DNA of 64,000 nucleotides from an uncultured virus (IMG/VR IMGVR_UViG_3300022555_000044) (IMGVR_UViG_3300022555_000044); one strand, 5' to 3'. Shown: positions 1 to 64,000, counted from the stretch's first letter. Numbers and translations: made by a program. Notes: generated by a model from the letters alone, not told the origin.

Positions 1-129
1 CAGAGTTGGTCGATTGAATTCATTATGGGTCAGACCATGATGATGATTGGTGGTGTTCGGGATGTTCAGATTCATGATACAACTCTCTCAACTCTCAGAC
101 ATCCATCCGATTTTTCAGATCATGATTAA
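1..129 (+). CDS. 3' end of a hypothetical protein (partial)
   Basis: Frame 1 is open from base 1 (QSWSIEFIMGQTMMMIGGVRDVQIHD...SDHD) to TAA at 127-129. Confidence 0.5.
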   Translation, partial: QSWSIEFIMGQTMMMIGGVRDVQIHDTTLSTLRHPSDFSDHD

Positions 130-130
130 T

Positions 131-819
131 TTACTCAGGTACTCACTGAAAGTTCGATACTCTAACCGAATAGTTAATCGGCAGGAGTTTATCTGAGTTC
201 TCAATTTTGCCATAACTCGTATAGGTGTATTCACGTATCCACCGAAGGCAAAAGAAGCGCGGGAACATGGTTACTTGCAGAAAGTAAATCATCTATCTTC
301 TTAATTGAAGATGCGGTAACAAAGGAAACTTAGTTACAATGGGTCCTGACACTATAGCAAATTACAACACCCGAAATACTGATCTAGTCAGAGGCCAATT
401 ACGAGAATCCATGTGAAGAAGTTACTATAGTTTAACTTGAGGGTAAGTTAAATTGTAGTAATGGATTATTCTGTAATCTTCATATTTTCTATTCTGGTGG
501 AGCAGATGGAGCCTGACCGATAAGGACATCGAAAGAAAGGCGTCGAAGTCTGATATAACCGTGTTAAATTCCCTACTTTGCATAGGGATACAAGGAACTA
601 GTCTGGGCTTGAAACGATATACAGCTCAGCTTCAAAGATTCCCCAAGTAAGTACAAGGTGCAACCTTGACACAATGGTTATACCCCATCAGAGTAGATCT
701 TTTTCAGACTGACACGTATTAGAGGGAACCTATTTTCATCAGAAAATACCGGAGCTCTAATGAACGGTCTTACTTCTCGGGGTGGTTTTGGTCAAACCAT
801 AACCCCGAGATATTTTTTT
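131..819 (+). ncRNA. Candidate large structured non-coding RNA
   Basis: No ORF of 60 aa or more. Many helices, several with G-U pairs on the + strand (133-141/190-198, 205-211/247-253, 421-438/445-462, 547-553/704-710, 554-560/676-682, 603-609/623-629, 718-724/755-761, 731-737/742-748). Ends in a terminator. Confidence 0.7.
775..819 (+). terminator. Intrinsic terminator
   Basis: TCTCGGGGT (775-783) pairs with ACCCCGAGA (802-810), followed by TATTTTTTT. Confidence 0.8.
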
Positions 820-839
820 CGTCAATTTTTTTTGTAAAG

Positions 840-849
840 GAATAAATTA
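840..849 (+). promoter_or_regulatory. Representative copy of the recurrent GAAYAAAWTA motif (candidate phage promoter)
   Basis: GAATAAATTA just upstream of RBS AGGAGAG and ATG 864; the motif recurs upstream of more than a dozen genes, always in the sense orientation. Confidence 0.6.
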
Positions 850-863
850 TATAGGAGAGAACT

Positions 864-1193
864 ATGAATACTTATAACCTTTTATCAACATTTTTGACCG
901 AACAAGAAATATCTTATTCTAAAGCATCTGTTTCAAAAGAAGTAAATGGAAATAAAGAACACGAAACCAAAACAGATTTTAGTGGTAATATGGTTGGTCT
1001 TGCAGATAAGAAACATTTTACAGAACAAGATGCAAATCCAAACGAGTTAGCTATGGGAATTGAAGTAGAGAAAGAACATACTGCAGATCCAACGATTGCT
1101 AAGAAAATTGCACTTGATCACTTAGCTGAACACAAGAAATATTATACCTACTTGAAACGAATGGAAGATGATGCTACTGCACACAATGAATAA
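864..1193 (+). CDS. DUF5661-like protein
   Basis: ELAMGIEVEKEH...KIALDHLAE...YYTYL motif; RBS present. Confidence 0.65.
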   Translation: MNTYNLLSTFLTEQEISYSKASVSKEVNGNKEHETKTDFSGNMVGLADKKHFTEQDANPNELAMGIEVEKEHTADPTIAKKIALDHLAEHKKYYTYLKRMEDDATAHNE

Positions 1194-1250
1194 TACTATA
1201 TCAATTAGAACAGAAATCTGTGCCAAGGAATAAATTAAAAGGAATTTAAT

Positions 1251-1661
1251 GTGTCTATCTCATTTAACAAGAATTTTTCGTTAGCTTTTGTTTTCTCTAC
1301 TGATCTAAGTAAAGTATTGTTAGAAAATGTTAGTGGAAAATTAGATGGGATAATAGTTGAAAATTCAAAGGACGGAATCGCAGAACCTGAATTATCAGTT
1401 AAAATAAATCAAGTTACTGGTTTAGAAATAAATCCGTCCGAATTAAGAATTGTAACATCGCTTCCAAACATGAATAAAGAGTGGAAAATTGATGTGTACA
1501 TGACGATTACTAATTTTGATAAGATTACAAGTAAAGATATTACTAAGATGGAAACTAGTAGCCTTGAAGATAATTGTCACCCAAGTCTCAAATGGTTAAT
1601 TCCTTTGTGCTTGGATATTTCAGTATACGGATCTACATTTAATCAGATACTAATGAAGTAA
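1251..1661 (+). CDS. Degenerate Nudix-fold protein
   Basis: FVFSTDLSKVLL N-terminus and LKWLIPLCLD C-terminus resemble phage Nudix proteins, but no REUXEEXG box. Confidence 0.4.
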   Translation: MSISFNKNFSLAFVFSTDLSKVLLENVSGKLDGIIVENSKDGIAEPELSVKINQVTGLEINPSELRIVTSLPNMNKEWKIDVYMTITNFDKITSKDITKMETSSLEDNCHPSLKWLIPLCLDISVYGSTFNQILMK

Positions 1662-1680
1662 ATCAAAAAGGGGAAACGAA

Positions 1681-2280
1681 ATGCTAATCATCGGAGAGAA
1701 TCAAGAAGACGCAAATATTTTACATATCATCATTGGTCCAGAAACTGATTTTCAATTTAATATCTCTGGACAATCAATCATGGATGTGACTGAATATGTT
1801 TCTAAGTTTAAGGATGGAAAAAAATGTATTATCGTTCTTAATCAATGTAATTCTGAGGAAGAACTTGTTCAAGAACTTCAGATTAAACAAGCACGAAATC
1901 GAGCTGCTACAATTCTTCAGCAATATTCAGAGAATGAAAATCCTGAAAATTTAGAAAATTCAAATGGATTCAAGAAAGAATCAAAGAAAGAAAAAATAGT
2001 TACAGATAAATCTAATGGTCATGGACTCAAATGTCCGAAGTGTCATGCACCAAATGCAGCTATTGTTTCTAATGGCGAGGTTCATCAGTGTAATGTTTGT
2101 ATGAAAATTGATGAAGGAATTAAGAATGGTGTTGTTCCACCTCCCCCAACAAAAGAAGAACTAGATAAGATCAGAAAAGAAACAGAGAATAATAATCCTC
2201 AACAAAAGAAATCTCATTCTAGATTTTTTAAGAAACCAATTGATCCAACAGATAATAAGGAACCACACGATGGCAACTAA
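1681..2280 (+). CDS. Hypothetical protein with zinc ribbon
   Basis: CPKC...CNVC; RBS AAGGGG. Confidence 0.6.
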   Translation: MLIIGENQEDANILHIIIGPETDFQFNISGQSIMDVTEYVSKFKDGKKCIIVLNQCNSEEELVQELQIKQARNRAATILQQYSENENPENLENSNGFKKESKKEKIVTDKSNGHGLKCPKCHAPNAAIVSNGEVHQCNVCMKIDEGIKNGVVPPPPTKEELDKIRKETENNNPQQKKSHSRFFKKPIDPTDNKEPHDGN

Positions 2281-2464
2281 AACAATGACGTTTAATGAAA
2301 TTCCATCGGGACGAAAATTTAAAGTTCCGACTGGTATTACATATCAAAAGATAAGTGTACAGCAAGCAAAACCAGTTCAACAAGTTGATGGTAAAGTTAT
2401 ATCTAATGGATTATTGACTACTGCATTTTATAATTCTAAATTACAAATGACAGTAGTCAGTTAA
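2270..2464 (+). CDS. Hypothetical protein
   Basis: ATG 2270 after AAGGA, overlapping the upstream gene end. Confidence 0.5.
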   Translation: MATKTMTFNEIPSGRKFKVPTGITYQKISVQQAKPVQQVDGKVISNGLLTTAFYNSKLQMTVVS

Positions 2465-2470
2465 GGTATT

Positions 2471-2947
2471 ATGAATAAACAAATAAAGTATGTAGATATT
2501 TCATGGAATCAAATTGATAAGTATTGTGATAAAATTACTGAAGCTATTGTCAAATCAAAAGTGCTCCCTGATATTATTATTGCTGTTGGCCGCGGTGGTA
2601 TGATTCCAGCAAGAATTTTATCTGATAGATTGGGCATTGATAATGTTCAATTATTTACAATTAAGTTATATAAGGGAATTGCTCAACGAAATAATAAACC
2701 AACGATAGGTAGTTTTTCGATTGATGTAGATAAGAAAAATATTCTTCTTGTTGATGATATTCTTGATTCAGGCCGAACCGTGGAAGCTGTTATAAGTTAT
2801 ATGAAATTGAAGAAACCCACTAGTGTAAAAACTGTAACATTATTGTGTAGAAAAAGTAATAAACGAAAACCAACATTTTTTGCTGAGGAATGCGAAGACG
2901 GTGAGTGGATAGTATTTCCTTGGGAACAAAATGAAACACCAGATTGA
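2471..2947 (+). CDS. Type I phosphoribosyltransferase (xanthine/guanine/hypoxanthine PRT-like)
   Basis: AVGRGGMIPA, LLVDDILDSGRT PRPP-binding loop, WIVFPWE C-terminus. Confidence 0.9.
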   Translation: MNKQIKYVDISWNQIDKYCDKITEAIVKSKVLPDIIIAVGRGGMIPARILSDRLGIDNVQLFTIKLYKGIAQRNNKPTIGSFSIDVDKKNILLVDDILDSGRTVEAVISYMKLKKPTSVKTVTLLCRKSNKRKPTFFAEECEDGEWIVFPWEQNETPD

Positions 2948-2959
2948 AAGATTCATAAC

Positions 2960-3292
2960 ATGACATTTAAAGAATATCAATATAGAGCACACGCAACTTC
3001 TTTAAATACAAAAATTGGAGATAGTACAATTGTATATCCTGTACTAGGACTTGCTAACGAAGCAGGAGAGGTAGCTGGGAAACTTAAGAAACTTTTCAGA
3101 GATAAGAATGGTATTGTAAATCAAGAATTTAAAGATATGATGATTGGTGAATTGGGTGATGTGATGTGGTATCTAGCTGAGACATGTACTCAATTAGAAA
3201 TTTCATTATCTGATATAGCTGATGCTAATATTTTGAAATTAGAATCTCGTAAAGCTAGAGATGTTATCAAAGGATCTGGGGATAATCGTTAA
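2960..3292 (+). CDS. MazG-like NTP pyrophosphohydrolase
   Basis: LGLANEAGEVAGKLKK...ELGDVMWYLA...NILKLESR. Confidence 0.9.
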   Translation: MTFKEYQYRAHATSLNTKIGDSTIVYPVLGLANEAGEVAGKLKKLFRDKNGIVNQEFKDMMIGELGDVMWYLAETCTQLEISLSDIADANILKLESRKARDVIKGSGDNR

Positions 3293-3522
3293 TTTTTTTT
3301 CTCTAGATTTTCATTAATTAACGTAGCGGTGTATGTTCTTTTTCCTCTATTTACATAGCTGATTCTGAACATACACTTCTTCAATTTAAATACTATCCCT
3401 TCTAAGTGATCAAAAACATCATTTATCTCATCTTCATTCACTAAATCAAAACTTCCTAGATCTCCAAGATTAACTTTTGGAGTTTCATCATTTTTTACTT
3501 CTTCTGTTATATTATCATTCAT
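3289..3522 (-). CDS. Hypothetical protein
   Basis: ATGA overlap with upstream gene; RBS AGGA. Confidence 0.55.
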   Translation of the reverse strand: MNDNITEEVKNDETPKVNLGDLGSFDLVNEDEINDVFDHLEGIVFKLKKCMFRISYVNRGKRTYTATLINENLEKKN

Positions 3523-4178
3523 AGTATATTCCTGTGTTTATTTACGTATTTGGCCCAATCTTGTGATGTCATCTGTTCCCGTGTTGAACAATGAACACAT
3601 GTTATAATAGCATTACCATAGTTATCAAAATGATTTAATTTAAACAAATGTTCATGATTTCTTTCAGAACTTCTTAAAAAAGGAAATTGTTGAACTTCAT
3701 TCTGAATATTTTTTAATATAGTTCTCTTATCTCCAATTTGTTTCTCTACTTCATCTTTTGTTTTGATTGTAGAGTTCAACATCTTAGATGATTCATTTGT
3801 TGACATCGGTTCATTGATAGATAATTTAGATAAACTAATTCTTTCTAATCTTTCTTTTCTTCTTTGTTCAGCTAATGCAGCATTTTCTCTTTTAGCTTGT
3901 TCAATCTTTTCAGCTGTCCATTTAAGGGGTCTGCCTTGTGGTCTCTTTGGTTCTTCTACTGATTTAGTTAGATCAGGGGGTATTACAGATTTTGATTCTG
4001 GTTTAACTCTTTCTAATTTTTTAACAGTTCCTATTGATTCTTTTTTTTCATTGCTTGATAGATTAGGATTAGTAACTGAAGAAGATTCACTTCCAAAAAA
4101 GATTCTATTTAATTCTGCCTCAGTAAGATCCTTATCAACTTGTGTTATCTCAGTATTATTTTTCTCATCGGTATCCAT
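3519..4178 (-). CDS. Hypothetical protein, possibly DNA-binding
   Basis: Likely start MDTDEK at 4178 after AAAGGA; RPQGRPLKW AT-hook-like segment and C-terminal H-x-H...CVHC. Confidence 0.55.
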   Translation of the reverse strand: MDTDEKNNTEITQVDKDLTEAELNRIFFGSESSSVTNPNLSSNEKKESIGTVKKLERVKPESKSVIPPDLTKSVEEPKRPQGRPLKWTAEKIEQAKRENAALAEQRRKERLERISLSKLSINEPMSTNESSKMLNSTIKTKDEVEKQIGDKRTILKNIQNEVQQFPFLRSSERNHEHLFKLNHFDNYGNAIITCVHCSTREQMTSQDWAKYVNKHRNIL

Positions 4179-4212
4179 TTTAAAATTCCTTTTATAAACT
4201 TGATATAAATAG

Positions 4213-4253
4213 AAAAAGGCACCTTGAGTAAATTTGTGTTTACTCAAGGTGCC
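4213..4253 (-). terminator. Intrinsic terminator
   Basis: GGCACCTTGAGTAAA / TTTACTCAAGGTGCC perfect stem with A5 on the left (U-tail on minus strand). Confidence 0.8.
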
Positions 4254-4274
4254 CGAAGAAGAGTCTAATCAATA

Positions 4275-5171
4275 TTAATGATTAGCTGTGAAAACGATCT
4301 GACCAAGAACTGCTCTGGTGATTGTAGTTGTTGCAGCTACAATATCAGCTTTATAATTGGTTAGTTTTGCGGGTTTACTTGGATATAGACCAGTCCATAC
4401 GTTATTAGGATCAATACCAGCATTTACAATATCAGAATATACAAGAGCAGATGCATTAGCTGCGATTCTCATAGCATCGATCTTATCAAGATAATATTGT
4501 GCTGTTTGATCTGTAAGTACAGGATCACCTGGGAATGACAGATAATTTTCACCTGTCATTGCTGCGCCGCCTGTTCTGCCGGGCATATCATTAATTGTCC
4601 CATTTTGTAGAATTAGATCAGCTGCCAGTGCAGTAATTGTGGGTCCAACCAAACCATCATTAGCTGAACTTGATGATGCATTGTTATTGTATGGGAATGA
4701 TTCGAATGGATCAATCGGGTTATTTGCGTAATCAAGTGTTCTGAATCCTGTTACATCAGCGAATGTACCAACACTTGTATATACAATACCATCATCTGTC
4801 TCGGCTACAGGAAGAAGAGGTCTTGGTGCTGGTGCAACATATTGATAAGCAGTTCCTGTTCCGCCAGGAGCTGTTACATACGTTGGTTGAGTCTGCCATG
4901 TCTGATCAAGTTCAATGAATCCACGATGTGCCATTCTTAATTTTTGATTCTTACTCAAACGGATGATATCATTACCAGCGAGAGCGTTATCAGCAGGAAT
5001 TACAACGCCAATTGCAGGAACTTCAATTACATCGGTCGGACCAATGAATTCTTGTCTTTTAACTGCAGCAGCAGTATTCAATTCATCTTGGGTAGGAACT
5101 GCCATGATCACTTGTTCCATACCGTTCATTTGATCAATATTTTGTGGAAACGGATAATCTGTAGTACTCAT
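4275..5171 (-). CDS. Hypothetical protein, possibly virion-associated
   Basis: 298 aa, A/T/G/P-rich; own RBS AGGAG, upstream motif at 5222-5231 and downstream terminator. Confidence 0.6.
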   Translation of the reverse strand: MSTTDYPFPQNIDQMNGMEQVIMAVPTQDELNTAAAVKRQEFIGPTDVIEVPAIGVVIPADNALAGNDIIRLSKNQKLRMAHRGFIELDQTWQTQPTYVTAPGGTGTAYQYVAPAPRPLLPVAETDDGIVYTSVGTFADVTGFRTLDYANNPIDPFESFPYNNNASSSSANDGLVGPTITALAADLILQNGTINDMPGRTGGAAMTGENYLSFPGDPVLTDQTAQYYLDKIDAMRIAANASALVYSDIVNAGIDPNNVWTGLYPSKPAKLTNYKADIVAATTTITRAVLGQIVFTANH

Positions 5172-5260
5172 TTTATTTCTCCTTGTATAATCTTTGAAAT
5201 CATTTCTTCTCAGAAATTTTTTAATTTGTTCAGTATATTTTTGATATTAAGAGGCAGGAA

Positions 5261-6310
5261 TTAAAGATATGAAATAAGAACTAATTCGTTTATTAAAGCC
5301 GAAAAATCATGTAGCATCGCATCTTTATTTTCTTTCCAATTTTTTTCTGAAATTCTAAAAACTTTGTAACCCGGAATAGATTTTAAAACAAATTCTCTGT
5401 CAATATCTTTTTGAGTATATGTTTTATAATCATCTATAAAATGTTGCCGTTCATCAAATTCAATAAACAGTTTTAGTTCTGATATATGACCATCAGGAAA
5501 GAAACCAACGATATGACCAATAGATGGGTCATTTCTGTTAATTTTATAAGGTGTGTGATGTTGTAGTTCATTTAAACATATTCGTTCCATATTTCCAATT
5601 CTTGGACACAGCGGTTCATCATTTAATTTTTGATTTTCAATCAGTTTTAAAAAATTAATTCTAGAACATTTTCTTCCTTGTGACGATTTAGACCAATTAT
5701 CAACACCATATCGTTCCATATTTGTTTGTCTTGATTTTTCTTTAACTTTTTCTAATTTACTTTGATTATCGACACCGAATTTTTCTAAATTTGTTTGTTT
5801 AATTTTTTCTTGAATTTCTTTTGATTTAAATGGATTATCAACACCAAGATTTTTTAGATGTATTCGTTTAATTTTTTCTTTAATTTCTTCGCATTTTAAA
5901 TTAGTTGTTTCACCAAATTTTTCTAAACATGTTAACATTTTTATTTTTTGAACTTCTTTTGATTGTAGAGGATGTTTAGTATTATAGTGTTTTATAGATG
6001 TTTGTATTTTCTTTTCTTTGATTTGTTGTGACCGACTTGCATTTTCAACACCAAATTTATCTTTGCATGTTTGAATATATTTTTCTTTAACTGATGATAA
6101 ATTGTTTGAACATTTCAATGAACAGCACACAGAATAACCATTACTCATTCTGCCAAAATTAGTATGTTTTCCACAATAACATACTCCTTCGTTTTCTTTC
6201 TTTAAATATTGATCGTAATAGTCTTTACTTTTTATTTTATGAAAATGAGAAACATGACTAGATAAACTGATATAACCATTACATTCTCTGCCACAAATTT
6301 CACATTTCAT
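5261..6310 (-). CDS. Free-standing putative homing endonuclease (C2H2 Zn finger, helical repeats, Vsr/DUF559-like nuclease)
   Basis: CEICG...HVSHFH; repeated (K/N)(F/Y)GVDN...EKIKQT units; FPDGHISELKLFIEFDE. Confidence 0.75.
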   Translation of the reverse strand: MKCEICGRECNGYISLSSHVSHFHKIKSKDYYDQYLKKENEGVCYCGKHTNFGRMSNGYSVCCSLKCSNNLSSVKEKYIQTCKDKFGVENASRSQQIKEKKIQTSIKHYNTKHPLQSKEVQKIKMLTCLEKFGETTNLKCEEIKEKIKRIHLKNLGVDNPFKSKEIQEKIKQTNLEKFGVDNQSKLEKVKEKSRQTNMERYGVDNWSKSSQGRKCSRINFLKLIENQKLNDEPLCPRIGNMERICLNELQHHTPYKINRNDPSIGHIVGFFPDGHISELKLFIEFDERQHFIDDYKTYTQKDIDREFVLKSIPGYKVFRISEKNWKENKDAMLHDFSALINELVLISYL

Positions 6311-6774
6311 TTTAACTGATTCAACAATACTTCTTTTAATTGATTTAACATCGGAAGGTTTTCTACCTCTTCTTTTTTAGAAACCCATTTAAACTCATTA
6401 TGTTCTGCACGGCCATTTGAGCCGGCCCATGTTGCAGGTTTTAATTGAACATCTATATTTTCCGTTTTACATTTATAAATATGCATCAAAGAATTAATAC
6501 CGCATTCTGGGATTTTTAACGTAACAGATTTAACTTTTGAAATGTCATCAATCTTAAGATTGGTTTCCTCGAATACTTCTCGTTTTAATGCAGAAGTTTG
6601 ATCTTCTCCAGTTTCAATGCCACCACCAGAAAAATCCCAATTACCAGCACCACCTTCACCCTCTTGTCTTCTAAGAATCAAAATCTTTTTTTCAGGACAA
6701 AATACGATTGCTTTAACAGAATCTTTTTTTTCGAATGATCGATTCTCTTTTAGAAACTTATTGATAATCTTCAT
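6307..6774 (-). CDS. Nudix hydrolase
   Basis: Complete Nudix box GGGIETGEDQTSALKREVFEETNL. Confidence 0.92.
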   Translation of the reverse strand: MKIINKFLKENRSFEKKDSVKAIVFCPEKKILILRRQEGEGGAGNWDFSGGGIETGEDQTSALKREVFEETNLKIDDISKVKSVTLKIPECGINSLMHIYKCKTENIDVQLKPATWAGSNGRAEHNEFKWVSKKEEVENLPMLNQLKEVLLNQLK

Positions 6775-6775
6775 A

Positions 6776-7297
6776 TTACCCCTTCATGAATTTAAGTATA
6801 TCTTCTATTTCATCTACTTCTTTGATTTTCACACTATTTAATTTATTCGACATACTATCTGATACGATTCTATTATAGATATCAGGATGATAGTTATAAT
6901 TTAGAATCAACGAAATTTTAATCTGATCACTACTATAACCCTGATCTATAAAACTATCAACCAGTATCTTACTATCTTTTAGATTCTGATTATAGAAATT
7001 TGATAATCCAATGATTTCACTTTTTTTGCTTTTTAATGAAATTAACGATTTTATATAACCGGGATTAATATAATCAAATTCTAATATAAAGATGTTGTTA
7101 AGTGGTATATTATAAATAGATTCAAGATCAAGTTCCTCATAATTAAATATTCTTATTCCTTGTCTTGGTTTAATTTTTACAGATGTAATAACCAGATCAG
7201 CGGTATAGTCAACATGGGGAAAGATGGTTGTCAAGAATTGTTCATAGAATTCTTCTTGATCAGATATCTTTTCCTTGAGGTAACATAGGTTGATCAT
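6776..7297 (-). CDS. Hypothetical protein
   Basis: 173-aa ORF packed in an operon. Confidence 0.55.
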   Translation of the reverse strand: MINLCYLKEKISDQEEFYEQFLTTIFPHVDYTADLVITSVKIKPRQGIRIFNYEELDLESIYNIPLNNIFILEFDYINPGYIKSLISLKSKKSEIIGLSNFYNQNLKDSKILVDSFIDQGYSSDQIKISLILNYNYHPDIYNRIVSDSMSNKLNSVKIKEVDEIEDILKFMKG

Positions 7298-7556
7298 TTG
7301 ATTTTTCAGCTATTATTTTCTTTACAGATAAAATCTCTTGAACATGGGGGTTAGACTCTAATAATTTTTTAACCATATCTTGGAAAGTCACTTCTCTATC
7401 AGTAATACAAATAATTGCAGCAATCAAAGCATTTGTAAACTGAGGAAGAGTTTCAGATTTATCTAATACAGATTTCAGAACAACATCATCTTGCGCAAGA
7501 GTTGTAATAACTTCAAAGAGCTTTGGATCTATAATATTTTTTACTTGTGGATTCAT
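7260..7556 (-). CDS. Hypothetical protein
   Basis: 98-aa ORF with GGAG RBS. Confidence 0.55.
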   Translation of the reverse strand: MNPQVKNIIDPKLFEVITTLAQDDVVLKSVLDKSETLPQFTNALIAAIICITDREVTFQDMVKKLLESNPHVQEILSVKKIIAEKSNDQPMLPQGKDI

Positions 7557-7559
7557 TAT

Positions 7560-7718
7560 TTACTCCATCAAGATTTTAGTGTTCTCTGAGAGCCCGAATT
7601 TTCTTTTGATTTTTGAATTAATAGGTTTCTCTACTTCACAAACCCCACTAGGACAATTTGGACATTGGTTTTTCTTCTCTTTTTTTTCTTCTTCAATCTT
7701 ACTTTTCTTATTATTCAT
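7560..7718 (-). CDS. Small Cys-containing hypothetical protein (52 aa, absent from ORF track)
   Basis: MNNKKSKIEEEKKEKKNQCPNCPSGVCEVEKPINSKIKRKFGLSENTKILME; RBS GAGGAG; ATGA overlap with the upstream stop. Confidence 0.6.
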   Translation of the reverse strand: MNNKKSKIEEEKKEKKNQCPNCPSGVCEVEKPINSKIKRKFGLSENTKILME

Positions 7719-8782
7719 TTTAACTCCTCTATTAACGTTTGAAATTGCTGTATGATTTTTTCTTTATTTGAAGTCCAATCCTTTTCTGATACCCGAAAAA
7801 CAATATATCCCAATGATGCTAGTTGTAAAGTACAATCAATATCATTCTGAGTATGATATTTGTTAGTGTGCCAGTGTTCATCAAACTGAATGAAAAGCTT
7901 TAATTCAGGAATATGGCCGTCGGGAAATCGACCAATCATATATCTAAAAGAAATATCATTTCGAATGATATTATAAACAGTATACTGTTGAAGATCATTT
8001 AAAAAGAGTCGTTCATCATCACCAACTCGTGGTGATAGGGGTTCACCATATAGTGTTTGATTTTCAATCATTCTTATAAAATTGATTCTAGATAATTCTT
8101 TTCCTTGCGGTGTTTTTGAAAAATTATCAACACCATAATGATCCATGCATGTTTGTTTGGATCTTTCTTTGATTTCATTCGATTGTAATGGGTATTCGAC
8201 ACCATAGTTTAAAACAAGAGAATTTTGTTGTTTCTTTCTTAATAATTCATTTTGAAGTGGGTTTTCACATCCATATTTAGTTTGACATGTTTGTTTATAT
8301 TGATTTCTGAACCCGATAACCTGTAACGCGCATGTTGTTCCATATTTTTCTTTAAATGAATTTTTTATTTTTTGTTTTGTTTTATCTAAACTTGATAAAT
8401 TCTTAACTCCAAAATTTTCTAAATTCATCTGATCTAATATTTTTCTGGCTTCTGAATGTAACATGCTTTTGACACCATGATTTTTAAAGCATGTTTCTTC
8501 TTTTTTCTTTTTAATAAATTCGCATTGACTAATATTATCAACACCATATTGTTCTTTAATTGCTATTTGCGATAATTTAAAAGAATGTTTGTTACATGTT
8601 TTTCTATAACCTTTTTGTAATGATATAAATGTTGTTGATTTAGAACAAAAAAGACAAGTATCTTCATTTTCAGTTTTTATAAATTTATCGTAATAATCTT
8701 TTGTTTTCCAACCATGTTTTAAAAATATATGGTGTCTAGATTGATCAAAGGAAAATTCTTGACTACAAAGTTTACATTTCAT
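7715..8782 (-). CDS. Free-standing putative homing endonuclease (C2H2, repeats, Vsr/DUF559-like)
   Basis: CKLC...HHIFLKH; YGVDN repeats; FPDGHIPELKLFIQFDE. Confidence 0.75.
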   Translation of the reverse strand: MKCKLCSQEFSFDQSRHHIFLKHGWKTKDYYDKFIKTENEDTCLFCSKSTTFISLQKGYRKTCNKHSFKLSQIAIKEQYGVDNISQCEFIKKKKEETCFKNHGVKSMLHSEARKILDQMNLENFGVKNLSSLDKTKQKIKNSFKEKYGTTCALQVIGFRNQYKQTCQTKYGCENPLQNELLRKKQQNSLVLNYGVEYPLQSNEIKERSKQTCMDHYGVDNFSKTPQGKELSRINFIRMIENQTLYGEPLSPRVGDDERLFLNDLQQYTVYNIIRNDISFRYMIGRFPDGHIPELKLFIQFDEHWHTNKYHTQNDIDCTLQLASLGYIVFRVSEKDWTSNKEKIIQQFQTLIEELK

Positions 8783-8788
8783 AACGTT

Positions 8789-8826
8789 AAAAAAGAGGGT
8801 CTCTAATCTTTCAATTAGAGACCCTC
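8789..8826 (-). terminator. Intrinsic terminator after khpA
   Basis: GAGGGTCTCTAAT / ATTAGAGACCCTC 13-bp stem with A6 on the left. Confidence 0.8.
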
Positions 8827-8872
8827 AAAATTGTTTAAGTTAATAACAGTTATCGTTTTAGATTATAACATA

Positions 8873-9115
8873 TTACTTTTCAACATGTGCATTGATATCG
8901 ACCGTGTAACGTTTTTTCGTCTTAAAAGAAGCTGCATAGATAATATTACGAATGCTCTGGGCTGTTTTTCCAGACTTGCCAATAACTTTACCCAAATCAC
9001 TCTTGTCAACCATGATTTCAATAATCACTGAATTTCCACCCTCGACTTCATTCACGACTACTCGCTTTTCAAGATCAACAATACTCTTTACAATAGTTTC
9101 GATTAGCTGCTTCAT
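8873..9115 (-). CDS. khpA: KH-domain RNA-binding protein, KhpA/YlqC family
   Basis: MKQLIETIVKSIVD...DLGKVIGKSGKTAQSIRNII, GxxG loop; start at 9115 after AAAGGA. Confidence 0.88.
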   Translation of the reverse strand: MKQLIETIVKSIVDLEKRVVVNEVEGGNSVIIEIMVDKSDLGKVIGKSGKTAQSIRNIIYAASFKTKKRYTVDINAHVEK

Positions 9116-9240
9116 TTTGTTTTCCTTTGTTGTTTTCCAGTGGAACATATTTGGTTAATTCTTTATTAAGTATTACTCGATAGTTGAATTTATATTACCT
9201 TTTAATATGTTCTTGAATTATTAATTTGAATCTTTTAAAT

Positions 9241-9549
9241 TTACATTTTACCTGTTTGATGAGCAAATGCAACTATAATTGTATTAAGATTAGCAATTAG
9301 ATTATCAATGCTAACACCCGAAGCAGAACAAATAGCAGTAAGTTGTGCTCTGGTGATTCTCATTGTATTAGATTTAATTACGTTATTGATTTTTGTTGGA
9401 TCACCCATCCATATATAACTCACTTCTGCAACTTCGTCAGTATCTTTTGGTGTGGTAGAAAACATTTCTGATAAAATATTTAGATTGTTAATTTGTACTA
9501 TTGATACTACTGAAGTAACCGTTATTGGTGGATTTAATGTTATTGTCAT
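9241..9549 (-). CDS. Hypothetical protein downstream of tail-fibre-like gene
   Basis: 102-aa ORF with RBS; position only. Confidence 0.5.
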   Translation of the reverse strand: MTITLNPPITVTSVVSIVQINNLNILSEMFSTTPKDTDEVAEVSYIWMGDPTKINNVIKSNTMRITRAQLTAICSASGVSIDNLIANLNTIIVAFAHQTGKM

Positions 9550-9562
9550 TGGACTAATCCTT

Positions 9563-12500
9563 TTATCTATACGATGTTATTGTTAATTTATGTATCCATA
9601 AACTTGAGTTAGTTGATATAGCCAATGAATAAATAAAATTACTATCAAATTTTATAGTACTAGTAAAAGTATTAACATCATCAAAAGTATGAGATATATT
9701 ATTAAAGTTGGTAGGTACTATTTGATCTATAAAAATATCTAATCCTGGATCGCTATTATCTGAAATATTCCATTCTGTTGTCAATAATGAATTTATAAAA
9801 TCAATAGTATAAACAACTGCATAATTATATGCGAGTGATGTATAATAACTTGAATTTATTCTCAATATTATTTTTTTGGTTCCATAAGGTATATTATATG
9901 GTAACAATCTCCACCAATAATTTGTTAATGCGGGAACTGTAGTAATTGAACCGGTATTGTGATAAGTAACTACTGATGTTGGATCAGTAAGCATATTAAA
10001 AAAGTCATAATTAGTTTTGAAGTCAGACCATTTTGAAGTAGTATCAGTTCCTGTGGATGTTTGACAATTTAATTCGTTTGCTGAACCTACATGTGTAGCA
10101 CCTCTAACAAGTGTTGTATTATTAACTACTAAATCTGGTTTTGGATTTAACATTTGAAAACTATCAGTATTAGAATTGTATTGCATATTAATTATCTGAT
10201 CAGTAGGGATCAGATCTAAGTATTCTGTTGATCCATCTGTAGATAATAATGATTTATTAGTTGCACCATCAAGATTTACATATAATTCATTAGATCTATT
10301 AAAAGATAAAATACTGATATTATCTAGACAACCAGTTGTACCGCCATAACTAAATTGTAATTTTTGTACCGGGGTACTATCAAAAGATAATGATCCTATA
10401 TTTTGTACAGATGTACCTGTCAGAACTAAAGTTTGATGAGGAACAACATCTGTTGAAAGTGTATATGATGACACGGTCCATGCATTAGTAGCAAAATGTC
10501 TAAGACCAGTACCATCATCATATAAAGTTCCAAAAGTAGCATATTTATTTCTAAATATAATATTATCTACTAATGTCGATTGAACGAACACAACATAGCA
10601 ATTAGCACCAGAACTAATCGACATTCTTGCATTTGTAGCACTATAATAATCAGTTGGATTAGTTGGATTAGTAAATGCGCCATCTGGGTTTGTAGCGGGA
10701 ATAAGAACATTGGTGGGTGTAGTACTATAATAATTATCAACCTTACTTTGATTACTAATATATTGAATATCTGATGCTGTAAGATTCTTGCTGTAGATTC
10801 TAAAATCTTCTAATACGCCACTAAAATAATCAATACTTCTATGTGAACCTATATAAACTGATTGAGTTCCATTATCATCAGTGGTTGCCGTTGCTGGCCA
10901 GTTGCAAACGTACGGTATGGTAACAGAAGTCTGTTTTACTCCATTAATATATGGTGTAATTGTTTTTTGATTACATACTAAAGCTATATGCATTCCATTA
11001 AACATTTTACTAGCAGGAATAATTACAGAACTAGGAGAGTGATCTAAAACTAAACATGTAAGGTTACCATTAGTATCAATATATACATGCCACGCATATG
11101 ATGTGGTATTTTCTCTTCTAGATATAATAGTACGAGTAGTTCCATCAAATCCAGCATCTACTAACCAGAATGTATATGTAAATACAGAGGCACCATTTAT
11201 ATCAGTAGAAGTGCCATTATTTATAGTTTCGTTATCTAATTTTATTGTATCAGAAGTACCATTAAATAAGAAAGAACCAGAAGAAGATATATAAAGATTA
11301 ACAAACAAACTAGATGTATTGCTTGTGGTATCACCAGTATTATTAGTAGCTGAACTAAGATGAGTTTTCAAATAAGCAGATAATACCGCACTACCACTAC
11401 TCCAATCGTATATAGAGTTATTTAAATTATCTTCGTTTAGTTTAAAATATCTTACTAAATTAGTTATTGGGGGTGAAGAATTTGTATAAATAGATGTGAT
11501 TTGTGGTGCACTTAATACTGAACTATACAATCTAAATTCACTTAATCTTCCTTTATAATAAGATGCACCCGTACTATGATATCCTCCGAGTTTAGCTATA
11601 CTAGCTCTAACTTGAGAAGTTATAGTTCCATAACCATAACTATAACCATATGTAATACTGCTAATAGACAACGTTGTTATTGGTGTCTGAGCAACACCAT
11701 TAACATATGCTATCATATAGTTTGGTCTAGATGTATTATATGTAACAGCAATATGATTCCATGCGTGACTGTTAAATTTAGAAGCAGTAGCTAATATAAA
11801 AGAGTGTGTTGATGGTGTAGCAGTATTATTATTAGCTAAGATCTGTACTAAATTTCCAGAAGCATCGATTCCCAAATTAAAATAGTTATAAGCTGAATTA
11901 TTTGATCTACCATAAATAGTTAATTGATAACCATTAGTTTTATAATTAATCCAACAAGAAATAGTTAATACAGAAGGAATTAATGGATCAGAATTATTAA
12001 CTGTACCAACATCAATATAATGGTATCCGGTATCATTAAATTTAAGAGCATAGTTTGGTTCATATCCAGTACTCTTTGTTTGCATAACACTAGCATTTCT
12101 AATAGAAACACCATTGGAATTTATATAAGATCCACTACCAACCCGAGTATCACCATTATTTACTATACTAATAGTTGCAGTATTATCATTCATCTTGTAT
12201 TGACGCCACATAGTAACGCCGGCGCCATTACCCTGAAATAATTGGGCAGGATTACTTATACCTACTGGATCTGATGGAGCTATAGGGGTAGTCAACATCG
12301 ATGAACTTACATTTACATGGTTCTCAGATAAACTGGGTATTTGCTGATTGGGTATTACTTGAAATACAGATTGATCTGCAGGATTTAGATTGTAATTACT
12401 TAAATCAAGTACACCACTATTATTATCAAAATCTGCATATAAAACATTAATACCTGTAGACTTTAATAATCCCTGAGCAATAGCTATTTCATTTTTATCT

Positions 12501-15500
12501 GCACTATATGTTAACTCATAAATCTGACCAGCTTGAATATCATTTGCTGTTACTGGAGTACTGTTTGCGCCGACTCCATTTTTAACTAAAGTCTTAGCTC
12601 CTAATAAAAGTGATGTTGTTGGATTCCATACATCGACAGTTGTTATTCCAACAGCAATATTAGATGGAATGAGTGTGAATGTACCGATACCACCAGAGGA
12701 AGCAATAAAAACAGCTGTTGAAGGAATTGGTTGGTTGTTTCCACTAATAGTAAGTGTAAAATGATAAGTATTAGTAGCATTGATATCAACCATTGTCCAT
12801 ATAGTATTAGGTCCTGAATTTGCAGATGTTACTGTCCAAATAGTATCTGTTGAGTTATATGCTGTATTTGATTGTTCTTCAAATATTAAATCTGCTGTTG
12901 GTCCATTATAACCAATACCCGATACAGATGAAACAATAAAATGATCATATATGACAGTATTTGACATAGATGCTATAAATCTCATTGCCATACCATCTAT
13001 AAATGAAGTAGGAACATTATTTAATCCAAAAGTATTATTTACTGGAGTCAATACGATATTTGAACTAGTACTACCATTAAGATTATCTTTATAAAAATCA
13101 CCATTAGCTGCAGCATCTTGTGTTGCTACTGATTTCCAAGTTCCGTCTGCAGCTAAGTATAGTGTAGTTGAAGATTCTTGAACTTCGGTTACTGTTGGTC
13201 CTCTAACTAAACCATTACCCATTGGATTATATGGGTTGATAATTTTACATGATAGTGGATCATGTACATTATATACTACGTATGCATATTGTGGAAATGC
13301 AGCTGAAGCTGCAGCTTTAGATTGATATGGGTTTCCACCGACAGGAGTAGCAGACCATTTAAGAGTTGACGTATTCCATAATATTGAAGACCATATCCAA
13401 GATACTGGTGCTGTTGGTGATGGCCATGTTGAACCCCAATTAACTTCAAACTCATGATTGATTGGTTTAAATATTGATGGAACATTATTAATAGTTGCAG
13501 AACCACCCCAAGTATTACTTAGAGTTGCTTCGCCTAATATTGGAGCTCTCCACCAAGTATTATCATATGTAATAAATATCATTCTACCATAATCATCAGG
13601 CGAAACCAATTGTGTTGTAACCCAAGTTTTAAATGCAGTATAATCTTGAAGTATCATAGTACTATGATCAGAAGCTGTAGGAAATGGTTTCCAGCTCCCA
13701 TCTGCTGTTAAAAATAATTGACTAGAAGTTTCTAAAGTTTCAGATGTTAATGGTCCTCTAACATAATTATCACCTGGTGGATTAGTAGGATTAACAATTC
13801 TGAATTCTAGAGGATGACCAACAGAATCATTATTACGAAATACAACATATGCTTTTAAACTATCCCATGCAGCAATCGCTAGATTTAAATCAGTTCCTGG
13901 TGGACTTGATGCACCGGTAGTAGCAACCCAATGATCAGTTGCCCATGATATAGTACACCATTTCCATATTGATGCATTTGCAGTATATGCAGCTGACCAC
14001 TCATTTGCACTAAACGTTGATGGTGTAACAAATGGGGCGTTAGTTCCTGTATTTGACAAATCCCAGCCATGTGCTGGATCTGTATCAGGATATACTAAAA
14101 CCGTTATATTCTTACCCCATCTAATATTAAATTCGCCTGTTCCACCACCTGCACTACCACCACCACCACCCACATTAGAAAGTTTATATGCTAATTCATC
14201 CAGTGCCTGCGATACATTAAGAGGTTTATTATCCCAATATTTTAACTGGGTAATATTGTTGTATGTTATTCTCGTAGCATCATTAAATGCTAAATCTTTT
14301 CTATCGGGATAATAAATGATCGCGTCTACTGTCACAGCATCTACAAAACGAAGCTTAGCTAAAATAAGATAATCTTCACCATATCTAGCATCTGAAATTT
14401 CTGCTTCAGTAGCTAATCCAATATATGCGTTATTGGGAATTGGATTTTTGAAGTAAGAATAATACACAACAAGATATGCCCACTTGACAAAAGCACTATC
14501 AGGACCGACAGTATTACCAACAATCTTAACAACGTGTGGAGTACTACCATCATCTTGTAAACCGGGTGGTGGTATTACCACATTACCAGAACCATCAAAA
14601 GTTGTTGATATTGGAGATCCACCATCTACAGAATAGTATGTTGCTGTAGGAGAATAAAAATCAGATACGCCAAAAGGAATTCCACCAATCCAATTATTAG
14701 CATTTGAATAATCTAAAGTTAATATTGGTACTGTAGGATTGGTACCGGTAAAACTAAGAGTAGTTTCATCTTTAATACAAACACCGGGCGTCACATGTGC
14801 GATATAATGTGGGTGCAACATATTCAACGGGATGTTTGTAGAATCAAGATTCGTTCCTGCGTAAAGATCCGGAGTAGATACTGTTGGTAACGTGATAGGA
14901 TTAATATCTATACCCAAATTAATAACTGGATCAACTGTAACAATGTTTAATTGTACAGTTGCATTAGAATATATATCTAAACTATCTAATTGAAAAGTAA
15001 ATATCAAACTTAAAGGCGAAGGACCATTATTTGATAATTGGAGATAACAAGTATAACTGCCTGCTGCTGGATGGTCATAACTCTTAGTTTCATTTCCTAC
15101 TGTAACAAATAAATTTTTTGGAACATTTGTTGTTGTAAATTGTACTTTAATATACTGACCAATATAAGAAGAATTTATAAGAGTATTATATGTAAGAGTT
15201 GCATTAATAGAAACAAGTGGTGATGGAATAGATGCTGTAACTATACCAGATGAAGTCCATACAACATTTGAACCAGTCCAACCGGTAATACCAGATGTGA
15301 AATGTTCTGTAAGGATATTGGCTCCGAGTGTTTCACTAATTGTATTAACACCGGTTACATCAAGACCAGCAACAACAAAATCTTTATTCTTTCCACCAGT
15401 AACAATACGAGTGAGCATATTAACATTATCACTGTTAAAAGAAGAATAGGGATTAACCGCTATTTCTTGTACTGGTGCTAAGTTTAGATTTGCTGAGATT

Positions 15501-15514
15501 CTTCTACTAGGCAT
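9563..15514 (-). CDS. Large tail fibre / adhesin-like protein with two LamG (concanavalin A-like) domains
   Basis: 1983 aa; TISCWIN...WNHIAVTY...YVNG...GRLSEFRLYSSVLS and a second copy ending FSGVLEDFRIYSKNLT; NVSQALDEL fibre motif. Confidence 0.75.
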   Translation of the reverse strand: MPSRRISANLNLAPVQEIAVNPYSSFNSDNVNMLTRIVTGGKNKDFVVAGLDVTGVNTISETLGANILTEHFTSGITGWTGSNVVWTSSGIVTASIPSPLVSINATLTYNTLINSSYIGQYIKVQFTTTNVPKNLFVTVGNETKSYDHPAAGSYTCYLQLSNNGPSPLSLIFTFQLDSLDIYSNATVQLNIVTVDPVINLGIDINPITLPTVSTPDLYAGTNLDSTNIPLNMLHPHYIAHVTPGVCIKDETTLSFTGTNPTVPILTLDYSNANNWIGGIPFGVSDFYSPTATYYSVDGGSPISTTFDGSGNVVIPPPGLQDDGSTPHVVKIVGNTVGPDSAFVKWAYLVVYYSYFKNPIPNNAYIGLATEAEISDARYGEDYLILAKLRFVDAVTVDAIIYYPDRKDLAFNDATRITYNNITQLKYWDNKPLNVSQALDELAYKLSNVGGGGGSAGGGTGEFNIRWGKNITVLVYPDTDPAHGWDLSNTGTNAPFVTPSTFSANEWSAAYTANASIWKWCTISWATDHWVATTGASSPPGTDLNLAIAAWDSLKAYVVFRNNDSVGHPLEFRIVNPTNPPGDNYVRGPLTSETLETSSQLFLTADGSWKPFPTASDHSTMILQDYTAFKTWVTTQLVSPDDYGRMIFITYDNTWWRAPILGEATLSNTWGGSATINNVPSIFKPINHEFEVNWGSTWPSPTAPVSWIWSSILWNTSTLKWSATPVGGNPYQSKAAASAAFPQYAYVVYNVHDPLSCKIINPYNPMGNGLVRGPTVTEVQESSTTLYLAADGTWKSVATQDAAANGDFYKDNLNGSTSSNIVLTPVNNTFGLNNVPTSFIDGMAMRFIASMSNTVIYDHFIVSSVSGIGYNGPTADLIFEEQSNTAYNSTDTIWTVTSANSGPNTIWTMVDINATNTYHFTLTISGNNQPIPSTAVFIASSGGIGTFTLIPSNIAVGITTVDVWNPTTSLLLGAKTLVKNGVGANSTPVTANDIQAGQIYELTYSADKNEIAIAQGLLKSTGINVLYADFDNNSGVLDLSNYNLNPADQSVFQVIPNQQIPSLSENHVNVSSSMLTTPIAPSDPVGISNPAQLFQGNGAGVTMWRQYKMNDNTATISIVNNGDTRVGSGSYINSNGVSIRNASVMQTKSTGYEPNYALKFNDTGYHYIDVGTVNNSDPLIPSVLTISCWINYKTNGYQLTIYGRSNNSAYNYFNLGIDASGNLVQILANNNTATPSTHSFILATASKFNSHAWNHIAVTYNTSRPNYMIAYVNGVAQTPITTLSISSITYGYSYGYGTITSQVRASIAKLGGYHSTGASYYKGRLSEFRLYSSVLSAPQITSIYTNSSPPITNLVRYFKLNEDNLNNSIYDWSSGSAVLSAYLKTHLSSATNNTGDTTSNTSSLFVNLYISSSGSFLFNGTSDTIKLDNETINNGTSTDINGASVFTYTFWLVDAGFDGTTRTIISRRENTTSYAWHVYIDTNGNLTCLVLDHSPSSVIIPASKMFNGMHIALVCNQKTITPYINGVKQTSVTIPYVCNWPATATTDDNGTQSVYIGSHRSIDYFSGVLEDFRIYSKNLTASDIQYISNQSKVDNYYSTTPTNVLIPATNPDGAFTNPTNPTDYYSATNARMSISSGANCYVVFVQSTLVDNIIFRNKYATFGTLYDDGTGLRHFATNAWTVSSYTLSTDVVPHQTLVLTGTSVQNIGSLSFDSTPVQKLQFSYGGTTGCLDNISILSFNRSNELYVNLDGATNKSLLSTDGSTEYLDLIPTDQIINMQYNSNTDSFQMLNPKPDLVVNNTTLVRGATHVGSANELNCQTSTGTDTTSKWSDFKTNYDFFNMLTDPTSVVTYHNTGSITTVPALTNYWWRLLPYNIPYGTKKIILRINSSYYTSLAYNYAVVYTIDFINSLLTTEWNISDNSDPGLDIFIDQIVPTNFNNISHTFDDVNTFTSTIKFDSNFIYSLAISTNSSLWIHKLTITSYR

Positions 15515-15638
15515 AGTAAATTCCTTTTAAATTGAAATAAGCACGCACTAAAAAATCATTTTAATTTATTCGGATGAAGCGTTGGGAAAAACTAACCGAT
15601 CCATTTTTAAGATCTATACCATGTTAAATCTTTTATCC

Positions 15639-16307
15639 TTATTGTTTCTCAAACATACTGCTTTTTGTACCTATATGTTGAAAATAATTATTATCTTCTT
15701 TTACGCTAATTTTATATTTATCGGATAATCTTGCTGCTCGATCAGCCATATTATTTTCACATTCTGCGCAATTTCCTTTATCGTAATATGGTCCAGTTAA
15801 TTTATGATATTCTGCTTTTTTCAAATGTGGATTATCTCCATAGTAATAAAAACCACTTTCTGGATCTAGTAATTTAATCTTTAATTCTTTATTGATATAC
15901 TCATTAAATGGTCTTACATGTACAAAATAATATCTAAGAACATAAATATCACAATGATTTTTTAGACAATCAATATCCTCATCTAAATTTATCTGTCTTG
16001 TTAATATCCAGTCATCTTGTAGATAGAAGATGAAATCTGAATCACATTTACCCAATCCAAAATTTAAGTTAGAACCTAAATTTGGATTTCCCGGTTTATA
16101 ATAAAACTCTATATTATTATCTTTGCAGTAATTTTCTGTTTCTATTTTTAATAGATGATCTTTTGGTTCAATAGCAGCTACCCATTTAATACTATACTTT
16201 GATATGTTAATATTTTTTTGAAATGAGTCCACTGTTTTTTTTAAATAATCAAGTCTTTCAGGACATCTATTCCACAATGTTAAAAAAATTGTTAGATCTG
16301 TTTTCAT
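15639..16307 (-). CDS. Glycosyltransferase, GT-A fold (GT2-like)
   Basis: LTLWNR...YL, FYLQDDW acidic motif, FQHIG C-terminus. Confidence 0.75.
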   Translation of the reverse strand: MKTDLTIFLTLWNRCPERLDYLKKTVDSFQKNINISKYSIKWVAAIEPKDHLLKIETENYCKDNNIEFYYKPGNPNLGSNLNFGLGKCDSDFIFYLQDDWILTRQINLDEDIDCLKNHCDIYVLRYYFVHVRPFNEYINKELKIKLLDPESGFYYYGDNPHLKKAEYHKLTGPYYDKGNCAECENNMADRAARLSDKYKISVKEDNNYFQHIGTKSSMFEKQ

Positions 16308-16325
16308 TTATACTTTTCTTTCTTA

Positions 16326-17342
16326 TTATTTATCAAATTGACTTATCAAATATCTAAACTTATCTGCTAGATGTTTTGCAATATTACTTGATTTTCTAGC
16401 TTCAGTAACTAACCAATGAGCATCTTGTCTCATTTGTTTCATCTTAATGGGATTACCCCGAACATAATCTATTCGATCAGCAAGATCAGAAAAATCACGC
16501 TGGCATTTAATATATGATAAATCACTTCTAAAAATATCAGGATAAGCAGCAACATAATCAATATCTGGTTTGATTATTATTGCACCATGAATCATTGCTT
16601 CAAAGTCTCTGTGACATGACTCCCCGTACCCCCATGGGGAGATGCATGATTTGCTACGAAGCATCATTTCTTCATAGGGGCCGCCGACGTTAAGAACTCT
16701 TCCTCGTTTAGCAAAAATATTTCTATTTATAATACTTTCTAATGTTTTAACGCACAATTCTCTATGATGAGATATAGCAGGATAACCATATTCCATCCAT
16801 CCACAAAAACAAGCATCTACATCTCGATTTCTATTTTGTAATTCTTGATCTGAATAACGTTTAAAAGTAGTATCAATTCTTCTGAAATGTAACCAACTCA
16901 ATCCATCGACTATCTTATTTAGTACGTTCTTATTATTAAAGAATTCTGGTTTTGCTATAAATGGTCTACGCTCAGAATTCGGATTTTCATTATAGTAACT
17001 AAGAAATTGATGATGATATTGGTTGAAATATGGTCCAAGAGCAAGTTCTTTATTTTTTGGTGCAGAAAATTTAAACCACCCCAAAACTAGAGGATTCAAT
17101 AATGGATCCATCTGATCAGGAACTGATGCATCATCTTGATGAATGAAAAAAACTTTATCATGAAGTTCTTTATTAAGAAATTCTTTGGTTGTCATACACA
17201 TTAAATAATCATATTTGATTAAATCTGGTGATAAATTAATATCATATTCTAATAATGCTTTCTGTATATCTGGTCTAGAATAAGCATCGATAGTATCTAT
17301 CATCCAGTCTTCTCTAGATAAATCTAACTTGATATTGATCAT
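16326..17342 (-). CDS. Glycosyltransferase-like protein, GT-B fold
   Basis: SKSCISPWGYGESCHRDFEAMIHGAIIIKPD nucleotide-sugar-binding-type motif. Confidence 0.65.
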   Translation of the reverse strand: MINIKLDLSREDWMIDTIDAYSRPDIQKALLEYDINLSPDLIKYDYLMCMTTKEFLNKELHDKVFFIHQDDASVPDQMDPLLNPLVLGWFKFSAPKNKELALGPYFNQYHHQFLSYYNENPNSERRPFIAKPEFFNNKNVLNKIVDGLSWLHFRRIDTTFKRYSDQELQNRNRDVDACFCGWMEYGYPAISHHRELCVKTLESIINRNIFAKRGRVLNVGGPYEEMMLRSKSCISPWGYGESCHRDFEAMIHGAIIIKPDIDYVAAYPDIFRSDLSYIKCQRDFSDLADRIDYVRGNPIKMKQMRQDAHWLVTEARKSSNIAKHLADKFRYLISQFDK

Positions 17343-18373
17343 CTTGCTCGCTCCTTGATTAGTTTTCTAAATAAATCAAAATATTGTTCGCTTCTTTCTT
17401 TCCAATCCCACAATTTAATAGTATGTTGCATATTTTCTGATACAGTTTGATTTCGAATAGCATCTTTAATTCCTTGAAATAAAGATTCAGCATTAGTATC
17501 ACACAAGTATCCGTTAACTCCATGAGTTATTAGTTCTGGTGCATTTCCAACTCTGGTAGATACAGGAATGCAACCACAAGCAGAAGACTCAAGTAATGGA
17601 CATGGGGTTCCTTCACATGAACTGGGTACAACATATATTGTGCCTGTATTATACCATTCTTTCATTTGATCTTGATTCATTCTATTTGACCCCATAGAAT
17701 CAACGAGTCTAAGATCATAGGGGATGTTTTCTTTCTTGAGCATTTCGCTTAATGGTACAATAATAGAATCATAATTTTTAACTGATCGATGAATTATAGA
17801 ACCAATCCAGAGAACTTTGTGTTTTCTTTCTTTTATTGGGTCGGTAACATAATAAGTATTTAGATCAACTCCATTTGATATAGAACATGTTTTTGGGTGT
17901 TTTCCATATTTTTGCCACATTTCTATATTATTACAAACAACAAAATCAGAAGGCCCAATACAATCTATTAATAACTGATTATTGTAGTTCCAACCAAGAG
18001 AATATATTGTTACTAAGATAGTATGTCCCGATGATGAATTAATATGATTTTTTGTATTTCCTGCATCACCGTGACACATTTGTAAAACTAAATCACAATT
18101 AGAAGTTTTTAAAAAATTACTATTAGTAGTATTTATTTCACATCTGATATTCATATCTGGTGGTGCATATTTTTTCATTATCATACACTGCCAATAATAT
18201 GCCCATCCCGGAGAATCATAGATTAGTTTGATATCATATACTGATTTGATTTTCAGATGTGTTTTTTTACCCATGTACTTTAGTTTTTGTACAGTATGAA
18301 AAGAATTAGGGTTATGGGGTACAGTTCTAGGTAATCTAAGACAATACTTGTTAAATGGATTAATTGTTTTCAT
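17339..18373 (-). CDS. Glycosyltransferase family 4-like
   Basis: ISNGVD; PSSCEGTPCPLLESSACG...TRVGNAPELI (E-x7-E). Confidence 0.88.
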   Translation of the reverse strand: MKTINPFNKYCLRLPRTVPHNPNSFHTVQKLKYMGKKTHLKIKSVYDIKLIYDSPGWAYYWQCMIMKKYAPPDMNIRCEINTTNSNFLKTSNCDLVLQMCHGDAGNTKNHINSSSGHTILVTIYSLGWNYNNQLLIDCIGPSDFVVCNNIEMWQKYGKHPKTCSISNGVDLNTYYVTDPIKERKHKVLWIGSIIHRSVKNYDSIIVPLSEMLKKENIPYDLRLVDSMGSNRMNQDQMKEWYNTGTIYVVPSSCEGTPCPLLESSACGCIPVSTRVGNAPELITHGVNGYLCDTNAESLFQGIKDAIRNQTVSENMQHTIKLWDWKERSEQYFDLFRKLIKERAR

Positions 18374-19266
18374 TTATAACTTTCCTGAAGAATATTTAGT
18401 ATTTGAATAAATTGTTCTATTACTTGTTCTTTATTTTCTTTCCATTGTTTTTCAGAAACTCGAAATATTCTTAATCCAATTTTTTGATAATCTTCATCTT
18501 TTTGAATATCTCGTTTTTTATAACATGTTCTATTGTGCCATGGTTCATCAAATTCAATTATTAAATATAGTTCTTTAATATAACCATCAGGGAAGTAACC
18601 AATTATTTTGGCATCGTTATCTATAAAATAATTTGTATATTTCTGAAGATCTGAAATAAACGGTTTCTCATTTTGGCCTTTTGTTGGTGAAAAAGTTTGT
18701 CCGTTTTTTAATCCAGATTCAACAAAAGAAATCATTTGTTCTCTTGCAAATTTTCTAAATTCGAATGTTTTAGAATAATTATCAACACCATAATTTTTTT
18801 TACATGTTTGTTTAGATTTTTCTTTAACATCTTCTGATTGAAATGAAATTTCTACACCCCTACGTTTTAAATTTGTTTGTCTTTTCTTTTCTTTTATTTG
18901 TAAAGATTGATTTGGATTTTCTAACCCATAATGTTTTAAACTTGTTTGTCGTTTCTTTTCTTTTATTTGTGGACATTGATTTGTACTTATAACTCCGTGG
19001 TTTTTTATATTTGTATTTTGTATATTTTTTATTTTATCTGGATGGTTGTTTGCGCATATAGTATTACAATATTTTTGATATCCTGAAATTAATGATAAAA
19101 AATTAGTTTGTTTTGAACATGTTAGACACATTCCCTCATTTTCTTTTTTTAGATATTTATCATAATATTCTTTTTTTCCATTATGCATTCTATAAAGATG
19201 AGCAGATAAACATTTTAAAGATAAAAATGATTTAAAACAAATTAAACATTCAATCTCTGTTTTCAT
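18370..19266 (-). CDS. Free-standing putative homing endonuclease (C2H2, repeats, Vsr/DUF559-like)
   Basis: CLIC...HLYRMH; YGVDN repeats; YFPDGYIKELYLIIEFDEPWH. Confidence 0.75.
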   Translation of the reverse strand: MKTEIECLICFKSFLSLKCLSAHLYRMHNGKKEYYDKYLKKENEGMCLTCSKQTNFLSLISGYQKYCNTICANNHPDKIKNIQNTNIKNHGVISTNQCPQIKEKKRQTSLKHYGLENPNQSLQIKEKKRQTNLKRRGVEISFQSEDVKEKSKQTCKKNYGVDNYSKTFEFRKFAREQMISFVESGLKNGQTFSPTKGQNEKPFISDLQKYTNYFIDNDAKIIGYFPDGYIKELYLIIEFDEPWHNRTCYKKRDIQKDEDYQKIGLRIFRVSEKQWKENKEQVIEQFIQILNILQESYK

Positions 19267-20170
19267 CTATTACCTTTCTAAAGAAATCAAAATACTGATC
19301 ACTTCTTTCTTTCCATCCCCATGTTTTAATCGAATCTTGCATGTTAATACTTAGTTCTTTATTCTTTGATGCCGCTGATCTGATTCCTTGCATTAACGAA
19401 TCAATAGTTGTATCACACAGATAACCATTCTTACCATTTACAATTATTTCAGGCATATTACCAACTCGAGAAGATACCACAGTACATCCACAAGCAGCAG
19501 CTTCTAATGCGGGATTTGGTGTTCCTTCTGAACTACTTGCACAAACATAAATACTTCCAGAATTATACCAAGAACACATCTGATCTTGATTCATTCTGTT
19601 CTTTCCATATGAATCAACCAATTTAAAATCAGTTGCAATTTTTTCAGATTGACATTGTTTAGTTAATGGAAGAAGGATTGATTCATAATTCTTAACTTTT
19701 CTATGACCAATTGATCCAATCCATAATACTCTAGATTTTCTTGTTTCAATTGGATTTCTAATATTAAATACATCTAGATCAACACCATTAGAAATTGTAA
19801 TTGTCTTTGGGTGTTTTCCATACTTTTCCCACATATCAAAATTGTTCACAATAACCCAATCAGAATCTCTAATACACCCATCCATCCAAGTATTTGCATA
19901 TCCCCAGCCTACTGAATATGTCGATACTACTAATGTTTTTTGTTTAGCTGCAAGTAAACATTTCTTTAATTGACCAGCATAACTGAATGCGCATTGAAGA
20001 ATCAAATCGTAGTTCTTTTCTCGAATATCATTATATTCACATGCAATAGTCACATCAAAATCTTTTGGTGCATATTTTTTCATCGCGACACACTGCCAAT
20101 AGTACGCCCATCCAGGTATGTCGAAAAGAAGTTTAATCTTGTATTTTTTATCATTCATGTTATAAAACAA
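19250..20170 (-). CDS. Glycosyltransferase family 4-like, paralogue of 17339..18373
   Basis: ASSSEGTPNPALEAAACG; shares PGWAYYWQC and NRMNQDQM with the paralogue. Confidence 0.88.
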   Translation of the reverse strand: MFYNMNDKKYKIKLLFDIPGWAYYWQCVAMKKYAPKDFDVTIACEYNDIREKNYDLILQCAFSYAGQLKKCLLAAKQKTLVVSTYSVGWGYANTWMDGCIRDSDWVIVNNFDMWEKYGKHPKTITISNGVDLDVFNIRNPIETRKSRVLWIGSIGHRKVKNYESILLPLTKQCQSEKIATDFKLVDSYGKNRMNQDQMCSWYNSGSIYVCASSSEGTPNPALEAAACGCTVVSSRVGNMPEIIVNGKNGYLCDTTIDSLMQGIRSAASKNKELSINMQDSIKTWGWKERSDQYFDFFRKVIDENRD

Positions 20171-20299
20171 TTCCTTTAAACAAACAATAGAAATTAAAAT
20201 TTATATTTTGTTCTAATATCAAAAAAATGAAACTGTTGAATTACTTCCCTAGATATTTGAACAAAATAAAAATTATTTCGCACTGGGAGTTTGTAACTT

Positions 20300-21037
20300 A
20301 TGGCCAATCTTAAAGCAGTTGAAGATTTTATATCTGATTTCTATCTACTAATTGCAAGTGGAATAGTTGCAGTTCTACTATTCTTTATACGAGAATATAT
20401 TTCAACGTCATTCGTTGCTATCGTTGAGTATATATTCAAAGTAAAAATATATAAGCATCAAGGAATGAGCAGTGATTCAATTTATCAAGCAGCAAGAATA
20501 CAAGATATTTTAGCTGAATTAAGAATTCGTGCAAATTGTGATAGAGCATATATTCTGCAATTTCATAATGGTTCAATATTCACAACAAAAAACCAAATGT
20601 GGAAAATAAGTATTACGCATGAAAGTATTAATCAAGTTAGATCAAGAATTGGAGAACTGCAGAATATTTTATCATCTGCATTATCAGACGTACTCTATCC
20701 ATATTGGGATGACGACAACACAATATTTCAAGGAATTACTAAATTAACAAAATCAGATTGTCCATCATGTATTAATAATACATGTATTGGTGGTGTGTTT
20801 TTCCATGATATTGAAAAATTACCAACAGGATTTGCAAAAGGATCATTTACTGCGGGCGATGTAAAATATGCTTTAAGAACAGCAATTTTAGATTCTGATT
20901 ATAATAAAGTTGGAATCTTATGTTTAGATTTTTGTTGGTCAGATTCGAATATTGAAAAAATTAAGAGTTTGCATTTTGATCTTTGCAGGACAGCATCTTT
21001 AATATCATTTGAATTAAGTAATACACCTAAAAAATAA
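20300..21037 (+). CDS. Membrane protein with GAF-like domain (possible T4 gp t-like holin)
   Basis: N-terminal hydrophobic helix FYLLIASGIVAVLLFFI; CDRAYILQFHNG...VGILCLDF GAF-like pattern. Confidence 0.45.
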   Translation: MANLKAVEDFISDFYLLIASGIVAVLLFFIREYISTSFVAIVEYIFKVKIYKHQGMSSDSIYQAARIQDILAELRIRANCDRAYILQFHNGSIFTTKNQMWKISITHESINQVRSRIGELQNILSSALSDVLYPYWDDDNTIFQGITKLTKSDCPSCINNTCIGGVFFHDIEKLPTGFAKGSFTAGDVKYALRTAILDSDYNKVGILCLDFCWSDSNIEKIKSLHFDLCRTASLISFELSNTPKK

Positions 21038-21040
21038 ATA

Positions 21041-21988
21041 TCATTTAAGATATATTTTAAACTGTTCTATTACTTGATCTCGATTTTCTTTCCATTGTTT
21101 TTCAGATACACGAAAAACTCTATAATCAGGAATAGATTCTAAATCTTTTGTACATAGTATATCATCTTCTTTATAGACAGTCATTTCTTCATCTTCAAAA
21201 TGATGACGTTCATCAAATTGGATAAAAAGCTTTAGTTCTGGGATATGACCATCTGGGTATCTACCAACAATATATCTAAATGAACTATCATTGCGGATGA
21301 TATCATATTCTGTAAATTTTTGTAATTCATTTAGGAATGGCCGTTCTTGATCACCAATAAATGGTATGACCGGTTCACCATTAGCTAATTGATTATCTCG
21401 CATTCTGATTGAATTAATTCTAGAATATTGTCTTCCTTGTGGTGTTTTTGAAAAATTATCAACTCCAAAATGTTCTAAGCATGTTTGTTTGTATTTTTCT
21501 TGAATTTCTTTTGATTGTATTGGATATTCGAATCCATATTTTTCAATGTTTGATTGTTTATATTTTTCTTGAATTTCTTTTGATTGTATTGGATATTCGA
21601 ATCCATATTTTTTAATATTGGTTTGTTTAATTTTTATTTGAATTTCTTTTGATTGTATTGGATATATAACATTATGATTTTTAAAACATGTTTGTCTTTG
21701 TCTTTGTTTAATTTCATCTGATTGATTTGAACTTTTATAACCATACTTTCTAAAACATGTTTGTATTTTCTTTTCTTGTATTTTCTTTGATTGACTTGGG
21801 TTTTCAACACCCAAATTTTTTAAACATGTTTGTTTTATTTGATTTTGAACTTTTATTGATTTATGTAAATTAGACATTTTTTCTTTTGATTCGCTTAAAT
21901 GTTTTTTTCCTTTAAAATGATGTCCATGAATAAATTTATTCTTTTCATTAATAACTTCTTTACCACAACCACATTCGCACAATTTCAT
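21041..21988 (-). CDS. Free-standing putative homing endonuclease (CxCGCG N-terminus, repeats, Vsr/DUF559-like)
   Basis: MKLCECGCGKEV...FIHGH; YPIQSKEIQ repeats; YPDGHIPELKLFIQFDE; likely start by TAATG overlap at 21988. Confidence 0.75.
   Translation of the reverse strand: MKLCECGCGKEVINEKNKFIHGHHFKGKKHLSESKEKMSNLHKSIKVQNQIKQTCLKNLGVENPSQSKKIQEKKIQTCFRKYGYKSSNQSDEIKQRQRQTCFKNHNVIYPIQSKEIQIKIKQTNIKKYGFEYPIQSKEIQEKYKQSNIEKYGFEYPIQSKEIQEKYKQTCLEHFGVDNFSKTPQGRQYSRINSIRMRDNQLANGEPVIPFIGDQERPFLNELQKFTEYDIIRNDSSFRYIVGRYPDGHIPELKLFIQFDERHHFEDEEMTVYKEDDILCTKDLESIPDYRVFRVSEKQWKENRDQVIEQFKIYLK
21492..21612. repeat. Tandem 69-bp-period repeat encoding helical repeat units
   Basis: TATTTTTCTTGAATTTCTTTTGATTGTATTGGATATTCGAATCCATATTTTT at about 21492 and 21561. 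Confidence 0.8.
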
Positions 21989-23043
21989 TAAATTTTTTCC
22001 CATTCATTAAATACTTTTTCCCAACTTATAATAGACTCTTCAAGTCCCCACTCGGTATCCAATTTATTTTTTGCAGCAAATTTCAATTCTTCTTTTAGAT
22101 TTTGATCTCTTGCTAATAGAGAAGAACGATCAATAAACTCCTGTGTATTATTACATAAAAATCCAGTCTTTCCATCTATTACTTCTAATTGCCAACCGCC
22201 CCTATTATTTACAACTAATGTTGTGCCAGATGAAATGCATTCAAATCCAACCCTGGGTAAATTTTCAAATGTATCTGAACTCATAATCATCACATCACAA
22301 AATTGATAAAATTCTTGTTGAGTTACTCCACCTTCTTTTAGTAATTGTATATAGTCTTTGTAATAGATAGATGAATTTTTATTAGTGATATCTTGATTTG
22401 GAATTCTAAATCTATCTTTGATTCTATTATCCCAACCAAGAACTACACCAGATTTTTGAACAGGAGATTCAATTTTGTCATATATCTCTATCTGATCACT
22501 ATGATATTTAGTCATATCACATCGAGAAATTCTTCCAAATCTAAACTTATCATTTGGTCTATTTTTATAAAATGGAAATCTTGTTTGATCAAAATAAGGT
22601 TTAAAAAATAATGGACGATAAGTTCCAAGATGAGATAACTTAGTAGAAATTTTATCGAATGCATGTTGTGTCTGATATAAATGAAAATCAATCAATCCTT
22701 TACTTTGACACTCAATCTCTTTTTGAAAATTCCAGGTCATACAATTAATAAATGTAGTAGACTTTGCATAACGTTTGATATGAACAAGATTACTTAGAAA
22801 TTCTCCATTACAAAAAGATATACAATGAAATCCTGCTGCTTGATTCCATTGTCTCGGTGAAAGATATTTACAACCTAATTCTTTTTCCATATTCAGTTTA
22901 TTTAGATATGGGGTTAGTGGACCAGTATGAAGAACATAGATTTTGATTCCCATCTTAGTCCAACATTTCATTTGGTCTAAAAGTTCAGTATCTGCACCAC
23001 CACAAAAAGATGGATGTCCGATTACACAAATTTCCTTGATCAT
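21988..23043 (-). CDS. Glycosyltransferase family 4-like
   Basis: N-terminal GGADTE; TFENLPRVGFECISSG...NRGG...DGKTGFL. Confidence 0.82.
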   Translation of the reverse strand: MIKEICVIGHPSFCGGADTELLDQMKCWTKMGIKIYVLHTGPLTPYLNKLNMEKELGCKYLSPRQWNQAAGFHCISFCNGEFLSNLVHIKRYAKSTTFINCMTWNFQKEIECQSKGLIDFHLYQTQHAFDKISTKLSHLGTYRPLFFKPYFDQTRFPFYKNRPNDKFRFGRISRCDMTKYHSDQIEIYDKIESPVQKSGVVLGWDNRIKDRFRIPNQDITNKNSSIYYKDYIQLLKEGGVTQQEFYQFCDVMIMSSDTFENLPRVGFECISSGTTLVVNNRGGWQLEVIDGKTGFLCNNTQEFIDRSSLLARDQNLKEELKFAAKNKLDTEWGLEESIISWEKVFNEWEKI

Positions 23044-23111
23044 AAATTCCTTTTAAGATTGTTCTAAATATATAATTTCAGTTCTAAAAATAATAATTAT
23101 TCGATAACAAC

Positions 23112-23159
23112 CCTTCTTTTCTGACAACAAATCTAAAATTTAATTGCCAGAAAAGAAGG
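23112..23159. terminator. Intergenic hairpin, possible terminator
   Basis: CCTTCTTTTCTG / CAGAAAAGAAGG 12-bp stem immediately after the stop at 23164. Confidence 0.5.
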
Positions 23160-23163
23160 TGCC

Positions 23164-23370
23164 TTATATAATACTATGATCTTTTTTCTCTTCTTTAATG
23201 ATCTCTTTACCATCTAAAATATCTAAAGCTTGTGTCATTTCTTTTTCAGATTCTTCAACTTGCATTTTTACAGATTGACACATATAACAGTGTTTTAAGA
23301 TAAATCTTAGACGATCTCGAACACTGCATATAATTGCATAAACTTTAGAGTACATAGATATCATATCCAT
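23164..23370 (-). CDS. Small hypothetical protein
   Basis: MDMISMYSK...; TAATG overlap with the upstream stop at 23370. Confidence 0.5.
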   Translation of the reverse strand: MDMISMYSKVYAIICSVRDRLRFILKHCYMCQSVKMQVEESEKEMTQALDILDGKEIIKEEKKDHSII

Positions 23371-26300
23371 TATTGTTCCACCGATCCATACCACCAGTTA
23401 TTTGTTCCTGCTCCAACTGTTGTTCTAGTATTACCAACAGTATAGAATAATTCATAATAATCGTTAGTTGTTGGAGTTGTAGTATCAACATATCCCCAAG
23501 TATATGTATCATTTTGATTTCCTGCACCAGTACTAAAATCATGATCTATAACAGTCGTAAGCAATGAACCATTTTTATGAATATCTAAATTAATTCTAAT
23601 ATTGCTGGCAACAGTACAGCTAAATCCACCTCTCAGTGTAACAATACCATTAGTAGCTTTAGGCCACCATTGAGCCACAGTATTACTATATATAGATCCG
23701 CCAGTTGATGCAAGAACTGTATTAGTCATATTAAGTAATGATGGATTTCCCGAAGATGATAATGAAATATTAGCATTGCCAATATTAGCTTTGAATCTAA
23801 TTGGTGGCACTAATGTTACTCCATTAATAGTTACTCCGGTTTGATTATTGGTAATCGCTGCATTAACCTTGTTACTATTAGAAGAAATCCAGTTTGTTGC
23901 ACTATTAGCTATCGAAAGAATAGAAGTATCATTATTAGTCATAGTAATATATAGATTATTAGAAATACTTCCAGTGTAATTTGTAGCTGACACTGCAATA
24001 CTATTGGCGTAGTTAGTACTAGCAGATGAAGCAGAAGTTAATGGACCTTGATAATTAGTTCTTGAAATATTATCAGAAGCAACATAATTTGTCATTGCGA
24101 TATTAATTCCAGATTGTAATGAATTAGAAGTTCCGGTTACAAGATTTGTCATTGCAGTATATAGATTATTAGAAATACTTCCAGTGTAATTTGTAGCTGA
24201 CACTGCAATACTATTGGCGTAATTCGTTCCTGCGTTTGCGACAGAAGTTAATGGACCTTGATAATTAGTATTAGCAATATTTACAAGAGTATATAGATTA
24301 CTGTTTCCTCTAGTAGAATCAAGTACTAGATTATTAATTGTAATATTAGCGGCATTAAGATTTGTTACTGCTATCCATAAAGCATTAGTTGAATTAATAA
24401 TCTGATTATTCAATGCATTACTATAAGAATTTAATGTAGCTAGATAATTTGTTAAAGCAATATTTGCAGTTGTCTGTGCGTTAGTAACTAAGATATAGAG
24501 ATTTGTATTGCCTCGTGTTACATCCAATACTACATTATTGATTGCAATATTTGCTGCATTTAGATTTGTTACTGCTATCCATAAAGCATTAGTTGCATTA
24601 ACAACAGTACTAGTCATGGCGGTATTCAATGCATTACTATATGAATTTAATGCGCCAATATAATTAGTCATTGCTATATTGATACTTGCTTGTAATGAAT
24701 TACTTGTTATAGATACTAAGTTGGTAGTAAAAGTGATATTTAAATTATTAGTAGAATTTAATTGAGATACTGAAACATAATAAGATGGAACTTGTCCACC
24801 CAATGAATCTTGATGAAATACATGAACTGATAGGTGTCCATTAGTTGAAGATAAATGAACTTTTCCAACTTGTTCAACAAAATTAGTTCCTGAAGGAGCA
24901 ACGTTGGTTACCATACTACTTCCATTCTGAAGTACCGGAACATACAATCTATCACCCGAATTAAACATTGAAGTGTCGAAGAATGATTCATTTCTTCCGA
25001 TAGACATTATTCTACCAATCCCATTATTCGTAATTCCACCAACTTGTATTACTACTCCATCGCATGGAAGTGTATTAATATTTGCAGCATCACATCTAGC
25101 TATTATTGGTGTTTGTCCATATGATAAACCATTTGTAATCCATACACATTCGCCTACCCGAAGCGTGGTTGATTCAGAATTCATTGCATTAAAATTAGAA
25201 TCTCTTCCTACTCTAGTAATATTACCAGATGAATCAATAAAATAAAAAGATTCAAGTCCAGCATAATTATAACAATACAATTTTACATGCCCGACAGTAG
25301 GCAATATAGGAATATTAACGCTATTTACAGTACTCATATCAACCGCACTACCGAATAATTGATCTCCGTTTTGATGTGTTGTGTTAATATAGTAATGACC
25401 ATCACTTCCAGCTGCCGTATATCGTTGTGGGTAATAATCAAATGCGTTTGCTTGAATTATTTCAGAATCAATAATACGAAGACTATCATTTGTTGTAACC
25501 GCAGCACCGTACCAAATATTGGAAGTTGATCCACCAGAAATACGAAGATGATTATTTCTAATAATTGAAACGTTATCACCGGTACCGTGATCTGCATATC
25601 CCATAAAAATATTATTTCCGTTGGTTGTATTCATCCACAGACGAGTAAGATCACCCATTAATAAACATCTACCGATAGCTCTAACTTGTGATACCAACTT
25701 AATATTGTTACTATATGTTACGGATGGTGAATTCAAATAAATATTGAATGTACTTGCTTGAATAGTATTAATACATTGTGAATCTGAATTATCATGAGTT
25801 AACAATTCTGATATTTCATCATTAGGATTAACTGTTATAAAAAATCCAGAAATACCATTAGCTGTAAGAGTACTCAATCCGATATTACTTGGATCATCAG
25901 TATGTTCAATAACTGTTTCATAGCTATTTAAGTTGGTTGTTCCATTATTTATAAATTCATATGATACCCCAGGAAATAGATTTACAATACCGCGGTTTAC
26001 TGTTACTACACTCATATAATGATTAGTATAATTAGAATAGTACTGTGGAACCAAAATACAACTACGAAGAGCCATCGTAGCTTGATCTGTTCCACCATCA
26101 AAGAATACCGTTGGACTATTTGATGACATAACTGTCACCTGTCCAATTTCAGTCATTACAATATCATTATATGCTGGTGGATAAGTTATAAAACCATTAA
26201 GAATAGTTTCTTCTACAGCAGTACCACGAACAGAAATAAAATTTTTCATTATTAAATTTTCATTATATATTCCCGGGCTTACAGTAACCGCATATCTACT

Positions 26301-27785
26301 AGTAGAAGTAGCAACCCCAGCAAGAACAATTGCGTTTATAGCAGATTGAATATGCTGATATGGTAAAATAGAATTATTCAATACAGCTGTAACATCATCA
26401 CCTTTAGGATCTACGTATGCTCTACCAGAGTTAATATTGTTTACTGAACTATCAACATATCCTTTACTAGCAGCTTGATCTGAAGTAGTTGGGAATCCCA
26501 TCCCATTAGGAAGAATACCACCTGTTCCATTACCAACAATTAATACTTGATTTAATGATGGTGTTGGAGTACTACCACCAGAAATTACAGTAGAGTTGGG
26601 TCTTAAATTATTAGGATTCATTCTTCTATCTAACCAATAATTTGAAGCAGTTCTTACAGTAGTATCACTTCCTTGATAAATATAAGCAGTAACAAGTGGG
26701 ATATATGTTGACATACCAGGAGGTAAAGATGGATCACCAGAAGCAGTAGCAGTTACAGAATCTGTATATGAAACCTGTGGTAAAATATAATATAGTTGAT
26801 TGCTTGATGGAGGATTTAGATATACACCTCTATACCAGTTAGTGGCCGTCATAGAAACAATATTACTTCCATTATCCCACAATCCAACTGGGAATTTATT
26901 AGTTGTAAAAAATGTCCAGTTTGTAACTCCACCTTGGTGACTATATACATATAATAAAGATCCCGGATTAGATAAATTAAAAGCGGGATGTATAATTTTT
27001 GTACTTTGTTCATAGAATTCAACACCACTATTAGCTTGAATATTTGTTAAGCCTGTTCCGCCTGCGAATACACCACACCCAATAGATATTATCGATGGAA
27101 ACATATTAAACGAAGCATCTTCTGTTTCAAGAACATTATCACCAGCAGATCCTTCTGGATTTGCTTGTATTATCATTCCAGCAATTGCGGTAAAACTATC
27201 GATAACAACACTTGTTAGTGTTTCTGGTCTAGTTCCTGAAGTCCACTGAATCACATTAGGATTATTAATATCAAAGTATGCAATATTAAGAGCATTATTC
27301 ACTAATGTATTTGTACCTGGTATTAAATGATAATAACCACGAGTAGGATCATATATATCACCATCGGTCCAGCTAACTACCAAATTACTTGCTGGAGATT
27401 GAGAATAAGTAAAAACAGGATAATCTCTAGAGAGTCCTCTTACTTGTGTATCCTGAAAAAATTTTTTCAGAGTGTATCCGCCTTGCGCACCAATTAAACC
27501 AGTACCTTCAGATCCTAAATTAGTAGATGCTAATTGTGATATTGTATATCTATTAGTTAGTTGAGTATTTAGATCTGTTTGACTACTCAAGGTTCCACTA
27601 ATAGCACCCCAAGAAGCAGCTCCACCAGAACTATATGGTTGTCCACTACCATTAACTAGAGTATCATTACTTCTAATATTTTCAATGAATCCTTTAGTGT
27701 ATTCAACTTTTGGAGTTACGTTAGTTGCTCCAAAAAGAAAAATAGGTATTAGAATACTAAGAACGATTGTTGATAACTTATTCAT
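23370..27785 (-). CDS. Large Thr-Asn-rich adhesin/tailspike-like protein with signal-peptide-like N-terminus and probable beta-helix domain
   Basis: Start MNKLSTIVLSILIPIFLFGA after GAAGGA; DQAASKGYVD fibre motif; YVDPKGDD...PYQHIQSAINA...VSPGIYNENL pectin-lyase-like entry; repetitive helical C-terminal third. Confidence 0.65.
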   Translation of the reverse strand: MNKLSTIVLSILIPIFLFGATNVTPKVEYTKGFIENIRSNDTLVNGSGQPYSSGGAASWGAISGTLSSQTDLNTQLTNRYTISQLASTNLGSEGTGLIGAQGGYTLKKFFQDTQVRGLSRDYPVFTYSQSPASNLVVSWTDGDIYDPTRGYYHLIPGTNTLVNNALNIAYFDINNPNVIQWTSGTRPETLTSVVIDSFTAIAGMIIQANPEGSAGDNVLETEDASFNMFPSIISIGCGVFAGGTGLTNIQANSGVEFYEQSTKIIHPAFNLSNPGSLLYVYSHQGGVTNWTFFTTNKFPVGLWDNGSNIVSMTATNWYRGVYLNPPSSNQLYYILPQVSYTDSVTATASGDPSLPPGMSTYIPLVTAYIYQGSDTTVRTASNYWLDRRMNPNNLRPNSTVISGGSTPTPSLNQVLIVGNGTGGILPNGMGFPTTSDQAASKGYVDSSVNNINSGRAYVDPKGDDVTAVLNNSILPYQHIQSAINAIVLAGVATSTSRYAVTVSPGIYNENLIMKNFISVRGTAVEETILNGFITYPPAYNDIVMTEIGQVTVMSSNSPTVFFDGGTDQATMALRSCILVPQYYSNYTNHYMSVVTVNRGIVNLFPGVSYEFINNGTTNLNSYETVIEHTDDPSNIGLSTLTANGISGFFITVNPNDEISELLTHDNSDSQCINTIQASTFNIYLNSPSVTYSNNIKLVSQVRAIGRCLLMGDLTRLWMNTTNGNNIFMGYADHGTGDNVSIIRNNHLRISGGSTSNIWYGAAVTTNDSLRIIDSEIIQANAFDYYPQRYTAAGSDGHYYINTTHQNGDQLFGSAVDMSTVNSVNIPILPTVGHVKLYCYNYAGLESFYFIDSSGNITRVGRDSNFNAMNSESTTLRVGECVWITNGLSYGQTPIIARCDAANINTLPCDGVVIQVGGITNNGIGRIMSIGRNESFFDTSMFNSGDRLYVPVLQNGSSMVTNVAPSGTNFVEQVGKVHLSSTNGHLSVHVFHQDSLGGQVPSYYVSVSQLNSTNNLNITFTTNLVSITSNSLQASINIAMTNYIGALNSYSNALNTAMTSTVVNATNALWIAVTNLNAANIAINNVVLDVTRGNTNLYILVTNAQTTANIALTNYLATLNSYSNALNNQIINSTNALWIAVTNLNAANITINNLVLDSTRGNSNLYTLVNIANTNYQGPLTSVANAGTNYANSIAVSATNYTGSISNNLYTAMTNLVTGTSNSLQSGINIAMTNYVASDNISRTNYQGPLTSASSASTNYANSIAVSATNYTGSISNNLYITMTNNDTSILSIANSATNWISSNSNKVNAAITNNQTGVTINGVTLVPPIRFKANIGNANISLSSSGNPSLLNMTNTVLASTGGSIYSNTVAQWWPKATNGIVTLRGGFSCTVASNIRINLDIHKNGSLLTTVIDHDFSTGAGNQNDTYTWGYVDTTTPTTNDYYELFYTVGNTRTTVGAGTNNWWYGSVEQ
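23948..24221. repeat. 64-bp exact direct repeat, 210 bp apart
   Basis: 23948-24011 is identical to 24158-24221 (encodes YANSIAVSATNYTGSISNNLY). Confidence 0.85.
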
Positions 27786-27816
27786 ATTATTTCCTTCACT
27801 GTAATGATAATTAAAA

Positions 27817-28071
27817 TTACATATTTGTTTGAACAATTATTGTCCATACTGCAGCACCAGGTGTGGCATCAGAACATCTATATAAAATTCCTGTTGAATT
27901 ATCTTGAACAAAATATCCAACACCAAATTTAAATCCTGTACCTGCCGTATCTGTACTATCCCAGTTGGCATTGGGTGCACCAATAGTACTAGGAACTGTT
28001 ACTGGAATTGTTAGTGCTTCACTCACATATAATGCTTTTATCTGGGTGGCGATATCATCTGATTGGCTCAT
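27817..28071 (-). CDS. Small tail-associated-type protein
   Basis: GYFVQDNSTGILYRCSDATPGAAVW resembles a motif of phage tail proteins; RBS GGGAG; upstream motif at 28106-28115. Confidence 0.55.
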   Translation of the reverse strand: MSQSDDIATQIKALYVSEALTIPVTVPSTIGAPNANWDSTDTAGTGFKFGVGYFVQDNSTGILYRCSDATPGAAVWTIIVQTNM

Positions 28072-28229
28072 GTAGGTACTCCCATTTTAAAAAATCAAAT
28101 CTTTTTATTTTGTTCTATAAAAGGGTGGGGATGATAGTAGGAAACATGGGATAACTTTCGATACTCATATATTAATATGTGAGAAGATTTTTATTTTAGA
28201 AAGAACATATTATAATAGGAGAGTAGGAT

Positions 28230-29966
28230 ATGAACATGCAATGTATGATATGTAACAAAGATTTTGAGATTGGTCGTTTACAAATACATCTATCTAAGAT
28301 TCATAAAATTGATCTTGAAGAGTATTATATCAAATATATCGATCCAGATGTATCTAAAATATGTTCGATGTGCGGAAATCCAAAAAAATTTATTGGATTT
28401 AAAAGTGGATATAGTATAACATGTGGTAATAAAACATGTAGATCAAAGTATATCAATATAAATTATAAAGAAAATCAAAGAGCTGGGTGTATAAAAAGAA
28501 ATAAAAAATGGAAAGAAGAAATTATAGATGGAAAAACAAGACAACAAATAATCATACAATCTGGCTCAGAATTAAGAAAAAATAAACAAGAAGAAACATC
28601 TATTAAAATTTCTAATGCTTTAAAAGAAAAAGATTCTAATGGTTACACTTGTATCGCTCGAAGTTTTATGGAAAAATATGGAAAAGAAATAACTAATCCA
28701 ATGCACATTCCTGAAAACGTTTTAAAAATAAGAAAAACATTTCAAGAACGTTATGGTGTAAATTGGATTACACAATCAGAAAAAGTTAAAGAAACAATTA
28801 AAAATTCTACATTTGATAAATATGGAGTTTTTAATTACGCTCAGAGTCAAGAAGCAAAAGATAATATGGCTATTCGTTATAAAGATAATATGATTACAAA
28901 AATTTTAAAATATTTTGAATCATCTAATTTATCTATAATAAGTGATTTACAAGAAGTTTATCAGAATGAAAAAACACAATTAAAATATAAATGTAACATA
29001 TGTAATACAGAATATGAAAAATGCTGGAATGATATTCAATCATGGTGGTCGTGTAGAAGATGTAATCCATATTCAAATTCTAGTTATGAAAGTGAATTAG
29101 AATCATATCTTTTGCAATACAATATTGCTTTTCTTAAAAGACAAAGTATTATAAAAAATCCTATTAGTGGTAGAATGTTAGAAGTTGATTTTTATTTTCC
29201 TAATTTAAATATAGCTATAGAATTTGATGGACTATATTGGCATTGTAATGAAAATCAATTGAATGATGATTATCATTTAATGAAAACAGAACTTTGTGAA
29301 AAACAAGGAATTAAACTTATACATATTTTTGAAGATGAATGGATATTAAAAAAGAATATTGTTCTTTCTAGAATTTCTAATCTATTACATTTACCAAATT
29401 TGAAAAAAATATATGCTAGAAAATGTGTAGTAAAAGTTATAGATTTTTCAATTAAGAAAAAATTTCTAATAGAAAATCACATTCAAGGTAATGATGTATC
29501 ATGTATTAATCTTGGTTTATTTTATGAAGAAAAACTAGTATCTGTAATGACTTTTTCAAAAGGAAGTATAGCTAAGGGACATATTCAAAAAGATGAATGT
29601 TATGAATTATCTAGATTTTCTAATTTGTGTTTTTATAATATTCCTGGCGCAGCATCTAAACTATTATCATATTTTAAGAAAAATTATCTATGGAAAGAAA
29701 TATTTTCATATGCAGATAGACGCTGGAGTAATGGTGGAGTATATTATAAATTAGGATTTGATCTTGATTCTGTCGTTAGACCTAATCATTGGTATATGAA
29801 TAAATTGAATATGTTGAAAAGAATTCATAGATTTGTATTTAGAAAATCAATACTGATGAAAATAGATGGTTATAATGATCAATTAAATGATCAAGATAAT
29901 ATAAAAAATATGGGATATTGTTGGATTTATGATTGTGGAAATTATAAATTTCTTATGATCAAATAA
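28230..29966 (+). CDS. Hef-like putative homing endonuclease (Zn fingers, repeats, nuclease, C-terminal SYADRRW domain)
   Basis: LEVDFYFPNLNIAIEFDGLYWH, LIHIFEDEW, KIYARKC, YELSRF, SYADRRWSNG, IYDCG. Confidence 0.75.
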   Translation: MNMQCMICNKDFEIGRLQIHLSKIHKIDLEEYYIKYIDPDVSKICSMCGNPKKFIGFKSGYSITCGNKTCRSKYININYKENQRAGCIKRNKKWKEEIIDGKTRQQIIIQSGSELRKNKQEETSIKISNALKEKDSNGYTCIARSFMEKYGKEITNPMHIPENVLKIRKTFQERYGVNWITQSEKVKETIKNSTFDKYGVFNYAQSQEAKDNMAIRYKDNMITKILKYFESSNLSIISDLQEVYQNEKTQLKYKCNICNTEYEKCWNDIQSWWSCRRCNPYSNSSYESELESYLLQYNIAFLKRQSIIKNPISGRMLEVDFYFPNLNIAIEFDGLYWHCNENQLNDDYHLMKTELCEKQGIKLIHIFEDEWILKKNIVLSRISNLLHLPNLKKIYARKCVVKVIDFSIKKKFLIENHIQGNDVSCINLGLFYEEKLVSVMTFSKGSIAKGHIQKDECYELSRFSNLCFYNIPGAASKLLSYFKKNYLWKEIFSYADRRWSNGGVYYKLGFDLDSVVRPNHWYMNKLNMLKRIHRFVFRKSILMKIDGYNDQLNDQDNIKNMGYCWIYDCGNYKFLMIK

Positions 29967-29978
29967 ATCGAGAGGGAA

Positions 29979-30012
29979 TTTCCCCTCTAGAATTCATATT
30001 CTAGAGGGGAAA
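29979..30012. terminator. Hairpin between convergent genes, probable terminator
   Basis: TTTCCCCTCTAGAAT / ATTCTAGAGGGGAAA 15-bp perfect stem. Confidence 0.7.
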
Positions 30013-30065
30013 CCGAAACTGTTCTAACGCCCAATCATTTGGGGTTGAACCTATGCGAATTCTAA

Positions 30066-31541
30066 TTATACAGATTGAATGATATTCAGAACCGAGATGC
30101 CCTGAGGACGAACCAGCTGAGTACCATAACGGCTCAGCACGGTTAAGCTAGGAATGTTTCCTAGAGGATATGGAGTCAGTACGGCAGGTACATAAGGGGC
30201 GAAAATGTATACCGCTTTCATTTCCTCTACAGGCTTATAAAGACAGAGTGTCTTACCCTGAGGAACTACTGACGATACCAATACTTTCCACTTCCCATTT
30301 GCTACAGTTGCTGACTCATAGCCCATTGTGCCATCTTCGTCACTCTTACCTGTGTAACGGAATTCCTGCAGTGACTCAAACACAGCTGCATCCAAGGGAT
30401 TACAAGCTAGTGTATTACCAGCAGCAATATTGGTATCAGTGTAGATTGAGGCTGACAGAGTATTCAGAACAGGAAGGACGTTCTCAAGCCACTGTTTAGG
30501 ACCCCATGTATAATTAGGACTATAAGAAGCTGGGTTCTTATCGAATGTCAAATTGTGACTGGCGCCATTTAGTCTTTCGCAAGCATAAATGAGGCTGTTC
30601 ACGATCTCACGATCGAGATCTAACACAATTTGCTGACCGATTACAGAAACCAACTCAGCTTGAACATCCACATTGAAGAGGGCCTTGATGTCCTGCTCCA
30701 TCTGGATTGTCCACTCGGTGCTGATCTGACGATCACGAGCAACCAAGCGTAGCTTGTCAATATTAAATGTAACGCGGGGGTTAATGGTATTCTCTTCAAG
30801 AGAAACAGTTGATGTAAATGCAATCTTTGAAATACCAGCTGTTTTACCAAGTACTGTTGATACATTGAGAACACCAGTCAGAAGATTGATGTTACCAGTT
30901 AGTGTATCAGTAATGTTACCTGCGGCATTTGAGATTGTTGCAGAAATATCACCATCAACAGTAGGAGTAATTGATACTGCTACGGTTTCTGTTCCAAAAT
31001 TGAATGTCACGCCAGTAATTGTGAAATCCTTTTCAATGTGAGCAATATCAGAGTTCAATCCAGCAAGGGCAAGAATGTTGGTTTGACCAACAGCTACCAT
31101 TGATGTCAAAGGAACTGTGATGTCTGGGCCACGGGAGATATCAGTGTTTGAAGGAGCCTGGTAGGTCTTCGAATCACCAAATCTCTTGAACATGGCACGA
31201 ACGAAACCACGAACGATTTCTGGCTTATCCATAGGAATCACTGTTACCAATTCCTTAGCAATGGTCTTGGGGAAGAACACGCGTAGGAGTGGGAGAGCAA
31301 GTGTTTCGTAAGGATTCAGCTGATACATTGAATTCTCAAGCAAGCAACGACGAGTATTCTCGGCCAGAAGCTTGAATGATGTCACGTCATCAGAATTCTT
31401 AATACCTTCTGACAGTGACTTGATGTATGTATCAAAATGCTCGTCGTTAACCAGAATTTCTCTGATTGCTCCGGGTTTTGAGGGATCAATACCCGTGCTC
31501 TTTTTTGTAAAACTATAAGCCTCTTTTAGAAGTTTCTTCAT
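30066..31541 (-). CDS. gp23: Major capsid protein, T4 gp23-like
   Basis: PLLRVFFPKTIAKELVTVIPM, RQISTEWTIQMEQDIKA, LDLDREIV, YIFAPYVP, SRYG; lies downstream of portal and protease. Confidence 0.9.
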   Translation of the reverse strand: MKKLLKEAYSFTKKSTGIDPSKPGAIREILVNDEHFDTYIKSLSEGIKNSDDVTSFKLLAENTRRCLLENSMYQLNPYETLALPLLRVFFPKTIAKELVTVIPMDKPEIVRGFVRAMFKRFGDSKTYQAPSNTDISRGPDITVPLTSMVAVGQTNILALAGLNSDIAHIEKDFTITGVTFNFGTETVAVSITPTVDGDISATISNAAGNITDTLTGNINLLTGVLNVSTVLGKTAGISKIAFTSTVSLEENTINPRVTFNIDKLRLVARDRQISTEWTIQMEQDIKALFNVDVQAELVSVIGQQIVLDLDREIVNSLIYACERLNGASHNLTFDKNPASYSPNYTWGPKQWLENVLPVLNTLSASIYTDTNIAAGNTLACNPLDAAVFESLQEFRYTGKSDEDGTMGYESATVANGKWKVLVSSVVPQGKTLCLYKPVEEMKAVYIFAPYVPAVLTPYPLGNIPSLTVLSRYGTQLVRPQGISVLNIIQSV

Positions 31542-31963
31542 GACTTTACTAATCCTTTATTTTTCTTAACCGTGGTTATTCTCTGAAGAAGAGCAAACCT
31601 CTTCTCCATTTCAACTATCGACTGTCTATCTAAAGTTGAAATAATCTCTGTTACAATCAATTTTACTTTTTCAGATATTGAAGTACTAATCAATTTTTGA
31701 ATATCTTGCAGTATCTTATTCTTTAAAGATTCGACTGCAATATCATTTTTCAGTTTAAGAAACCGATTGCGATTTTCAGAAATTACTTTTCTCAACTTTT
31801 TGATCTCAGTCACGTTGTTTGAGAATTGTCCATGTTTTTTTCTTAAATCTTCATAAAACAGTGGAGCAACATGCTCAAGCAAATTATCAAACAAAAGAAT
31901 CTTTGATGCTTGATTGTTATCAATCATATTCGAATCTAGGATATTGGTTTGGGTGATTTTCAC
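31538..31963 (-). CDS. Coiled-coil hypothetical protein in head module
   Basis: Between protease and capsid genes; overlaps both neighbours. Confidence 0.55.
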   Translation of the reverse strand: MKITQTNILDSNMIDNNQASKILLFDNLLEHVAPLFYEDLRKKHGQFSNNVTEIKKLRKVISENRNRFLKLKNDIAVESLKNKILQDIQKLISTSISEKVKLIVTEIISTLDRQSIVEMEKRFALLQRITTVKKNKGLVKS

Positions 31964-32274
31964 TTCTTCACCCCCTGATTCAAACGAAGCATTAAAGAAT
32001 CTTTCAATTTTTTGTTTTCGATTGTTTTGTTTTTTAACGTCTCATCCAAACGAGAAATTGCTTTCTCTGATCTCAATTTTAAATCGTTTAGCTTTTCAAG
32101 TTTTTGAGTTGCTTCAATTGATCTTGATTCCAATAGTTTTTGTGATTTAGATTTGACGATTTCAAAATTATCTTTTTCAAGAAAAATTTTGAACTTTTTA
32201 CAAATATCATTCGAAATATTTGTATTATTTTTAATTTGTTCTATATTAGTTAGATTTCTGGCACTATTAGTCAT
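31960..32274 (-). CDS. Coiled-coil hypothetical protein in head module
   Basis: RBS AGGAG; heptad-like K/E/L composition. Confidence 0.55.
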   Translation of the reverse strand: MTNSARNLTNIEQIKNNTNISNDICKKFKIFLEKDNFEIVKSKSQKLLESRSIEATQKLEKLNDLKLRSEKAISRLDETLKNKTIENKKLKDSLMLRLNQGVKK

Positions 32275-32305
32275 TTGGTATCTTTAACTCCTACAAACGA
32301 ACAAT

Positions 32306-32998
32306 TTATACTGATTTATATCTATTAACTAAATTAATTATTCTTCGCTCAACTAATTCATCAAAGTAGTTAGGAAGGTAACATTTTCCGTTACTACAAC
32401 AAATTAGTTGTTTTGATTCCTTGATAATATGAACAACGTGTTCGTTACGAATCTCTTGAATTGTTGCTGTATTATGACTGGGTTCAGATACACTATCATA
32501 TGTGATTACCATTAGGGGAGCTAAGACTTCTTGAAATGTCTGTCTGTCTTCAACATCAGCCAAACCACGAAGAGAAAATCCAACTGGAACTCTATCCATA
32601 ATTAATCCAGATAGAGTTTTTCCATTATCAGAATATGGAGTAGTTTCGATAACACCGCGAATGAAAGGTCCATCCCAACCCCACTCACGAATGATATGAG
32701 AAACTTCTTTATACATTACTGTTGTTTGTCTTACTTGATCATCAGTAATAGGATGATCTAGTTCACCAACAAAACCACGTTTATCAATCTTAGCTTGAAT
32801 CTTATTCATTGCTTCATCAAGAACTTTTTTGGGATAAACTCTCTTATTTTGATTCTTGATATCTGCTTCCTGTAAATAAGCTTCAAAAATAACTTTACCA
32901 TCTGTATATCTTTTAACTTTTCCAGGAGCAGCAAAAACAGCAGACTCAACTAATACATTGGAAAAAGCTTTCTCTTTTGGTTGCTGTTGAATGCTCAT
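32306..32998 (-). CDS. gp21: Prohead core protease, T4 gp21-like
   Basis: QEADIKNQNKRVYP, GELDHP, VSHII, VGFSLRGL, YDSVSEPS. Confidence 0.92.
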   Translation of the reverse strand: MSIQQQPKEKAFSNVLVESAVFAAPGKVKRYTDGKVIFEAYLQEADIKNQNKRVYPKKVLDEAMNKIQAKIDKRGFVGELDHPITDDQVRQTTVMYKEVSHIIREWGWDGPFIRGVIETTPYSDNGKTLSGLIMDRVPVGFSLRGLADVEDRQTFQEVLAPLMVITYDSVSEPSHNTATIQEIRNEHVVHIIKESKQLICCSNGKCYLPNYFDELVERRIINLVNRYKSV

Positions 32999-33053
32999 AT
33001 TATTAATCCTTAAATTACTATCTTTTTATTTTGTTCTGGTTCTTAAGATAATC

Positions 33054-34259
33054 TTATGTTGCTTTCATTATAAAATGTTTTTCAACATGAGCAGCAATAT
33101 CTTTTACCAGCATATAATAATCAACAATGACTTCATCAATTTGATCTTTATATGTCTTTAAATTTTGAATAATTGTTCTGTAGATACTGAAAGCTTCAGA
33201 TGTTATTCTAGCAACTTCTTGAAGTTCTGTATCTGGAGAATTAGTTAAAATTTTATCCAATAAAGCTAGTTTGTAATATATCTTTTTGAGGATATATAAT
33301 CTACCAACAGCAGTTGCAGTTTTCGATGGTCCTTGATCTATTGGTTGACCAGTCATCGGATCTATAGAACCGGGCATCCCACCCATCATTGCCATCTGTG
33401 ATGCTTGCGGATCAGTGGTATCACCAAATCCTTTTAGTGGATCTGGTGGCTGCGGTGGAGCTATTGGTTGACCTGTCATAGGATCTATTTGTGCATTAGG
33501 ATCTATTGGTTGACCTGTAGCTGGATCTACTTGAGACTGTACATTAGGATCTATTGGTTGACCTGTAGCTGGATCTATTTGGGCATTGGGATCACCTGCA
33601 CCACCAGCAGTTTTATATTCGCCTATTCTTGATTGAATTTCTCTTGTTTGTGCTTGTAATCTAGCAATCTCAGCTTCTTCTTTTGATTGTGGTTTTTCAC
33701 CGGCAACTTCAGCGACAGCTTCTTCATCTTCTTTCTGTTCGGGTTCTTCTTGATTAGTGTTATCTTGTTGTTCTTCATCTTCACCAGGAACTTTAGATAA
33801 TTCTTTATCATTCTCTTCATCTTCATTTACGGTATTTGCTGTGTCAGATGGTTCTAATACATCCTCATCAAGTGATTCCTGTTCTGGTTGAGCTTGAACT
33901 GGTTCTTGTTGCGGTTGTGGGGGTTGTAATGGTTCTTGTTGAACAGATGGTGAAGACTGGACTGGTTCTTGTTTTGGTTCGTTTATTGGATTTCCTGATG
34001 CTAGATTAACATCAGCTGGTTTTTTTATATTGATAGTTTTAACTTTTTCTTTATGTTCTGCTTCTTTTTGTTTTATCTTAGCATTATCCAATTGTGCAGT
34101 TTGTTGTTGATTTTGTGCTCGTAAAAGCTCAGCTTTGGTTCTGATTATTTCAGCTTTCTTTTTAATAGCTACTAGCTTTGGATTATTTTTAATATCCGCT
34201 GCTTCGGTTCCTTCTGCTTCTCTTACTAAAATCTCACTAATTAATTTAAAAGTATTCAT
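33054..34259 (-). CDS. Acidic Q/P-rich prohead core/scaffold-like protein
   Basis: Between portal and protease; low-complexity E/Q/P segments; (I/V)DP(A/M)TGQPI repeats. Confidence 0.55.
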   Translation of the reverse strand: MNTFKLISEILVREAEGTEAADIKNNPKLVAIKKKAEIIRTKAELLRAQNQQQTAQLDNAKIKQKEAEHKEKVKTINIKKPADVNLASGNPINEPKQEPVQSSPSVQQEPLQPPQPQQEPVQAQPEQESLDEDVLEPSDTANTVNEDEENDKELSKVPGEDEEQQDNTNQEEPEQKEDEEAVAEVAGEKPQSKEEAEIARLQAQTREIQSRIGEYKTAGGAGDPNAQIDPATGQPIDPNVQSQVDPATGQPIDPNAQIDPMTGQPIAPPQPPDPLKGFGDTTDPQASQMAMMGGMPGSIDPMTGQPIDQGPSKTATAVGRLYILKKIYYKLALLDKILTNSPDTELQEVARITSEAFSIYRTIIQNLKTYKDQIDEVIVDYYMLVKDIAAHVEKHFIMKAT

Positions 34260-36341
34260 TTAAAATCCTCCACCTACGCCACCAAGAACACCACCCATAC
34301 CACCATTATCCGGAGGTAATTCGCCTATTTCTTTCTTAATCTTTTCCATAGCAGCAAATTTTTCAATTTCATCCCAATCAAGATGTGGCAAGTATTTCTT
34401 TTTCATATACTCAACAGGAACACCCAATGCTTTAAGTGCTTCTATCAATCTCTGAATTTGTTCAACATATTCCATTTGGTGTTCATAGGGACTAATTCTT
34501 GGTTCTTGGAATGTAATTTGAACTCGATCTAATGTTTCCCAATCTTGGAATATCAATCTATATACTTTTTCAAATAATTCTTTTAGAGGAATTGATAGTT
34601 CTTTTTGGTATGAAATAATTGTTCTTGTAAAATTAATATTTTCAGCAGTTAGTAACGATCTATTAGATGTATTTTCTTCTAGACCAAGATAAGGAGCAGG
34701 AACTCCAAGATTTGCGACAATATTGTCTCTCATAAATTTGAGTGGTTCAATATCATCTTGTGGGTTCATACCCCACTCCATTTTATCAAACTCTACAAAC
34801 TTCTTACCATCTCTCATAGGAACGTATATTGTTTCAAATGTAGGAATCTGAGATGGGATAGTATTGATACTGCCCATACTATCTACTGATACTTTTTTCT
34901 TACTCAGACCTTCTTTAATAGATTCAATAATATTTTTAGCATCTCTAGGAAGACCAGTTTCAACGGAAATTACTCTCTTATCAGTAGCATAAGATAATCT
35001 TTTAATCGTTGTTGCTGTTTTAAGAGCGATTAATAACCGACAATCAAAGTTAACACATTCAAAGATAGATTCTCCATACGGATCATTCGTTTCAGTATTA
35101 ATTCTAAAATGAACCATCAATTCTGGAGCAACATATCTTATTTTTAAATCATCATTATTTTTTATTGAATTAAGATAATTGATAATGGTTTGTTTCATAT
35201 CATCTGAAATTAAGATAGTATCGTTTGGATTTTTTAACTGAGTATGAATTTGAGTAACGATACTTGCACATAAACCATCAACCGTATTTGAAGCTGAGTT
35301 CATCATTGATGATGTACTGGCCATTGTTCTTGGATCTATTTTTGGAAAAACAAGATATCCCAAACAAGTTTTAAATCTTTGAGTTTCAAGTCTAATAATA
35401 TATCTTCCATCATGAATAGCGATAAATAGATCACGTAGTTTATGTTTATCTTTATCAGCAGTATCTGGTTCTGGATCTTTCTCCGGATCAGAAAATTCAG
35501 AATCGAATTTTGGTTTACTATCACCGACAGCATGTTCATCTTTACTAATATTTGGATTAGTATAATCTTTAGATGTAACTGCTCTTCCGCCCGAAATATT
35601 TGCGCCTGCAAAATAAGGAGTAACGCCACTCAATACCCCACTGAAATAAGAAGCTTCTATTTGAATTTTATGTTTTCTTATTTCAGTTTCTTCTTTTCCT
35701 TCTTTCATCACTGTCATATTATAATCATAGGAAATAGCAGGACCAAGATCCATAGGTGCATTATTATTCAATAAAAGTTCTTTTCCTTCATGAAGAATAG
35801 TAAGAGCATTTTCACCTTTTGGAGATGCAACAATCTCAATAAAATTATCACCTCGTTTTAATGTAGTTTTAATGATATTTTTGATCTTATTTTCTAAATT
35901 TAGTTTCTTTTCTATTTTCTTACATCTTGCTATTGTTGTTTTAATACTTGTATTTTCATCTTCAATATCGGCAACATATTGCAAACTTGTTTTGGTAATA
36001 TCATCGGGTGAAATAATATGATCAACTAAACATTCTAATGCTCGTTGACAATAAGATATTTTCTTGACTATCGCTTCATATTCACCATATCTAGAAATTC
36101 TTCCGCCCTGATCAAAGGATTGAATTTGTGCTGCGCCAGTTTGCAAACCCTTCAGAACATTTTCAGGAGAAGAATCACCGACTTTAGAAATTAAATTTTT
36201 AATAGTTTCTAAGTATTTATTTCTATCAGAAGATAAACTAAATTTTTCAATGGACCTAAATGATCCATCAATTTCTTTATCGATCTCGGATGTTTTTGTA
36301 CCGAGAATTGAAGTCTTTATGGAATTAAATAAATCATTCAT
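34260..36341 (-). CDS. gp20: Portal protein, T4 gp20-like
   Basis: MVHFR...PYGESIFE, DDIEPLKF...NLGVPAPYL, ENINFTRTIISYQ; size and position fit. Confidence 0.85.
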   Translation of the reverse strand: MNDLFNSIKTSILGTKTSEIDKEIDGSFRSIEKFSLSSDRNKYLETIKNLISKVGDSSPENVLKGLQTGAAQIQSFDQGGRISRYGEYEAIVKKISYCQRALECLVDHIISPDDITKTSLQYVADIEDENTSIKTTIARCKKIEKKLNLENKIKNIIKTTLKRGDNFIEIVASPKGENALTILHEGKELLLNNNAPMDLGPAISYDYNMTVMKEGKEETEIRKHKIQIEASYFSGVLSGVTPYFAGANISGGRAVTSKDYTNPNISKDEHAVGDSKPKFDSEFSDPEKDPEPDTADKDKHKLRDLFIAIHDGRYIIRLETQRFKTCLGYLVFPKIDPRTMASTSSMMNSASNTVDGLCASIVTQIHTQLKNPNDTILISDDMKQTIINYLNSIKNNDDLKIRYVAPELMVHFRINTETNDPYGESIFECVNFDCRLLIALKTATTIKRLSYATDKRVISVETGLPRDAKNIIESIKEGLSKKKVSVDSMGSINTIPSQIPTFETIYVPMRDGKKFVEFDKMEWGMNPQDDIEPLKFMRDNIVANLGVPAPYLGLEENTSNRSLLTAENINFTRTIISYQKELSIPLKELFEKVYRLIFQDWETLDRVQITFQEPRISPYEHQMEYVEQIQRLIEALKALGVPVEYMKKKYLPHLDWDEIEKFAAMEKIKKEIGELPPDNGGMGGVLGGVGGGF

Positions 36342-36741
36342 GGTTTGTCATTTTCGTTCTTAGGACCTTTGAAATCTCATCCTGTTCTAACCGTTGTCTA
36401 AAATAAAAAATAATGTTTTTGATCAAAACATTACGACTACTATAGAATTTAATAAACAATTCTTCATTTTCAGTTCCCATTACTTCTAATGATAATTTAA
36501 TGAAATTTCGTTCAATTGTTTCTAATTGATCTTTTTGAATATTTGTTAAACCCTGTGAAGTATATGCAATAATTTGATCGTTATAAATAACTTGATATGA
36601 TGTCTTTAAGAAATGATCCAAAAGTGATAAGATTATTTTATATTTGTTCATAAATTGGTAACGCTGAACTTGCCGTACCACAGTTGATAGAATAGTAAAC
36701 AAAGAAATTATAAAAAGTATCTCATATAACAAATACCACAT
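36334..36741 (-). CDS. Hypothetical membrane protein
   Basis: N-terminal hydrophobic helix. Confidence 0.55.
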   Translation of the reverse strand: MWYLLYEILFIISLFTILSTVVRQVQRYQFMNKYKIILSLLDHFLKTSYQVIYNDQIIAYTSQGLTNIQKDQLETIERNFIKLSLEVMGTENEELFIKFYSSRNVLIKNIIFYFRQRLEQDEISKVLRTKMTNHE

Positions 36742-37061
36742 TATTTCTTCTCCATGGATAATTTGTTTAGATAAGGTTTGGAGTTTGGAGTAAATCCCTT
36801 TACTGATCTTGATGAATCGGGTCCATCAAGAATTGGATCGTTTTGCATACTCTCTGGGTTTGTATTAGTTATCAGAATAGATTGAACTTCTGATGGTCTA
36901 ATTACTAAAATATCATTTTGTGTTTCAAGAACAGAAATTTTATCTGATGACATAATCTGTAAAATTTGATCTTTAATTTTTTCTGGTGTATCAGAAGCAT
37001 CTGTTAAAATTACAGGTTTAGTTGCATATCTCTGATAAATAATAATTTTTCTAATTGACAT
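36741..37061 (-). CDS. Hypothetical protein
   Basis: RBS AGGAG; TAATG overlap downstream. Confidence 0.55.
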   Translation of the reverse strand: MSIRKIIIYQRYATKPVILTDASDTPEKIKDQILQIMSSDKISVLETQNDILVIRPSEVQSILITNTNPESMQNDPILDGPDSSRSVKGFTPNSKPYLNKLSMEKK

Positions 37062-37171
37062 ATGATCTCCTGGACTTACTGATTTCTTTGTAGAGTTGAA
37101 GTTTTAAATGTACTTAAAAATATTAAATCGCCATTATTTTAATAGATAACCAACATATTATGTTCCATTTG

Positions 37172-37220
37172 AAAAAAAATAAGGGAATGGCAGTTTCAAT
37201 CAAGAAACTACCATTCCCTT
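37172..37220 (-). terminator. Intrinsic terminator
   Basis: AAGGGAATGGCAGTTTC / GAAACTACCATTCCCTT stem (the one mismatch is G-U on minus) with A8 on the left. Confidence 0.8.
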
Positions 37221-37243
37221 GAAGTTACTAATCTAAAAGAAGA

Positions 37244-38644
37244 TTAATCTTCAAAAGATTCTTCAATTTCAATCTCATCTAATTCTGAACTAGTATCAGC
37301 ATTTAGATTCATTTCTCTAATCAATCTTTCTACGATTGTCTCTTCTGTATTTTCTCTAGAGATAATTGATTCTTTAACTTTCGCTTTCTTATCGACATCA
37401 AGAAGATGAGATTCGGGTTCAGTTCCAGCTTCTTCTTCAGCATGTTGAGTTTCTGGTGTTTCTTCTGCTTCTTCTTCAGGAGTTTCCTCTTCTTCATCAT
37501 GAGGAGGAACTTCATGATCAGGATTTTCTTCTGCTTCTTCAGTCATTTCTTCTTCATGAATATGAGACATTTCATCTTCCGAATTTTGTCCAACAATACC
37601 CTGAGCTTCACCCTCATCTAGTTCTTCCGATGGTTCTTCACCTTCAGGCATTTCCGTACCATGTTCTTCACCTTCAGGCATTTCCGTTCCGTGCTCTTCA
37701 TCTTCAGGAAGTTCATCCATACCATCTTCAACTTCTTCATCACCACCGGTTTCGTCTGTTTCTTCCTGCATCTCTTCTTCGTTCATTTCCTCTTCTAATT
37801 TTTCATCGCCAGTTTCTTCTTCAGTTTCATCATCTTCGCCGGGAACTTTAGACATTTCTTCATCATCTGTTTCTTCTGTTCCGGGTTCCTCTGTTTCAGG
37901 TGCTTCTTCACCTGGTTCTTCTGCATCTTCATATTCTTCGTTTATATTTGCAGTTTTTGACATTCTATTCTCTTCAGGAAGACCCTCTGATTCTTCTTCC
38001 ATACCATCGATTTCGTCGTCACCGATAGTTTCATCATTAGAAAGAGATGTACCGCCATCACCGATCTTCATTGCTCTTCCATCTCTAGGATCTTCGCCAA
38101 CTGCTTCAGGATCATGATCACCTTCAGCAGCCTCATGTTCAATTTCAGCTGCACCATCTGCGTCACCATCTTCAAAAATAGCATTTTCTTCTACGCATTC
38201 TGTGCATTCATCTGGATCTCTAGATAGTTCATCATCGCTACCATCTTCAGAAGATTCTGTTGCAAGAGTTTTATCATCAGTTTTAGTATCAGAAATAGTC
38301 TTCTTCAGTTCATCTTTTTTCTGAGGACTTACATGAGCAACACCAGTTGCTTGCGTTGCTACGGTTCCAACGTCGGTTTTCTTGACATCGTTATGAATCT
38401 TGGTTTCAGGACCCATACCCTGAGCAACTCTAGTCTCTTCGCCTTCCTTCATTACTGGTAGATCACCATCTTCCTGATGATACATTCTTTCTAGTACAGA
38501 TACAACATTATTTGCTTTCTTATGAGTAGGAAGCATTCCATTACCTTTATAGTTTAGAATATCATTGACGGTATGCGAGGTTTTCGCCATTCCATCAAAA
38601 CTGATTAAACTCTCTTTTAGAATCTCTGAGTATTTCTTCTTCAT
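37244..38644 (-). CDS. Highly acidic protein, possible head core/internal protein
   Basis: E/D-rich low-complexity 466 aa; PEGEEHGTEM repeats; own upstream motif (38700-38709) and terminator. Confidence 0.6.
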   Translation of the reverse strand: MKKKYSEILKESLISFDGMAKTSHTVNDILNYKGNGMLPTHKKANNVVSVLERMYHQEDGDLPVMKEGEETRVAQGMGPETKIHNDVKKTDVGTVATQATGVAHVSPQKKDELKKTISDTKTDDKTLATESSEDGSDDELSRDPDECTECVEENAIFEDGDADGAAEIEHEAAEGDHDPEAVGEDPRDGRAMKIGDGGTSLSNDETIGDDEIDGMEEESEGLPEENRMSKTANINEEYEDAEEPGEEAPETEEPGTEETDDEEMSKVPGEDDETEEETGDEKLEEEMNEEEMQEETDETGGDEEVEDGMDELPEDEEHGTEMPEGEEHGTEMPEGEEPSEELDEGEAQGIVGQNSEDEMSHIHEEEMTEEAEENPDHEVPPHDEEEETPEEEAEETPETQHAEEEAGTEPESHLLDVDKKAKVKESIISRENTEETIVERLIREMNLNADTSSELDEIEIEESFED

Positions 38645-38728
38645 TATATTTTCTCCATTATGTTATCTGTAACAGCCTACCTTTTAGTTTAAAAACCTAT
38701 AATTTATTCATTATTAAATGTAGATCGT

Positions 38729-40204
38729 TTAGAAAAAACTATTCGGTAATTGATTTTCTTTAGCTGTCACAAAAGGTACTGCATGGTCAATAGCGTTACT
38801 ATCAAAGATTTTGAATTTCGAGAAGCATGATTTTAGAAGTACATGAACATTCTTTGGCCCACTTCTATTTTTACCAATAGTAATTTTAAATTGTCCAAAT
38901 TCAGAAGAAGTTCTAATATCTCTTTCATCTTTTTCTTCTACTTTATTTTTAATGATAGCCACATGATCTGAATGTTCAACCTTCTTGATTGACTCACCCA
39001 TATTCGCTAATGTTACTTCTTCTTTTTCATCATAAGCGCCACGATTTAATTGAGTAACTGATACCCAAGGAATACCTTGCATTACAGCAGCAACTTTCAT
39101 ATCGATAGTTACTTGACCTAATTCTAATCGGTGCAAATCAAAGGTCTGACCAGATTTTAATAGATCAAGATAATCTACGAATGTTCCCGCTAGTTCTCCG
39201 GTATTACCTGCTCTTTGTTTTACAATTTCACCATAAGAAACTAAATCACTTACTGACGTTAATGTTGGTGGAAAATATGCCATCACAATTTTACTATGAT
39301 GATCCATTTGCCATTCTTTTAATGTTTTTGCTATAAGTTTTTTCTTTTCATCAAACTGTTCAATTAAGTCAGTAATTTTATCATTCGTTAAATTACAATA
39401 CAATCGAACCAAAGATTCGTCGACTAAATTTTCAAGAGTGTAGTAAGTATAAATATTTAACTTACCGTCTTCTCTTTTATTTTTTGTTGATTCTACTGCA
39501 TTTTTTAAGAAATTTACTAACAGAACAGATTTACCATCACCACTGGTTCCACCATAAATATACAGTCGAGTAGGTTCAAAACCACCATTCATATATTTAT
39601 CTAGTTCGGCATAACCAGTACTAATAGAATTCTTACCAGAGTAACTAATCGCAATTTGGTTGATTACATCATCATAATTATCATCTGATAAATCTAATTC
39701 TTTAATTGCTGCTCTAGCTTCTTTTCTTTTCTGTTCAAGAACCCGAGTATGAAATTTAGAAATTAAACCCGACCAAGTACTAATAGCTTCTTTAGATGTG
39801 GTAAATGAGTTTGTCTTTAGTTTCTTTGAAAATTCTTCTAGTACTGGAAGATCTTGTGATAAAAAAGATGATTGCTTTTTCTCAGAAATCTGTTCTATCA
39901 CAACAGAAATCTTGGTATCATCAATCTTTCGTTTTTCAATTGTCTTGATATAAGATTCTAAATCAACAAAATGACCACCGCTCAGTATTGTATCAATAAT
40001 ATATTCTGGGGTCTTTTTTTCAACTCGATATTTTGCAGAAATTTTACACAGTTCAAACTTAGACCGAAATTGTATTGCTGTATCTTCTTCATTATATGAA
40101 TCCAGAATAAAACTAATATCTCGAATTACAGTATCTGTAAATTTTGGATTATTATCCAAAAGAACAGCACAGCATAGATTAATAAATTGCTCGGTTAACA
40201 ACAT
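38729..40204 (-). CDS. gp41: Replicative helicase, DnaB/T4 gp41-like (SF4)
   Basis: STGYAELD, Walker A GTSGDGKS, FVDYLDLL, TQLNR, ESIK, KNRSG. Confidence 0.92.
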   Translation of the reverse strand: MLLTEQFINLCCAVLLDNNPKFTDTVIRDISFILDSYNEEDTAIQFRSKFELCKISAKYRVEKKTPEYIIDTILSGGHFVDLESYIKTIEKRKIDDTKISVVIEQISEKKQSSFLSQDLPVLEEFSKKLKTNSFTTSKEAISTWSGLISKFHTRVLEQKRKEARAAIKELDLSDDNYDDVINQIAISYSGKNSISTGYAELDKYMNGGFEPTRLYIYGGTSGDGKSVLLVNFLKNAVESTKNKREDGKLNIYTYYTLENLVDESLVRLYCNLTNDKITDLIEQFDEKKKLIAKTLKEWQMDHHSKIVMAYFPPTLTSVSDLVSYGEIVKQRAGNTGELAGTFVDYLDLLKSGQTFDLHRLELGQVTIDMKVAAVMQGIPWVSVTQLNRGAYDEKEEVTLANMGESIKKVEHSDHVAIIKNKVEEKDERDIRTSSEFGQFKITIGKNRSGPKNVHVLLKSCFSKFKIFDSNAIDHAVPFVTAKENQLPNSFF

Positions 40205-40219
40205 TGATCACTCCTTATA

Positions 40220-40633
40220 TTATGCCTGAATCCCGCATTGCTGCCATGGAAAATACACTCTATCTTCTGGTATTTCAACATGAAACGTAGGCATAAATTT
40301 AGATCCTTTATCTACAAAAATAGATGCAGTAGCAAATGTAGATTTTGTTTCTTCTTCAATTTCTTTAAAAGAATTTCCAGTTGCAACAACATTAGATACA
40401 ACTAAAACCGATTGGTTTGAGTCTGTGAATCCAACTAACAATGAAAGAATATTAATATCAGTAATGATGGGTACATTTAAACGATGACTCAAATGAACAG
40501 CAACAATCATATCATCTGGATCCATACCAACAATATATTTATACTTGTTGGTTTTTTGAACAGTATTAATCTTATCCGCTAATTTATCAATATAAGAATG
40601 ATACTGATTCCAGTCTAATTGCTTAATGTTCAT
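40220..40633 (-). CDS. Degenerate phosphoribosyltransferase-fold protein
   Basis: VLVVSNVVATGNS replaces the DD loop; VYFPWQ C-terminus. Confidence 0.6.
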   Translation of the reverse strand: MNIKQLDWNQYHSYIDKLADKINTVQKTNKYKYIVGMDPDDMIVAVHLSHRLNVPIITDINILSLLVGFTDSNQSVLVVSNVVATGNSFKEIEEETKSTFATASIFVDKGSKFMPTFHVEIPEDRVYFPWQQCGIQA

Positions 40634-40645
40634 TTGAATTACTCC

Positions 40646-42049
40646 TTAAAATTTAATTACCGAATTCTCACTCATCCCAGAAATATCATCGTTTGACATA
40701 AATTTATGAATTAAATGTCTATTATAATCTCTATCCATCTTTGTTAAAACTTCTAGAGATTTAGCAATACTAGCAATTTTTGCTTTTTGCTTTCTAGTAT
40801 TCTTTCCTTGGTTAAATTTCTTCGCTAATTCATAACATTTCTCATCGAACTCTTCTTGTTTATTTTGTTCATAGAGAGGATAAATCTCTTCTACAAATTT
40901 TTCACACATTGATTCTAGATGACGATATGACCGAAGCATATACAAGATTAAATACATATGAATACTTCTAGAGAATGTATTGTTATCATAAATAGGATCT
41001 GCTTGTAGGGTTAATGTTTTGAAATTATAATGAGTTGCAATATCATTAAGTAATTGATATACTTTATCTTCTCGAGTCATCATATTTTCAAATCGAAGAT
41101 GCAAACCATTACTTCTGATATCCATCTTGGTTAGATTTCCATCATCCTTAAATACAGGAACAAATCTGCCAATTGCAAGTGCTTTAAAAATAGCGCTCGA
41201 ATCATAAGTAATATTGACTTTAATACCATGAACCTTCTGAATATGATATGAAAATAGTTTATGATAAAATACATCAATATAATTAGCTCCGCCAAGAACA
41301 TGGAAATTAAAACTGGTCATATTTTTTGATATGGCATATTTTAGAATTTCTGATAGTGGAATTGAGTAAATAATTACTGGGATTGTCAGATCAGTTGACA
41401 TGTTTGCAACAAGACCACCAGTTGCAAAATTCTTAAAACCATCTGCAAGATGCTCTTCCCACAAGAATTTACTCCATGAATCATACAATGATGGTGTTCT
41501 AAAATGATGAATATAAATCATCTTATCTTTAACTTCTTGCGGCAGGGAGGCAGATGCCTGATAAGATAATCTATTTAGATTTTCAATCTGACTATAGGAT
41601 TCAAACACAGAACTTGATGGTCCCGGCGGCAAATCTAAACTAAATGCGTAACTAAACTTTTGATGATTCTCTCGAAGAAAATTATGATACTTTTCAATGA
41701 ATGATGGCATATCTTTAGGTTCGACAGCACCCATAGCGACCTGGAATCCTCCACTATCGATATACAATTTAGTATCGTTCATCAAAGGACGACTAATAAT
41801 TTTATCAATTACATTAACAATTTTCTGAACATGTTTTGACGACATTTTCTTTGTTTTATAAGATAAACCTGTGCCAAAACTATACAGATATCTATCTATA
41901 TTATGATGTAAAAAATTGTTAATTTTAGCATCATCAAAGTAGGCACCTTTGTTATATTTATCTATAAAACTACCCAGAAGAGAAACAAAACAATCACTTC
42001 CAGCTACAACATAATTACCAGCATCACAGTTCCAAGTATCATTATTCAT
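40646..42049 (-). CDS. dpdA: tRNA-guanine transglycosylase-fold protein, DpdA-like
   Basis: YIDSGGFQ, LDLP, FHVLG, TYDSS motifs; lies in replication operon; queE and queC in the same window. Confidence 0.7.
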   Translation of the reverse strand: MNNDTWNCDAGNYVVAGSDCFVSLLGSFIDKYNKGAYFDDAKINNFLHHNIDRYLYSFGTGLSYKTKKMSSKHVQKIVNVIDKIISRPLMNDTKLYIDSGGFQVAMGAVEPKDMPSFIEKYHNFLRENHQKFSYAFSLDLPPGPSSSVFESYSQIENLNRLSYQASASLPQEVKDKMIYIHHFRTPSLYDSWSKFLWEEHLADGFKNFATGGLVANMSTDLTIPVIIYSIPLSEILKYAISKNMTSFNFHVLGGANYIDVFYHKLFSYHIQKVHGIKVNITYDSSAIFKALAIGRFVPVFKDDGNLTKMDIRSNGLHLRFENMMTREDKVYQLLNDIATHYNFKTLTLQADPIYDNNTFSRSIHMYLILYMLRSYRHLESMCEKFVEEIYPLYEQNKQEEFDEKCYELAKKFNQGKNTRKQKAKIASIAKSLEVLTKMDRDYNRHLIHKFMSNDDISGMSENSVIKF

Positions 42050-42791
42050 TTGATTGTTCCTTTACTAAAATTTTAAACTGATCTATAATATTGCTTTGAT
42101 TCTCTTCCCACTCTTTTTCTGATACTCTAAAGATTTTAAGATTTAATCTGCGGTAATCTTTATCTTTTTGCTGATCATGATTTTTAAAACATGGTCGTTC
42201 ATGCCATGGTTCATCTAGTTCAATAACTAAATTTAATTCAGCAATATATCCATCTGGAAAATATCCAATAATTCTTGAATCATTATTAATATGGTATTTT
42301 GTGTATTTTTGAAGTTCTGATATAAAATTTTTTTCATTTCTGCCCTTTGTCGGAGAAAAAACCTGTCCATCTTTTAAACCAGATTCAATATAACTAATCA
42401 TTTGTTCTCTTGCGAATTGTCTAAACTCAAATGTTTTAGAATAATTATCAACACCATAATTTTCTAAACATGATTGTTTTGATTTTTCCTTAACCTCTTT
42501 TGATCCCATTGGCCATTCTGTACCATAATTTTTTAAACATGTTTGTTTTTGTTTTTTTAAAACTTCTTTAGATTGACTTGGGTGTTCAACCCCATAATTT
42601 TTTAAACATGTTTGTTTCTTTTTTTCTTTAATCTCAGTAGATTGATTTGAACTTTTATAACCGTATTTTTTAAAACAAGTATGTTCTCTTTTTTCTTTAC
42701 TTTCTAAAGTTTTAACGTTGTGTCCATGCAGATATCTATTCTTTTCATTAATCACTTCTTTACCACACCCGCATGAACACAACTTATTCAT
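42042..42791 (-). CDS. Free-standing putative homing endonuclease (CxCGCG, repeats, Vsr/DUF559-like)
   Basis: CSCGCGKEV...YLHGH; YFPDGYIAELNLVIELDEPWH. Confidence 0.75.
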   Translation of the reverse strand: MNKLCSCGCGKEVINEKNRYLHGHNVKTLESKEKREHTCFKKYGYKSSNQSTEIKEKKKQTCLKNYGVEHPSQSKEVLKKQKQTCLKNYGTEWPMGSKEVKEKSKQSCLENYGVDNYSKTFEFRQFAREQMISYIESGLKDGQVFSPTKGRNEKNFISELQKYTKYHINNDSRIIGYFPDGYIAELNLVIELDEPWHERPCFKNHDQQKDKDYRRLNLKIFRVSEKEWEENQSNIIDQFKILVKEQSNE

Positions 42792-42793
42792 AA

Positions 42794-43576
42794 TTAGATA
42801 TTTGTAACTTTAACTTGAGTATAAATTGTGATCGGTACTCCATAGAATGATTGATCAAACTTACACAGAGCAACATCTTGAGCAACATGATAACAATTCA
42901 ATTTAAGATCAGATGCCATATCAAGTACAAATGGCAATGCGAGCATCTTAAACTGTCTATTACCAACATCACGATTCATCGTAATGCCTTTTGCTACATT
43001 AGAAGAATCTTCATGATTAGTAGTAGATACCAACAATGATGCAGATGGCTGGTCATCAACAGAAGTCATCTGGCAAATAATTACATCCGTCTGAAAACCC
43101 AATGCGATATTTGAAATTCTCTTCTTCATATAGTTATTAACCATATACGAGAAGATCAAATTATCTTCAGAAAGGCGAATCATTTGAGTGAAATTTTCAT
43201 CAGGAATAAACTGATTATCAATATATCGCTGAATGGGTTTGCGGAAAATCATTCGAGAGAAAGGATCAAATACTTCATAATTACTTTCATTAGATTCAAT
43301 TGATACTGTCTTATCTTCGACTTGAATATTATCATCCAATTCGAATGTTTTTAAAAGTGCAACCTTGTTCTTAATTAAACTAAAAGATAGATTATTCGTC
43401 TGTAAAATAGAATTCAAATCCATTTGAATAATAGCTTGGCGATCATTTGTCCGACACCGAAATGTTCCATTTTGAATATCACAGTCGGTACACGAATTTT
43501 CAAAAATCTTTAACAGGTTAAGAAGTTTAGAAAAGTCGTCTCTTGAAATATTGATCTGATAAGTATTTTCACTCAT
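42794..43576 (-). CDS. Probable sliding clamp (gp45/PCNA-like)
   Basis: 260 aa, acidic, alternating alpha/beta pattern; near clamp loader and primase; no diagnostic motif. Confidence 0.5.
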   Translation of the reverse strand: MSENTYQINISRDDFSKLLNLLKIFENSCTDCDIQNGTFRCRTNDRQAIIQMDLNSILQTNNLSFSLIKNKVALLKTFELDDNIQVEDKTVSIESNESNYEVFDPFSRMIFRKPIQRYIDNQFIPDENFTQMIRLSEDNLIFSYMVNNYMKKRISNIALGFQTDVIICQMTSVDDQPSASLLVSTTNHEDSSNVAKGITMNRDVGNRQFKMLALPFVLDMASDLKLNCYHVAQDVALCKFDQSFYGVPITIYTQVKVTNI

Positions 43577-43607
43577 GTCTTGTAACCTTTCTTCATCAAT
43601 GAATCAT

Positions 43608-43967
43608 TTAGTCTTTGGTAAATTTGATAACATCGAGATATATAAAATCTCCCTTTTTCACAATATGAATCTTGTCTATGAAAATAAGTGTTTTCTCAAC
43701 ATTCTTAATTAACTCAACAAGTCTATCAATATTATGAACTTTTCCGCCAACATTTTCCTTTAATGCAAAAATCATTCGAATACATTTTTTACTATCAAAC
43801 TCAGATTTAACAAAACTCCAAAAGGAATCAACATGAAAAATAAATTGACCCTTCTTTTCACACAATGCAGTAATAGTTTCAATTTTTTCATTCTCAGGAA
43901 CAATTTGGCCATTCGTAACAACCTCATTATACAAACGAGAAATTGCTTTGGGTTGTGAAATAGCCAT
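43608..43967 (-). CDS. Hypothetical protein
   Basis: RBS AAGGA; upstream motif at 44002-44011. Confidence 0.55.
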   Translation of the reverse strand: MAISQPKAISRLYNEVVTNGQIVPENEKIETITALCEKKGQFIFHVDSFWSFVKSEFDSKKCIRMIFALKENVGGKVHNIDRLVELIKNVEKTLIFIDKIHIVKKGDFIYLDVIKFTKD

Positions 43968-44034
43968 AAAATAAATCCTTGTAAAATAAACGATTAAATT
44001 TTATTTTATTCCACTAATATTAATCTCAATCTAT

Positions 44035-45021
44035 TTATAAAATTTGAACAGGATAAATCGGAAATGTTCCAAAATCCTTCCCATGTTTATTGATATATAT
44101 TTTACAATCTTTAATTACATGATCATTCTCTTTTAAGAAATAACGATAGTCTTTTTTAAATTTATCGTTATCACCCAAAATCACAACAGATACTTTGAAA
44201 ATATTATGGTCAAAACAAACAGACTTTAATAATGATCCATACGAATAAGTATTACCACTAGCGAATACTCTGGCCTTATCTTTTAGTTTAAGAGTATCTG
44301 TAAAATATTCGCCCAAAACATTGAAATTTCCTTCAGATAATACAACTAAATTTCTATTTGGATCATCTACTTTTATCGACCAATAATCTAAAAGTCCAAA
44401 AGTTTCATTTTGTAAAACAACCTTTTTGAATTTAAAATTAGATGTCTCATCACAATTTCTACAATATAGTGTTGTGTTGTGTTCTGATAAAAACCCAACG
44501 AAATTCTTCTGAAGCATATCAGCTTCTTGATTCGTTATAATATTTTTCTCTCCCACAACATCTAATCTATTCAATTGAAAGAACTCAAGAAAATTAAAAA
44601 TCAATCCAGGAACATTTTGACCATCTGTCAAATTATTCGTTCTTTTTCTCATATAGAGATGTTTATTTTTAAAAGATTCAATATCTAATCGAGGTAATTT
44701 ATATTCTTCAAATCTCTTTTTCGATGAAATTTTCTTTTGAGATTTTTGATTTTGTTGTAATTCTTCATCCGTAATTACTGTCTGATACTTAGTTTTATCA
44801 CCGGTTAAATCACTTATAAGTTTACTAATTGGAACAGAGTGACCACAATACCAGCAATGACACACTGGAATTTTCTCATTTTTCGAAACGTATAGATGAC
44901 CTCTTTTTTTAGGATCTTTGTGATCACCGCAATAGCAACAACTACACTGAAAATTTTTGGGTTTGTCTTTTACAAGAACTTTAGATTGGATAAGAATTTC
45001 TTTTAGGTTTTCTAAGTTCAT
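44035..45021 (-). CDS. gp61: DNA primase, T4 gp61-like
   Basis: Zn domain CCYCGD...HCWYCG; TOPRIM motifs LSEG and GDND. Confidence 0.8.
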   Translation of the reverse strand: MNLENLKEILIQSKVLVKDKPKNFQCSCCYCGDHKDPKKRGHLYVSKNEKIPVCHCWYCGHSVPISKLISDLTGDKTKYQTVITDEELQQNQKSQKKISSKKRFEEYKLPRLDIESFKNKHLYMRKRTNNLTDGQNVPGLIFNFLEFFQLNRLDVVGEKNIITNQEADMLQKNFVGFLSEHNTTLYCRNCDETSNFKFKKVVLQNETFGLLDYWSIKVDDPNRNLVVLSEGNFNVLGEYFTDTLKLKDKARVFASGNTYSYGSLLKSVCFDHNIFKVSVVILGDNDKFKKDYRYFLKENDHVIKDCKIYINKHGKDFGTFPIYPVQIL

Positions 45022-45032
45022 TGAATAACCTA

Positions 45033-46028
45033 TTAATTTGCTTTCTTAAACATACTAAAGAAAGTCATTCCAGCTTGTACAATATCATAAATCAAAGCCA
45101 TAAAGTGTGCGGATGGTACAGCACATGAACTATGATTATTCTGATACTGATTTACTTTAATCTTTGCCCATGCTGGGAGTGTAGGATGAAAGAATAACGT
45201 TTGATAAATCTGTCTATAATCAGGTTCACCCTCTTTAGAAATCAACTCAAGAATTTGAGGTACATTTTGATTTAATGTTGCTTCTTTCTTGGGTGTGGAG
45301 ATATCATCACAGATTTGAATAACTAAACCACAGATCTTCTTTTCATTACTAGTAATTGACGCAACATCAACTTTCTTCAATTTCTTTCCATCAACACTCT
45401 TTTGAAGAGTATTCACTACTTTTCGAACATCAGGAATAAAATTTTGAACAATCAATTCAACTGAGTTAATATCGTAATCAATACCCTCAGCTTTTAAAAT
45501 TTTAACTGCATAATCCATTACAAATTCTTTAGATAGAGTCTTCATTTCATAAACAGTAAAACGAGAAATTAATGGATCCATCACTTTACTCAGATAATTT
45601 CCGGTTACAATAAACCGACCATTATCTGCATAAGCTTCCATCATATTTCTTAGTACTGCTTGTGCATTTTGAGTTGTATAATCAAATTCATCAATATAAA
45701 CAATCTTTAGTTTACTCTGATATGGGGGTGACTTTAAGAATCCTTGAACTGTTGTTCTCATATTCTCAACACCAGTACTATCAGATCCATTCATCATCAA
45801 ACAATCCATATCATTCTTAATCAATGTTTCAACAACAATTCTTGCTAGTGTAGTCTTTCCTGATCCTGGTGGACCAAAGAATGCCAGATGAGGAATTTCT
45901 CCTTTTTCTAAGCAACGAGTAATAAATTGCTTCTGATCTTCACCAAGAACTACATCATTAACAGTTCTTGGACGGAACTTTTCGACCCACAATTGATTCA
46001 ATAAAGTATCATTAGTTTCAAATAACAT
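45033..46028 (-). CDS. gp44: Clamp loader AAA+ subunit, gp44/RFC-like
   Basis: WVEKFRP, GPPGSGKTT, IDEFD, AQAVLRNMME, PLISRF. Confidence 0.93.
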   Translation of the reverse strand: MLFETNDTLLNQLWVEKFRPRTVNDVVLGEDQKQFITRCLEKGEIPHLAFFGPPGSGKTTLARIVVETLIKNDMDCLMMNGSDSTGVENMRTTVQGFLKSPPYQSKLKIVYIDEFDYTTQNAQAVLRNMMEAYADNGRFIVTGNYLSKVMDPLISRFTVYEMKTLSKEFVMDYAVKILKAEGIDYDINSVELIVQNFIPDVRKVVNTLQKSVDGKKLKKVDVASITSNEKKICGLVIQICDDISTPKKEATLNQNVPQILELISKEGEPDYRQIYQTLFFHPTLPAWAKIKVNQYQNNHSSCAVPSAHFMALIYDIVQAGMTFFSMFKKAN

Positions 46029-46079
46029 ATAGAAAACTCCTTTAGTATTTATTCCAAATATACAAAATCAGATCATTAA

Positions 46080-46562
46080 TTATACTTTAGATTCTTTTCT
46101 TTTCTGATATCTATCTTCCATTTTTTGAGCGATTGCGGTATTCATTGGTTCAATTGCTAAATCAGCACCGACACCAATTGCCATCGGTTTCCATATCTGT
46201 TTTCCAATTTTTTTTAATTTATTTCCTACACCACTTGATTTTGCAGCTTTTACTAATCCGGCTCTAGAATCTTTATGAGCCATTAATTCTGCCGCAGTAA
46301 CACCAGCACCAGTAACTATTCCCAATGCAGCCATTCGCCGCATCATTCTCTTTCTGCGAGCAATTTCTTCTGGGGATTTCGGTTCGATATGACTGTGACT
46401 TTCATTTAGAGCAATCGCCCCACAAACAATATCATATTTAGTTGTACACTCAGAATGTATGTGTAAAGCAGCTAAATACTTCTTTACATCACCTTTAGTA
46501 CAACCAACTTTTTTTCCAGTATCCTTTTTATAGATACATTTTCCTCGAACTGTATAAGGCAT
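46080..46562 (-). CDS. Hypothetical basic protein with hydrophobic segments
   Basis: Strong RBS AGGAGG; upstream motif at 46583-46592. Confidence 0.6.
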   Translation of the reverse strand: MPYTVRGKCIYKKDTGKKVGCTKGDVKKYLAALHIHSECTTKYDIVCGAIALNESHSHIEPKSPEEIARRKRMMRRMAALGIVTGAGVTAAELMAHKDSRAGLVKAAKSSGVGNKLKKIGKQIWKPMAIGVGADLAIEPMNTAIAQKMEDRYQKRKESKV

Positions 46563-46609
46563 AATAATCCTCCTAAAATTTTTAATTTGTTCCCTATCAA
46601 ATTAATTTC

Positions 46610-47218
46610 TCATTTGAACTGAACGATATCATATGATCCAGTTACACAGTACCTGTATTTCAAAATAAATCGAAATAATTCTAACGTAATAACAGTATCT
46701 TGTAAATTGTATCCATACAATTCTGATAATTTTCCTTCTTTAAATAATATCGGGGCCATAGCGCCATCACCAGATTTAGTATGATTCAATGTTGCTCCAG
46801 TAATATCCTTCAATCCAAAAACTCCTTTTTGATGCTTTTTAGCTTGCATCTTCTTTAGAATTTCTGGATAATTATTTCTATCCATTTGAAATATTCTTCT
46901 AAATACTTCAACGTAAATATCAATATTCTTCCAGCTGTATTTACTATTTTTTGTTGTTCCATCTAATTCAATAACTCTATCATTACCGAGTAAAAGTCTA
47001 GAGTCGAACATCATCCCATTAAAAGAAACTACACTTTTACCATTCAAGTAAGCGCATAGTTTTTCTCTAGAATTATGATCCCAGAAATTATAATTATCAG
47101 TTTTAGAATCATATGTTACGCATGATGACATTTCCATTCCATAAACATTGCTCCAACCACCAGGAATATCATCAGCCAATTTTTGAGTTTCACAATCGTA
47201 TACTATAAAGTCATTCAT
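46610..47218 (-). CDS. DEDD/RNase H-fold 3'-5' exonuclease (YprB-like)
   Basis: VYDCET, SFNGMMFD, YNLQD. Confidence 0.8.
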   Translation of the reverse strand: MNDFIVYDCETQKLADDIPGGWSNVYGMEMSSCVTYDSKTDNYNFWDHNSREKLCAYLNGKSVVSFNGMMFDSRLLLGNDRVIELDGTTKNSKYSWKNIDIYVEVFRRIFQMDRNNYPEILKKMQAKKHQKGVFGLKDITGATLNHTKSGDGAMAPILFKEGKLSELYGYNLQDTVITLELFRFILKYRYCVTGSYDIVQFK

Positions 47219-48195
47219 GTTTCTAAAAACTCCACTTTTGTTCTGAATTCATTAATATTTCTTGCACCAACATAACTTAATGAAGATTGTAATCCTTCTT
47301 TAATTTCCTTCAAAATATATTTAACATGACCTTTAAATGGAATCGTTTGAACTCTACCTTCCACGAATCTGTTTTCACCTTTATTTTGGGCACTAGAAGA
47401 ACCACCATACATTTTATAGTATGTCCTATTAACTAAATCAGTGCTGTCATCAGGATAAACTTCTCCTGGTGTTTCTGTTGTTCCGGCAAGAACAGCGCCG
47501 ACCATCACAGCATCTGCACCGGCAGCAATAGCTTTTGCAATATCACCCACTGTTTTAACTCCACCATCTGCGATTAAAGGAATTTCAGATTGATGATTTT
47601 TAATTTGTTTAATTGCATAAAGTTGCGGAACCCCAATACCGGTGTTTTTTCTTGTTGTACAAGCAAAACCGGGACCAATACCTACTTTAATTATGTTAGC
47701 TCCACATTTATATAAATCTGATGCACCTTCTGCAGTAGCGACATTTCCTGCTATGATAATTACTTTATTAGAATTATAGTTTCTTAAAAATTCAATCATC
47801 TTAAATACGTTTATATTATGACCATGAGCAACATCAATACAAATAATTTTTGCACCAAGATCTAATAATTTTTTAGCTCGATCATATTCTAATTCTTTAA
47901 CACCCACAGTAACACCAAAATTAGTTTCAACTTGTGTGGCGATCGTTGAATAATCTTCAATATTTTCTTCGATTGTTGAAAATCTATGAAGAATTCCCAT
48001 TCCGCCAGCTTTATACATAGCAAGTGCCATAGTTGGACCAGTAACGGTTTTCATATTAGCACTAATAATTGGTAATTTTAAAATAATACCACCAAGATTA
48101 GTTGTAATATCACATTCTTCTCTAGATTCAATGTCAGAGAATTGTGGAATAATTGAGTGAGAAGTATAATCTATGATAGACATTTGATACCTCAA
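47215..48195 (-). CDS. GMP reductase / IMP dehydrogenase family enzyme (no CBS domains)
   Basis: [46 protein letters not shown]; GuaC versus GuaB cannot be resolved by eye. Confidence 0.88.
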
Positions 48196-48647
48196 TATTG
48201 TTTCTTTCCTAATTTAACAAGATAATCCAATGCTTCTTCTTCTGTTGTAAAAACAGTTCCTGCGCTTTCGAGGACAAACGCATGTCTATGAATATTATCT
48301 TCTTCCATAGCAACTACAACGTTTTTATGATTAAAACTAGCCCAGGCCAATTCATATAAGCTTCCGATTGAAACAATTTTGGTTCCTACAAATGAAGCAT
48401 ATACAACATCAGCAAGCATTACCATACTTTTATCTCTATTAAATATACTGTGATTACACGTTAGAGGATGTCGACAATCAGTTGCCTTAAAAATTATTTC
48501 TGTTCTTAAAAAATTTTTGGCAATCATTGGATGCAGTACATCATAGTTTGCATCTGATAAAATTTTAGTTGTTTTTTGGTAATAATCAAAAACCGATTGA
48601 CTTGTTTGCCCAGAAATGGGATGTACACAATAAATGCGAAGGTTCAT
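48192..48647 (-). CDS. Nucleoside 2-deoxyribosyltransferase-like protein
   Basis: RDKSMVMLADVV...SIGSLYELAWA. Confidence 0.7.
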   Translation of the reverse strand: MNLRIYCVHPISGQTSQSVFDYYQKTTKILSDANYDVLHPMIAKNFLRTEIIFKATDCRHPLTCNHSIFNRDKSMVMLADVVYASFVGTKIVSIGSLYELAWASFNHKNVVVAMEEDNIHRHAFVLESAGTVFTTEEEALDYLVKLGKKQY

Positions 48648-49525
48648 ATTTTGATTCCTTTTTCTATCAACGATTTAAATTCATCATACTTTTTATCTAA
48701 TATCATAATATAATTATAACCAAGATCTTTTGTTACACGAATTTTAATATCGGTATTTTCTTGTATTGATAAGATATATGTTGATTTAACTTCCACTATT
48801 AAATTCAACGGAATAATATAAAAATCAGGAAAATAATAATGATCTTTACCATCTATTACATATTTAATCTTTTTTGGATTATATTCAATATCATCTTCTT
48901 TTAATAATTTATTAGTAAATATATAATTTAAAAATGATGGTTCTTCACCCAATAATGTAATTTCTTTATTACTAGGTAAAATATATTTTTTTCTTTGAAA
49001 TGATCCTTTTCTTTGTTTTTGTGAAATATAATCATTGTGCATTACATTTTCATAACCATATTTTTCTTTACATGTTTGATTTTTCTTATTTTTAAATTCT
49101 TGTGTTTGCGAGGGATGATTAGTACCATATCGAATTATACTTGTTTGAATTTTTTTATCTTGAAATTTTTTTATTTTACTTGGGTTGTCATAACCATATT
49201 TATCTTTACATGTTTTTCTTTTTTTAATTTGAACTTCTAATGATTGCTGTGGATATTCTAATCCATATTTTTTTATACTTGTTTGTCTAATTTTTTCCAT
49301 TCTGGATGGATTATTATATGTACATTTTTTTGAACAATGTTCTAGATAGTTCCATTTAGAAAAACTAGTTTCTTTTCCACAAACTATACATTCTCCTTCA
49401 TTTTCTTTTTTTAAAAATTTATCATAATATTGTTTTAATGTAATATTTTCACGATGATATCTAAGATGTTGTGATAATACTCGTTTAGATTTACACTCTT
49501 TTTGACACAGTTGACATATCATCAT
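48644..49525 (-). CDS. Free-standing putative homing endonuclease (C2H2, repeats, TnsA-like PD-(D/E)XK nuclease)
   Basis: CQLC...HLRYH; YG repeats; HYYFPDFYIIPLNLIVEVKS. Confidence 0.75.
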   Translation of the reverse strand: MMICQLCQKECKSKRVLSQHLRYHRENITLKQYYDKFLKKENEGECIVCGKETSFSKWNYLEHCSKKCTYNNPSRMEKIRQTSIKKYGLEYPQQSLEVQIKKRKTCKDKYGYDNPSKIKKFQDKKIQTSIIRYGTNHPSQTQEFKNKKNQTCKEKYGYENVMHNDYISQKQRKGSFQRKKYILPSNKEITLLGEEPSFLNYIFTNKLLKEDDIEYNPKKIKYVIDGKDHYYFPDFYIIPLNLIVEVKSTYILSIQENTDIKIRVTKDLGYNYIMILDKKYDEFKSLIEKGIKI

Positions 49526-49526
49526 A

Positions 49527-49691
49527 TTAAAGTTCTTTTACAGGAATTTCTTTGCCGTGTTTTTTAAGCAAATCAATCACTGCTCGTTTAATTAATTCTT
49601 TTATACTCACATCACACTCATCGGCTAATTGATTTATAGATTCCTTCAATCGAGGATCTATCTCAAAAATGACCTGTTTTTTATTATTCAT
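49527..49691 (-). CDS. Small ribbon-helix-helix (CopG-like) protein, 54 aa, absent from ORF track
   Basis: MNNKKQVIFEIDPRLKESINQLADECDVSIKELIKRAVIDLLKKHGKEIPVKEL: beta strand then two helices. Confidence 0.65.
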   Translation of the reverse strand: MNNKKQVIFEIDPRLKESINQLADECDVSIKELIKRAVIDLLKKHGKEIPVKEL

Positions 49692-49728
49692 ATAATTTAT
49701 TCATATGATATATTATATCTTTCTATAA

Positions 49729-52700
49729 TTACCATAATAATTTTTCCTCTGCTTCTTGCCACAATGGTTCAACTAGATTATCAACTCTATCGTTACAGCA
49801 ATATTGAATTATTCGTTTTTCATCTGGTATAAACCACACAGGCAATTTATCAACATCTTCTGGGAGTGCAACACAGTCAACTTCTGATAATTTATACTTC
49901 TTAGATAAAATATTATAAAAATTAGATTGTATATTTTGTGGCGCCTTAGAAATATCAATTGCTTTTATTGGCCATAAATGACCTTTTGAACCAACTCGAA
50001 AATCTTCACCCATCAATGCGTTCCACACAAGCATTGATTTTAAATGCTGCGGTAATGCCTTATAGTCAGCTAAAGGTTTGGAAAATGATATGGTTCTAAC
50101 AATTGAATTATCTCGTTTACATATAAGATCATACATCTCTTTTCTAGTTCTATCAACTATTTTATCTACAATTCCTTTGATATCTGATTTTTTTACATCT
50201 CCTAGAATAACATCCAGAATTTCATTCAGCATCTTTCTTGATCGTTCTGGAATTTCGGACCTCCGGACTTCGATACCTTTTATTTCTCGTATATTGATAT
50301 CTCGACCTTCTTGACTAATTACTTTAAGTGCGTAATGTTTTTTACCGTTTAAGGTATAATAACGAGAGAAAATATATTCATTTTTAAGATTTATCATCGA
50401 ATTTTTTTTAGCAATATTATGATATTTTAAAAATTCATTGAGTGCTGTTTCATTGATGAATTTTTGAATTTTATCAATTTCATTTAATACTTCTGGTGAT
50501 TTTTTAACTTCAATTTTTTGATCTTTTAAATAAGAAGTAACATCACAAAACATCGAGTCGGTATCACCATATAAAACTTCTTTTAAAGATTCAACTTTTT
50601 TCATAAAATCTTTATTGATTTTAAACGAATAAAGTTTACCTCTAGCTAACAAATATTCATCCATGTGTGTTGCAGAATATTTTAGTAACTCTTGTCCGGT
50701 GAGTGTCACACTTTTCGCCAAATCATTATTATAAAATTTAAAGTGCTCGTTCGCTAATGCACCATATAAAGAATTGGATAGAATCTTAAAAGCCATTTGC
50801 TTGCCGTTGTACTCGATAGTTTTTTGTTTATCTCCAGATTCTTTTGCTTCAAACATTTTCTTCTTATATACTTTTCTACCTTCAAACAACATTGAAATAA
50901 CGGTATTGAATATGCTTAAATATTTATCATGCCCGTAGAAAATAGTACCTGCGATATTTAATTGTACATCATTTTTTTCACACCATTTGTTAAATTCTGC
51001 GATAGTCATCTTGGTTTCAAGTTCATTGTGAATAGGATCTAAGATAATTTTTACTTCTTTAACCATATCTCTATTATAAATAATATTAAACATTTCTGTT
51101 TCAGATATTTTACCAATGAATGTATCTGGTCCAATATTGAAACTGTTAATTATACTTGGATAGAGCGACGCGAAATCAAAATCTATTAATATACCCTCAT
51201 ATAATCCACCTCTAGCATCCATGACATAAGCACCAGGAAGTTCAAGTTTCTCTGCGGTCTTGGTTTTATTTCTGGCGACCAATCCTTTTTTCTTCATTGA
51301 AGTCAAGAATAATCCTTCTGCCTGGCCCAATGTTGATGCTGCCCCACTATGACTGGTGGTTGTAATTTGACGCAATTCGTCCTGTAGTGATACATGCTGA
51401 ACTCGATCTTCAAGTTCTTTTAAAAGTTGAGTATCCATCATGGAGTACTGAATATATTTATCAATATCAGTATTATACATCTTATCAATACTCACACCCT
51501 CATGATCAATCTTTTTCTTTCCGATTACCGTTTCTGCAATATTATCCAGTTTATACGATGGTTGGGCGGGCCGGGTGGTATCATTTTTGAATAGTTCTAA
51601 TTGATCTAAAGGAATCAACCCAGTAATAATAACACGACCTCTCGCATCTGCGTATACATTACCAAATGGAGAAAGATCTTTCATTTCAATACTTAGTTTC
51701 TTCATCCGTCCAACGATATATGGTAAGTCGAAAGAATTAGTATTCCACCCGCAAATAAAATCAACATCTAATTCTTTTACCTTAGATAAGAATGATCTAA
51801 TCAAAGTATATTCATCATTGAACATTGTAAGCATTGAATACTTTTTACTTTTAACCAGTTCATCAATCCGAGGATCAATTTCATTTGGAATCTTTAATAG
51901 ATACATTCTCATATGATCACTATCATCATTCAATCTAAAAGAGATTGCATTAATTGGAAATTGTGATGATGCAGGATCTGGAAAAATTCTATTCTTAAAA
52001 GTATAGACTTCGATATCGAAATGAAGAGTATTTTTCTTTAAAACCGGAGCTTCGCCCTTATTCTGTAAGAAATAATCTGCAGAATGAAGAGTAGTCAAAT
52101 TAACATCAGCACCATAACCGAGCATCGTTTGACTTCTATCTTTATGATTTCCAATTTTCAGTTGAAGATTCTGAAATGGTTCAATTATCTTACTATCCGT
52201 ACTCACAGCTTCATACCAATAGAAATCATTATCTTTAATTGGAAATTCGTAATACTCTTTTTTGTTATTCTTATCACGGAAAATATAGATGATTCTTGAC
52301 TGATTAGCGATATGTTGCACATCAATTAATCGATAATCTTCGGTATAATATTTATCTGGAATTGTAAACATATAAGTATTACTACCACCAGAAACTTCTA
52401 ATTTTTCTTCAACCTTCTTTTTGATATTCTTGGCAGGATTATCATTGAGACCAGCTAAATCATTATCTAACCCAATATCAATTTCGGGTTTAACTAAATC
52501 TAATATATTTCCGTAGTGGGTTGTATTACCACAAAACTCAGAAAATCTTTTTGCATATTGACCAATAGTGATCAATTTCTTTGGTGTGCACTTACTGATA
52601 ATCTTCTCTGCATTGTCTTTGCATACTTCTAAAACATTCTCCAAGTCGAGGTTTTCTTTACTATTTAGTGAGCACAATATGGGTGCTGTGATTAAATAAC

Positions 52701-52866
52701 GAACCTTTTTTTCATCAAGAAATTTCTTCAATATATCCCAATCTATTGAATCTGTAATATACAATTCATCAATATTAGATAGGTCTTTTTTACTATTTGT
52801 TTCGCAAGCTTTTCCAGTGTTCTCAAATAATGGGCATTTACTACAATCAGCAAAACTCTGTCTCAT
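49729..52866 (-). CDS. polB: Family B DNA polymerase, gp43-like, with Cys-rich N-terminal extension
   Basis: Exonuclease motifs FDIE, GWNTNSFD, YSMMD; polymerase motifs DFASLYPS, KILSNSLYG, YGDTDS, KKHY. Confidence 0.95.
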   Translation of the reverse strand: MRQSFADCSKCPLFENTGKACETNSKKDLSNIDELYITDSIDWDILKKFLDEKKVRYLITAPILCSLNSKENLDLENVLEVCKDNAEKIISKCTPKKLITIGQYAKRFSEFCGNTTHYGNILDLVKPEIDIGLDNDLAGLNDNPAKNIKKKVEEKLEVSGGSNTYMFTIPDKYYTEDYRLIDVQHIANQSRIIYIFRDKNNKKEYYEFPIKDNDFYWYEAVSTDSKIIEPFQNLQLKIGNHKDRSQTMLGYGADVNLTTLHSADYFLQNKGEAPVLKKNTLHFDIEVYTFKNRIFPDPASSQFPINAISFRLNDDSDHMRMYLLKIPNEIDPRIDELVKSKKYSMLTMFNDEYTLIRSFLSKVKELDVDFICGWNTNSFDLPYIVGRMKKLSIEMKDLSPFGNVYADARGRVIITGLIPLDQLELFKNDTTRPAQPSYKLDNIAETVIGKKKIDHEGVSIDKMYNTDIDKYIQYSMMDTQLLKELEDRVQHVSLQDELRQITTTSHSGAASTLGQAEGLFLTSMKKKGLVARNKTKTAEKLELPGAYVMDARGGLYEGILIDFDFASLYPSIINSFNIGPDTFIGKISETEMFNIIYNRDMVKEVKIILDPIHNELETKMTIAEFNKWCEKNDVQLNIAGTIFYGHDKYLSIFNTVISMLFEGRKVYKKKMFEAKESGDKQKTIEYNGKQMAFKILSNSLYGALANEHFKFYNNDLAKSVTLTGQELLKYSATHMDEYLLARGKLYSFKINKDFMKKVESLKEVLYGDTDSMFCDVTSYLKDQKIEVKKSPEVLNEIDKIQKFINETALNEFLKYHNIAKKNSMINLKNEYIFSRYYTLNGKKHYALKVISQEGRDINIREIKGIEVRRSEIPERSRKMLNEILDVILGDVKKSDIKGIVDKIVDRTRKEMYDLICKRDNSIVRTISFSKPLADYKALPQHLKSMLVWNALMGEDFRVGSKGHLWPIKAIDISKAPQNIQSNFYNILSKKYKLSEVDCVALPEDVDKLPVWFIPDEKRIIQYCCNDRVDNLVEPLWQEAEEKLLW

Positions 52867-52946
52867 CTGGATAACTCCTTTTATTATATTCAGTTATTAC
52901 AAATACCACAACATTATAAGATATATAATATTCGATTGATGAGAAA

Positions 52947-52986
52947 GGGATCAATCCTTACTCCCATAGAAATAAGGATTGATCCC
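52947..52986 (-). terminator. Hairpin, probable terminator
   Basis: GGGATCAATCCTTA / TAAGGATTGATCCC 14-bp stem downstream of 53008..53247. Confidence 0.7.
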
Positions 52987-53007
52987 AATACGAATCGTTT
53001 GAATTAA

Positions 53008-53247
53008 TTACACTGCAGGTGTAACTGCAGCAGTCTCGTCCTTAGCATCACGATGCTTTGTGCGAGCACTATCATTAGCGACTGAGACTTTCCGGAAATC
53101 TTGAAAATCCTTACGAAGCTCCATCGAAAGCTTACGGGCGCGAAGTGCTGCTGACTTATTCTCAGCACCAGCAACGGCGTCCATTTCAAACGAACCGAAC
53201 TTGCTCTTCAGCTTTTCAATGAACTCATAATAAGTTGTATCAGCCAT
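53008..53247 (-). CDS. Histone H1-like Hc1-family DNA-binding protein
   Basis: NKSAALRARKLSMELRKDFQDFRKVS matches the NKxAxxRARKxSxEL pattern; RBS AAGGGAG. Confidence 0.7.
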   Translation of the reverse strand: MADTTYYEFIEKLKSKFGSFEMDAVAGAENKSAALRARKLSMELRKDFQDFRKVSVANDSARTKHRDAKDETAAVTPAV

Positions 53248-53508
53248 GATAACTCTCCCTTAGTTGTTTGTATTTGAGATTCTATTCTTCCGCTTTAACT
53301 TAATTTATTCTTCACTTTAAAAAGCGTATCTTTTGTTTAAAACATCATAACACAGTTTAAAATTTATGGTTTGTTCCTACTAAAGATTTTTGTTTCTTTT
53401 TGATATGTAATTTATAAATCATGAATATATTCAAATGATGTACTCATATAAATAGATTGTTAAAAAATACATCTAGAATAAAAAATATACCTGCAAAATT
53501 TCGATTTT

Positions 53509-53609
53509 GGGGGGGAGGGGGGCTCTGATGAACCTTGAGTTAAGGTTCTTGGGCTCGCAATCGAGATGAAGAGGATGAACCGCTTTGGTTCTTGGGCTCG
53601 CAACTCGAG
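53509..53609. repeat. G7AG6 tract plus two imperfect direct repeats of a double-hairpin motif (candidate origin)
   Basis: GATGAACC-N-GGTTCTTGGGCTCGCAA(C)TCGAG at 53527-53565 and 53574-53609, in the divergent intergenic region. Confidence 0.65.
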
Positions 53610-53757
53610 TATAAAGGAAAGAAAAAAATATATCAAAAAACTAATACACGACCAGTACTTATTTATTATTAGGGAAAAAAATCTTCTATTTTCAACTGAA
53701 TAGTTTTTCTTATGGATACAACATTTTGAATTAAGGAATAAAAATTAAAAGGAAGTA

Positions 53758-54180
53758 ATGAAATCAATTTCATATTTTAACTTTGATCGTAAAAGATCTT
53801 TAAAAACGTTAAGAACTAGATTCAATCATTTTATTATCAGTACAAAATTGTTTCGAACAAAAAATGATAAGATAGCTCGATTGAATTATGATAGGATTTT
53901 AAATCTTATAAATATTACTTTTCAAAATAAAGTAACTTTTGATTCGAATAACATTTTTTATGTATTACAAGCTATTGAGATGTATTGTAATTTCGTAGCT
54001 ATTTTTTCTAATAGTATTAAGAACAATAATGATATTGATTCATTAAAAGATATTCAAATTGAATTTTTTAAAAAACAAGCTGAATTAGAAGAGTTTTTGA
54101 AAGAAAATTTAGAAACGCCATATAAGATGGATCTAACAACTATAAGCGAGCCAGAAAATGCCAATGGAAACAAAGATTGA
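53758..54180 (+). CDS. Hypothetical protein
   Basis: RBS AAAGGA. Confidence 0.55.
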   Translation: MKSISYFNFDRKRSLKTLRTRFNHFIISTKLFRTKNDKIARLNYDRILNLINITFQNKVTFDSNNIFYVLQAIEMYCNFVAIFSNSIKNNNDIDSLKDIQIEFFKKQAELEEFLKENLETPYKMDLTTISEPENANGNKD

Positions 54181-54952
54181 AAGAAGTAAAAGATTAAAAA
54201 TAGCTGTTACAATTGGTCATCGAAGAAGAAAAAATTTATGTATTAAATGTGGTTGTGAGATTCATGATGGAGAATGTGTTGAAAATTATAAACAAGCTGA
54301 TTTAAGAAAAGTTCAAATAGAAGGAAAAATGATAGATATCAGAAGAAAAACAGATACTATTATTTCTTATAGAACTAGAAAGAAACTATGTGTTAAATGT
54401 GGGAAAGAAAAACATTCTGAAGATGAATTATGTACAGAAACATATGAACAAGTAGATAATAGACCGGTAGAAGAAAAAATAGAGAGACCAGCAGTTATTT
54501 TAGCACCAAAAGATAATCCAATTCAAATTCTTGAGGATATCAAAAGAACTGAATCTTTAAAAGTTGATATGGAACCAAATGGAGTTATTAAACTTCAACG
54601 AGATTTTATTGTTATTGATATTAGATCAAGTGAGACTGGGAAATATGTTGATTTTGCTTGTTTGAATCAACTGTCTTCAATTTTTGGAAATTATATTATT
54701 TGTGTAGTTGGAAAAATAGAGAAAATTTTTCCATACTCAGATTATCTAAAAAGTAAAAGATTAATCAATATTTATGAAATTCAAAATCAAACAGAACAAG
54801 AGATAGTTAATTTTATCTGCAGTAGTAAAAAATATTTTGGATTTGATGATCGATATACGAATGTATGTTTAAATCATAATGTTAGTTTTTATATTTTCAA
54901 TCCAAATAGAAATGCAGATGCATTATTACCAGAATTATCTTATAAGATTTAA
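54158..54952 (+). CDS. Hypothetical protein with duplicated Zn-binding motif
   Basis: RRKNLCIKCGCEIH..EC and RKKLCVKCGKEKH...LC. Confidence 0.55.
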   Translation: MPMETKIERSKRLKIAVTIGHRRRKNLCIKCGCEIHDGECVENYKQADLRKVQIEGKMIDIRRKTDTIISYRTRKKLCVKCGKEKHSEDELCTETYEQVDNRPVEEKIERPAVILAPKDNPIQILEDIKRTESLKVDMEPNGVIKLQRDFIVIDIRSSETGKYVDFACLNQLSSIFGNYIICVVGKIEKIFPYSDYLKSKRLINIYEIQNQTEQEIVNFICSSKKYFGFDDRYTNVCLNHNVSFYIFNPNRNADALLPELSYKI

Positions 54953-54965
54953 AAAGGAGATCAGA

Positions 54966-55652
54966 ATGGACACTAGTATTAAGAATATCAAATTAGTTGA
55001 ACTTGCTAATACTTGGCAGGGCGAGGGGCCTGATACAGGTAGACAGATGGTAATTGCTCGTTTTAAGTATTGTAATCTGCATTGTAAATATTGTGATACT
55101 TGGATTAAAATGAAGACTACTGTTGAAGGAAATTATAGTATTGATGATATTAATTCAGCACTTGTAAAAACTCGCGGACTTATGATTACCGGTGGAGAAC
55201 CGACTCTTGAAGCAAATAATATTCGCAATTTATCAAGCACCTTGGAAATGATTAGATATTGTGATTATCAATCTTTAAATGTTGAAACTAACGGATGTAA
55301 CATTGAAGGTTTACTTTCTGGAATGATTGGTGTTGCTGGTTCAACTGTTAAAATCATGTATTCTCCAAAGATCTTTTCTGAAAAAGATTATAAAGAAGGA
55401 ATTGAGAAAGTTAGGAATGTAATTTCCCACCCTTCTGTTTATTTGAAGATCGTTGCTGATAAAACCGAATTAACCGAACAGTTTATTAAAGAAGTGTGTA
55501 CTATTACAGATTCAAAGAGTAAGATTTACTTGATGCCTTTGGGTGTAACATCAGAAGAGATCGAATCAAATTGGGTCTACTGTATAGATCTCGCTGATTC
55601 TGTAAATGCTAACATCAGTACAAGAATGCATATTATGCATAGTTTTACATGA
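54966..55652 (+). CDS. queE: 7-carboxy-7-deazaguanine synthase (radical SAM)
   Basis: TWQGEG...RFKYCNLHCKYCDT, ITGGEP, VETNG, YSPK, STRMH; start at 54966 after AAGGAG. Confidence 0.88.
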   Translation: MDTSIKNIKLVELANTWQGEGPDTGRQMVIARFKYCNLHCKYCDTWIKMKTTVEGNYSIDDINSALVKTRGLMITGGEPTLEANNIRNLSSTLEMIRYCDYQSLNVETNGCNIEGLLSGMIGVAGSTVKIMYSPKIFSEKDYKEGIEKVRNVISHPSVYLKIVADKTELTEQFIKEVCTITDSKSKIYLMPLGVTSEEIESNWVYCIDLADSVNANISTRMHIMHSFT

Positions 55653-55656
55653 AATT

Positions 55657-56580
55657 ATGAATGAGTTGTGTCAGTGTGGTTGTGGTAAAGAAGTTACTAG
55701 TGAAAAGAATAGATTTATTCACGGACATAGTAATAGAGGAAGAAAAGATCTTTATATAAAACGAGCGAAGAATTATAAAGAAAAATACGGTGTTGATAAT
55801 CCAATGCTATTAAAAGAAATTCAGATAAAATGTGAACAAACATGTTTTAAGAATCATGGTGTGAGGCACCCGACACAATTAAAAAAATTTCAAGAAAAAT
55901 CTGAACAAACATGTTTTAAGAATCATGGTGTAAAATATTCAACTCAATCAGAAAAAATTAAAGAACAATCGAAACAAACATGCAAAGAAAAATATGGTTT
56001 TGAAAGTCCAAATCAATCAGAATTGGTTAAAGAAAAGAAAAGAAAAACAAATATAGAACATTGTGGATTTGAAAATCCAATGCAATCAGAAAAAATTAAA
56101 GAACAAGTAAGATTAATAAATCAAGAAAAATATGGTGAAGAACACTGGGCAAAATCACAACAAGGAAGAAAATTTTTTAGAACGAATGCTGTTAAAAGAG
56201 TTGAAACTCAAAAATTAAATGGTGAACCATTAATGCCGTGTATTGGAAATACAGAACGAAACAGTTTAAATGAATTAGAAATGACTATTAATAAAAAAAT
56301 TAAACGAAATGATCATTCTATCTTCGATTTAGTTAGTTTTTTTCCTGATGGTCATATACCAGAATTAAAACTTTTTATTGAATTTGACGAAAAACTTCAT
56401 TTTGAAGATAAAGAAGAAATGACTATTCTAAAACAAAAAGATATTGATAGACAGCATGTTTTAGAATCTATTCCTGGTTATAGAGTTTTTAGAGTTTCTG
56501 AAAAAGACTGGAATGAGAATAAAGATCAATTAATTGAACAATTTAAAATTTTAGTAAAGAAACTTGAAACTGGAGTTTAA
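55657..56580 (+). CDS. Free-standing putative homing endonuclease (CxCGCG, repeats, Vsr/DUF559-like)
   Basis: MNELCQCGCGKEV...FIHGH; FPDGHIPELKLFIEFDE. Confidence 0.75.
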   Translation: MNELCQCGCGKEVTSEKNRFIHGHSNRGRKDLYIKRAKNYKEKYGVDNPMLLKEIQIKCEQTCFKNHGVRHPTQLKKFQEKSEQTCFKNHGVKYSTQSEKIKEQSKQTCKEKYGFESPNQSELVKEKKRKTNIEHCGFENPMQSEKIKEQVRLINQEKYGEEHWAKSQQGRKFFRTNAVKRVETQKLNGEPLMPCIGNTERNSLNELEMTINKKIKRNDHSIFDLVSFFPDGHIPELKLFIEFDEKLHFEDKEEMTILKQKDIDRQHVLESIPGYRVFRVSEKDWNENKDQLIEQFKILVKKLETGV

Positions 56581-56584
56581 TTAT

Positions 56585-56968
56585 ATGAGTACAGTAAAGA
56601 TTTATTTAGCATCAACAATTTATACTTCTGAACCCGGTATTAGTTGGAAACAAAGATTTACGAAAGAATTTGATCCTGATCTATATAGATTTTTTGATCC
56701 TGATCCAATTAATGAACCGGAATCTTATTGTATTGCTAAAGATAAAGCAGAAATTTCAAACTGTGATATTTTTGTTGCTTATATTGAAAGACCCTCATTT
56801 GGTACGGCAATGGAGATAATGTACGCATCAATGTTACACACTAAACCAATTATGATTATTGATCCGAAAGGTATTCTTATGAATGATTTGTGGGTTTCAT
56901 TTCATGCTCATCTGATTTGTTCTGATGTTGTTGATTGCGCTAATCATATCAAGACAATGAGATTCTAA
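56585..56968 (+). CDS. Nucleoside 2-deoxyribosyltransferase-like protein
   Basis: KIYLAS...DKAEISNCDIFVAY...SFGTAMEIMYA; start at 56585 after GGAG. Confidence 0.75.
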   Translation: MSTVKIYLASTIYTSEPGISWKQRFTKEFDPDLYRFFDPDPINEPESYCIAKDKAEISNCDIFVAYIERPSFGTAMEIMYASMLHTKPIMIIDPKGILMNDLWVSFHAHLICSDVVDCANHIKTMRF

Positions 56969-57009
56969 TTATTCTTTAATGAATAAATTGTGTTAAAAGG
57001 AGTTTATTT

Positions 57010-57744
57010 ATGGTTAGAGAAGCTATGCTTTGTAGCGTTGGATTGGATTCTTTTATCTTAAAACGATATTTAGAATTGCAACGTCATGAGTTTGATTGTC
57101 TATATTTTAATCATGGTGGCAGATATGTTGAAAATGAAATGAAGTATTTAGATTCTTCGACCAAGATTATTACTAATATGTGTTTTCAAGAGATTGAGAT
57201 GCCAAATGCTTTTATTCCCAATAGGAATATTCTAATGTCTATTATGGCTAATTCATTAGGATATTATATGATTTGGATTGGTGGTTCTGCTTCTGATAGA
57301 GTAAATGATAATAATGAAAAAGTATTCGAACAACTATCTGATTTTTTAACAAAAATGACCGGACGAATAACTAAAGTTGATTCTCCATTTTGGAATAGTT
57401 ACAAGGAAGATATGATTCTGTGGTATGTCAGAAATGGCGGAGTACCAGAACATTTAATTTCTAAAACATTTTCTTGTTTTAATCCATTACCTGTAGCTCA
57501 AAAAATTTCATTAAGATATAGTAATTCCATGGATAATTTTGATTATGATACAACTGAATGTTTGAATTGTGCTGCATGTTTCAGAAAATGTGTTTCAATA
57601 TGGTCTACCGGTCATTTTATCCCATTTCGTAATATAGATATCGTTAAAAAATATAAAATCGAATTTACCAATTGTTTAATTGAAACTACAAGATCTAGAA
57701 ATACATTATCTTATATCAAAAAACTGGAATCTTCAATATCATGA
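57010..57744 (+). CDS. queC: 7-cyano-7-deazaguanine synthase-like protein
   Basis: Variant PP-loop SVGLDS, IPNRN, TFSCF, CLNCAACFRK Zn motif. Confidence 0.82.
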   Translation: MVREAMLCSVGLDSFILKRYLELQRHEFDCLYFNHGGRYVENEMKYLDSSTKIITNMCFQEIEMPNAFIPNRNILMSIMANSLGYYMIWIGGSASDRVNDNNEKVFEQLSDFLTKMTGRITKVDSPFWNSYKEDMILWYVRNGGVPEHLISKTFSCFNPLPVAQKISLRYSNSMDNFDYDTTECLNCAACFRKCVSIWSTGHFIPFRNIDIVKKYKIEFTNCLIETTRSRNTLSYIKKLESSIS

Positions 57745-58271
57745 GTGACGATAAAGAAAAGAAAGTTTCTGTCTATACCATCATGAATCGATGGTTATAT
57801 GATGGAAGCACATCTACTAAAATACCAACCGAACTTGAATCGGATAAATCAATCTCTCAGATGTATCTGCTTTATTATTTTCGTGCTAGTCCCTATGGAT
57901 TAGTGATATCAAAACTTTTAAATAACTGGGGTATTTTTTCATTAGATAGAATTGAGATTTTATATTTTCTAAAAGAATGTATAGCTAGAAGTGGTTATAA
58001 GCCACCATTCATTCAGAAAATCCCAGCTAAGAAAAATAAGTTATATGATAATCTGAAAGAACGATATCCTTATTTGAAAACTGAAGAAGTTAATATGCTC
58101 GTTGGTTTCGTTGATGCTTCAGATGAAAAAGATACAATGTACGAGATGTTCGGTATATATTCTCCAGGAAAGAAAAAGATAACCAAAGAACAGAAAAAGA
58201 AATTAGAAAAAGAAAAATCTGAACCCAAGAAAGAATTATCAGTAGATAACTTACTGGAGAATTTTAAATGA
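57741..58271 (+). CDS. Hypothetical protein, possibly gp62-like small clamp-loader subunit
   Basis: Size and basic C-terminus are loosely compatible; no diagnostic motif. Confidence 0.35.
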   Translation: MSDDKEKKVSVYTIMNRWLYDGSTSTKIPTELESDKSISQMYLLYYFRASPYGLVISKLLNNWGIFSLDRIEILYFLKECIARSGYKPPFIQKIPAKKNKLYDNLKERYPYLKTEEVNMLVGFVDASDEKDTMYEMFGIYSPGKKKITKEQKKKLEKEKSEPKKELSVDNLLENFK

Positions 58272-58513
58272 ACGAAATACAAAATAAGGAATGTTTTGAA
58301 ACCTTTATAGATGAGATGAGATCTGTGTTGAAATCTCATAATCCATCAAAAGGTAACTCATGGCGGAATCAAGAAGAACATGAGTTGGTTGATAATCTCC
58401 TTGAGGAAGTTCGAGAATTTGAAATTAAAAATGATCCTGATCATGAACTAATTGATATAGCTAATTCTTGTTATTTACTGTGGGCAAAAAGGAAATTTTT
58501 TAAAGGAGTTTAA
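58268..58513 (+). CDS. Small all-alpha NTP pyrophosphohydrolase-like (MazG-fold) protein
   Basis: LLEEVREF...ELIDIAN (ExxE...ExxD). Confidence 0.55.
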   Translation: MNEIQNKECFETFIDEMRSVLKSHNPSKGNSWRNQEEHELVDNLLEEVREFEIKNDPDHELIDIANSCYLLWAKRKFFKGV

Positions 58514-58514
58514 T

Positions 58515-60566
58515 ATGTCTGAAGAAGCAATTTTCTTTAATCAAACAATATGGAATGGATTTGATAAATTTATTTCATCATCTAGTTTCAACGTTGATAA
58601 ATTTGTAGTTAAAGAACCTTGGGGCGTTAGTCCACCAAGAATCAGATTGAGTATTAATAACTACAAGGCAAAATCTAATAGTTCAATTTCATTATCTCAT
58701 CAAGAAGTTTTCGTTTTTCTTCAGCAGTTTAAAAAGTTTGAAGATAAAATTTCTTCTATAATCAAAGAGATTTCCGAAGATCAGAATAAGCAACATACTT
58801 TTTCGATTAAGAACAAGAAGAATCTTTTCATTACATTTATGCATCGTTCAGAGTATAACGGAACATGTATTAGAATAGTAATCAGTGAGAAGAATAACGA
58901 TTATCTAGATAGCGAAAAAACATATCTCCCTATAATGGATTTTTTATCTTTGGTAATGGTACTTGGTCAGTTCAGAAATAACTATCTATCGACTATTGAT
59001 TCGATGACCACAATCATGTCGATTAACGATATGGCTCAGAAGATAACCAGTTTAGATGAAAAATTAACTGGTTACTATTCTGAACTATCTGCAAAGAATA
59101 CATTATTTCAAAATGATACATTAATCAAGAAACATAATTTATCAATAGAATACAGTCCTTTTGATGAAGATCTTACAACTAAAAAATTAGAAATTATTGA
59201 AGCATCAATAGAACCAGAATCTTCATCATCTAGTTCTACAGTAGATTCTTTTAAACCATCTGAAGTTCATGATGATTTATCTAGTTTCATTAATGATAAA
59301 CGAGAAACTTTTGATTTGGGTATTACTGAAACACAAAGGCCTCCTGCAATTACTAAAGATGCTACTATTATGCCTGTGACTTTCACCGAGAAGATGCTTG
59401 GTAATGATCTTAGTAATCTAGAAATGTATATAATGAATCTGATCAATGATGATCTGCCTCTTAGTAAATTTTCAGAATTAATTAAATCGAAATTAAACTT
59501 TGATGCTTTGGAAGGAATTTCTTCTGAAAATATAAACGAAATGGATTATATATCTACGTTATTTTTGAAGAGTATTATTAAAGATAATCTGAATGATAAG
59601 AAAGAAATTCCAAATTCGGTTCCCCCTGTAATCTTTGATAATATTACTGCTAATGAGAATAAGATTTCTTTAGCATATGATTTATGCTTATATTGTATAT
59701 ACTATAGTCATCTTAGAAATATATTAAAAGATAAAGATTATGGTGTAGTTGCGAATAAAGAACTAGTATCGTTTGCTTTAAAAGTTATCTCTGCACCGTA
59801 TGTATTTAGTTTTATGAAATTAATTGATGATAAAATTCTTGCTGCTGAACTTATAAACAGATATCACAGATACAGAAATAATGGTGTATTTGATAAAGTT
59901 GAAGCACAGATTAAAGAAACTCGTTCTATTACCATATCAATACTCGATGAAGTAATTAGAACAGAAGCTACTAGATTTCATTCTATCATTATACAGAGAT
60001 GGGATAGTTTGGTTGTTGAGGCCACTTTTAAAGATAGAAATAGTATCTTAAAGTTAGAAGATTTTAAGAAAAACAAACTATCCAAAGAACAAATTAAAAA
60101 GATTTTGCTTGCGGAGTTTAGTTTTAAAAAGAATAATCAAGTTAATTTTAAAGAAGCCGGTATAGATAGTTTTGATGATATTCCATTATCTATTTCTGTA
60201 AAATTTGGTATAATAAAGCAAAAATTCGATAATACCAATTTGAAAAGATTCGTAAAAGAAAAATGCAAAGATAATCCGGATTTGAATTCTAAATGTTTGG
60301 AAGTTGTAGATTATATCAATGAAAGTTTTAAGGATTTGAAGGATAAAGTAATTGATTATTCAATTATTCCAGAAGAAATATTGAAAGCTATGATTCTGTG
60401 GGATTTGAAAAATGATTCAAAACTTTCAAATAATTACATTTATTTAACTGAGCAAGTTAAGAAATCTACTTTGAGTAGAGATATGATCATAACAATGTTA
60501 ATGAATACAAGTAACGCAAATGATCCAGATTTTACTAAATCATTTTTAGCATCTAGAGACGAGTAA
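58515..60566 (+). CDS. Hypothetical protein
   Basis: 683-aa ORF with AAGGAG RBS; no motif recognised. Confidence 0.65.
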   Translation: MSEEAIFFNQTIWNGFDKFISSSSFNVDKFVVKEPWGVSPPRIRLSINNYKAKSNSSISLSHQEVFVFLQQFKKFEDKISSIIKEISEDQNKQHTFSIKNKKNLFITFMHRSEYNGTCIRIVISEKNNDYLDSEKTYLPIMDFLSLVMVLGQFRNNYLSTIDSMTTIMSINDMAQKITSLDEKLTGYYSELSAKNTLFQNDTLIKKHNLSIEYSPFDEDLTTKKLEIIEASIEPESSSSSSTVDSFKPSEVHDDLSSFINDKRETFDLGITETQRPPAITKDATIMPVTFTEKMLGNDLSNLEMYIMNLINDDLPLSKFSELIKSKLNFDALEGISSENINEMDYISTLFLKSIIKDNLNDKKEIPNSVPPVIFDNITANENKISLAYDLCLYCIYYSHLRNILKDKDYGVVANKELVSFALKVISAPYVFSFMKLIDDKILAAELINRYHRYRNNGVFDKVEAQIKETRSITISILDEVIRTEATRFHSIIIQRWDSLVVEATFKDRNSILKLEDFKKNKLSKEQIKKILLAEFSFKKNNQVNFKEAGIDSFDDIPLSISVKFGIIKQKFDNTNLKRFVKEKCKDNPDLNSKCLEVVDYINESFKDLKDKVIDYSIIPEEILKAMILWDLKNDSKLSNNYIYLTEQVKKSTLSRDMIITMLMNTSNANDPDFTKSFLASRDE

Positions 60567-60582
60567 TAATTAAAGGAAATAT

Positions 60583-61203
60583 ATGTTAACACTAGGAAAT
60601 AAACTAAATCGAGTATATACTTTGTATTTACCATTCATGGATGATTTTTGCGAAATATCAATTTTGTTTAATAAATCTAATTCTTTTGTTGGTTTTAATA
60701 TAGATCAGAAAAATTATATCAAATCACGAAATAATGATTGTAAATGTTTTATTTTTAATGATCTTAGTAAATCTGCTTTTGCAACTGCATTTTTAGATTT
60801 GCGAGATTTTAGAAGTAAAAATCTAGATATACAGCATCAATTTCATAATATTTTACCTAACTTTAAAGATAGAATTCATTATGAAACCAATGAAACAATT
60901 AAGTTATCAAAAGTTTCTACACCAAAAGGAAAATTAGAAAGTTGTATTTATATCTACGTATTTAGGTTGACAGATCATGGAAATAACTTTGTTTATTGCT
61001 TGGTTGAGAGACAACATATTGATGTGGTATTAGATAAGAAAATAGTTAGAACTTTTGCGGTTCAATTGTGTTCAAATGATTGTCATGAAGATTTAACGTC
61101 TATGATCGAAGCATCTAACAGAGATGTGGTTCAAACTGAATCTGTTGATTCTCTACGAGATATATTTGCAGAACGAAAGAACGTTAATGTACACGAAGAT
61201 TAA
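60583..61203 (+). CDS. Hypothetical protein
   Basis: 206-aa ORF with AAAGGA RBS. Confidence 0.6.
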   Translation: MLTLGNKLNRVYTLYLPFMDDFCEISILFNKSNSFVGFNIDQKNYIKSRNNDCKCFIFNDLSKSAFATAFLDLRDFRSKNLDIQHQFHNILPNFKDRIHYETNETIKLSKVSTPKGKLESCIYIYVFRLTDHGNNFVYCLVERQHIDVVLDKKIVRTFAVQLCSNDCHEDLTSMIEASNRDVVQTESVDSLRDIFAERKNVNVHED

Positions 61204-61243
61204 CTTCATATTTTTCTACGAATAAATTAAAAGGATTTATTCA

Positions 61244-63187
61244 ATGTCATTTAAACCAGTAGTTCGAAGACAGACTGTGGATACGTTTTTTATCCATAAT
61301 TGTTTTGGTTCTTTCTTTAGTGGTGTACTGGATTTCTTTGGTGATGAATTTTATCCGAGATTTAATTACAAAGTTATTGGCGCGTATGACAAGGCTGTGA
61401 AATTTTTAAACGATAGAAAACAAATGGGTGTCGATCCTAATGGACCGATTCTTCCTGCTATTAGTCTCGATCCGATGTTGGATTTTTCAAATGAAGAACG
61501 CGGTGGTAGATTTTTATGGCAGCATAGAACATTAGCACCCGGTATAGGAATGAGATTATTTAAATCGATAGATTTAGCAGAACAGGATATTATAGTAACT
61601 CCTGTTTTTTCACGGTATCAAGGAACTTTTGAAATAACTTTTTGGTTATCATCAGTTTATGAATTAATTGATTTTCGAGTAGCATTACTTCAATTTTGTG
61701 GTGGTTTTAATAGATGGATTCGTCCAACATATTTTTGGTCTTATTTGATTCTACCTGAAGAGATAGAAAATTATACTAATGAAGACGGAAAAAAAGTTAG
61801 TTGGTCAAATACTTATGCTGAAGTAATTCATGTTGATACTATCAACAAGCATAAGTTGGCTCATCCAATAGCATTAGATCCGATCTGGAAACTAGAATCA
61901 TTTTCTGATGCATCAACAAAACATGGCGGCGATCAACTCGCAGAATACAAACTGACAGCATCATTTGCATACGAAGTAAATATTCCAACTTATCTAGTAT
62001 TATCAAGAGGAATAGATCCGAAGATTCAACTTAGTTTTTCGATAGGTAAGACATATACAAAATATCCATTGGTATCACCATTTAAGATTTTACAATCCGT
62101 ATCAGAAATAGATAAAACAAGAACTTATGTTTCTCCTAAATTTAAACTTTTTACTTTTATAAATCAGGAATTGGCACGAAAGAATATTATATGTACTTTT
62201 TCAAGTAATACATTTTCATATCCAGATAAGATTCCTAGTTGGAATTATATTATTTCTGGTCCAATAGTTGAAATTTCTAAATCGTGGTTAAGTAATCCAC
62301 AGAATATAATCAATAAGAATATGATTATTTATTTTGATAAGTATATTCCTGATTATCTTCCTGCTATAAGATCTTGTCATGGCGTAATTTCTAAAACGGA
62401 TTCATCTTCAAGCGATGCTTATCAGAAATGTCATATATTGAAAAAAGCATTTTTGGGGAATTTAACTTCAAATGAAGCAACTATTGTTAAAAATTTAAAT
62501 GGGCAAATAGTTACATTGGATACTTTAAATAGAAAGTTATATTCTGGAAGTTTAGAAATTGAGCAAGCAGATGAAAATGATTCCTCCGCGGGTTATGATA
62601 CTGTTGCTCAGATTAAACAAAACGATCCAGAACTATATACCGAAGCAGTACAGGTAGCAGAAGATTCAGAGCCAATCAATTTTATTCCGGTTAATAAAGG
62701 CGGACCAGAAAATTCAGATGAGTTTACTAAACGATTATTGGTTAGTAATTGTAATGGTATTCAATCACAATTTGTGTTGGATTTTATTATTGATGATGCC
62801 CAATTAAGTAGATTTTTTATATACGTTGATAATTCTTTAAAAAGACAACCAGTAGATTTTACTATTATTGATAAATCAGTAATTTCTTTTCATGAACCAC
62901 CACCAAAAGGATCAGATGTTTATATTGGTGGAACTACTATGGTAATTAGAACTTCTAAATTAATTGGATTATATGAATTTACAGTAGATGATGTTACTAA
63001 TGATATTCCGCCAATTAAAGTTGTATTACCTCAAAAAGTAGATCGACAAGAAGATTTAGTTGTTGTCTCCTACTCTGGAAAATTAGAATATGAGAAAGAT
63101 TATATTTTAGAATCTGATAATACTACTGTTGATGTTTTGATTAAACCAATCGCAGATGAAATTGTACAATTCTTTTATTTTGTTTAA
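61244..63187 (+). CDS. Probable virion protein (tail-completion gp15-like N-terminus, beta-rich C-terminal repeats)
   Basis: ILPAISLDP...PVFSRYQGTFEITFW loosely resembles gp15; NGIQSQFVL...VDFTI...ISFHEPPPKG tail-type repeat. Confidence 0.4.
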   Translation: MSFKPVVRRQTVDTFFIHNCFGSFFSGVLDFFGDEFYPRFNYKVIGAYDKAVKFLNDRKQMGVDPNGPILPAISLDPMLDFSNEERGGRFLWQHRTLAPGIGMRLFKSIDLAEQDIIVTPVFSRYQGTFEITFWLSSVYELIDFRVALLQFCGGFNRWIRPTYFWSYLILPEEIENYTNEDGKKVSWSNTYAEVIHVDTINKHKLAHPIALDPIWKLESFSDASTKHGGDQLAEYKLTASFAYEVNIPTYLVLSRGIDPKIQLSFSIGKTYTKYPLVSPFKILQSVSEIDKTRTYVSPKFKLFTFINQELARKNIICTFSSNTFSYPDKIPSWNYIISGPIVEISKSWLSNPQNIINKNMIIYFDKYIPDYLPAIRSCHGVISKTDSSSSDAYQKCHILKKAFLGNLTSNEATIVKNLNGQIVTLDTLNRKLYSGSLEIEQADENDSSAGYDTVAQIKQNDPELYTEAVQVAEDSEPINFIPVNKGGPENSDEFTKRLLVSNCNGIQSQFVLDFIIDDAQLSRFFIYVDNSLKRQPVDFTIIDKSVISFHEPPPKGSDVYIGGTTMVIRTSKLIGLYEFTVDDVTNDIPPIKVVLPQKVDRQEDLVVVSYSGKLEYEKDYILESDNTTVDVLIKPIADEIVQFFYFV

Positions 63188-63226
63188 GTTTTGATAATTG
63201 TGAATAAATTCTAAAGGAGTTTTATC

Positions 63227-64000
63227 ATGGATCAGTGGGCAATTAGTTCATCTCAATTTTTTGGATATTATCCAAAATATGAGTACTTGGATAATATATT
63301 ATCTGTAACCGGTAGAAAGAAATTAAATCTATACGTTGATGTAAAAGGTTGCGCAACATCTTTGTTTCAAGAATGGGCAGTTAAGCATATATTAGAACAC
63401 AGTAAAGATTCGATTACTGTAGATACATCTTTATTTGCTGGAGTTTTGGAATTCATTCAGTGGCATAAACTATATGCTAAAAAAAGACAGATTGATATAA
63501 ATTTTTATTTCTTTATGGAAAGTGGGAAATCAACATATCATTTAGAAGTGTATAAAGATTATAAAGCTCTCCGTGGTGTTAGTGATATGTTTGGATTAGA
63601 TTTAGCATCGAGAGAACTATTTCATAAAATTTTAGATCGAAATTATAATGTCACTGATAAGGTAGTTAATAAATTACCGAATTGTAATTTTATTAGATTG
63701 AATTTTCTTGAAGCCGACTTTATGCCATATTATTTGATGAAACACATCCTACCAAAAGAGAATGTTGATTCTGCTGCTAATATTATCTATAGTACTGATA
63801 AAGATATGCTTCAGTGTTTAGATGGAACTAATATATTTCAATTTTATAGGCACTATAAGCAAGTTAAGATGCTTGCGTATAAGGATATTTATACCCATTT
63901 TCCTAAAGTAGAATTGGAAGTAAATGATCCTGCATCTTGGTTTCCGTTGGTGTTATCTATCATTGGTGATGATTCAGATGGATTTAAGGGTGTAAAGGGA
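63227..64000 (+). CDS. rnh: 5'-3' exonuclease / T4 RNase H-like (partial, runs off the window)
   Basis: Translated by hand: YKDYKALR, LEADF, STDKDMLQ, IGDDSDGFKGVKG (H3TH motif); RBS AAGGAG. Confidence 0.85.
   Translation, partial: MDQWAISSSQFFGYYPKYEYLDNILSVTGRKKLNLYVDVKGCATSLFQEWAVKHILEHSKDSITVDTSLFAGVLEFIQWHKLYAKKRQIDINFYFFMESGKSTYHLEVYKDYKALRGVSDMFGLDLASRELFHKILDRNYNVTDKVVNKLPNCNFIRLNFLEADFMPYYLMKHILPKENVDSAANIIYSTDKDMLQCLDGTNIFQFYRHYKQVKMLAYKDIYTHFPKVELEVNDPASWFPLVLSIIGDDSDGFKGVKG

Follow-up and report, generated by a model that had tools for sequence, protein, structure and literature searches.

A conserved, modular and probably functional structured RNA region beside tRNA-Leu(UAA) in uncultured T4-type freshwater phages

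The large RNAs that phages encode next to their tRNA genes (ROOL, GOLLD and the RNAC and RNAD of T4) have no known function and constitute a standing puzzle. ROOL RNAs, as portrayed by Weinberg et al. (2017, PMC5737381), are encoded by phages or prophages, often near tRNA genes, and average 581 nt in length; their conserved fold is complex and includes multistem junctions and pseudoknots, and their function is given as unknown. GOLLD is described in bioRxiv 10.1101/2024.12.08.627333 as a large lake-derived or phage RNA, often found near tRNAs, whose 3' region is universally conserved and whose 5' region is less so. RNAC and RNAD, which come from the tRNA region of T4, are reported as non-coding RNAs whose role is unknown (PMC3014915).

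The locus studied here belongs to an uncultured virus (IMG/VR IMGVR_UViG_3300022555_000044), of which a stretch of 64,000 nt was analysed; we refer to this stretch as the window and count positions from its first letter unless a contig is named. A Gp23-type major capsid protein and a Gp20-type portal are encoded in the window, marking the source as a T4-type phage, alongside a family B DNA polymerase, a DnaB-type helicase and several homing-endonuclease genes. The stretch is present in 10 DNA runs from 4 studies, two of which are possibly its source, all labelled as freshwater or lake metagenomes; no RNA run was among those listed. A first-pass annotation had proposed that positions 131-819 hold a structured non-coding RNA of ~690 nt, belonging to a ROOL/GOLLD-like or a new class.

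Like ROOL, the region is large, phage-borne and near a tRNA gene, in this case tRNA-Leu(UAA). However, the ROOL covariance model was unmatched here even at E <= 10, and the helices supported by compensatory change are serial local hairpins whose domain order varies, although three sequences give little power for the long-range pairs of a multistem and pseudoknotted fold such as that reported for ROOL. With GOLLD, as that RNA is outlined in the preprint, it shares adjacency to a tRNA and a division into a conserved and a variable part. In this case too the covariance model was unmatched, both in the window and in the related loci L042, L043 and L044, and the reported pattern is reversed, with a 5' core (199-495) common to the relatives and a 3' part (496-775) replaced in L044. 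For the class proposed at first pass, the adjacency to a tRNA gene and the position outside Rfam families are in favour, whereas the ROOL and GOLLD models were not matched. By phage type and genomic setting, the closest analogy is to T4 RNAC and RNAD, likened here by their description alone, yet these are small RNAs, ~120-140 nt long. The group I introns found in tRNA-Leu(UAA) and in T4-type phages are likewise structured, GC-enriched and ORF-free, and lie in a region rich in homing endonucleases; however, 131-819 is outside any gene, after a stop codon and before a terminator. We rejected a group I intron for 131-819, as no such model matched anywhere in 1-1000 at E <= 10 (in agreement with the first-pass statement that intron signatures are absent), though the same library found an intron in L044. 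The locus is best classed, following a literature search not directed at this exact RNA, as a new family among the phage tRNA-adjacent structured RNAs.

The tRNA gene was found using L042, a contig identical to the window in which window position 1 corresponds to position 5138. Both ARAGORN and Rfam placed tRNA-Leu(UAA) at L042 4875-4965, i.e., ~170-260 nt ahead of window position 1, and it was missed at first pass because it is outside the window. Immediately 3' of it is ORF93, a conserved orphan gene of 282 nt encoding 93 aa (L042 4985-5266, + strand, with an AAGGAG box before the ATG), whose 3' end occupies positions 1-129 of the window; the structured region begins one base past its stop codon. 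ORF93 is a real orphan gene: six protein variants were found, with 64-81% identity to the window copy, and the protein has no Pfam or PHROG family. At E <= 0.001, its structure model, a small helical bundle (pLDDT 77), matched no fold in the PDB, and all Atlas rows were under the bar. A GC-rich block (~L042 4800-5960) spans the tRNA, ORF93 and the RNA region, and the + strand carries the tRNA as well as all flanking genes.

Positions 131-819 are non-coding. Each of the six frames of 1-900 holds 15-24 stops of mixed type (TAA, TAG and TGA) and none is free of any single stop type, so that a recoded stop cannot rescue a frame. No + strand ORF of at least 30 aa initiates within 131-819, and the ORFs that arise in the L043 counterpart are not retained in the window. 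The first-pass annotation had called the region the longest ORF-free stretch, which is correct at a 60-aa cut-off (1-863) but not at 80 aa, where 52867-53757 (891 nt) is slightly longer; it had also called it richer in G+C than other gaps, and indeed its G+C is 0.39, as compared to 0.31 for the window overall and 0.25-0.30 for the other gaps (60-aa cut-off). Covariance-model searches with Rfam 15 yielded no match in the whole window at gathering thresholds and, in 1-1000 at E <= 10, just three chance-level matches to snoRNA and sRNA families; no family was matched by the region. Likewise, ARAGORN detected no tRNA or tmRNA gene in the window, and no tRNA-clan match was obtained in 1-1000 at E <= 10, in keeping with the reported absence of such signatures. 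Iterons or tandem repeats were not found in the region. We considered and discarded a type III toxin-antitoxin RNA, given the absence of tandem repeats, and a guide RNA serving a nuclease or reverse transcriptase encoded nearby, as no such gene is present among the scanned neighbours.

Relatives of the region were sought in several sequence collections. A metagenome scan with the downstream DUF5661 gene (864-1193) provided 80 loci, in which the region was located by blastn and nhmmer; across the 34 viral and 80 metagenome loci with this neighbour, the region is carried by L042, L043 and L044 only. L042 is identical to the window. L043 matches it at 62/68 positions in a 5' module described below, 449/491 in 199-697 and 107/120 in 698-819, and L044 matches at 53/65 in the module and 229/298 in 199-500. 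All three loci carry ORF93 together with the RNA region, and each keeps an AT-rich box (read from the sequence) upstream of tRNA-Leu. A blastn search of 50,697 phage records left both 1-1000 and the module unmatched; for the 5' core, seven matches at E 0.3, all within coding genes of Aeromonas phages, were dismissed as chance. Exact and degenerate patterns searched against IMG/VR contigs gave 0, 0 and 0 matches and then 5, all chance on inspection, and the core pattern gave 0 matches in GTDB genome contigs. An ORF93 profile confirmed 0 loci out of 20 pattern matches in IMG/VR contigs and 135 in GTDB genomes. G001, the viral contig with the closest capsid (70% identity), is devoid of the region, ORF93, two tested neighbours and the module.

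At its 3' end the region finishes, as the first-pass annotation had stated, in an intrinsic terminator on the + strand (775-819), comprising a stable two-tier hairpin (775-810; -19.7 kcal/mol, z -3.76) and then a U7 run, UAUUUUUUU; it is identical in L043 (45/45). A simple terminator scan did not flag 775-810, probably because of the two-tier stem. Shortly downstream, a promoter-like box, GAATAAATTA (840-849, + strand), lies ahead of the DUF5661 gene. This box has 9 copies in the window, where 2.64 are expected and 0/100 shuffles reach 9, and the copies at 840, 1228 and 61220 are ~24 nt ahead of start codons. The simplest reading is that the box at 840 marks a separate transcription unit beginning past the terminator.

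The region opens with a three-way-junction module of 66 nt (133-198, + strand), whose consensus fold comprises 22 pairs, including 5 that changed on both sides. The module is composed of an 8-bp outer helix (133-140/191-198), an inner stem and two small hairpins at the junction, one with a GUUCGAU loop and the other formed by CCGA/UCGG; its MFE has a z of -2.78, with 2/200 shuffles as good. The long-range closure 133-141/190-198 noted at first pass is a real helix and covaries. Junction and loops are nearly invariant, and the sequence of the outer helix is context-specific yet paired; in L044, the closing pair of the GUUCGAU hairpin changes from A-U to G-C. We take the GUUCGAU loop to be T-loop-like, following the T-loop consensus. 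It is the sole resemblance to a tRNA-like element, a candidate that was rejected since neither ARAGORN nor Rfam detected a tRNA. A hammerhead or other self-cleaving ribozyme was rejected for the module as well, in view of the lack of an Rfam match and of core motifs that misfit by eye.

The position of the module differs between the relatives. In the window it lies 3' of ORF93; in L043 there is no module after ORF93, and it lies at the junction corresponding to 697/698; in L044 it is located past a 556-nt insert. Its core (148-185) was also found, with 3 differences, in a 151-nt low-depth contig of run X7, where the flanks are unrelated and complementary to each other at their inner ends, and contigs of run X10 repeat the L043-type and L044-type junctions; runs X7 and X10 are possibly not independent of those samples from which L043 and L044 derive. 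A covariance model of the module (R1) detected one copy each in the window, L042, L043 and L044, and nothing more in the window or the other 97 of 100 loci.

The module is followed by core A (199-495, + strand), a chain of six hairpins over ~300 nt (205-253, 267-292, 294-313, 316-337, 342-396 and 404-490) that is common to all three relatives, with identities of 253/289 in L043 and 226/293 in L044. Hairpin 316-337 bears a 15-nt expansion in L044, and its basal pairs covary. The last of the six is a composite long hairpin (404-490, + strand; MFE -27.2 kcal/mol, z -4.87, 0/200 shuffles as good) made of a 9-bp base (411-419/477-485), a 19-bp stem (421-439/444-462) capped by a GAGG loop (440-443), and a small side hairpin (463-472). 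Its long stem, which had been claimed as 18 bp (421-438/445-462) with all apparent mismatches being G-U on the + strand, is real, and the MFE lengthens it to 19 bp. Of the 18 register pairs, three are G-U in the window and the rest are matched; more G-U pairs appear in the relatives, where just two of 36 cells are true mismatches. Covariation is seen at 422/461 and 425/458. The first-pass annotation had also seen two crossing pairings that would form a pseudoknot or switch. One of them, 411-419/477-485, held up, as both relatives have GC at 417/479 where the window has AU; the other, 398-411/462-477, did not, having 8/14 standard pairs in register and an extra break in L044. With one of the crossing helices unsupported, a pseudoknot or switch is therefore not demonstrated. 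An internal terminator at the U-rich tract 486-495 is not claimed, this tract being paired with 685-697 in the MFE.

Such an arrangement could be explained without any role in trans, the region serving as a cis-acting 3' UTR of the ORF93 messenger that affords protection from exonucleases or tunes expression. Indeed, the region begins one base past the ORF93 stop and finishes at the terminator, the two co-occur in the three loci, a window scan revealed no GAATAAATTA promoter-like box before 131, and serial local hairpins are the expected look of such a tail. However, unpaired sites are as conserved as paired ones, which exonuclease blocking would not by itself demand: substitutions are not rarer at paired than at unpaired positions, whether in L043 (38/408 vs 23/271) or in L044 (49/209 vs 32/154), and the 26 nt at 395-420 are almost invariant across all three relatives. 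Moreover, 690 nt (1,240 in L044) is very long behind a 282-nt gene in a densely packed phage, and the module is found in an unrelated context too. We thus consider a purely cis-acting tail unlikely.

Downstream of core A, the relatives diverge in architecture. Domain B (496-697, + strand) is branched and is closed in the MFE by 488-500/685-697; it is common to the window and L043 only, and with an identity of 196/202 its variation is too small to test, a single change at 688 turning a G-U of the closing helix into a G-C. Domain C (698-774, + strand), likewise shared with L043 only, is a long imperfect hairpin (~706-771; z -2.59, 1/200 shuffles as good) with an identity of 62/75, in which two pairs, 713/767 and 732/747, had both letters substituted and remain paired. 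For 496-697 (97%) and the terminator (100%), the likeness to L043 is as likely to reflect recent exchange as constraint. L044 lacks 496-775 and has, in place of domains B and C, ~170 unrelated nt ending in a T-run. It further carries, between ORF93 and the module, the ORF-free insert of 556 nt (z -5.85; -5.45 for 4760-5331), bounded by a direct repeat beginning ATCACGATT, and ~70 extra nt between the module and core A, amounting in total to ~1,240 nt without an ORF of at least 40 aa. Seen across three related phages, the region looks like a mosaic of independent hairpin modules.

This mosaic bears directly on whether the region is a single large ornate RNA that would act in trans, possibly as a multimer, and represent a new class akin to ROOL or GOLLD. 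A phage-borne length of ~690 nt with a tRNA gene nearby would fit such an RNA, as would the z of -5.06 for the whole region and the two long-range helices of the MFE (488-500/685-697 and 554-562/674-682), and GOLLD is likewise reported to be part conserved and part variable (bioRxiv 10.1101/2024.12.08.627333). Of the long-range closures proposed at first pass within domain B and beyond, 554-560/676-682 is present in the MFE, though invariant between the sequences, and 547-553/704-710 is complementary, yet absent from the MFE and with one pair broken in L043. On the other hand, the variable domain order, with the module moved in L043 and B and C replaced in L044, argues against a fixed global fold; all compensatory helices are local and the pseudoknot is unsupported; the consensus fold has a long-range helix, 258-264/493-499, of which 4/6 pairs are broken in L044; and, as noted, the ROOL and GOLLD models were unmatched even at E <= 10. 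A single ornate RNA is therefore, in our estimate, distinctly unlikely. What remains of the ~690-nt RNA of the first-pass annotation is a conserved, folded, non-coding + strand region that ends in a terminator; one global architecture is not supported: just 133-198 and 199-495 are common to all three relatives, the module moves and 496-775 is replaced.

We next consider the possibility that the region is functionless debris, the remains of a mobile element, a decayed gene or a decayed tRNA in a tRNA-adjacent recombination hot spot. The setting is suggestive of this: the homing-endonuclease genes upstream differ between L043 and L044, the tRNA-Leu(UAA) of L044 is split by a group I intron (37.7 bits, E 3.5e-8 in a local search of 461 nt; gathering score 50), short direct repeats bound the inserts, and close relatives differ in architecture. 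Nevertheless, divergence is under the four-fold level, as determined from three flanking genes (ORF93, DUF5661 and the next gene). As compared to L043, 199-697 differs at 42/491 positions (8.6%) and four-fold sites at 32/91 (35%), third codon positions of the flanking genes being 26-49% different; as compared to L044, 199-500 differs at 69/298 (23%) and four-fold sites at 27/81 (33%).

Compensatory changes are also in excess. For this test, the MFE was computed from the window only (207 pairs), and the letters of the relatives were then read at those pairs. In L043, 201 of these pairs could be aligned: 173 were unchanged, 10 remained paired despite an altered letter on one side, 8 remained paired with both letters altered, and 10 no longer paired. 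The corresponding numbers in L044 were 64, 11, 8 and 10 of 93 aligned pairs. When the 3' partner was slid by 1-3 columns as a control, 0-2 double changes were obtained. In a three-way alignment of core A, 11/83 window-derived pairs changed on both sides and stayed paired, as compared to 3.9 +/- 1.6 in shuffles (0/500 as high) and 0-2 in slid structures; the proportion of cells paired, 94.6%, is inflated because the structure was derived from one of the three sequences. A strict scan, demanding at least 4 consecutive pairs that are standard in all three sequences and at least 2 that covary, returned 1 helix against a null mean of 0.44; the power of covariation is low here, since there are just three distinct relatives. 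The compensatory changes are confined to local helices. As for decay, no cloverleaf remnant, tRNA signal or residual frame was seen, and GC is raised as in structured RNAs. Debris without function is accordingly improbable.

The region folds better than its shuffles, as had been anticipated: on the + strand, 131-819 has an MFE of -195.2 kcal/mol and a z of -5.06, and on the - strand a z of -4.81 (20 shuffles each), with 53 windows of 300 nt across 1-36,700 giving a background mean z of -0.24 (sd 1.35). The stability is unevenly distributed among the segments, from -4.87 for 404-490 through -3.76 for the terminator, -2.78 for the module, -2.59 for hairpin C and -2.25 for core A to -1.2 for 535-697 (domain B). 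The + strand is favoured because, read from the - strand, the G-U pairs of the long stem turn into A-C, because the + strand also encodes the tRNA and every flanking gene, and because a U-run follows the terminator stem on the + strand only. A DNA-level element (a replication origin, packaging or recombination site whose inverted repeats act as DNA) would agree with the nearly equal folding of the two strands and with the neutral outcome of a strand test (14 G-U vs 10 A-C among one-sided transitions at Watson-Crick-only pairs), but is highly improbable given that the region is GC-enriched rather than AT-rich and devoid of iterons and tandem repeats, that the long-stem mismatches are G-U on one strand alone in all three relatives, and that the terminator is directional.

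Taken together, these results indicate with good confidence that 131-819 is a functional, structured RNA region of the + strand. As to how it might work, we propose that it is the non-coding + strand tail of a unit that runs from tRNA-Leu(UAA) through ORF93 and the structured RNA to the terminator. A single transcript would extend from tRNA-Leu to the terminator, with a fresh unit starting from 840. Host tRNA-processing enzymes would presumably cut the tRNA from this precursor, and the leftover structured RNA, entire or further cut, may persist as one or more stable RNAs. The conserved loops and junctions could then bind a phage or host partner, the RNA serving as a scaffold or a decoy, in a role that would parallel that of the uncharacterised stable RNAs from the tRNA regions of other phages. 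Counting against it are substitution rates that are alike at paired and unpaired positions, the near-equal folding of the - strand, the neutral strand test, the modest z-scores of core A and domain B and the low power of covariation with three relatives. We give even weight for and against this proposal, namely that tRNA-Leu is co-transcribed with one or more modular RNAs that are stable and whose conserved loops and junctions act on a partner.

A bolder version, which we put forward as a speculation and regard as unlikely, is that the module and core A (133-495) constitute an undescribed family of trans-acting RNAs tied to phage tRNA biology, and that the module is a mobile RNA domain. If so, the module would relocate within and between RNAs, its core being kept and its closing helix re-evolved, and it might perhaps provide a handle for the tRNA-processing or tRNA-binding machinery.

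The locus adds a further, unrelated example, from a T4-type freshwater phage, to the puzzle of the tRNA-adjacent phage RNAs. Its interchangeable modules, one of which changes its position and closing helix and keeps its core, are a trait not described for the known classes. Should expression be confirmed, the small conserved module and the core of 300 nt would offer a tractable means of finding what such RNAs bind, for which the ORF93 protein, always adjoining, would be an obvious candidate partner.

The neighbourhood of the tRNA gene is a mobile-element hot spot. Directly upstream of tRNA-Leu, the two diverged metagenome loci that carry the structured RNA region have homing-endonuclease genes that differ in kind, i.e., a NUMOD3/DUF559-type gene in L043 (3904-4644) and an HNH-type gene in L044 (3423-4001). 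The window itself holds three DUF7487-type endonuclease genes (5261-6310, 7715-8782 and 28230-29966).

The tRNA-Leu(UAA) gene of L044 (~4060-4470) is itself split, its anticodon loop being interrupted by an intron of ~300 nt. When searched locally, this intron matched the Rfam group I intron model with 37.7 bits (E 3.5e-8), a score below the Rfam gathering score of 50, and the split gene was detected neither by ARAGORN nor by the gathering-threshold scan. The same tRNA gene lacks an intron both in L042, which represents the window's own lineage, and in L043. Further downstream in L044, a 556-nt insert without ORFs (4760-5315) lies between ORF93, the orphan 93-aa gene that follows tRNA-Leu(UAA), and the module, the 66-nt three-way-junction unit. 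The insert folds strongly (z of -5.85 on the + strand and -3.28 on the - strand) and has a direct repeat of ~14 nt, starting ATCACGATT, on both of its sides. It had no match in Rfam, and nothing similar to it was found among the other sequences compared.

The viral contig nearest by capsid (G001, 70% identity) encodes 12 tRNAs in its first 20 kb (L127, G001:C1:1-20000), Leu(UAA) among them, along with a phage-encoded tmRNA (150 bits). Around these genes are several stretches free of ORFs, each a few hundred nucleotides long; none of those in the first 20 kb is similar to window region 131-819.

Elsewhere in the window, the top fold signal of the background scan of 300-nt windows fell at 4201-4500 (z -5.48). 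This interval takes in the short gap that follows a - strand gene of 298 aa, together with the 3' end of that gene. This gene is real and GC-rich, and its L044 protein is 56% identical. When 4151-5250 was compared with L044, identity was 86.5% over the first 133 nt and ~70% over the remainder. A second long stretch without ORFs of at least 80 aa (52867-53757; 891 nt, GC 0.34) separates a divergently oriented polymerase gene from a block of + strand genes.

The motif GAATAAATTA occurs in nine copies in the window versus 2.64 expected (at 840, 1228, 6839, 9627, 15562, 38700, 49693, 53301 and 61220), one of which reads GAATAAATAA. Of these copies, several precede a start codon on the same strand by a few tens of bases. 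The motif is likely a phage promoter box, one that resembles the T4 late-promoter type.

The conserved core of the module (window 148-185) is also matched by a 151-nt contig from one metagenome run, X7. Around the core, the flanks of this contig are related neither to the window nor to L043 or L044, and their inner ends are complementary to each other. This single contig, with a depth of ~2, hints that the module is a free-standing motif present in other genomes.
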